The position numbers and the translations under genes were made by a program. A stretch of DNA of 27,915 bases from Fusobacteriota bacterium (GTDB lineage Bacteria > Fusobacteriota > Fusobacteriia > Fusobacteriales > JBNJFI01): assembly GCA_051746725.1 (NCBI GenBank), contig JBNJFI010000020.1, forward strand, positions 1-27,915. The letters are read 5' to 3'. The notes under the pieces were generated by a model that was not told the DNA's origin, made no database searches, and saw only the letters and a list, made by a program, of their open reading frames with translations. Positions 1 through 27,915 of the stretch are shown piece after piece (position 1 is the stretch's first letter; the number at the start of each line of letters is the position of its first letter).

Positions 1-45
1 CATAAAGCAAATAAAATTAGGGCATAAGAGTTTAACAATTACCTA
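1..45 (+). mobile_element. Right end of a second copy of the MITE-like element (truncated by the window start)
   Basis: 2-45 aligns ungapped with 5169-5212 at 37/44 identities. 29-45 read on the minus strand (TAGGTAATTGTTAAACT) matches the left terminal repeat at 4949-4965 at 14/17. Confidence 0.7.
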
Positions 46-73
46 AATTAGCTAAAAAATAAGGAGGTTTAAA

Positions 74-256
74 ATGGGAAGATTTATAATTCCATTGGGA
101 ATTGCAACGTTAACTTTTTTGATAATAACTATAGTTTTAGGAATGTTTCCAATAATTAAACCTAGGTGGAGAGTGAAGGTTCATAAAATAACAGGAATAA
201 TTACTCTAATATTGGCGCTTTTACATGCTGGCATAGTGGTATACTTATATTTGTAA
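74..256 (+). CDS. Small 2-TM membrane protein with His37/His51 (possible heme-b ligands)
   Basis: RBS AAGGAGG upstream; two hydrophobic helices; VHKITG...LLHAG resembles the His-x13-His helix of ferric-reductase/MsrQ-type cytochrome b domains. Confidence 0.75.
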   Translation: MGRFIIPLGIATLTFLIITIVLGMFPIIKPRWRVKVHKITGIITLILALLHAGIVVYLYL

Positions 257-275
257 TTTAATTTAGGAGGTAAAA

Positions 276-611
276 ATGAAAAAATTATTATTAGTTGGAT
301 TAGTTCTTTTATCGGCTGGGATATTTGCCCATGCACCAAAGGAAATAGAGTTAAAGGTAGATACTAAAACTAAAGAGTTAGAGGTGAAAATATCTCACGG
401 AGTTCCAAATGTTACCAAACATTACGTAAATCAATTGGAAGTATTTATTAATGGAGAGAAAAAGATAATTCAAAATTCTAAAACTCAGATTAATTCGGAT
501 TATCAAATGGTAAAATATATATTGCCTGATATCAAAAAAGGGGATAAATTAGAAGTAAAGGCAGATTGTAATATTTATGGAAGCAAGAAAAAAAATATAA
601 CAATAAAATAA
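276..611 (+). CDS. Exported small beta-rich protein, superoxide-reductase (desulfoferrodoxin catalytic domain)/SoxZ-like putative metalloprotein
   Basis: RBS AGGAGG; Sec signal peptide MKK-hydrophobic-IFA; H19, H41, H49 and CNIYG echo the SOR HxP...H...HY...CNxHG pattern. The CDS is secure, the family call is tentative. Confidence 0.7.
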   Translation: MKKLLLVGLVLLSAGIFAHAPKEIELKVDTKTKELEVKISHGVPNVTKHYVNQLEVFINGEKKIIQNSKTQINSDYQMVKYILPDIKKGDKLEVKADCNIYGSKKKNITIK

Positions 612-624
612 CAGGAGGGGTAAA

Positions 625-2322
625 ATGGATCTTAATATTGTAATTGGAGGACAAGCAGGACAAGGATTAAAGACTATAACGAACATATTAACAAAGTCAT
701 TTTTTAAAATGGGTTTACATATCTATACTTCTAAGGATTATATGTCTCGTATACGTGGAGGGCATAATTTTATGAACATAAGAATTTCAGATGAAGAAGA
801 GTTATTTGGCCCAATGGTTAAAGAAGACATTTTATTAGCTCTAAATGAAGAAACAATAGAAAAACACAGTCAAAAATTAGCTGAAGATGGGGTTATATTA
901 TTTGATGGAGATCTTAAAAATGATAGATCGATATCTTTATCTGCAAAAAAGATGGCTAAAGAGGCAGGGAATCCCAAAACAGTAAATAGTGTTTTTTTAG
1001 GAGCTTTATTTAAAATACTTGGTGTTGAGACAGATGTTTTAGAAAAAGAGTTAAAAAGTTACTTTGAAAAAAAAGGTGAAGAAGTACAGAATGCAAATTA
1101 TGAAGCTATGAAAAAAGGATATGAAGCTGTAGATAAAAAGTATAATTTAAAAGTTAAATCTACTCCAGATGAAAGATTAATAATAAATGGAAATGATGCA
1201 ATAGGTTTTGGGGCAGTATCTGCAGGGGTTAAGTTCTATTCGGCTTATCCCATGACACCTGCAACAGGAGTATTAACATATCTAGCAGGAAAACAAAATG
1301 ATTTGGGAATAGTTGTAGAGCAAGCAGAAGACGAAATAGCAGCAATAAATATGGCTTTAGGGGCTTCCTATGGAGGAATTAGAGCTATGACTGGAACCTC
1401 TGGAGGTGGATATGCACTTATGAATGAAGGTGTAAGTTTAGCTGGAATAACTGAAACTCCAATAGTAATTGCTGAAGTACAAAGACCAGGTCCCGCAACA
1501 GGTTTACCAACTAGGACAGCCCAAGGAGATCTTTCGTTTGTTGTTAACTCTGGACATGGGGATTTTCCAATTATGGTGATATCTCCTAGAGATGGTGAAG
1601 ATGCTTTTTATCAGACATTTAGAGCATTTAATATAGCTGAAAAATACCAAATGCCAGTAATAATATTATCTGATAAGTTTTTAGCTGATTCTACAAAGGA
1701 TTTTAAAGATTTTGATATAGATTCACTTAAAATAGAGAACTCTTTTTTGAAAAAGGAGGATCTGGAAGAGGGTAAAGAATATAAAAGATATGAGATAACT
1801 GAAAGCGGAATATCTCCTCTGGCATATCCAGGTTTATCTGAGGATATAACTGTTATGGTGGATAGTGATGAACACGATGAAGAGGGGCATATTATAGAGG
1901 ATGCTGAGACTAGAGTTAAAATGGTGGATAAGAGATCTAGAAAGATAGAAAAATTAAAAGATGAGGAAATATTAGAGCCAGAATATATTGGAGAAGATGA
2001 TATTGATTATCTTTTAGTTTGCTTTGGATCAACTTATGGACCTTTAAGAGAAGCTAAAAACTTACTTAATGATTCTAAAGAAAAGTTTGGATTATTATCA
2101 TTTAGTGATGTATATCCTTTTCCCACAGAAAAACTTATGGAGTTACACAAAAAAGGGCCAGAAGTTATAGTTGTTGAAAATAATGGTACAGGGCAATTTG
2201 CTAAATTAATGAGAGGAGAAACAGGAATAAAAGCAGATCATATGATACTAAATTATGATGGAAGACCATTAAATGGAGTTAATATTTATAATAAAATAAA
2301 AAAAGAGGTGATCTCGAAATGA
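625..2322 (+). CDS. korA: 2-oxoacid:ferredoxin oxidoreductase subunit alpha (fused gamma-alpha type)
   Basis: GGQAGQG, SRIRGGHN, YPMTP, QAEDEIAA, TSGGG, QRPGPATGLPT and DSDEHDEEG motifs. Substrate specificity cannot be determined. Confidence 0.93.
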   Translation: MDLNIVIGGQAGQGLKTITNILTKSFFKMGLHIYTSKDYMSRIRGGHNFMNIRISDEEELFGPMVKEDILLALNEETIEKHSQKLAEDGVILFDGDLKNDRSISLSAKKMAKEAGNPKTVNSVFLGALFKILGVETDVLEKELKSYFEKKGEEVQNANYEAMKKGYEAVDKKYNLKVKSTPDERLIINGNDAIGFGAVSAGVKFYSAYPMTPATGVLTYLAGKQNDLGIVVEQAEDEIAAINMALGASYGGIRAMTGTSGGGYALMNEGVSLAGITETPIVIAEVQRPGPATGLPTRTAQGDLSFVVNSGHGDFPIMVISPRDGEDAFYQTFRAFNIAEKYQMPVIILSDKFLADSTKDFKDFDIDSLKIENSFLKKEDLEEGKEYKRYEITESGISPLAYPGLSEDITVMVDSDEHDEEGHIIEDAETRVKMVDKRSRKIEKLKDEEILEPEYIGEDDIDYLLVCFGSTYGPLREAKNLLNDSKEKFGLLSFSDVYPFPTEKLMELHKKGPEVIVVENNGTGQFAKLMRGETGIKADHMILNYDGRPLNGVNIYNKIKKEVISK

Positions 2323-3173
2323 TAAATAAAGATATATATCAAGGAGAGCAGGAAACAGCTTGGTGTCCAGGATGCGGAAATTTTCCACTTAGAAAAGCAT
2401 TAGTAGAATCTTTAGCAGAGATGGATATAAAGCCCAGTGAAACTGTTATGTTTACAGGAATAGGACAAGCAGCAAAAATGCCGCACTATATTAATATAAA
2501 TGGATTCAATGGTTTACATGGTAGAGCTCTTCCACCTTCTATTGGGATGAGAGTAGCAAATCATAAAATGAAAGTAATAGTAGAATCAGGTGATGGAGAT
2601 ACATATGGAGAGGGAGGAAATCATATATTACATAATATAAGAAGGAATCCAAATATAGCCCACTTTGTTCACGATAATCAAATTTATGGTCTAACAAAAG
2701 GGCAAGCCTCTCCTACTTCTGGTTATGAAATCAAAACAGGAGTTCAAGTAAATGGTATAACTTCAGAACCTTTTAACCCTATAAAATTTGCTGTGGCAAT
2801 GCGAGCAAGTTTTGTAGCTAGGTCTTTTGTAGGAAATAAAGAGCATTTAAAAAAGATGATTAAAGCAGCAATGGAGCACAGAGGATATGCAATAATAGAT
2901 ATATTACAGCCATGTGTATCATTTAATAAAATAAATACATACAAATGGTATAAAGATCGTGTATATGAATTAGATACTAATTATGATCCAACAGATTTTC
3001 AAGGGGCAATAAAAAAATCTGAGGAATGGGGGGATGACATTCCAATAGGAATAATATATAAAGAGGAAAAAGATATATTTTTGGATAAATTTCCTCAATT
3101 GGAAGATAAACCATTAATTGAAAAAGAATACTCAAAGAAAAAGGTGAAAGAGATAATGAATGAATTTAAATAA
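2319..3173 (+). CDS. korB: 2-oxoacid:ferredoxin oxidoreductase subunit beta (TPP-binding)
   Basis: WCPGCG, LHGRA, TPP motif GDGD...DNQIYGLTKGQASPT and QPCVSFN; ATGA overlap with the alpha gene. Confidence 0.93.
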   Translation: MINKDIYQGEQETAWCPGCGNFPLRKALVESLAEMDIKPSETVMFTGIGQAAKMPHYININGFNGLHGRALPPSIGMRVANHKMKVIVESGDGDTYGEGGNHILHNIRRNPNIAHFVHDNQIYGLTKGQASPTSGYEIKTGVQVNGITSEPFNPIKFAVAMRASFVARSFVGNKEHLKKMIKAAMEHRGYAIIDILQPCVSFNKINTYKWYKDRVYELDTNYDPTDFQGAIKKSEEWGDDIPIGIIYKEEKDIFLDKFPQLEDKPLIEKEYSKKKVKEIMNEFK

Positions 3174-3185
3174 AGGAGGCTTAAA

Positions 3186-3803
3186 GTGAAAGACTTAAAG
3201 GAGATTTTTGAAGCTAGAAGATCAGTAAACTCATTTGATACAGAGAAAAAAATAGAAAAAGGTCTTTTAAAAAAGATAATAAATCTAGCAACATTAGCTC
3301 CTTCTTGTTTTAATATGCAACCATGGGAGTTAATAGTAATAGAGTCAGAAGATAAGAAAAAAGAACTATATGATAAATCATGTAATCAACCTAAGGTATT
3401 AGATGCACCTGTAACATTAGGAATAATAGGGCATACCAAGGGTTATACAAAGAAAAATCCAATATGGAAGGTCAAAAAAGACTTAGGGAGAGCTACAGAT
3501 GAAGATATTGAAAACTATGTTAATATGATGAAAGGATTATTTCCAAATAGAGAAAGAGAAGTTGGGTTTGCAGTTAGAAATAGTTCTCTTTTAGCAATGT
3601 CTATAATGTATGCAGCAAAATATTATGGAGTGGATAGCCATGCCATGATAGGTTTTGATGAAGATGAGTTTAAGAAGTTATTTAATATAGAAGAAGATAA
3701 AGTAGTTACTATGCTAATGACATTGGGATATTTTGATAATAAAAATGAGTTATATCCAAGGGAAAAAAGGTTTAATTATGAGGAGATTGCAACAGAATAT
3801 TAG
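3186..3803 (+). CDS. Nitroreductase family flavoprotein
   Basis: GTG start after AAGGAGG; RRSVNSF, APSCFNMQPW, SHAMIGFD and LGY FMN-binding motifs. Confidence 0.9.
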   Translation: MKDLKEIFEARRSVNSFDTEKKIEKGLLKKIINLATLAPSCFNMQPWELIVIESEDKKKELYDKSCNQPKVLDAPVTLGIIGHTKGYTKKNPIWKVKKDLGRATDEDIENYVNMMKGLFPNREREVGFAVRNSSLLAMSIMYAAKYYGVDSHAMIGFDEDEFKKLFNIEEDKVVTMLMTLGYFDNKNELYPREKRFNYEEIATEY

Positions 3804-3835
3804 TAAAAGAAATTTTTGAAAAATATATATAAATA

Positions 3836-3874
3836 AAAAAGACAAATTGAGTAGATAGCTCAGTTTGTCTTTTT
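3836..3874 (+). terminator. Intrinsic terminator (symmetric A/T tails)
   Basis: AAAAAGACAAATTGAG-7 nt-CTCAGTTTGTCTTTTT hairpin with one G-U pair, downstream of the nitroreductase. Confidence 0.8.
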
Positions 3875-3887
3875 AAATTAAGATTTC

Positions 3888-3916
3888 TTGATAAAAAGGA
3901 TAAAATATAGTAAGAT
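3888..3916 (+). promoter_or_regulatory. Candidate sigma70 promoter for msrA-msrB
   Basis: TTGATA (3888-3893), 17-bp spacer, TAAGAT (3911-3916). The AT-rich background lowers specificity. Confidence 0.45.
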
Positions 3917-3955
3917 TAATTATAAAAGATTAAAAAAATACTAAAGGAGATAATA

Positions 3956-4495
3956 ATGAAGAAAAAAAATAAAAAAGCTATATTTGCTGGAGGATGTTTT
4001 TGGTGCATGGAGAATCCTTTTCGAGTGGAAAATGGTGTAATAGATGTAACAGTTGGTTATACAGGTGGAGAAACTAAAAACCCAACTTATGAAGAGGTTT
4101 GTACTGGAACTACAGGTCATTATGAAGCTATAATGGTAGAATATGATCCAGATGAAGTCACTTTTGAAAGATTAATAGATATATTTTGGAAGCAGATAGA
4201 TCCAACAGATGAAGGGGGACAATTCGCAGATAGAGGATCTCAGTATGAGACAGTTATATTTTATAAAGATAAAAATCAAGAAAAGATCGCAAAGAAGAAG
4301 AAAAAAGAGTTGGACGAATCTGGGAAGTTTAAAAAGGAGATAGCAACTAAGATACTTCCAGCAGAGATTTTTTATCCAGCTGAAGATAATCATCAAAAAT
4401 ATTATCTTAAAAATCCTACTCATTTCAATATGTATAAAAAAGGATCAGGGCGAGCAGACTATCAAAACGAAACTTGGGGAGGCAAAGATGAGTAA
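3956..4495 (+). CDS. msrA: Peptide-methionine (S)-S-oxide reductase
   Basis: [34 protein letters not shown] and FYPAE..HQ.YY motifs. Confidence 0.97.
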
Positions 4496-4922
4496 CAAAG
4501 ATGATTTAAAAAATAAATTAACTCCGATACAATATGAGGTAACTCAGAAAGATCAAACAGAACCTGCTTTTAAAAATGAATATTGGGATAAGGAAGATGA
4601 GGGAATATATGTAGATGTTGTAACAGGAGAACCTCTTTTTTCTTCTAAAGATAAGTTTCAATCTGGCTGTGGATGGCCTAGTTTTTCAAAACCTTTAAAA
4701 GAAGAAAAAGTAGAAGAAAGAAAAGATAATAGCTTAGGAATGCATAGAACAGAGGTTAGGAGCAAAAAAGGGGATTCTCATTTAGGTCATGTATTTAACG
4801 ATGGACCACAGGAGATGACCGGGCTTAGATATTGTATAAATTCAGCTTCTTTAAAATTCATACCAAAGGAAAAGATGGAAGAGGAAGGGTATGGTAAGTA
4901 TTTAGAAATCTTTGAGGAGTAA
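4488..4922 (+). CDS. msrB: Peptide-methionine (R)-S-oxide reductase
   Basis: [23 protein letters not shown] and RYCINS; no Zn-binding CxxC pairs; 8-bp overlap with msrA. Confidence 0.97.
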
Positions 4923-4936
4923 CATAAAGTAATAAA

Positions 4937-4948
4937 TAAAAACATAAA
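4937..4948 (+). repeat. Left target-site duplication TAAAAACATAAA
   Basis: Identical to 5213-5224; directly abuts the left terminal inverted repeat. Confidence 0.75.
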
Positions 4949-5031
4949 TAGGTAGTTGCAAAACTACAGAAAGAAACTATGAGTTTATCCACAAAGTTAT
5001 TAATAGTTTTAATCTAATTTGATTTTGTATT

Positions 5032-5058
5032 ACCCGGGCGAAGGCCCTTCGCCCTTAC
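5032..5058 (-). repeat. REP-like unit 1 (GTAA + 8-bp hairpin)
   Basis: Minus strand reads GTAA-GGGCGAAG-GGC-CTTCGCCC-GGGT; a GC-rich island in AT-rich DNA. Confidence 0.8.
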
Positions 5059-5095
5059 GTTCAGATTACATAGGGATAAGGATATAAGTTTTTCT

Positions 5096-5122
5096 GTAAG
5101 GGCAAACGGCGTTTGCCCGGGT
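5096..5122 (+). repeat. REP-like unit 2 (GTAA + 8-bp hairpin)
   Basis: GTAA-GGGCAAAC-GGC-GTTTGCCC-GGGT; 23/27 identical to unit 1, and all four differences form two compensatory base pairs. Confidence 0.8.
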
Positions 5123-5212
5123 GCAACCAGTATCTAAAATTGGAGGGATACTCTAATTTATAGAACTAATAAAGCAAATGAAATTAGGATATAAGAATTT
5201 TGCAATTAGCTA

Positions 5213-5224
5213 TAAAAACATAAA
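5213..5224 (+). repeat. Right target-site duplication TAAAAACATAAA
   Basis: Identical to 4937-4948; abuts the right terminal inverted repeat. Confidence 0.75.
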
Positions 5225-5238
5225 AAGAAGGAGAAAAA

Positions 5239-5883
5239 ATGGAAACTAAAGAAGAAATTTTAAAAATATATAATGAAATAGAAGATGATATAAATAAAAG
5301 ATTAGCTGAATTTAAGGCAGTTTGGGAAGAGGGGAGCAAAAAAGATCTCTTTATAGAGTTAACGTTTTGTATCTTAACACCTCAATCTAAAGCAAGAAGT
5401 GCAGATAAGGCCATAAAACAACTTATAGAAAATGGTTTGCTTTTTAACGGTCAACCAGAGGAGATATCTGAGTATTTAAATATCGTAAGATTTAAAAATA
5501 GAAAAGCTCAGTATTTAGTAGAAGCCAGAGAAAAATTTTATAAAGATGGCGAATATATATTAAAAGATATCTTAGAAGATTTAGAAGATCCTATTGAGAT
5601 GAGAAAATGGATTATAAAAAACATTAAGGGGATTGGTTATAAAGAATCTAGTCATTTTTTAAGAAATGTAGGATTTTATAAAGATATAGCAATTTTAGAT
5701 CGTCATATATTAAGAAATTTAGTTTACTTAGGAGTAATAGATGAAGAGCCGAAAACTTTAACAGGAAAAAAATATTTAGAAATAGAAGAAAAAATGAAAA
5801 AAGAATCAGATAAATTAGGTATCAGTATGGAGTATCTAGACTTGGTATTGTGGTATAAAGAGGCAGGAGAGATATTTAAATAA
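5239..5883 (+). CDS. ogg: 8-oxoguanine N-glycosylase/DNA lyase (Ogg2 type)
   Basis: FCILTPQS, VRF.N.KA, HhH motif KGIGYKESSHFLRNVG, ILDRHIL and the C-terminal Lys (GEIFK) typical of Ogg2. Confidence 0.9.
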   Translation: METKEEILKIYNEIEDDINKRLAEFKAVWEEGSKKDLFIELTFCILTPQSKARSADKAIKQLIENGLLFNGQPEEISEYLNIVRFKNRKAQYLVEAREKFYKDGEYILKDILEDLEDPIEMRKWIIKNIKGIGYKESSHFLRNVGFYKDIAILDRHILRNLVYLGVIDEEPKTLTGKKYLEIEEKMKKESDKLGISMEYLDLVLWYKEAGEIFK

Positions 5884-5898
5884 AATCTCTGAAAAATA

Positions 5899-5916
5899 TT
5901 TGACTAGGTAGTCAAA
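5899..5916. promoter_or_regulatory. Palindromic operator 1 (probable TetR site) overlapping the -35
   Basis: TTTGACTA-GG-TAGTCAAA, perfect 8-bp arms. Confidence 0.8.
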
Positions 5917-5928
5917 ACGTGGTATACT
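5900..5928 (+). promoter_or_regulatory. Sigma70 promoter of the tetR-efflux operon
   Basis: TTGACT (5900-5905), 17-bp spacer, TATACT (5923-5928), with extended -10 TG at 5920-5921. Confidence 0.85.
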
Positions 5929-5935
5929 CTATTTA

Positions 5936-5949
5936 TGACTAGATAGTCA
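5936..5949. promoter_or_regulatory. Palindromic operator 2 near the predicted transcription start
   Basis: TGACTA-GA-TAGTCA, same core as operator 1, 35 bp downstream. Confidence 0.8.
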
Positions 5950-5971
5950 AAATAATTTAGGAGGTGATTAT

Positions 5972-6661
5972 GTGAAAGGAAAATTACAAGATGAACTAAT
6001 AAGTAACGCTGAAATTTTATTTGCAAAGAATGGTTATATAGGGACGACGGTAAAAGATATTACTGATAAAACTGATGTTTCCAAAGGAAGCTTCTATAAT
6101 TGTTTTAAAAATAAAGAAGACATCTTATTAAAAATATTTGAAAAAAATATGATAAAATATGATTCAGGGCGAGAAATCATTTTAGAAAAAACAATGGAAA
6201 TACCTGAAAAAATAAAAGCACTCATAAGATATGAATTAAAGTTTTATATGGAAAATAAAAGCCATTATGCTTTGATATTAAGAGTGATGAGTGGAGAGAA
6301 ATTAAAAATCAAAAAAGTAGTAATGTATAATATTAATAGGCGTATATTAGAAACTAAAATAATAAAAGATTTATTAGAAAAAGCTCTAGAAAAAAGTAAA
6401 ATAAAAAAAATATATAAAAATAGGTTGGTAGATATTGCTAATATTTATAACGCAACAATAAAAGATCATATTTTTTATTTAATAGGAAAGAGTATACAAG
6501 GTCTAGAAGAAAGGACCTTAAATGAAAGTAGAGATTATGATGAAGACTTTTTTGGAAATTTTTTAAAAGCTTTAAATAATTTAGAAATAGATATAGATAA
6601 GGAAGCAGAGTTTATATTTAATATATTTTATAATGGAATTAGTAATTCAGATAAGGTATGA
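5972..6661 (+). CDS. TetR/AcrR family transcriptional regulator
   Basis: N-terminal HTH LFAKNGY.GTTVKDI...VSKGSFYNCFKNKEDIL; GTG start after AGGAGGT. Confidence 0.92.
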   Translation: MKGKLQDELISNAEILFAKNGYIGTTVKDITDKTDVSKGSFYNCFKNKEDILLKIFEKNMIKYDSGREIILEKTMEIPEKIKALIRYELKFYMENKSHYALILRVMSGEKLKIKKVVMYNINRRILETKIIKDLLEKALEKSKIKKIYKNRLVDIANIYNATIKDHIFYLIGKSIQGLEERTLNESRDYDEDFFGNFLKALNNLEIDIDKEAEFIFNIFYNGISNSDKV

Positions 6662-6681
6662 AAATCAAAAAAGGAGGAGAT

Positions 6682-7983
6682 ATGAGAAAAAAATTAACTA
6701 TAATTTTAAGTTTAGTAATTATTATAGCTACATATTCTGAAACGATAACATTAGATGAAGCTATAGGAAAGGCCTATGAAAACAATTTTGAAGTTAAAAA
6801 CTCTGAATTAGATGCAGAAAATGTTGAACTTCAAAAAAAACAAGCTTATAAAACGGTATTACCAAAGGTTGATTACTCGGGATCTTTTGCTAAATTAAAG
6901 GACAAAATGCAAAAAGAAAATCCATCAGGATCAGGAATGATAGAGATAGAAGATTCTGACAGCATGTACAATCATTCTATAAAAGTAAGTCAACCTGTTT
7001 ATAATGGTGGAACAATGTGGACGGCAATAAAGATTGCGAAAATATCCGAAGATATGAGTGATTATAACTTAGAAAACAAAAAAGATGAGATAAAACTGTC
7101 TGTTATGGAGTCATATATAGGGATTTTGAAATTAAAAAAAGAAGTAGGTGTATTAAAAAGCTCTTTAGAAGAAATTGATAGAAATCACATAAAGTTAGAA
7201 GAATTTTATGATCTTGGAATGGTTACCAAAACTCCTGTTTTAGACATAGAGTATAGAAAGATTGAGTTAGAAAGTAATATAATGGCTTTGGAAAACAATA
7301 TAAAGATAGCGAAGTCTTCCTTAAAAAATAGTTTAGGAATAAAAGACTCTGAACCTATAGAGTTAGTTGACTTAGAATTGGAAGATATGAAGTATGATTC
7401 AGAATTAAATGGTGATGTTAAGTATGCCATGGATAATAATTTAAATTTGAAGTTATTAGATATAAATATGAAGATCAAAAAAGAGCAAGAAAAGATTACA
7501 AGGGCAAATCTATTACCAAAGATAAATTTACAATTTGAATATAAAAATCCTGAAACTGAAATGTTTACATTAGAAGATAGTATTAAAATCAATGATTGGA
7601 CTTGGCAAGCAGGAATATCTTTTAATATAAATCTTTGGGATTGGGGAAAAAATTTAGATAAATTATCGGAAACGAAAAATAAAACAGAAAAATTTAAAAA
7701 TGAAAAGAAAAATAATGAAGAAAATATAAAACTAGGAATAAGAAGTAAATATTACGAATTAGAAAGATTAGAAAAATTATTAAATTCTAAGGAAAAAGCA
7801 TATGATAGTGCAAAGGAAAATTATTTGATAGAAAAAGAAAAACTTGATGAAAACATATCTACTGCTACTGACTTTTTAGAAGCAGAAAACAGATTGAGAA
7901 AAACAGAAATAGAGATAATAAAGACAAAATTAGACTACAAATTAGCTCAAGAAGATTATAAAATTATGGTGGGTAGAAAATAA
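6682..7983 (+). CDS. TolC family outer-membrane efflux protein
   Basis: Start moved from 6658 to ATG 6682 (RBS AGGAGG; gives a clean signal peptide); TLDEAI..A..NN, LPK, QPVYNGG and LWDWG motifs; upstream of MFP and RND genes. Confidence 0.9.
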   Translation: MRKKLTIILSLVIIIATYSETITLDEAIGKAYENNFEVKNSELDAENVELQKKQAYKTVLPKVDYSGSFAKLKDKMQKENPSGSGMIEIEDSDSMYNHSIKVSQPVYNGGTMWTAIKIAKISEDMSDYNLENKKDEIKLSVMESYIGILKLKKEVGVLKSSLEEIDRNHIKLEEFYDLGMVTKTPVLDIEYRKIELESNIMALENNIKIAKSSLKNSLGIKDSEPIELVDLELEDMKYDSELNGDVKYAMDNNLNLKLLDINMKIKKEQEKITRANLLPKINLQFEYKNPETEMFTLEDSIKINDWTWQAGISFNINLWDWGKNLDKLSETKNKTEKFKNEKKNNEENIKLGIRSKYYELERLEKLLNSKEKAYDSAKENYLIEKEKLDENISTATDFLEAENRLRKTEIEIIKTKLDYKLAQEDYKIMVGRK

Positions 7984-7995
7984 AAAGGAGGAAGT

Positions 7996-9393
7996 ATGAA
8001 AAAAATATTAATAACGTTATTGATTTTAGTTACTTTTATAGGTTGTGGAGAGAAACCAGAAGAGACAAAAGAAAAAGAAGAGGTAAAAGCAGTAAGAACT
8101 GGTACCTTAAAAAGAGAAGAAATTAGTAAAACAATTAAGATAGGCGGTACAATAGATTCATTTAAAGAGGTAGTACATGCAGCAAGCTTAGGTGGAGAAG
8201 TAGAAAAAGTCCATATTGTAAATGGAAGATGGGTAAAAGAGGGAGATCTAATAGTTACCCTTGAAAATAAACAAGTTGAAAGTTCATATATGCAGGCAAA
8301 AGCAAATTTTCTTAATGCAGAATCGGCGTATGAAAGAGCAAAAAAGTTTGCAAAAGATGAATTAGAAAATAGATTATCACAAGCTAAGATGGCAAAGACT
8401 TCTGCTGAGATGAATTTGCAAAAAGCTAGAAAAGGCTCTAAAGAAGAAGAGTTAGAGCAAGCTGAGTATAGATTAGAAAGTGCAAAAAATAATTACGAAG
8501 TTGCCAAAAGTAACTATGAAAAAAATAAAAGATTATATGAAAAAGAATTGATCTCTGAAATGGAATTCCAAAATATAGAAAGTGCTTATAAAGCAGCTCT
8601 TTCTAATTATAAAACAGCAGAGAACTCTTTAGAATTAATGAGAATGGGGGCAGATGTTGAGGATTTATCAACACTCGAAGCTCAAGTAGAAAATGCGCAG
8701 GCAAATTATAATTTAACAAAAAAGATGGTAGATGAAAAAGCTTGGAAATATGATATTCAAGCTGCAGAATCAGGATATCTGCAGGCAAAATCAAATTATG
8801 AATTAGCAAAAGATAATTATGATGATTTGACTGTTGAAGCGGAAATATCAGGCGTAATAATAAACTTGGATTTGGAAGAAAAAAATGGAGTTAAACCTGA
8901 CTCAGTATTATTTTCTGTAATTAATAACGATGATATGATTATGGAAATAGGAATTCCTGAAAAAGATGTTGAAGGTATTCAAAAGTTTAATAAAACTACA
9001 GTTTACGTAGAAGCTATAGATACTATTTATGATGGAACAGTTTATGAAATAAATCCAGCTGCTGATCCTAGAACAAAAAAGTTTGGAGCAAAGATAAAAA
9101 TTAAAAATAGAGGTCATAAAATCAAAAAAGGGATGTATGGTAATGCCACAATAGACTCTGGAAAAAATGAAGTATTAGTTGTAGATAAGAAAGCTATCGT
9201 TGTTCAAGGAGTTGAAAGTTATATATTTATTGTAGGAGAAGATAATAGAGTCAAAAAAGTAGAGGTATCTCAAGGAATAGAAAATGATAATTTAGTAGAA
9301 GTAAAAAGTGAAAAATTAAGTTCAGGGGACAAGGTTGTTGTTGAAGGACAGTTTGTTTTAGAAAATAATGATAAAGTGAGTGAGGTGAAATAG
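7996..9393 (+). CDS. RND periplasmic adaptor (membrane fusion) lipoprotein with a long coiled coil
   Basis: Lipobox-like FIGC; lipoyl halves GEV.KVHIVNG..VKEGD.IV and V.AEISGV; C-terminal LSSGDKVVVEGQ..L. Confidence 0.92.
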   Translation: MKKILITLLILVTFIGCGEKPEETKEKEEVKAVRTGTLKREEISKTIKIGGTIDSFKEVVHAASLGGEVEKVHIVNGRWVKEGDLIVTLENKQVESSYMQAKANFLNAESAYERAKKFAKDELENRLSQAKMAKTSAEMNLQKARKGSKEEELEQAEYRLESAKNNYEVAKSNYEKNKRLYEKELISEMEFQNIESAYKAALSNYKTAENSLELMRMGADVEDLSTLEAQVENAQANYNLTKKMVDEKAWKYDIQAAESGYLQAKSNYELAKDNYDDLTVEAEISGVIINLDLEEKNGVKPDSVLFSVINNDDMIMEIGIPEKDVEGIQKFNKTTVYVEAIDTIYDGTVYEINPAADPRTKKFGAKIKIKNRGHKIKKGMYGNATIDSGKNEVLVVDKKAIVVQGVESYIFIVGEDNRVKKVEVSQGIENDNLVEVKSEKLSSGDKVVVEGQFVLENNDKVSEVK

Positions 9394-12300
9394 ATGGGTT
9401 GGTTATCAAGATTTGCGATATCTAAACCTGTAACTACTATTATGTTAGTGGTTACAATGTTTGCAATGGGGCTTATATCCATGGTAGGGATTCCAGTAGA
9501 ATCTATGCCAGAAATGGATTTTCCTGTAGTTACTGTACAAGTATCTTACGAAGGAGTTGCACCAGCAGACATGGATGATTTAGTAGCTGATCCAATCGAA
9601 GGAGCAATAGAAGGAGTAGATGAGATAGAAGATATTCAATCTTACTCGAATGAAGGAGCAACATTTGTTGTTGTTTGGTTTGATTGGGGAGTTGATTTGG
9701 ATCAAAAAGTTATAGATATAAAGGATAAAATTACAAATATTAGAAGATCTTTACCCAGTGGAATTGATGACCCATTGGTATCTAAAATGGATGTGATGGG
9801 AAAAGATGAGGTTTTGAGTTTGAATTTAGCCGGTGAAGATTTAATGGAACTTAGAAAAATAGCAGAAGAAAAATTAGAGCCAAAATTAAAGAGAATTTCT
9901 GGAGTAGCCTCTGTTGATATATATGGTGGAGTTGAAAGAGAAGTTCTGATAAAGGTAGACCCTAATAAATTATCTGCATATAATTTGGATATAAATGAAG
10001 TAATAGATTTAATCAAAAAAGCAGATGTTAACCTTCCAGCTGGGAAATTAAAACAGGGAGATAAAGAGTTTTTATTAAGAGTATATGGAAAAATTGAAAG
10101 CGTTCAACAGATTAAAGATTTAATCATATATAAAGAAGATGGTCAAGTTACTTTTTTGGATGATGTAGTTGAAATTTTAGTAGGGAATACAGAAAGAGAT
10201 AGTTATAATAGAATGAATGGAAATGAGTCGATTTCACTTACTCTGATAAAAGAATCAGGGGGAAACACCGTTGCTATTTCTGATCAAGTAAAAGAAGACT
10301 TGAAAAATTTAAGAGGAGAAATTTCTCAAGGGATGGAGCTCACAATTGGAGATGATAGCGCGGATTATATAAGAGACTCTATGGATATGGTAAAAGGAAA
10401 TGCTTTTTGGGGATTGATTTTTGCTTCAATAGTTCTATTCGTATTCTTAAAAAATATAAGAGCAACTCTTATAGTAGCAACAGCTATCCCAACTTCAATA
10501 ATATTTACGTTTGTATTAATAAAATATAAAGGGATAACTATGAATATGTTATCCTTGGGTGGATTAGCTTTAGGAGTTGGAATGTTAGTTGATAACTCTG
10601 TTATAGTTTTAGAAAATATATATAGACACATGACAGAAGAAAGAAAACCAGTTATGGAAGCTGCTAGAGATGGGGCAGCTGAAATGAGTTTGCCAATATT
10701 AGCATCAACAGCCACTACTATAGCGGTATTTTTACCAATAGCATTTACAAAAGGAATGTCTGGACAGATATTTAGTGATTTTTCTTATACAGTGGCATTT
10801 TCTTTATTAGCATCAATGCTCGTTGCTTTAACTTTTGTACCAATGGTATCATCTAGAACTTTAAATAAAAATAATACAGTAGGAAAAGAAGGAAAAATAT
10901 TTAAAAAAGTAAAAAGGATATATCATAAATCAATAACTTGGGTATTAAATAGAAGATGGCGAACAGTAGCTTTGGCAGTTTCATCTTTTATAATTAGTAT
11001 TGTTTTAGCTGTGATGTTCATAGGAGTAGAATTTTTTCCCAAAACAGATATAGCTGGATATACAATACAAGCAAGTTTACCAAGTGGATTAGATATAGAA
11101 AAAGCCAATAAAATATCTAAGAGAATGGAAGAAATTATCTCAGAAAATAATCAAACAGAAAAATATATAACAAGAGTTCAAAAAGATTCAATTAGAATAG
11201 ATGTAGAAATTCCTGAAAAAGAGGATAGAAAAATAGGAATAGAAGAGTTAATAAAAAATCTAAGAGAGAAGGTAGGGAAAGTTCCAGATGCAGATGTTAG
11301 TATAGCAGCTCAGTCAATGCAAGGAGGTCCTCCTGGTGGAGATATAGAAATAAAACTCTTAGGAGATAGCTATGATATGCTTAAAAAATACGATAAATTA
11401 GTTCAAGAAAGTATGCAAAATGTAGATGGAATTGTAGATGTAGAAAGTTCTTACGAAGGAGGAAACCCTGAAATAAAAGTTATAGTAGATAGAGAAAAAG
11501 CTAAATATTATGGATTAAGTGTAGCTCACATATCTTCTATAGTTAATTCAAATATGTTAGGGGTAGTTCCATTGAGGTTACAAGCTGATGGATCTGAAAT
11601 TGATGTAAGAGTTGAACTAGAAGAGGACTACAGAGATTCCATAGGAAAAATAAAAAATTTATTATTAACCTCTCCAAGTGGAGAAACAGTAAGATTACAA
11701 GAGGTTGCTGATTTGGAGATCAGTGAAGGTCCTTCACAGGTAATAAGACAAAATGGAAGTCAGACAATAATATTAAATGCAAATTCTTCTGGAAAAGACT
11801 TGGGAACGATTACCAGAGAATTACGAGAAGAACTAGAAAAATTAGATTTTCCACAAGGTTATTCATATGAATTTGGTGGAACACAAGCTGATATGCAAGA
11901 GATGATAACAAATCTTGGAATAGCTTTTTTGATAGCCGTATTCCTAGTATATATGATTTTAGCATCTCAATTTGAGTCTTTTTTACTTCCAATAATTATA
12001 ATGGTTTCCGTTCCTTTGGCGATAACCGGTGTTATAATAGGGCTTTTAATTACTGGATTTAATTTAAGTATGACAGTAATGATCGGGGCCATAATGTTAG
12101 CTGGAATAGTTGTAAATAATGCCATAGTATTAATAGATTATATAAACTTATTAATAGCCCGTGGTAAAGAGAGACATGAAGCAATTAAGATAGCTGGAGA
12201 AACAAGACTTAGACCAATAGTAATGACAACAATGACAACAATATTTGGGATGATTCCTTTAGCTACAGGTAGAGGTTCTGGAGGAGATTTCTTTCAGCCG

Positions 12301-12444
12301 TTGGCGATAGCTGTAATAGCTGGATTGACTTTTTCTACATTACTAACACTACTTGTAATACCAGTTTTATATTCACTATTAGATGATTTTCATGTGTGGT
12401 GGTCAAAGAAAGTACACGGAGAAAAAAGAGAGATAATAAACTAA
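9394..12444 (+). CDS. RND efflux permease (AcrB/SwrC-like)
   Basis: 1016 aa with 12-TM layout; GMLVDNSVIVLENI, GIVVNNAIVLID and RLRPIVMTT motifs. Confidence 0.96.
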   Translation: MGWLSRFAISKPVTTIMLVVTMFAMGLISMVGIPVESMPEMDFPVVTVQVSYEGVAPADMDDLVADPIEGAIEGVDEIEDIQSYSNEGATFVVVWFDWGVDLDQKVIDIKDKITNIRRSLPSGIDDPLVSKMDVMGKDEVLSLNLAGEDLMELRKIAEEKLEPKLKRISGVASVDIYGGVEREVLIKVDPNKLSAYNLDINEVIDLIKKADVNLPAGKLKQGDKEFLLRVYGKIESVQQIKDLIIYKEDGQVTFLDDVVEILVGNTERDSYNRMNGNESISLTLIKESGGNTVAISDQVKEDLKNLRGEISQGMELTIGDDSADYIRDSMDMVKGNAFWGLIFASIVLFVFLKNIRATLIVATAIPTSIIFTFVLIKYKGITMNMLSLGGLALGVGMLVDNSVIVLENIYRHMTEERKPVMEAARDGAAEMSLPILASTATTIAVFLPIAFTKGMSGQIFSDFSYTVAFSLLASMLVALTFVPMVSSRTLNKNNTVGKEGKIFKKVKRIYHKSITWVLNRRWRTVALAVSSFIISIVLAVMFIGVEFFPKTDIAGYTIQASLPSGLDIEKANKISKRMEEIISENNQTEKYITRVQKDSIRIDVEIPEKEDRKIGIEELIKNLREKVGKVPDADVSIAAQSMQGGPPGGDIEIKLLGDSYDMLKKYDKLVQESMQNVDGIVDVESSYEGGNPEIKVIVDREKAKYYGLSVAHISSIVNSNMLGVVPLRLQADGSEIDVRVELEEDYRDSIGKIKNLLLTSPSGETVRLQEVADLEISEGPSQVIRQNGSQTIILNANSSGKDLGTITRELREELEKLDFPQGYSYEFGGTQADMQEMITNLGIAFLIAVFLVYMILASQFESFLLPIIIMVSVPLAITGVIIGLLITGFNLSMTVMIGAIMLAGIVVNNAIVLIDYINLLIARGKERHEAIKIAGETRLRPIVMTTMTTIFGMIPLATGRGSGGDFFQPLAIAVIAGLTFSTLLTLLVIPVLYSLLDDFHVWWSKKVHGEKREIIN

Positions 12445-12469
12445 GTTTTTTAAAAAAAGGGAGGTAAAT

Positions 12470-12766
12470 ATGTATAAATCAATAAGAATTATCTTTGATT
12501 CAAGTATAGAAGATGAGATAAAAAAATTAATAAGATGCTTAGACATAAAGGAATGCGTTGAATTTCCCGATTTAAAAGGTGAGTGGGGAAAGGATCAAAA
12601 ACATCTAGGCACACATATTTGGCCTGGAAGTGATTCTGCTATTTTAATAATAGAAGAAGAGGAAAAGGCAAAAAAGTTAATAGAAAGACTACGTAAGTAT
12701 AAAGAAGATTTAGAATATGATGTACCTTTTCATGTAATTGTCATAAATGTAGAAGAATATATATAA
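12470..12766 (+). CDS. Small PII-like, RND-transporter-associated protein (PG0541-like)
   Basis: 98 aa; G.W....HLGTHIWPG loop motif; PII-like C-terminus VINVEEYI; RBS GGGAGG; last gene of the efflux operon. Confidence 0.7.
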   Translation: MYKSIRIIFDSSIEDEIKKLIRCLDIKECVEFPDLKGEWGKDQKHLGTHIWPGSDSAILIIEEEEKAKKLIERLRKYKEDLEYDVPFHVIVINVEEYI

Positions 12767-12768
12767 AG

Positions 12769-12810
12769 CAATAATAAAAGGATTGGCATTTGCCAGTCCT
12801 TTTATTATTG
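12769..12810 (+). terminator. Intrinsic terminator, possibly bidirectional
   Basis: CAATAATAAAAGGATTGGC-ATTT-GCCAGTCCTTTTATTATTG, long hairpin with one G-U pair. Confidence 0.85.
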
Positions 12811-12872
12811 ATAATATTAATTTAAAAGCATTTTCAAACTATACGAAAAAAAAACGGTTTGAGAAAAAATGC

Positions 12873-12901
12873 TTGTTTTTAGTGCAGAAATGTTGTATAA
12901 T
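12873..12901 (+). promoter_or_regulatory. Candidate recA promoter
   Basis: TTGTTT (12873-12878), 17-bp spacer, TATAAT (12896-12901). Confidence 0.6.
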
Positions 12902-12938
12902 AGTATATAAAATAATAGAATAAATAGGAGGACTTAGA

Positions 12939-13982
12939 ATGGCAAAAGATAAGAGTAAAGAACGAGCTTTAGAATTAGCATTAAAGCAGATTAGAAAAGA
13001 TCATGGAAAAGGATCTATAATGAAATTAGGAGAGAGACCAAGTGTTGATTTAGATTCTATTCCATCTGGAAGTATTAATTTAGATTTAGCATTAGGGGTA
13101 AAGGGTTATCCTCGAGGAAGAATAATTGAAATATATGGTCCTGAGTCTTCAGGGAAAACTACTTTAGCTTTACATGCAATAGCAGAAGCCCAGAAAAAGG
13201 ATGGAGTTGTTGCATTTATAGATGCTGAACATGCACTAGATCCTAAATATGCTAAGAACTTAGGAGTAAATACAGAAGATTTATTAATATCTCAACCAGA
13301 TACAGGAGAGCAGGCTTTGGAAATAGCGGATATGTTAGTTAGAAGTGGTGCTGTTGACATGATTGTAATTGATTCAGTGGCAGCTTTAGTTCCAAAAGCT
13401 GAAATAGAAGGAGAAATGGGAGATTCACATGTAGGTCTTCAAGCAAGACTTATGTCACAAGCTATGAGGAAAATAACAGGTAGCTTATCTAAATCAAACA
13501 CATTAATGTTATTTATAAATCAAATTAGAGAAAAAATAGGTGGATTTAGTTTTGGACCAAATGAAACAACATCTGGAGGAAGAGCTTTAAAATTTTATTC
13601 ATCAATAAGAGTAGATATAAGAAGAATAGGAACAATAAAACAAGGTGGAGAAAAAATAGGAAATAAAACCAGAGTTAGAATTAAAAAAAATAAAGTTGCT
13701 CCTCCATTTAAAGAAGCACATTTTGAAATAATGTATGGAACAGGGATTTCTAGAGAGGGAGAAGTTTTAGACCTAGCAGTAGATCATGATGTAATTGAAA
13801 AAAGTGGTTCTTGGTATAGTTTTGGAGAAGAGAGGTTAGGACAAGGTAGAGAAAATGTAAAAGCAAGACTTATAGAAGAGCAAGATCTTTTAGAAGAAAT
13901 AGAAAAGGCTTTATATGAAAAATTAAGCCCAGAAGAAAAAGAAGATGTTGGGGATGAAATAGTTGAAGGTAAAACAGAATAA
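12939..13982 (+). CDS. recA: Recombinase RecA
   Basis: [48 protein letters not shown] and KNKVAPPF motifs. Confidence 0.99.
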
Positions 13983-14499
13983 GATAATATTAGAAAATGG
14001 AACCAAAATAACTTTGGATGAATTTATAAAGTATAAATATAAATTAGATACAGATCAAGAAATATCAAAACAGCAAGAGCTCGATATAATATATGAGGTT
14101 ATTTTACAAAAAGCTTATAGACTTATAAAAAGTCATGATTATACAAAAAAAAAATTAGAAAAAAAATTAGAAAAAAAGTATAATTATCCAAATATAATAA
14201 AAAAAGTAATATTAAAATTAGAAAATAATGGATATATAAATGATATAAAATATGCCATGGATTATATTATGGAAAAAAAACAGGGTTCAAAAAAGGTTTA
14301 TTATGACTTGGACAAAAAGGGAATTTCAGAAAAGGATATACAAACCGCTTATAAAAAACTAAAAATAGATGAAAAAGATTATATAAAGACTTATTTAAAA
14401 AAAATTTCAAAAAAGGATATAAAAAAACAGGTAAGTTATCTTTTGAGAAAAGGTTTTGAACTTGAGGATATTCGAGAAGTTTTGGATTATTGGGAGTAA
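13963..14499 (+). CDS. recX: Regulatory protein RecX
   Basis: Overlaps the recA end; GYIND..YA, L.KKGIS and YLLRKGF motifs; TTG start is uncertain. Confidence 0.85.
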
Positions 14500-14567
14500 T
14501 AAAGAAAAGTTGAAAGCTGGATGATAAAATCTTTTTTAATATCTTGAATATCAAAAAAGGGGGAGAC

Positions 14568-15545
14568 ATGGTTATAAGAGAAGAAACAGAAAAGATTGAA
14601 AGAGAGACTTTTTCTGAATTTGCAGCACTTAGCTCTAAGAGTAAAGGCCGCAAGAGAGAAAAATCTCTCTGTGATATGAGGACTATATATCAACAAGATA
14701 GAGATCGAATAATTCATTCTAAGTCATTTAGGAGACTAAAACATAAAACTCAAGTTTTTATCTCAGCTTATATAGGAGATCACTATAGAACTAGACTAAC
14801 TCATACATTGGAAGTTTCTCAAATAGCCAGAACTATTGCTAGATCTTTGAGGTTAAATGAAGATTTAACAGAAGCTATAGCTCTAGGTCATGACTTAGGA
14901 CATACCCCCTTTGGACACTCTGGTGAGTCAAAATTAAATGAATTAACAACTTTTAGCTTTGAACATAATAAGCAAAGTTTAAGAATAGTTGATAAACTGG
15001 CTAAAGATGGTAAGGGACTAGATTTATCATATGAAGTGAAAGATGGGATTTTAAACCACACAGGTAATATTATGCCTGTGACTTTAGAAGGACAAATTGT
15101 AAAAATTGCAGACCGAATTGCCTATATAAATCATGATATAGATGATGGTATAAGATCTGGGGTTTTAAACAGACAAGAATTACCAAATCATGACATAGAC
15201 GTATTAGGAGAGTCTCATACTCAGCGAATTGAAACTTTAGTATTAGATATTGTTGAAACGAGTAAGGGTAAGGGAATAATAAAGCAGAGCAAAAAAGTGG
15301 GCGAAGCAATGAACTCTTTGAGATCTTTTTTGTTTGAAAACTTTTACACTAAAAGTGAAATAAGGCCTAAATTAAAAAAAGGTAAAAAAATAATAGAATT
15401 ATTATTTAACTATTATATGGAAAACTTTAATGAACTAGGAATAAACTTAAACGACGAGACAAAAGAGCGGAAAGTGGCAGATTATATATCGGGAATGACT
15501 GACATATATGCCATAAACAAATTTAAGGAGATATACTTACCGTAA
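14568..15545 (+). CDS. dgt: Deoxyguanosinetriphosphate triphosphohydrolase-like HD protein (short type)
   Basis: DRDRIIHSKSFRRLKHKTQVF, RTRLTHTLEV, GHDLGHTPFGH.GE, ADRIAY..HD and DYISGMTD; start moved from 14544 to ATG 14568 (RBS GGGGGAG). Confidence 0.92.
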   Translation: MVIREETEKIERETFSEFAALSSKSKGRKREKSLCDMRTIYQQDRDRIIHSKSFRRLKHKTQVFISAYIGDHYRTRLTHTLEVSQIARTIARSLRLNEDLTEAIALGHDLGHTPFGHSGESKLNELTTFSFEHNKQSLRIVDKLAKDGKGLDLSYEVKDGILNHTGNIMPVTLEGQIVKIADRIAYINHDIDDGIRSGVLNRQELPNHDIDVLGESHTQRIETLVLDIVETSKGKGIIKQSKKVGEAMNSLRSFLFENFYTKSEIRPKLKKGKKIIELLFNYYMENFNELGINLNDETKERKVADYISGMTDIYAINKFKEIYLP

Positions 15546-15561
15546 TAAAAAAGGAGGAGAG

Positions 15562-16941
15562 ATGACAAAAGGAGCGATATTATTAGTTAGTACCAATAAA
15601 CAGGTGGTTAAAAAGGTTAGAACTGATCTCAAAAAAGATTATGAAATACTGGTTTTTGATAAGTTGCTAGATGGAATCGATATTATGAGGGAGACAGATT
15701 TTGAAGTTATATTATTAGATAATACTTTGAAAAATTTCACTTTAAAAGAAGCAAGTCGTAAAATTGGAGGACTATTAAAGGATGTATACACAATTGCATT
15801 GACAAATGACAAAGAAGAAATAGCAAACATAGATGATAATATAAGGAAACCTTTAAATTCAAATGAACTCAAAAAAGCTGTAGAATATGGAATAAAAACA
15901 GTTAAATTAATTAGAGAAAAAAGAGATCTAGAGAGAAAATTAGAAAGTCATAAAGAAACAACCATAATAGGTCAAAGTAATAAAGTAATAGAAATGAGAA
16001 AAGAGATAGATAAAGCCTCTAAGATGGATTCAACTGTACTTATAATAGGTCAAACAGGGACAGGCAAAGAATTGGTGGCTCGAAAGATCCATGAAGAGAG
16101 CCTTAGAAGTGAAGAGAGTTTTAATAAGATGAATTGTAGTAATGTATCCCGTGAGTTAATGGAAAAAGAATTATTTGGATATGAAAAAGGTGAACTTATT
16201 GGTCCTAATATGCCGCAAAAAGGAATTTTAGAGCTAAGTAATAATGGAACCGTTTTTATTGAAGCTATAGACATGTTGGATACAAAATTACAAAAGAAAC
16301 TTTTAAAAGTTATCGAATATGGTAAATTCAAGAGAAAAGATAGTGGTAAAACACGAAAATTAGATGTCAGGTTTATAATTGCAACAGATAAAAATTTAGA
16401 AGAAGAAGTAAAAAAAGGAAGAGTGAAAAAAGAGTTATATCATAGATTAACTACTTTTTCAATTACAGTTCCTTCTTTAAAAGAAAGAAAAAAAGATATA
16501 CCATTACTGTCTAATTACTTTTTAAATAAAGTAGCCTCAAAACTGCATAAAGGTGTTTTAATGATATCTGGAGAAGCTATGAAATACTTAGTGGACTATT
16601 CTTTTCCTGGAAATATAAGAGAACTAAAAAATATAGTTGAGAGATTAGCGATAACTTCAAAAGATAAGATAATTGATGTTGAGAACTTACCCCTTGAATT
16701 GAAGATGAAATCAAAAACAATTGAAAATAGAGTAGTCAAGGGTTTAGGGCCTTTAAAAGATATACTTGAAAAAGAGATATATGATCTTTCAGAAGCAGAA
16801 AAAGTTGTTATAGGTATGGCGCTTCAAAAAACTAGATGGAATAAACAAGAGGCAGCTAAACTTTTAGGAATTGGAAGAACAACTCTGTATGAAAAAATAA
16901 GAAAATATGAATTAGATAAAGATGACTCTTCAAAAAAGTAG
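15562..16941 (+). CDS. NtrC/AtoC-like regulator (REC-like + AAA+ + Fis HTH) with degenerate activator motifs
   Basis: Walker A GQTGTGKE, FPGNIREL.N and HTH AAKLLGIGRTTLYEK are intact; GAFTGA is replaced by GELIGP and Walker B reads FIEAI. Confidence 0.88.
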   Translation: MTKGAILLVSTNKQVVKKVRTDLKKDYEILVFDKLLDGIDIMRETDFEVILLDNTLKNFTLKEASRKIGGLLKDVYTIALTNDKEEIANIDDNIRKPLNSNELKKAVEYGIKTVKLIREKRDLERKLESHKETTIIGQSNKVIEMRKEIDKASKMDSTVLIIGQTGTGKELVARKIHEESLRSEESFNKMNCSNVSRELMEKELFGYEKGELIGPNMPQKGILELSNNGTVFIEAIDMLDTKLQKKLLKVIEYGKFKRKDSGKTRKLDVRFIIATDKNLEEEVKKGRVKKELYHRLTTFSITVPSLKERKKDIPLLSNYFLNKVASKLHKGVLMISGEAMKYLVDYSFPGNIRELKNIVERLAITSKDKIIDVENLPLELKMKSKTIENRVVKGLGPLKDILEKEIYDLSEAEKVVIGMALQKTRWNKQEAAKLLGIGRTTLYEKIRKYELDKDDSSKK

Positions 16942-16944
16942 AGG

Positions 16945-18363
16945 ATGATAAAGATGGATTTTAATATTGTTCAGGCCTATATATCAAAAATGCCAGAATT
17001 AGAAGATTTATTAGAAAATAATCAGGTTCAAGATCTAACAGATAAGTATTCAAGAGAACTAGTAGAAGAATATTTACAAAAACTATTGGATAATAGACAT
17101 AAAAAAATTGTAAAAGCAAAACAAGAAGATGAATTGGCTAAATTAGATTTTTCTTTTGATTATTATATAAAAAAACTTAAAAAGGACTTAGTTATAGAAA
17201 AAGGTCGGCCAATCAAAAAAGTTATAAATTGCTTAGGTACTGTGTACTCTCAATATATAGGCGAAAGATTATACACAGATAATATATTAGATGATTTCAA
17301 AAAAGTTTTTGGAGAGTATAATAATCTAGAATTGGATGAAGAAAAAAGCGACAAAATAGAATTAGATCAAGAATTAAAAAGATTATTCAATCAGATATTA
17401 AACGGAAAAGAGTATATATTAGTTAATAATATGAGTAGTGCTGTATATCTTGCTGTGGAATCTTTATATAAAGATAAAGCAATCTATATGAATATAAAAG
17501 ACAACTTTTATCTTTCTGAAGGAATAGGAATACAAGATATAATTGAAAGATGTAATGTGGATATAAATTATGTAGGATATATTAATAGAGTTTCCATAGA
17601 TGACTATAAAGCAAAAGTCCAAAACAAAGAAGAATTAATTATAAATTCTGATATTTTTGAAAATGATCTAAAAGATATCGGACAATTAAGCGATGAAGAT
17701 TCAAAAAAGATTAACCAATTAGCAGAAACAATGTTTATATCAAATAAAGTTTATTTAGAAACTGATTCATTACAAATAGAAGAGAGTGGATTAAAGTTAA
17801 AAGAAATATTAGAAAATGATTACAACTTATATGCACTTAATTTATCTAAACTTTCAGGAACTCCAGATGTTGGTTTATTAATAGGAGATCCCCAAAAAAT
17901 AAAAAAAATAAAAGAGAATAAGCTATCGAAAATATTTTCGGTAACTAAAGAGAGTAAAGTTTTATTATATTTGATCTTAAAGGCATACTTAGAAAAAAAA
18001 TATAATGACATATACATAAATAATAAATTAAACGTATCAGAAGAAGAGTTAAAAGATAGAAATAAAAGGTTTGCTAGAATATTAGAAAGAGAAGTAGAAG
18101 AAAATATAGAAATAAATTTTATAAAAGGAGATTATTTAAAAATAAGTGATAATCTTTCTAATGAATATACTTTTCCTACAGAATTAGTTCATATAAAACC
18201 TAAAAATATCCCAGGAGAAAAACTTGAAAAAAATTTGAGATGTAATGATCCAAGTATTTTATGTTGGATGAATAATGGAGCTTTGATGTTTAACTTACAA
18301 TTAATAACAGAAGAAGATGAAGATATAATAATAGATAAAATAGTAGAATTTTTTAATAAATAA
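16945..18363 (+). CDS. Divergent SelA (L-seryl-tRNA(Sec) selenium transferase)-like fold-type-I protein
   Basis: Colinear remnants of SelA motifs: KKVINCLG, YNNLELD, LVNNMSSAVYL, VGYINRVSIDDY and SKLSGTPDVGLLIG; similar length to SelA; catalytic motifs eroded. Confidence 0.75.
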   Translation: MIKMDFNIVQAYISKMPELEDLLENNQVQDLTDKYSRELVEEYLQKLLDNRHKKIVKAKQEDELAKLDFSFDYYIKKLKKDLVIEKGRPIKKVINCLGTVYSQYIGERLYTDNILDDFKKVFGEYNNLELDEEKSDKIELDQELKRLFNQILNGKEYILVNNMSSAVYLAVESLYKDKAIYMNIKDNFYLSEGIGIQDIIERCNVDINYVGYINRVSIDDYKAKVQNKEELIINSDIFENDLKDIGQLSDEDSKKINQLAETMFISNKVYLETDSLQIEESGLKLKEILENDYNLYALNLSKLSGTPDVGLLIGDPQKIKKIKENKLSKIFSVTKESKVLLYLILKAYLEKKYNDIYINNKLNVSEEELKDRNKRFARILEREVEENIEINFIKGDYLKISDNLSNEYTFPTELVHIKPKNIPGEKLEKNLRCNDPSILCWMNNGALMFNLQLITEEDEDIIIDKIVEFFNK

Positions 18364-18467
18364 TATATTTTTCTCGATCAAATATTCAATTATACCAATG
18401 TTAAAAAGGGTTAATGTGTGGTTTTCTAATTGAATTTTTAAAGATATAAAAAAACATGAAAAAATGT

Positions 18468-18496
18468 TTGACAAAAGCGAAATATTATAGTATAAT
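18468..18496 (+). promoter_or_regulatory. Consensus sigma70 promoter of the tRNA operon
   Basis: TTGACA (18468-18473), 17-bp spacer, TATAAT (18491-18496), with an A-rich upstream element. Confidence 0.9.
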
Positions 18497-18518
18497 TAGT
18501 CCCGTAGTTGAGAGAGAT

Positions 18519-18607
18519 GCCTCGGTGGCGGAACCGGTAGACGCACAGGACTTAAAATCCTGTGGTGAATTTTCACCGTGCCAGTTCAATTCTGGCCCGA
18601 GGCACCA
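18519..18607 (+). tRNA. tRNA-Leu(TAA)
   Basis: Acceptor GCCTCGG/CCGAGGC-A-CCA; anticodon arm CAGGA-CTTAAAA-TCCTG; long variable arm; GTTCAAT T-loop. Confidence 0.97.
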
Positions 18608-18627
18608 TTTCTCAAAAGCACAAATGT

Positions 18628-18704
<77 letters not shown>

Positions 18705-18709
18705 AATGA

Positions 18710-18786
18710 GCCGATGTAGCTCAGTTGGCTAGAGCATGCGGTTCATACCCGCAGTGTCGGAGGTTCAAATCCTCTCGTCGGCACCA
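18710..18786 (+). tRNA. Elongator tRNA-Met(CAT)
   Basis: GCCGATG/CGTCGGC-A-CCA; anticodon arm TGCGG-TTCATAC-CCGCA. The TTCATAC loop resembles elongator Met rather than Ile2. Confidence 0.93.
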
Positions 18787-18872
18787 TACTTTTAGATACA
18801 ATTGAATATAAACATAACAAAGGCCGCGTAATTTCTTATGCCCCCTTTAAGATTATGCGATTAAAATATTTT

Positions 18873-18909
18873 AAACCTGGACTATAGAGTTCAGGTTTTA
18901 TTTTTTTTT
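18873..18909 (+). terminator. Intrinsic terminator of the tRNA operon
   Basis: AAACCTGGACT-ATAG-AGTTCAGGTTT followed by TA and T9. Confidence 0.85.
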
Positions 18910-18913
18910 GGCC

Positions 18914-18942
18914 TTTAAAACTAAAAAAAAATATGGTATAAT
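18914..18942 (+). promoter_or_regulatory. Candidate promoter for the HD-GYP/LPS cluster
   Basis: TTTAAA, 17-bp spacer, extended -10 TGgTATAAT (18934-18942). Confidence 0.6.
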
Positions 18943-19013
18943 GAATTAAATAATTAAAATAAATTAAAGATAAATCTATTAGTTTAATTTATTTTTAGTA
19001 GAAGAGGTGGATC

Positions 19014-20132
19014 ATGGAATTATTAACCTTAGATATTTTAAACGCAGTAATATATTCAGTAAAATACTCTGATGAAGAAAAATATAATAAAATAAAGAAG
19101 AGAATATTTTTATCTATGGAAGTTGGAAAAAGAGTAGATGAAGGATTATTATTTAAAATTTTTATATCTTCTCTATTAAAGGGTATTGGAAATATTGGGG
19201 TAAAGGAAGAATTAGATAAGCAAATATCAACTTATAGATCTGCTGAAATAGTTAGAGAAATGCCAGAAATAATTCCTTTTCAATATCAGATAGCCGATAT
19301 AATTTTAGAAACAGGAGAAAGACTTGATGGAAGTGGTTACCCTTCGGGAAAAAGGAAAATAAAAAAAGAGGCTCAGATAATTGGTATGGTTGAAGATTAT
19401 ATTAATGCCAAAAAGGAATTTTGTATTAACTGCAAAAGATATAACCCAGAAAATCTAAAATTACTAGAAAAAATATTAGAAGAAAAGTCAGTGAAAAAAA
19501 TACTAAGTAGTGAAGATGCTTTGGAAAATTATATAAAAGGAAAGTTGAAAAAATATAATGTTTTTAAAGAAGAACTTAATGGAGTAGAAGAGGAACAATT
19601 CCTTACTATGATTGCATCTATGATAGATACTAAACACAAATATACAGCAGGTCATACACGTAGAGTTGCTTCTTATAGTTATAGAATAGCCAAAGAAATG
19701 GAATATGATAAAAAGAGACTTAGTAAGATAAGATATGCTTCATATTTACATGATATAGGGAAACTAGCAATTGATATTAATATTTTAGATAAGGATGAAA
19801 AATTAACAGATGAAGAATTTGAAATAGTTAAAAGTCATGCAAAATATTCATTTTATATATTATGGCATTTACCTAGTTTAAGAGGATTATCATTTGGAGC
19901 TCTGCATCATGAGAAATTAGACGGAACAGGATATCCCATGGGTTTCAAAAAAGATAGAATACCAGAAGAAGCTCAAATAATTGAGTTAGCTGATATCTTA
20001 GATGCTCTAACTTCAAATAGATCTTATCGTAATCCATCAACCTTTGAAGATGCATTTAAAATATTAGAAAATATGATAGGGAAAAGTTTTGAAAAATATA
20101 TATACGACAAAGCTAAGATATGCTTTTTATAA
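19014..20132 (+). CDS. HD-GYP cyclic-dinucleotide phosphodiesterase (degenerate N-terminal + intact C-terminal HD-GYP)
   Basis: C-domain GHT.RVA, LHDIGK, HHEKLDGTGYP and ADILDALTS.RSYR; N-domain LLKGIGNIG and ETGERLDGSGYP. Confidence 0.9.
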   Translation: MELLTLDILNAVIYSVKYSDEEKYNKIKKRIFLSMEVGKRVDEGLLFKIFISSLLKGIGNIGVKEELDKQISTYRSAEIVREMPEIIPFQYQIADIILETGERLDGSGYPSGKRKIKKEAQIIGMVEDYINAKKEFCINCKRYNPENLKLLEKILEEKSVKKILSSEDALENYIKGKLKKYNVFKEELNGVEEEQFLTMIASMIDTKHKYTAGHTRRVASYSYRIAKEMEYDKKRLSKIRYASYLHDIGKLAIDINILDKDEKLTDEEFEIVKSHAKYSFYILWHLPSLRGLSFGALHHEKLDGTGYPMGFKKDRIPEEAQIIELADILDALTSNRSYRNPSTFEDAFKILENMIGKSFEKYIYDKAKICFL

Positions 20133-20145
20133 AAAGGAGAATAAA

Positions 20146-20877
20146 TTGGGAATATCAGTATCGATGATAACAAATAATGAAGAGAAAAAGTTAGATAGAA
20201 CTTTAGAATCAGTTTATAAATGGGTTGATGAAATAATAATAGTGGACTCCCATAGTACAGATAGGACTGTTGAGATTGCAAAAAAGTATGGGGCTAAAGT
20301 TTTTATCGAAGATTGGAAGGGATTTGGACCTCAGAAAAATAGTGCTTTGGAAAAATGTACTGAAGATTGGATTTTAATGATAGATGCTGATGAGGAAGTT
20401 ACTCCAGAATTGGCAGAAGAGATACAGAGAGAAGTTAATAATCCTAGAGGTAAAGTGTATGAAATATTAAGACAGGCATGGTGTTTTAACAAAAAAACAA
20501 ATCATAAAGATTATGCAATTAGATTAGTAAAAAAAGGTGTAGGGAAATATGATAGCAAAAAAGTTCATGAGACATTTCGAACAGATAAAAAAGCTGAAAA
20601 AATAAAAAAAATTATCAATCATCATACATATATATCCCATGAAGAATACTTTGATAAATTCAATAAATATACAACATTATCAGCTCAAGAGATGCACAAA
20701 AAAGGAAGAAAAGTTTCTTTTTTTAAATTAATATTAAATCCAATATATAAATTTATAAAAAAATATTTTTTTAAAAAAGGATTTAGAGATGGAGAAATTG
20801 GATTTATTATGAGTATTTATAGTGCTTATTATAATTTTGTAAAATATGCTAAATTAAAGGATTTAAATGATGAATAA
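20146..20877 (+). CDS. Glycosyltransferase family 2 (WaaE/KdtX-like LPS glucosyltransferase)
   Basis: VDS.STD.T, WKGFGPQKN, IDADE, VHE and YAKL motifs; start moved from 20089 to TTG 20146 (RBS AGGAG). Confidence 0.88.
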   Translation: MGISVSMITNNEEKKLDRTLESVYKWVDEIIIVDSHSTDRTVEIAKKYGAKVFIEDWKGFGPQKNSALEKCTEDWILMIDADEEVTPELAEEIQREVNNPRGKVYEILRQAWCFNKKTNHKDYAIRLVKKGVGKYDSKKVHETFRTDKKAEKIKKIINHHTYISHEEYFDKFNKYTTLSAQEMHKKGRKVSFFKLILNPIYKFIKKYFFKKGFRDGEIGFIMSIYSAYYNFVKYAKLKDLNDE

Positions 20878-21958
20878 AAACATATGCTTTTTTAATAGTT
20901 GTAAAGTTTGGGGAGGGGGAGAAAAATGGCATTATGATACTGCTATAAAATTATCCCAAAGAGGCTATAATATATCCTTTTTTGCAAATCCTAAAAGTAA
21001 ACTTTTTAATAAGTTACAAGATAAAAATATAAATATATATCCTATAAAAATAGGAAATATATCTTTTTTGAATATATTTAAAATAAAGAAAATAATAAAT
21101 ATCTTGAAAAAAGAAGATATAAATATCATAATATTAAACTTACCTTCTGACTTAAAAATAGCAGGTGTTGCAGCTAAGATAGCAGGTATCGAAAGAATTA
21201 TTTATAGAAGAGGCAGTGCTATACCAATAAAAAACAGTTTATCTAATAGACTTTTATTAAAAGATTGTGTTACTGATATATTAGCTAATTCAAAAACTAC
21301 AAAGGATACTATTTTAAAAAACACAAAAAATTGGTTAGATAAAGACAAAATTAAAATTATATATAATGGTATAGATTTAGATAAAATGGACAAAAAAGAG
21401 TGGGACTATATTTATAAAAGAGATAAGGATGAAATTATAATAGGAAATGCTGGGAGATTGAGCAAACAAAAAGGGCAGAAATATTTAATAGATATAGCTG
21501 AAAAACTAAAAAAAACAGAAGTAAAATTTAAGATAGTAATTGCAGGAACTGGAGAATTAGAAAAAGAATTGAAAGAATATGCTAAGAAAAAACATGTTGA
21601 AGATAAGGTTGTGTTTTTAGGTTTTGTTAAAAATATAAAAAGTTTTATGAAATCTATTGATATATTTGTTCTAACTTCACTATGGGAAGGCTTTGGTTAT
21701 GTTATGATTGAAGCAATGGCTAATCAAAAACCTGTGCTTGCATTTAATGTTAGTAATATATCTGAAATAGTTGATAACAAAAAAAACGGGTATTTGATTT
21801 CAGATTTTGATATAAAAGAGATGTGTGATAAGATACAGATTATGTATAAAAATAAAAAAATAATGGAAACGATGGGGATAGAAGGTCAAAAAAGGGTGGA
21901 AGAAAAATTTGATATAAATATAGCAATAGATAAATTGGAAGATTTTTTAAATAATTAA
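20867..21958 (+). CDS. Glycosyltransferase family 4
   Basis: WGGGEK, IYNGID, GRLSKQKG and SLWEGFGYVMIEAMA motifs. Confidence 0.92.
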   Translation: MMNKNICFFNSCKVWGGGEKWHYDTAIKLSQRGYNISFFANPKSKLFNKLQDKNINIYPIKIGNISFLNIFKIKKIINILKKEDINIIILNLPSDLKIAGVAAKIAGIERIIYRRGSAIPIKNSLSNRLLLKDCVTDILANSKTTKDTILKNTKNWLDKDKIKIIYNGIDLDKMDKKEWDYIYKRDKDEIIIGNAGRLSKQKGQKYLIDIAEKLKKTEVKFKIVIAGTGELEKELKEYAKKKHVEDKVVFLGFVKNIKSFMKSIDIFVLTSLWEGFGYVMIEAMANQKPVLAFNVSNISEIVDNKKNGYLISDFDIKEMCDKIQIMYKNKKIMETMGIEGQKRVEEKFDINIAIDKLEDFLNN

Positions 21959-22009
21959 TGGTAAGTTTAGGGTGAATAGCTTAATACAATAGGGTTTAAG
22001 GGAGAAAAC

Positions 22010-23212
22010 GTGAAAGAGCAACAGGAAAACAAACTAATAGACAAAAAAATATCTGTGATAATGGAATATATAGATGTAATAGGAATAATTATATTTGGAT
22101 TATCTCTATTTACTTCAAGAGCTGGAATGAATATAGGAATGGGTTTAATCTTAATATCTTTTTTGATAAAATTAATATTTGATCGCAAGAATTTAGTCTT
22201 ATCAGATAAAATAAGTAATTACCTTTTATTCATATATATAGGTGGCGCTTTTTGGAATATTTTTTCAGATAATGGTATTACTAGTTTTTTATTTAAATTT
22301 GAAAATCAATATAGATTAATCACAGTATTATTACTAATAAACACAGTCACTAATAATAAAAAATTAAAGAAATTTTTGATTTCAATAGAAATATCATTTA
22401 TTATATCTATTACATATGGAATCATAAATTGGTATAGGTTAGATGAAGGAAGATTGGAAAGCTTTGGAGGGTGCATGACTTACGCTCATCCTTTAGCACT
22501 GGCTTTAGTTATTCATTTAGGACTGATTTTTAGTGAAAAAAATATAAGAAGAAAAATATTATTTATTATATTAGAAATGTTAGGGTTAGGAGCTTTGATA
22601 TTAACACAGACTAGGGGAGCGTGGTTAGGTTTTATAGGAGGAACCGTGATATTTTTTATAGCTCTAAAGAAATATAAATTTCTATTAGCATTTGGAATTA
22701 TTTTGATGTCGACTTTTTTTCTTATGCCAGAGAACTTTCAAAATAGAGTGAAGAGTATAACAGCAACACGAGAAAATTCTTCAAATAATGCTAGATTAAA
22801 TTTATGGGGAGCAGCAATCTGGACATATAAAAATAATCCTATTTTTGGTAGTGGAGAGGGGAATAACGATAAATGGTATAATATGTATAAAGAGAAAAAA
22901 GAAATGGAAAAAATGAATATCTATGGAGGAAATACCCATAATATGTATTTACATTTTTTATCTCAAAATGGATTATTGATTATAGTATATTTATATTTTT
23001 TATTTTATATAATACCAAAGGATATTATACTTAATTTAAAAAAATCTAAGGATAAGGAAAAAATATATTTAGTTTCTTTAGGTTCTGGAGTAATATCATT
23101 TTATATCTCAGGATTAACAGAAAATGTATGGTACCACCTATATCCAGGGTATGCAATACTTACAGTGTTTTTCCTAATAACTTATATTAACAGGAGGGAA
23201 AATAAAAAATGA
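22010..23212 (+). CDS. O-antigen ligase family (WaaL-like) membrane protein
   Basis: Multiple TM segments; TQTRGAWLG, R.NLW, NPIFGSG and THNMYL motifs; GTG start after GGGAG. Confidence 0.88.
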   Translation: MKEQQENKLIDKKISVIMEYIDVIGIIIFGLSLFTSRAGMNIGMGLILISFLIKLIFDRKNLVLSDKISNYLLFIYIGGAFWNIFSDNGITSFLFKFENQYRLITVLLLINTVTNNKKLKKFLISIEISFIISITYGIINWYRLDEGRLESFGGCMTYAHPLALALVIHLGLIFSEKNIRRKILFIILEMLGLGALILTQTRGAWLGFIGGTVIFFIALKKYKFLLAFGIILMSTFFLMPENFQNRVKSITATRENSSNNARLNLWGAAIWTYKNNPIFGSGEGNNDKWYNMYKEKKEMEKMNIYGGNTHNMYLHFLSQNGLLIIVYLYFLFYIIPKDIILNLKKSKDKEKIYLVSLGSGVISFYISGLTENVWYHLYPGYAILTVFFLITYINRRENKK

Positions 23213-24261
23213 AAATAGTTTTAGTTGCACCGTTATCAATAAAAGTTCCTCCTGTAAAATACGGAGGTACGCAAAGAGATGTTTACTGGTTAGCAAAAGC
23301 TTTAAGTGAAAAGGGGCATGAAGTTACAGTATTAGGAAAAAAAGGAAGTTATGTAAATGAAAGGGTTAAAATAATAGAAGTTCCAGAAGATATAAAAGAA
23401 AAAGAATTCGAAAAATTTATTCCAGAGGATTTTGATATAGTAAATTATCATGTGAAAATTAATTATGAACCAAATTTTCCATATTTACATTCAATGCATG
23501 GAAACGCTAAAGAGAAAGAGTTTTTACCTGAAAACACATCGTTTATTAGTGAAAAACATGCAGAAAATCACGGAGGAAAATATTATGCATATAATGGATT
23601 AGAGTTAGATGACTATAACTTTAATGAAAATCCTAAAGGTTATTTTAGTTTTATAGGTAAAATTTCATATAAACATAAAAATGTGAATTTAGCAATTGAA
23701 GTTGCTAAAAAATCAAATATAAAACTGAAAATAGCAGGTGGAAGAAGAGTTTCTTTTAATAAAAACATAGAATATTTAGGATTTATTGGTGGAAAAATAA
23801 AAGATGATTTTTTAAAAAATTCCAAAGGACTCATATTTCCTACAGCTTGGGAAGAACCAATGGGATTAGTTGTTATAGAATCTTTGGCCTGTGGTACTCC
23901 AGTGATAGTTTCAGATAGAGGTGCTATGCCTGAATTGGTAAGTAGAGAAGTTGGCTTTGTTTGTAAAAACAAAAAAGATTATTTAAATGCTATAAAAAAC
24001 ATAGATAAAATTGATAGAAAAGCTTGCAGGAAAAGAGTTGAAGAAAAATATAGTAATATAGTTATGGCTGATGAATATCTAAAATTATATAAAAAGATAT
24101 TGAGATCGTCTAATAATAAATTGCATTCAGAGGGTTTTACCTTGAATAATACGGTAAACAAGGGAACTTGGAAGAAGAAAGGACAAGATCATCTTTTAAT
24201 TGAAAAATTAAAAGAGATGTATAAGAAAATATTAATTAATAAAAAAGATCAAAAAGGATAA
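23209..24261 (+). CDS. Glycosyltransferase family 4
   Basis: VPP.KYGGTQR, WEEPMGLVVIESLACGTPV and CR.RVEE motifs. Confidence 0.92.
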   Translation: MKIVLVAPLSIKVPPVKYGGTQRDVYWLAKALSEKGHEVTVLGKKGSYVNERVKIIEVPEDIKEKEFEKFIPEDFDIVNYHVKINYEPNFPYLHSMHGNAKEKEFLPENTSFISEKHAENHGGKYYAYNGLELDDYNFNENPKGYFSFIGKISYKHKNVNLAIEVAKKSNIKLKIAGGRRVSFNKNIEYLGFIGGKIKDDFLKNSKGLIFPTAWEEPMGLVVIESLACGTPVIVSDRGAMPELVSREVGFVCKNKKDYLNAIKNIDKIDRKACRKRVEEKYSNIVMADEYLKLYKKILRSSNNKLHSEGFTLNNTVNKGTWKKKGQDHLLIEKLKEMYKKILINKKDQKG

Positions 24262-24263
24262 AC

Positions 24264-24917
24264 ATGAAAGAAGCTAAAATAAACTTAATAAAAAAAATTA
24301 AGAATAAACAAGGTGAAATTATAAGAGATAGCAAAAGAAGTTTTATAAAAAAAGTTAAAGTAAAGGATAAATATTATATATTTAAAAAACCGAGAGGTAA
24401 AAATAATAGAAAATGGATAAGATTTTTAAGTCTTTTTAGAAGTAGTGAAGTAAAAAAAGAGTATTTAAGTATGAAAAGACTAAGAAAAAATGATATTTTA
24501 TCCCCAGAACCTATAGCTTATCATGAAGAAAAATATTTAGGTATGGTTTTAGATTCGTGGTTTATTTATGAGTATAAAGATGGAAGGGTTTCCCAAAAAG
24601 AGGATATGGAAAAGGTGGTAGATGTATTGAGAAAAATTCATAAATTAAATCGATTGCACGGAGATCCCCAGTTTAGAAATTTTATTAAGGATACAAATGG
24701 AGAGATATTTATTATAGATTGTACTTTGAAAAGGAATTATTTAGGGAGATTTTCGGAAGCTTTTGAATACATTAGGCTAGAGAGAAGTATAGGCAATTTA
24801 GATGAAAAGCTTAGTTTTATAAAGGGGACTGGATATTATAAAGTAGCATATATCTATGATAGCATGTGGGATATATTTAAGAAAATCAAAAAGAAAGTAA
24901 GATTTTGGAGGAAATAA
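24264..24917 (+). CDS. LPS core kinase (WaaY/RfaY-, Kdo-kinase-like family)
   Basis: Kinase-like lysine in FKKPR, catalytic loop HGDPQFRNF and IID; LPS gene context. Confidence 0.8.
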   Translation: MKEAKINLIKKIKNKQGEIIRDSKRSFIKKVKVKDKYYIFKKPRGKNNRKWIRFLSLFRSSEVKKEYLSMKRLRKNDILSPEPIAYHEEKYLGMVLDSWFIYEYKDGRVSQKEDMEKVVDVLRKIHKLNRLHGDPQFRNFIKDTNGEIFIIDCTLKRNYLGRFSEAFEYIRLERSIGNLDEKLSFIKGTGYYKVAYIYDSMWDIFKKIKKKVRFWRK

Positions 24918-24918
24918 G

Positions 24919-25872
24919 ATGAAAATAAGTGGTTTTAGTATGATAAAAAATGCAACTAAGTTATATTATCCAATAAAACAAGCCATTATGTCAATATTAC
25001 CAATTGTAGATGAATTTGTAGTGGCAGTTGGAGATTGTGATGAAGATGATAAAACAAGAGATTTGATAGAATCGATAGGTTCAGATAAAATAAAAATAAT
25101 AGACACAGTTTGGGATTTAGAAAAATATCCAAGGGGAATGGAAAATGCTCATCAGACTGATATTGCCAAAAAAGCTTGCTCTGGAGATTGGTTGTTTTAT
25201 TTGCAAGCAGACGAAGTCATACATGAAAAATATCATGATGAAATAGTAGAAAAATGCAAAGAATATGTTGATGATAAGGAAGTTGAAGGTTTTTTATTTA
25301 AATATAAACATTTTTGGGGGGATTATGATCATTATCATATCTCTCATAAATGGTACCCAAAGGAAATTAGGATTATTAGAAATGATCTTGAGATCCATTC
25401 TTGGGAGTCTGCACAATCCTTTAGACGAATTCCAGATTTCGAGGGATTAAATTACAGGCAGCAAGAGGGAACATATAAACTAAATGTTATAGAGCTAGAT
25501 GCATATGTTTATCATTATGGATGGGTTAGACCTCCAAGATATATGCAATCAAAAAAGCAAGCTTTAGATACAGTGCATAAGGGGAGCAAAAAAGTAGAAG
25601 AGATGTACAAAAAAGCGCCTAAGGAATTTGACTATGGACCTTTGAACAAATTGGCTGTTTTTGAAGATACTCATCCTAAGGTGATGAAGAGTTGGATAGA
25701 TAAATTTGATTGGAAGGATAAATTGCAGTATACAGGGAAACCAAATCCATATAGAAAAAAACATAAACATGAGATGTTAAAATATAGAGTACTTACATTT
25801 ATAGAACAGACTTTTTTAAATGGAGATCATATAGGTGGATTTAGAAATTATAAACTTTTAAAGAATAAGTAG
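24919..25872 (+). CDS. Glycosyltransferase family 2
   Basis: GT-A pattern ISGFS.IKNA, SILPIVDEFVV, WLFYLQADE and YHYGWVR. Confidence 0.85.
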   Translation: MKISGFSMIKNATKLYYPIKQAIMSILPIVDEFVVAVGDCDEDDKTRDLIESIGSDKIKIIDTVWDLEKYPRGMENAHQTDIAKKACSGDWLFYLQADEVIHEKYHDEIVEKCKEYVDDKEVEGFLFKYKHFWGDYDHYHISHKWYPKEIRIIRNDLEIHSWESAQSFRRIPDFEGLNYRQQEGTYKLNVIELDAYVYHYGWVRPPRYMQSKKQALDTVHKGSKKVEEMYKKAPKEFDYGPLNKLAVFEDTHPKVMKSWIDKFDWKDKLQYTGKPNPYRKKHKHEMLKYRVLTFIEQTFLNGDHIGGFRNYKLLKNK

Positions 25873-26889
25873 GTGATGATTATAAAGGCAAAGGAGAAAT
25901 TATTTAAATTCTTAAGTACTTTTTTTAAGGAAAACCAAAAAGATAAAAAAGTAAAAATAGATAAAGAAAAGATAAAAAAGGTCTTGCTTATTAGACAAGA
26001 TGATAGAATAGGGAATCTTTTATTTATAACGCCTTTAATAACAATGGTTAAAAGGGAGCTAAGTTGTGAATTAGATATTATTACAGGAAGTAAATTTTCT
26101 AAAATAATGGAAAATAATCCCAAAATTAGATCAGTACATCCATATAACAAGAGAACTTTTTTGAAAAAACCATGGAAATTTTTTAAGTTTATAAATAAAA
26201 TGAATAAACAAAAGTATGATTTGATAATAGATTGCAAAGGAGGATTTTCTTTTAATAATGCAATCTTAACCTTAGCAATAAAGGCAAAATATAAGATAGG
26301 CTATGAAAATAAAATGAGTCATTTATATTTAGATAAAACTACTGGAAAATATGATAATATAAATGAAATACATGAAACACAACAACTTTTAAAACCTTTT
26401 GTAGATACATTTAATAAAGATGATTCAGATATTCCATCTATGGAATACTACTTTGATTCTGAAAAAGATGTAAAGCAAGAGAATGTTATTTCAATTCATA
26501 TTGGCGGACGTGGAAAGAAGAGTTTAGATTTAAATTTTATAAATAAATTTATTGAAAAAAGTGATAAAAAAGTATGGATATTATATGGTCCAGATGAAGT
26601 AAATAAAGTCAAAAAAGTAAAAAATTATAAAAATATAAAAAAAATACTTCCTGAATCAATAGATGACCTGGCTAAGTATATTCAAAAAAGTAAACTATTT
26701 ATTACCCCGGATACGGGACCTTTACATATAGCTTCAGCATTAAATAAAGATATTGTTGCTATATTTTATAGTAATAGATATTTTAGATATGGACCTAAAA
26801 CAACAGGGAGAAGTTTAGTAATAGAAGCTGAAGGTTTAAATGAAGCAGATATAATAGAAAAGGTTGAAAATTTTGAAATGGAGGAATAA
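25873..26889 (+). CDS. Glycosyltransferase family 9 (ADP-heptose:LPS heptosyltransferase-like)
   Basis: LIRQDDRIGN, YDLIID and ITPDTGPLHIASA motifs; start is GTG 25873 or ATG 25876. Confidence 0.88.
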   Translation: MMIIKAKEKLFKFLSTFFKENQKDKKVKIDKEKIKKVLLIRQDDRIGNLLFITPLITMVKRELSCELDIITGSKFSKIMENNPKIRSVHPYNKRTFLKKPWKFFKFINKMNKQKYDLIIDCKGGFSFNNAILTLAIKAKYKIGYENKMSHLYLDKTTGKYDNINEIHETQQLLKPFVDTFNKDDSDIPSMEYYFDSEKDVKQENVISIHIGGRGKKSLDLNFINKFIEKSDKKVWILYGPDEVNKVKKVKNYKNIKKILPESIDDLAKYIQKSKLFITPDTGPLHIASALNKDIVAIFYSNRYFRYGPKTTGRSLVIEAEGLNEADIIEKVENFEMEE

Positions 26890-27915
26890 TGGAATATATT
26901 AATACTAACATAAAACGAGCAGCAGGATATTTGAAGTCATATATACCATTGATAATAGTAAATTTAACTTTAGGTGTGCTTTCGGCAGCTGCAGTAGCAG
27001 CTCCTGTATATGTAATTCAAAACCTAATTGATGATACATTAAATGGAAAAGATTACGAAAGATTATTACTTATATGTGGAGGACTATTTCTATTATATTT
27101 AGTAAAAGGTGTAGTTTTTTATTATCAGTCGTATACTTCTGAAAAAATATCCAGCGGAATTGTTTATGAAATAAGACAGGAGTTATATGAAAATTTACAA
27201 AGATTGTCTTTAAGATATTTTTCTAAACTAAAAATAGGAGATATAATTTCAAGATTTTCTAATGATTCTCAAAAGTTTAGAGATTCTCTAATATCTCTTT
27301 CGGGATCAGTAGTAAAAATATTTACAATATTATTTTTATTGGGAAAAATATTTCTGATAAATTGGAAATTATCCTTAATTACTTTAATATTTATACCACT
27401 TTTGGCAAAAGTTGCAAGAAGTTTTGCTAAAAAATTATATAAAACAGGGGGAGAAATTCAAAGGAAGATAGGAAAGTTGACTACTTATTTACAAGAAACT
27501 ATTTTAGGGATAGCAGTTATAAAGGCGTTTGCTAAGGAAGATATAGCTATTGAAAATTTCAAAAAATTAAATAAAAAAAATTATGAAGCTAGAATAAAAA
27601 ATATAAAAGTTTCGGCTAGAGTAACTCCATTAATTGATCTATCTAATGTGATATCTATTATTATAATTTTATTATTTGGAGGATATGAGGTTATAAAAAC
27701 AGGTAGTATGACCACAGGAGATTTCATGGCCTTTTTATTAGGGGTAGGATTATTATCTGATCCATTAAGAGTTTTAACTAAAACATATAATAAATTAACA
27801 ACTAATCTAACTGCTCTAGAAAGAATTTTTGAAATATTAGATAAAAAACCTGAAATCCAAGAGAAAGAAGATGCAATAAGATTGGAAAACGTTGATGGCA
27901 AGATCGATATAAAAA
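26889..27915 (+). CDS. ABC exporter, MsbA-like (partial; runs off the window)
   Basis: Absent from the ORF track because it has no stop in the window. ATG overlaps the previous stop (TAATG). My translation gives MEYINTNIKRAAGYLK...IRQELYENLQRLSLRYF...GDIISRFSND...ALERIFEILD, an ABC transmembrane domain; the ATPase domain lies beyond the window. Confidence 0.88.
   Translation, partial: MEYINTNIKRAAGYLKSYIPLIIVNLTLGVLSAAAVAAPVYVIQNLIDDTLNGKDYERLLLICGGLFLLYLVKGVVFYYQSYTSEKISSGIVYEIRQELYENLQRLSLRYFSKLKIGDIISRFSNDSQKFRDSLISLSGSVVKIFTILFLLGKIFLINWKLSLITLIFIPLLAKVARSFAKKLYKTGGEIQRKIGKLTTYLQETILGIAVIKAFAKEDIAIENFKKLNKKNYEARIKNIKVSARVTPLIDLSNVISIIIILLFGGYEVIKTGSMTTGDFMAFLLGVGLLSDPLRVLTKTYNKLTTNLTALERIFEILDKKPEIQEKEDAIRLENVDGKIDIK

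Follow-up and report, generated by a model that had tools for sequence, protein, structure and literature searches.

A 264 bp non-autonomous element between msrB and ogg in a Fusobacteriota genome, and the strict position of its relatives upstream of Shine–Dalgarno-like motifs

The 264 bp element that separates msrB from ogg in the DNA analysed here (positions 4949–5212 of a stretch of 27,915 bp, called the window throughout) is very probably a non-autonomous MITE, derived from a clade of approximately 1.7 kb IS elements that lies near IS1182 and inserts at a fixed geometry. The geometry itself is extremely strict: copies are inserted in one orientation, 5 nt upstream of a GGAG-type motif. We consider it likely that an IS1182-like DDE clade found in Fusobacteriales and Clostridia reads the Shine–Dalgarno motif as DNA and integrates in a fixed orientation at a point exactly 5 bp upstream, and that the IS and MITE copies derived from it spread through 5′ UTRs and intercistronic junctions while sparing coding and translation signals. 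As an object the element is an ordinary bacterial MITE; the target rule, which is documented by the site statistics, is an unusual and new property.

The window is contig C20 of a draft assembly of 2.18 Mb (155 contigs, 28.4 % G+C). The genes msrA (3956–4495), msrB (4488–4922, PF01641) and ogg (5239–5883, 8-oxoguanine DNA glycosylase, PF22175) are all on the forward strand, and msrA is upstream of and overlaps msrB. The MITE is placed on the forward strand in the gap between msrB and ogg, with its distal (L) end at 4949 and its RBS-proximal (R) end at 5212. The L terminal inverted repeat is TAGGTAGTTGCAAAACT (4949–4965, forward strand) and the R terminal inverted repeat, read inward, is TAGCTAATTGCAAAATT (5196–5212, reverse strand); TAGGTAGTTGCAAAACT and the reverse complement of TAGCTAATTGCAAAATT are identical at 14/17 positions. 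Both ends directly abut copies of a 12 bp target-site duplication, TAAAAACATAAA, which was recognised by repeat finding and family comparison (4937–4948 on the left and 5213–5224 on the right, neither with an assigned strand). At the base composition of this genome, the chance of an exact 12-mer at two fixed places is ~5e-7. The first-pass annotation had described a 264 bp element with 14/17 ends and an exact 12 bp duplication, and sequence and repeat finding confirm that description.

Beyond the right-hand duplication there is a spacer, AAGAA (5225–5229), followed by GGAG (5230–5233), which is the core of the ogg Shine–Dalgarno sequence on the forward strand. We infer that these positions (5225–5233) may be the recognition motif of the transposition machinery, and ogg would be the gene whose RBS was targeted. 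The GGAG and the ATG of ogg are both intact. Excising 4949–5224 leaves 40 nt between the msrB stop codon and the ogg start codon and leaves the GGAG at 5230–5233 unchanged, in agreement with the earlier estimate that removal of the element would leave about 40 bp with the RBS intact.

BLAST of the 264 bp element against its own genome gave 54 HSPs, 13 of which were full-length with 73–100 % identity. The full-length alignments mostly span exactly bases 1–264, which fixes the boundaries of the element. There is a copy at C13:22825–23088 that is identical at 264/264 positions, yet it is flanked by a different duplication, AAATATTTTAA, and this shows that the element moved recently. Another copy, on C45, has 96.6 % identity and AAAGAGTAATTT as its flanking sequence. 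A search with the terminal motif, followed by curation, gave 22 complete elements of 176–273 bp with identical boundaries. All 22 have TAG-N4-TTGCAAA at each end, although in two copies one of the ends deviates by a single mismatch. Copy-specific duplications of 10–13 bp were found in 21/21 complete copies that have both flanks (13 perfect and eight with one mismatch). With all 22 elements as queries, 66 merged loci were obtained, making up 0.5 % of the genome; 32 of these are at least 170 bp long and 17 are at contig ends. Other full copies and copy-specific flanking duplications, for which the first-pass annotation had proposed to search, are therefore both present in this genome.

Alignment of the elements shows two subfamilies. 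These have ~50 bases in common at each end, but their G+C-rich palindromic cores are unrelated. The window copy belongs to subfamily A, and its core (5032–5122, no strand assigned), delimited by repeat finding and folding, is found in this subfamily only. It contains two palindromes of 19 nt each (5036–5054 and 5100–5118) that can mutually pair to give a 27 bp stem (5032–5058 with 5096–5122).

The position of the copies relative to the gene behind them was examined for the right ends in the window's genome that have at least 45 nt of flank. An SD-like pentamer is present within offsets 11–24 of the right end in 27/27 cases, and the orientation relative to the motif is the same in all 27. The same SD test was passed by 543 of 20000 random genome positions (2.7 %) and by 18654 of 491576 intergenic position-orientations (3.8 %). 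In 20/27 cases a start codon that opens an ORF of at least 100 aa lies 4–12 nt beyond the motif; the ORF is shorter in four of the others and missing in three. There is no motif in the left flank of the copies in this genome. Where an upstream neighbour was found with a crude ORF caller, it is co-oriented in 18/19 cases and often lies only 6–27 nt from the left end, which suggests that many copies occupy former short intercistronic spacers. The strict position and orientation relative to the RBS are absent from the first-pass annotation.

In order to describe the geometry across the clade, 47 sites were tabulated from six genome assemblies (at least four genera), two metagenome contigs and one Clostridium plasmid. 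These comprise 21 sites in the window's genome, 15 in G119, one in G120, seven autonomous IS copies (in G012, G128 and G030), one site on a Clostridium felsineum plasmid and the two metagenome IS copies. A duplication could be scored at 39/47 sites, and its length is 8–15 bp (mostly 10–15 bp, with 12 bp the commonest). Between the end of the duplication and the first GGRG or GAGG there is a gap of 5 nt at 31/39 sites and of 6 nt at 4/39, with gaps of 0, 1, 7 and 8 nt found once each. The distance from the right end of the element to the motif, in contrast, varies between 11 and 20 nt. Taken together, the fixed 5 nt gap and the variable right-end distance suggest that the left-end strand-transfer point sits at a set distance of 5 nt before the motif, with the other point floating. 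A variable duplication stagger of 8–15 nt is unusual for a DDE transposase.

The arrangement is replicated in other genomes. None of the other genomes among the 187 of the order shares the GTDB family or genus of the window's genome. The 15-mer end is found in five of the 187: it occurs 22 times in G119, a member of another GTDB family, 19 times in the window's own genome and once in each of three others. The G119 elements are ~210–260 bp long and have only the ends in common with the window element, the interior being different. The motif is present at 13 of the 15 G119 elements that have enough flank, and among ten scorable duplications the spacer is 5 nt in eight and 6 nt in two. One G119 element lies between groES and groEL. 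The groES–groEL spacer of the congeneric genome G120 has no element and contains a single tattaattaatt located 5 nt before GGAGG; it is the orthologous empty site. Further G119 elements precede ftsY and a glycosyltransferase gene. A search of 30 relatives gave no empty msrB–ogg site for the window copy; in these genomes the two genes are not neighbours.

Metagenome contigs were also scanned with the 17-mer end, and this gave at least 120 loci, 80 of them with flanks. Among the matches listed, the same arrangement is seen in 11/12 distinct MITE end pairs with enough flank. When the genome collection was scanned with the 17-mer, multi-copy matches were found only in the record of G119; the other records have single matches, which are taken to be due to chance.

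There is no sign of an autonomous partner in the window's own assembly. In profile and protein searches neither PF01609 nor PF01610 nor the partner transposase described below had a match anywhere in the assembly, self-BLAST of the genome showed no IS-sized repeat, and pairs of end motifs up to 4 kb apart in this genome are only short elements and noise. There is also no ORF of 60 aa or more within the MITE, so the earlier statement that neither the element nor the window contains a transposase holds. The assembly has no contig shorter than 2.5 kb, however, which means that a collapsed IS contig would have dropped out of it. In G119 and G120 there is no match to PF01610, and the PF01609 matches in these two genomes do not have these ends.

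A candidate partner was found in other DNA. Among the matches listed, two metagenome contigs, L175 and L159, have the inverted ends 1743 and 1744 bp apart. L175:775–2517 and L159:126–1869 are 98.2 % identical over exactly that span and their flanks are unrelated. Each of the two IS copies has one ORF of 474 aa. The IS and the MITE match over 15–22 terminal bases at each end and with the right polarity: the right (RBS-proximal) ends of the MITEs align with the IS end that lies beside the transposase gene start, and their left ends with the far IS end. The first-pass annotation had also suggested a search for an autonomous IS with the same ends, and one is thus present, although only in DNA from elsewhere. 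No duplication can be recognised at either metagenome copy, and the motif faced by L159 is no more than a weak AGGA; chimeric assembly across the repeat could be the cause of the missing duplications. Homologues in the protein collection are mostly on contigs of 1.5–2.5 kb, which is the usual look of collapsed IS copies.

Protein relatives of the partner transposase (E ≤ 1e-5) are present in 8/187 genomes of the order, three at 41–42 % identity and five weaker or broken, and there are none in the window's genome (G000), G119 or G120. The complete genome G012 has five IS copies of 1719 bp that are 99.9–100 % identical, all with perfect duplications of 10–15 bp. All five point their transposase-proximal end towards an SD-like motif located on the opposite strand, and in 3/5 a start codon can be seen behind the motif. 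G128 and G030 have one IS copy each in the same arrangement. Relatives on plasmids of Clostridia (37–44 % identity) give a mixed picture. The copy on the C. felsineum plasmid has a 12 bp duplication and faces, across an 8 nt spacer, the RBS of a GH43 gene, and the copy on a C. tetani plasmid faces GGGGGG and a GTG start codon with an unclear duplication. A Roseburia plasmid copy faces AAGGAG and has no duplication, and a Butyrivibrio plasmid copy has a 14 bp duplication and adjoins a solo end of another copy.

The position upstream of an RBS might also arise if the MITE inserted more or less randomly in A+T-rich intergenic DNA and only the copies in harmless places survived. The targets are A+T-rich, and in short intercistronic spacers, where the co-oriented upstream neighbours suggest that many copies landed, there are few other harmless positions. 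However, selection cannot fix a 5 nt spacing or a single orientation, and many intergenic regions are far longer than the search range used. Additionally, some copies lie beside G-runs that are not part of an RBS: the C38 copy is between convergent genes, beside the G-run and stem of a terminator-like hairpin, and the copies on C120 and at C9:21877 have a motif with no start codon behind it. The five IS copies in G012, which are very young by their identity, already show the geometry. Survivorship is for these reasons an improbable explanation. The single spacing and orientation, the copies beside non-RBS G-runs, the conformity of the youngest IS copies and the replication in unrelated contexts argue for recognition of the DNA target, rather than selection, as the probable explanation of the position.

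The site statistics suggest a mechanism in which the transpososome itself would read a purine-rich A-GGRG motif in DNA. One strand transfer would occur at the fixed distance of 5 nt, with the duplicated target ending 5 nt upstream of the GGAG-like core, and the second, staggered cut would fall at a variable position 8–15 nt (mostly 10–15 nt) further upstream. The asymmetry of the two element ends would set the orientation, the transposase-proximal end of the IS always facing the motif. At this locus the MITE would have landed in an msrB–ogg intercistronic spacer of ~40 nt and spared the Shine–Dalgarno sequence and start codon of ogg, which would now be transcribed through the element, folded as a long hairpin in the mRNA. 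The matching ends in other DNA suggest that an autonomous copy, absent from the assembly, provided the transposase in trans.

The most economical reading of the locus is that ogg would be read through from the msrA–msrB promoter, with a structured insert of 276 nt in the spacer. No terminator-like site is predicted inside the element. There is a promoter-like site at 5113–5140 (9/12) that faces ogg, but the 12 promoter-like sites in the region are not in excess of the number in shuffled sequences (9.2, sd 3.5). An outward hybrid promoter with its −35 box in the R end was considered and rejected, because it would initiate at or after the Shine–Dalgarno motif. Rfam searches at gathering and at permissive E-value thresholds gave no match at the element (best score 21.9 versus 81.9 bits), and three tRNAs are the only matches in the window at the gathering threshold. 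The RNA of the element is predicted to fold into a long hairpin closed by the inverted ends (−83.1 kcal/mol, z = −6.4).

RNA data were compared with the locus. The best of the 11 runs listed contains 0.33 of the sampled words. Contigs from three metatranscriptome runs and one DNA run were compared with positions 4300–5900, and these contigs are fragmentary; no piece of them bridges the msrB/element or element/ogg junction with 31 letters on both sides, and none shows an empty-site joint. One RNA-library contig runs from an R end into the flank of another copy, with AAGGAGG and an ATG; contigs of this kind show neither strand nor transcription.

These features bear on a second alternative, in which the element is a functional RNA or 5′-UTR module (for instance a structured leader, a promoter carrier or a hairpin involved in processing or stability) that is retained by the host, with mobility being secondary. 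It would account for the strong fold, for the retention of G+C-rich palindromic cores by both subfamilies in a genome of 28 % G+C and for the promoter-like site facing ogg. The depth of element sequence in the RNA-library contigs is also high, although it is summed over all copies and organisms and may include DNA carry-over. However, the strong fold is a trivial outcome of the inverted repeats, the promoter-like sites do not exceed those in shuffles, and no Rfam family matches. The genes downstream of the copies are functionally unrelated, and the cores differ wholly between the subfamilies and from G119, only the transposase-binding ends being common. We therefore doubt strongly that host function is what keeps the element in place. 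On the preferred reading, that of a MITE with a recognised target, the G+C-rich hairpin cores could still serve as mobile leader modules that alter the processing or expression of the gene behind them.

The partner ORF was assigned using profiles, alignment and structure prediction. It matches DUF772 with 56 bits and DDE_Tnp_1 with 27.8 bits, both of which exceed the Pfam cut-offs. The best NCBIfam model for three members of the clade is IS1182 (NF033551), with matches that are colinear over both model ends and reach 77.5, 46.6 and 79.6 bits, where the cut-off is 270. Only IS1182, IS5 and ISNCY models are among the NCBIfam matches of the partner transposase, and there is no IS4 model. In an alignment of 20 homologues D146, D281, E414, R410, K421, C329, C355, C369 and C373 are invariant and Y407 is nearly so. 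The alignment thus gives a DDE triad with the Y-R-E-K spacing known from the IS4/IS5/IS1182 group. An AlphaFold model of the partner transposase has a mean pLDDT of 84.4, and the best PDB matches in a structure search with it are Tn5 transposase chains (4dm0/1muh; E 6e-5 to 3e-4, probability 1.0), at an identity of 10–12 % and a global TM-score of only 0.31–0.35.

Taken together, the transposases of the clade have a single ORF of 469–482 aa in an IS of ~1.7 kb, with DUF772 and a Tn5-like DDE domain that contains a four-cysteine insertion. The partner IS appears closest to IS1182, and is probably best called IS1182-like, while lying far below and outside the curated limits of that family. The earlier reading of a non-autonomous element mobilised in trans is supported. 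The first-pass annotation had left the family open; on these profile matches the element is assigned to an IS1182-like group that fails the curated threshold of IS1182. It had also named IS4-family groups as an example of DDE elements with duplications of this length: the DDE transposase stands, whereas the IS4 example does not. The IS1182-like clade may already have a name in ISfinder.

It is very improbable that some other RBS-targeting machinery is responsible and that the 1.74 kb IS shares the end motifs by chance. Candidates would be a guide-RNA-dependent DEDD recombinase of the IS110/IS900 type or a transposase of the ISL3 or IS4 groups. In favour of this reading, the partner IS is absent from the assembly, duplications of 10–13 bp presumably fit the IS4/IS231 groups and the GTTGCAAA ends may recall those of ISL3, but IS110-type elements do not have the inverted ends and long duplications that are present here, the genome has no PF01610 or PF01609 match, the terminal bases match at both IS ends in the right polarity, and the autonomous relatives agree with the MITEs in duplication length, spacing and orientation, which is unlikely by chance. 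Two families were rejected individually. ISL3 was rejected because searches of G000, G119 and G120 with PF01610 gave nothing and the duplications are 10–13 bp, where those of the ISL3 family are 8 bp. The IS110/IS900 type was rejected because inverted ends and duplications of 10–13 bp are present and the partner is a DDE enzyme.

Compared with known systems, the partner IS resembles the IS1182 family in its single ORF, its N-terminal DUF772 with DDE_Tnp_1, its length of ~1.7 kb and its inverted ends, and a variable duplication length is listed for that family. It differs in its scores of 46–80 bits, far below the cut-off. The transposase of Tn5 (IS50, IS4 family) is the best structural match and has the DDE triad and Y-R-E-K spacing in common with the partner, but its N-terminal domain differs. 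Tn5 transposase is not known to have a four-cysteine insertion, makes 9 bp duplications and has a weak target preference. The Correia/NEMIS, ERIC, RUP and IS231-derived MIC231 elements are likewise short, non-coding and multi-copy, with inverted ends and hairpin transcripts, and are mobilised in trans. Their duplications are short or fixed (e.g. TA), and we know of no fixed spacing to a Shine–Dalgarno motif in any of them; this is in contrast with the duplication of 10–13 bp and the 5 nt spacing found here.

Oriented insertion at RBS/start-codon regions is known for IS900, IS901 and IS902 of mycobacteria, which belong to the IS110 family. These elements use a DEDD recombinase, have neither terminal inverted repeats nor a long duplication, and insert between the RBS and the start codon, whereas the element studied here inserts upstream of the RBS. 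Among DDE transposases, sequence-specific and oriented target choice is rare. The target choice of Tn7 and TnGBS explains how they persist without harm to the host, and Tn7-like elements have been turned into tools.

In the literature we found no report of RBS targeting by IS1182-like elements, nor of MITEs in Fusobacteriales; a passage search of PMC7823733, PMC4607514 and PMC11187229 also gave nothing relevant. As far as the account in PMC8141618 extends, the antisense ORF 'hed' of IS900 has no RBS and start codon of its own. For IS1272, a member of the IS1182 family, the portion of PMC5678879 that concerns it describes a different behaviour, namely the replacement of an inverted repeat. TnGBS, ISLre2 and ISKra4 have a Mutator-like DDE transposase and insert at sigma-A promoters, 15–17 bp upstream of the −35 box, and the part of PMC3942029 that deals with these elements ascribes their orientation to the asymmetry of the two inverted repeats. 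In contrast with TnGBS-type elements, the signal here is the Shine–Dalgarno motif and not a −35 box, and the transposase superfamilies are unrelated.

If the proposal is true, an enzyme that places DNA 5 nt from any GGAG-type RBS would be a simple, protein-only example of such target choice that is directly testable, and the clade would be the RBS-seeking counterpart of the promoter-seeking TnGBS/ISLre2 elements. For annotation, the result accounts for a class of 200–270 bp "spacers" by which operons of Fusobacteriales are interrupted and short-read assemblies are broken up (17/66 loci are at contig ends in the window's genome). For regulation, one has to ask how essential operons, groES–groEL among them, tolerate a structured insert of 250 nt before the second cistron.

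Finally, the window contains a degenerate R-terminal piece of another copy, which is cut by the contig end (1–45, forward strand). This piece is 84 % identical to element positions 221–264, and it is followed by a GGAG at 63–66, 17 nt past its end, and by an ATG at 74.

All subfamily A copies share an internal A-rich run followed by GGAGG, which in the window lies at 5140-5160 and occupies the same alignment column throughout, some 60-70 nt inside the right end. This arrangement resembles the target motif that the family itself uses, a GGAG-like Shine-Dalgarno core, and nested insertion could take place there. Positions 1-333 of contig C4 in the same genome hold two adjoining partial MITE copies.

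The window itself begins inside another MITE copy. Positions 1-76 carry a degenerate right end with 84% identity to element positions 221-264, then 17 nt, then GGAG, with an ATG at 74. The contig break at this point was probably caused by the MITE repeat, as at 17 of the 66 related loci in this genome. The sole Rfam matches in the window are to a cluster of three tRNA genes at 18519-18783.

Several copies elsewhere in the genome are variant or incomplete. The core palindromes lie 120-170 nt apart in the copies at C12:2050-2450 and C75:7400-7830, compared with the usual spacing of about 46 nt, and the space between them can therefore take extra DNA. The copy at C121:3899-4137 is truncated and lacks a normal right end; its flanking repeat, which contains an indel, is about 23 nt long, as against the usual 10-13 bp, and is followed by AGGAGG and TTG. 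A run of N, standing for masked or withheld bases, at C53:6357-6455 breaks up one further copy, which cannot be scored as complete for this reason.

The twin-palindrome core of subfamily A is also found without MITE ends, outside the window, at C5:2181-2296, C118:108-203, C119:2422-2519 and C3:517-557. In C5, C118 and C119 the core sits within a larger G+C-rich inverted structure (arms CCCCCTGGCAGG...GACACAG) that is similar to the core of subfamily B. These, too, are upstream of ribosome-binding sites. The end-less core may represent another, nested family of repeats.

In a genome of another GTDB family (G119), a 255-bp sister MITE lies between groES and groEL (record L060, 1626-3915), and the groES-groEL spacer of a congener (G120) is without it. 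Such an insert is evidently tolerated by this essential operon. Finally, a related IS with a 14-bp duplication is present on the Butyrivibrio proteoclasticus plasmid NC_014389.1 (record L277, 1200-3125). It is inserted directly next to the solo left end of another copy, which results in a duplicated segment about 140 bp long.

Follow-up and report, generated by a model that had tools for sequence, protein, structure and literature searches.

REPs and MITEs have been treated as separate classes with different enzymes, and the way in which REPs spread is still argued. The REPs of TnpA(REP)/RAYT subclass 2.4 (Bertels group 4) carry a GT[AG]G tag at the foot of a perfect stem that opens with three G-C pairs, and the sections describing them give hairpin relatives in frame inside RAYT genes as a trait unique to this subclass (bioRxiv 10.1101/279083). 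REPINs (Bertels and Rainey) consist of inverted related REPs with steady spacing and a variable spacer, which together can form one long hairpin; they are reported to be linked to RAYT groups 2 and 3 and to differ from MITEs (bioRxiv 10.1101/2021.07.10.451892). TIRtrons combine tyrosine-transposase systems with inverted repeats, which are described as flanking a RAYT-like gene (Di Nocera et al. 2013, PMC3733652). A REP inside a MITE is already in print as QMITE2 of Coxiella burnetii, a MITE with TIRs, variable direct repeats and an internal GTAG REP that is described as an IS1111 target; the word RAYT is absent from the main text, and the passages concerned mention neither core exchange between shells nor REP constraint (Wachter et al. 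2018, PMC5896051). In the parts of the literature covered by our search, no paper dealt with core exchange between shells or with REP constraint within MITEs; REP tables in figures or supplements may list the hairpin described here, and Elhai et al. 2008 may cover the cyanobacterial cases given below.

The DNA studied here is contig C20 of a 2.18-Mb assembly (28% G+C, 155 contigs, 97% complete) of a Fusobacteriota bacterium that is the sole member of its family among the genomes compared; the whole stretch of 27,915 nt is called the window. An original prediction, made from the letters alone, had proposed an inverted REP-like doublet nested inside a MITE at this place and had regarded the combination as undescribed in this kind of organism, which in view of QMITE2 was too strong. 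Based on our analysis, the element and its surroundings are organized as follows:

4488-4922, forward strand: upstream host gene msrB
4937-4948, forward strand: left target-site duplication, 12 bp
4949-5212, forward strand: whole MITE (shell 1 plus A/B core), 264 bp, non-coding, with msrB and the ogg-type glycosylase gene on either side
4949-4963, forward strand: left terminal inverted repeat (TIR), 15 bp
4964-5031, forward strand: left arm, partly common to shell-1 copies with other cores
5032-5058, reverse strand: hairpin unit A, with GTAA tag (5055-5058), 8-bp stem and GGC loop (5036-5054) and a 4-nt tail
5059-5095, no strand: spacer of 37 nt, more variable than any other part of the element and by eye homologous across both shells
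5096-5122, forward strand: hairpin unit B, with GTAA tag (5096-5099), 8-bp stem and GGC loop (5100-5118) and a 4-nt tail
5123-5197, forward strand: right arm, its final c. 72 nt alignable to shell-1 elements with other cores
5198-5212, reverse strand: right TIR, 15 bp
5213-5224, forward strand: right target-site duplication, 12 bp
5229-5233, forward strand: Shine-Dalgarno-like motif, beginning 5 nt past the duplication and 6 nt ahead of the ATG at 5239
5239-5883, forward strand: downstream host gene, N-glycosylase/DNA lyase of Ogg type

Units A and B, which form the longest inverted repeat within window positions 3500-7000, proved to be inverted arms of 27 nt, 85% complementary and 37 nt apart, just as predicted. 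Each forms a perfect 8-bp hairpin, and the two GTAA tags point inward. When each unit is read on the strand that bears its tag, 4 of the 27 positions differ between them, and these amount to two exchanged base pairs in the 8-bp stem, so the claim that all four differences preserve the stem is correct; the chance that four random substitutions would exchange two stem pairs in this way is P about 1.8e-4. The nesting inside a MITE was borne out as well, with TIRs matching at 13 of 15 positions around the doublet and an exact 12-bp target duplication. The element is short, non-coding and present in many copies, as MITEs are, including an identical copy on contig C13 and a 97% copy on C45; an Rfam search with it gave no score near the gathering threshold. 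The left arm holds a 9-mer (4985-4993) that is a candidate DnaA box by its match to the consensus. This 9-mer has a fixed place in the left arm, and of its 44 exact genomic copies about 12 belong to shell-1 left arms. Elsewhere in the window, positions 2-66 hold the right end of a further shell-1 copy, truncated at the contig start and lying directly before a ribosome-binding motif, and positions 5896-5952 hold two near-palindromic repeats of 19-22 nt 5' of a TetR gene heading an RND efflux cluster, which are probably the operator of that gene.

Searching the genome for the hairpins at up to three mismatches revealed 31 loci, namely 23 full doublets and 8 singles (three of the latter truncated by contig ends, four with a decayed partner), compared with none in each of three base-shuffled genomes. 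A TIR adjoins 30 of these 31 loci, far beyond chance; the matches lie with terminal repeats, a point that the original prediction had proposed to check, with the qualification that the MITE ends come from two shells whose TIRs are unrelated. On reading, 25 loci lay directly in shell 1 and four in shell 2 (C5, C75, C118, C119), one was a chimera with a shell-2 left end joined to a shell-1 right arm at hairpin B (C12), and one was TIR-less (C3). The latter (C3:345-546) retains a sole hairpin A, its B being lost past its tag, with 7-nt tandem repeats upstream; its junction is also present in contigs of two RNA-library runs, such contigs being no proof of expression. Among the matches listed from public-run contigs, with short ends visible, no joint, empty site, or RAYT- or transposase-like loose end was seen, and for contigs from four public runs every difference listed within the doublet fell in its spacer.

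Between the two shells, homology extends beyond the doublet by only about 6 nt on the side of A and 5 nt on the side of B, which defines a shared hairpin-pair module of c. 95 bp whose limits fall near the base of the long A-B duplex. Since homology is confined to the doublet and these few nucleotides, and since the spacers align by eye, the doublet is one module of single origin. Among 24 spacers, the length was 35-39 nt in 21 and 25, 114, and 164 nt in the remaining three. With this steady short distance, the inverted order, the variable spacer and the ability to form one long hairpin, the doublet resembles REPINs; unlike them, its tags face inward and the unit is copied together with TIRs and a 10-14-bp duplication, 30 of 31 loci lying beside TIRs rather than standing free.

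The spacers also bear on the idea, raised in the original prediction, that the element is the shrunken relic of a TIR-bounded cassette that once had a RAYT or cargo gene between its REPs and lost it by deletion. The doublets with 114- and 164-nt spacers would fit this, as would a Clostridia element (see below) whose REP pair is about 105 nt apart, and RAYT genes flanked by inverted repeats are described for the TIRtrons (PMC3733652). However, the two long spacers occur in shell-2 contexts and are unlike each other, no RAYT similarity was found in any spacer (read by eye as possible RAYT fragments, they revealed nothing conserved) or elsewhere in the genome, and no long copy was present in the genome, in 20 + 17 regions of relatives, or in three metagenome loci. 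No cargo gene was found in the assembly; between the repeats of TIRtrons there is a gene, whereas here there is none and the ends make a target duplication. We consider this origin very improbable.

Shell 1 is not restricted to the A/B core in this genome. Other cores are a different palindrome family with six complete copies and a single GTAG hairpin with one, and shell 2 holds a further GTAG doublet. Some elements nest three deep, shell 2 being inserted in the palindrome family that itself lies inside shell 1 (C75:7250-7830, C119, C5, C11, C59). On contig C33 (136-431, locus L012), a shell-1 copy sits within a shell-2 element, and the GTAG REP tag directly after it looks similar to a ribosome-binding motif. 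With regard to the target, 20 of 21 complete shell-1 elements displayed a duplication of 10-14 bp, and a ribosome-binding motif starts 5 nt past it in 16 of the 21, a raw count given with no null distribution. All complete elements inspected, the window copy included, were intergenic, and the element precedes some 25 genes of the 2.2-Mb genome. Such a target rule may bring shells next to REPs and in this way favour REP capture.

Outside this genome, the exact hairpin pattern was found at 67 loci in Cyanobacteria, Chloroflexota, Bacteroidota, Desulfobacterota, Bacillota and others; they cannot be counted as independent, a few cyanobacterial genera contributing many of them. It was absent from 189 other genomes of the phylum and from the viral contigs searched. 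At the free inner pair of the pattern, the foreign loci revealed 57 Watson-Crick pairs, 10 G-T pairs on the tag strand and no mismatch, and at the other pair 64 Watson-Crick pairs, one G-T and two mismatches, a covariation taken from direct pair counts. A RAYT-like gene lay within 3 kb at 4 of the 67 loci, the hairpin being inside the ORF at one; three of these four genes matched Pfam Y1_Tnp, one of them below cut-off, and three relatives that were scanned scored just below the NCBIfam RAYT cut-off. In genome G191, B-like hairpins lie in frame within the RAYT gene, and RAYT-bearing genome G190 carries hairpin A with a GTAG tag about 10 times, its RAYT itself being flanked by another REP variant; GTAA is the minority tag in G190, G191, and G193. 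None of the RAYT genes found had A or B directly at its flank. Within the phylum, 12 of 190 genomes carry a RAYT of this type, and at one such locus (L155) the flanking hairpin differs by one base from the single-hairpin core of shell 1.

Since the matching hairpins covary and lie in or beside RAYT genes at four loci, A and B are hairpins of REP type. The REP architecture claimed in the original prediction therefore held for the family, members of which occur in and around RAYT genes elsewhere, rather than for the exact doublet, whose inward-facing tags read GTAA instead of the canonical GTAG or GTGG. In regard to subclass 2.4, to which we assign the related RAYTs by described features and not by a tree with that paper's sequences, A and B share the perfect GC-rich stem with three G-C pairs at its foot, the short loop and the many extragenic copies (31 loci), and some RAYT genes contain hairpin relatives in frame; unlike those REPs, they carry GTAA instead of GT[AG]G and lie within MITE ends at 30 of 31 loci, and no cognate RAYT was found in the 97%-complete assembly of 155 contigs. 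The four differences between A and B are fixed in all intact copies and the same variants recur in other phyla. Judged by these sequence comparisons, they are inherited variants of a covarying REP family rather than changes that arose in this MITE, and the former argument that they point to selection on ssDNA or RNA structure does not follow: compensatory changes alone are no proof of selection inside the MITE.

The evidence for constraint comes instead from the population of copies. Copies were found by whole-element BLAST (arm-only queries gave nearly the same set), and 21 of the 25 shell-1 loci were aligned, C4, C15, C86, and C110 being left out as cut by contig ends; that on C13 is the one identical to the window copy. 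Internal parsimony changes per site amounted to 0.02 in hairpins and tags, 0.23 in TIRs, 0.86 in the spacer, and 0.70 in the arms, and terminal ones to 0.61, 0.43, 1.27, and 0.96, respectively (Fisher p=1e-5 in this first tree), figures to be read with the mosaic nature of the copies in mind, as recombination inflates internal counts at variable sites and the spacer alignment is gapped. A tree built without hairpins and TIRs gave 2 internal and 27 terminal changes at 46 hairpin sites, 6 and 14 at 30 TIR sites, and 136 and 182 at 187 arm and spacer sites. At G/C sites alone, the corresponding counts were 0 and 24 in hairpins versus 56 and 86 elsewhere. Independent of any tree, 50 of 78 pairs were more than 20% diverged outside the hairpins, with a divergence of 0.295 there versus 0.029 within hairpins. 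Tag and loop were kept as constant as the stem, and there was one common variant, in which a C-G pair of B had become T-G on the tag strand. The same test on 16 copies in genome G126 was uninformative, this family being young.

These counts show that, in lineages with several descendant copies, the hairpins changed less than the TIRs. The terminal branches behave otherwise: 24 of 28 terminal hairpin changes in the first tree fall in 4 of the 21 copies, and a comparison of the siblings C38 and C115 showed 5 differences at 46 hairpin sites versus 6 at 180 other sites. As such siblings lose hairpin bases, the hairpins are unprotected after insertion. What is new here is this combination of hairpins that are nearly unchanged on the internal branches among 21 copies, yet decay after insertion. 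The term hitch-hiking, by which the composite element had been described, fits insofar as REP and MITE occur together, but is too weak if meant as neutral, given hairpins more constant than the TIRs. Altogether, the element works like a REP doublet carried by a MITE, standing apart from strict REPs of a RAYT by its tag and the missing enzyme and from REPINs in that it is not free-standing.

A neutral passenger could produce some of this pattern if the doublet was captured once and passively copied, its perfect 23-nt hairpins being overwritten by short gene conversion among about 30 copies. The copies are indeed mosaic, with visible recombinants (C45, C12) and correlations (rho) of 0.26-0.35 between regions, and in REP-carrying MITE families elsewhere REP-free members multiply too and many REPs have decayed. 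However, conversion tracts would need to stop at the hairpin edges, the adjoining spacer being most divergent, A and B have remained distinct though 85% alike and adjacent, and two shells without homology to each other retain the same hairpin sequences. We therefore regard conversion as an unlikely cause, somewhat less so than a relic cassette. The same correlations (spacer-arm rho 0.27 and 0.35 versus arm-arm 0.26) indicate that the spacer is no less tied to the arms, and independent core movement within shell 1 is not shown by them.

The joint constraint on tag, stem, and loop is most simply accounted for by protein recognition, namely by a RAYT-type nuclease, and both loop and tag are reported to matter for RAYT cleavage in the experiments described in PMC8266576. 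On this basis, we give about even chances to a reading in which a REP doublet module resides in two MITEs whose ends are copied by a DDE-type transposase, the hairpins being kept intact through recognition by such a nuclease. A DDE transposase acting in trans would insert the element as a whole directly 5' of ribosome-binding motifs, and a RAYT like those of subclass 2.4, not found in the assembly, would nick and strand-transfer at the hairpins, moving the doublet between shells and joining arms of different copies. Only copies with intact tag, stem, and loop would stay in the cycle; once out of it, a copy would see its hairpins decay like the remaining sequence. RAYT action would also explain why the module is bounded near its own duplex and why the chimera is joined at hairpin B.

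Several observations speak against the RAYT reading: the missing enzyme, the GTAA tag, the lack of any RAYT flanked by A or B among the loci found, and the spread of shells without the doublet (see below). In the own genome, Pfam PF01797 gave no RAYT, tblastn a best E of 0.6, a profile of 15 relatives (stops read as X) a best domain E of 1.4, and further tblastn searches a best E of 0.003 for a match without the family motifs. Thus neither a cognate RAYT nor a gene between the REPs of other copies, both of which the original prediction had looked to, was detected by Pfam, tblastn, or profile, an absence that weighs little, the assembly being fragmented and many of its contigs terminating in such repeats. 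The tag is GTAA, a minority form in G190, G191, and G193, and its last two positions are those on which cleavage is reported to depend most in the RAYT groups studied (PMC8266576), so the hairpins may be poor RAYT substrates.

Constraint might alternatively act on RNA. The MITE lands in one orientation before ribosome-binding sites and would be transcribed, and a copy might persist only where its doublet, folded into local hairpins or into the 27-bp A-B rod, helps to stabilise or process the message that follows, with no RAYT involved today. Message stabilising and processing have been described for other bacterial MITEs. Apart from the ribosome-binding motifs beyond the duplication (the raw count of 16 in 21), this explanation can draw on a predicted folding of the element far better than that of shuffles (z=-5.5) and on a predicted 27-bp A-B rod of -42.7 kcal/mol versus -25.9 for two hairpins as RNA, in which pairing would also hold tags and loops; moreover, nearly all shell-1 families seen have some GC-rich hairpin core, of several unrelated types, and no RAYT is needed where none was found. 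On the other hand, selection by the host should act after insertion, yet siblings lose hairpin bases as fast as others. The three mismatched positions in the rod have not been repaired, nor do they vary freely, internal branches revealed no compensatory change, and the tag strand of hairpin A is the antisense strand. A promoter scan of the element gave a match at chance level only and no terminator was found, and RNA-library contigs are no measure of expression. Taken together, we hold such RNA-level tolerance to be a serious alternative, though of well under even probability; conversion and the relic cassette fit less well than either the RAYT or the RNA reading.

The DDE-type transposase is deduced from TIRs and target duplications by analogy with IS biology; since no parent IS turned up, these ends are the basis of this step. 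No match to four transposase and DUF559 families (PF13751, PF01609, PF04480, PF13610) was found in the own genome, and no parent IS with the same ends in the own genome, relatives, viral contigs, plasmids, or sampled Clostridia. In 350 sampled Clostridia genomes, the shell-1 end had 10 single matches, one of them a MITE, and searches for the whole element elsewhere yielded only short chance-level pieces, in 3 of 40 relatives and in plasmids. Some candidates were rejected: TIR matches in viral contigs as unpaired chance matches, IS1182-, IS4-, and IS6-like loci of relatives as having other ends, and an ORF beside a lone TIR in genome G007 as a single-copy host gene. The shell-1 TIR contains a GTTGCAAA core similar to that of long IS6-family elements, with the IS26 end as reference. 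An assignment of shell 1 to the IS6 family was nevertheless dismissed, since 20 of 21 duplications measure 10-14 bp versus 8 bp and none of 37 IS6-like loci had a shell-1 TIR pair, the IS6-like loci of the phylum having other ends. The bacterial members of long IS6 clades tabulated by Harmer and Hall (2019, PMC6807381) likewise make 8-bp duplications, in contrast to the 10-14 bp of shell 1, which ends in TAG. As a side observation, relatives harbored multicopy IS6-like transposases of 480-530 aa with a cysteine-rich segment (L217-L219 in G002, L220-L221 in G012, L222 in G174, L223 in G171), which exceed the long clades in that tabulation (PMC6807381).

Elements like shell 1 were also identified elsewhere. 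MITEs with shell-1-like ends and other hairpin cores occur in genomes G126, G127, G002, and G007 and at two metagenome loci, and G116 carries one 177-bp shell-1 copy without a GC-rich core. Shell 1 has thus multiplied with different cores, one copy lacking a GC-rich core, so that the A/B doublet is not required for its spread. Individual cases are L125:1501-1700, L134, L139 (G002), L300, and L301 (G007), which are shell-1-like yet have other repeat cores, each G002 locus a different one. The two metagenome elements (L184:313-550 and L186:940-1187) have a non-A/B core that may resemble CGTC-type repeats. Both keep the DnaA-box-like 9-mer, which the metagenome search pattern required, hence they are not independent instances of it. 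A Clostridia genome (L263) holds an element of 304 bp whose end is that of shell 1 and whose duplication measures 11 bp; it contains a different GTAG pair, likewise facing inward, with about 105 nt between the two REPs.

REPs of this family also occur in other MITEs. Around the 67 foreign hairpins, inverted repeats of at least 13 nt enclosed 14 of 67 versus none of 134 control positions, compared with 18 of 67 versus 17 of 134 at a threshold of at least 11 nt, so only the 13-nt threshold separates them. Cyanobacterial MITEs of Okeania, Dapis, and Trichodesmium, which were chosen by their TIRs alone, held a REP of this family in 33 of 48 members in G546 and 16 of 18 in G547 (read by eye), 15 of the 48 in G546 being REP-free by the same reading and many REPs in such MITEs being decayed. 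Like the window element, these MITEs of c. 91 bp are TIR-bounded with a REP of the same family; unlike it, they have other TIRs and one hairpin instead of two, and their REP-free members multiply. The loci examined (L306-L320 in G545-G547) have several unrelated interiors and are nearly all 91-92 bp long, the pattern having admitted 76-106 bp. REP-in-MITE is therefore recurrent, and a REP is not required for growth of a MITE family.

Combining these observations, we propose, tentatively and with well under even confidence, a two-enzyme element in which a DDE transposase would move the shell to ribosome-binding sites and a RAYT-type HUH nuclease would act on the hairpins, so that persistence would need both signals intact, the shell family being an exchangeable carrier of hairpin repeats from several unrelated systems in different phyla. 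If this carrier reading is true, REPs need not rely solely on their own transposase in order to spread. A single REP module occurs in two MITE shells, and in the lineages that continued to multiply it has varied less than the TIRs. Should a RAYT be responsible, the doublet offers a defined substrate for the little-studied enzymes of subclass 2.4, with which it could be tested whether GTAA retargets cleavage; if RNA structure is the cause, it would explain why the host tolerates an element inserting next to ribosome-binding sites.
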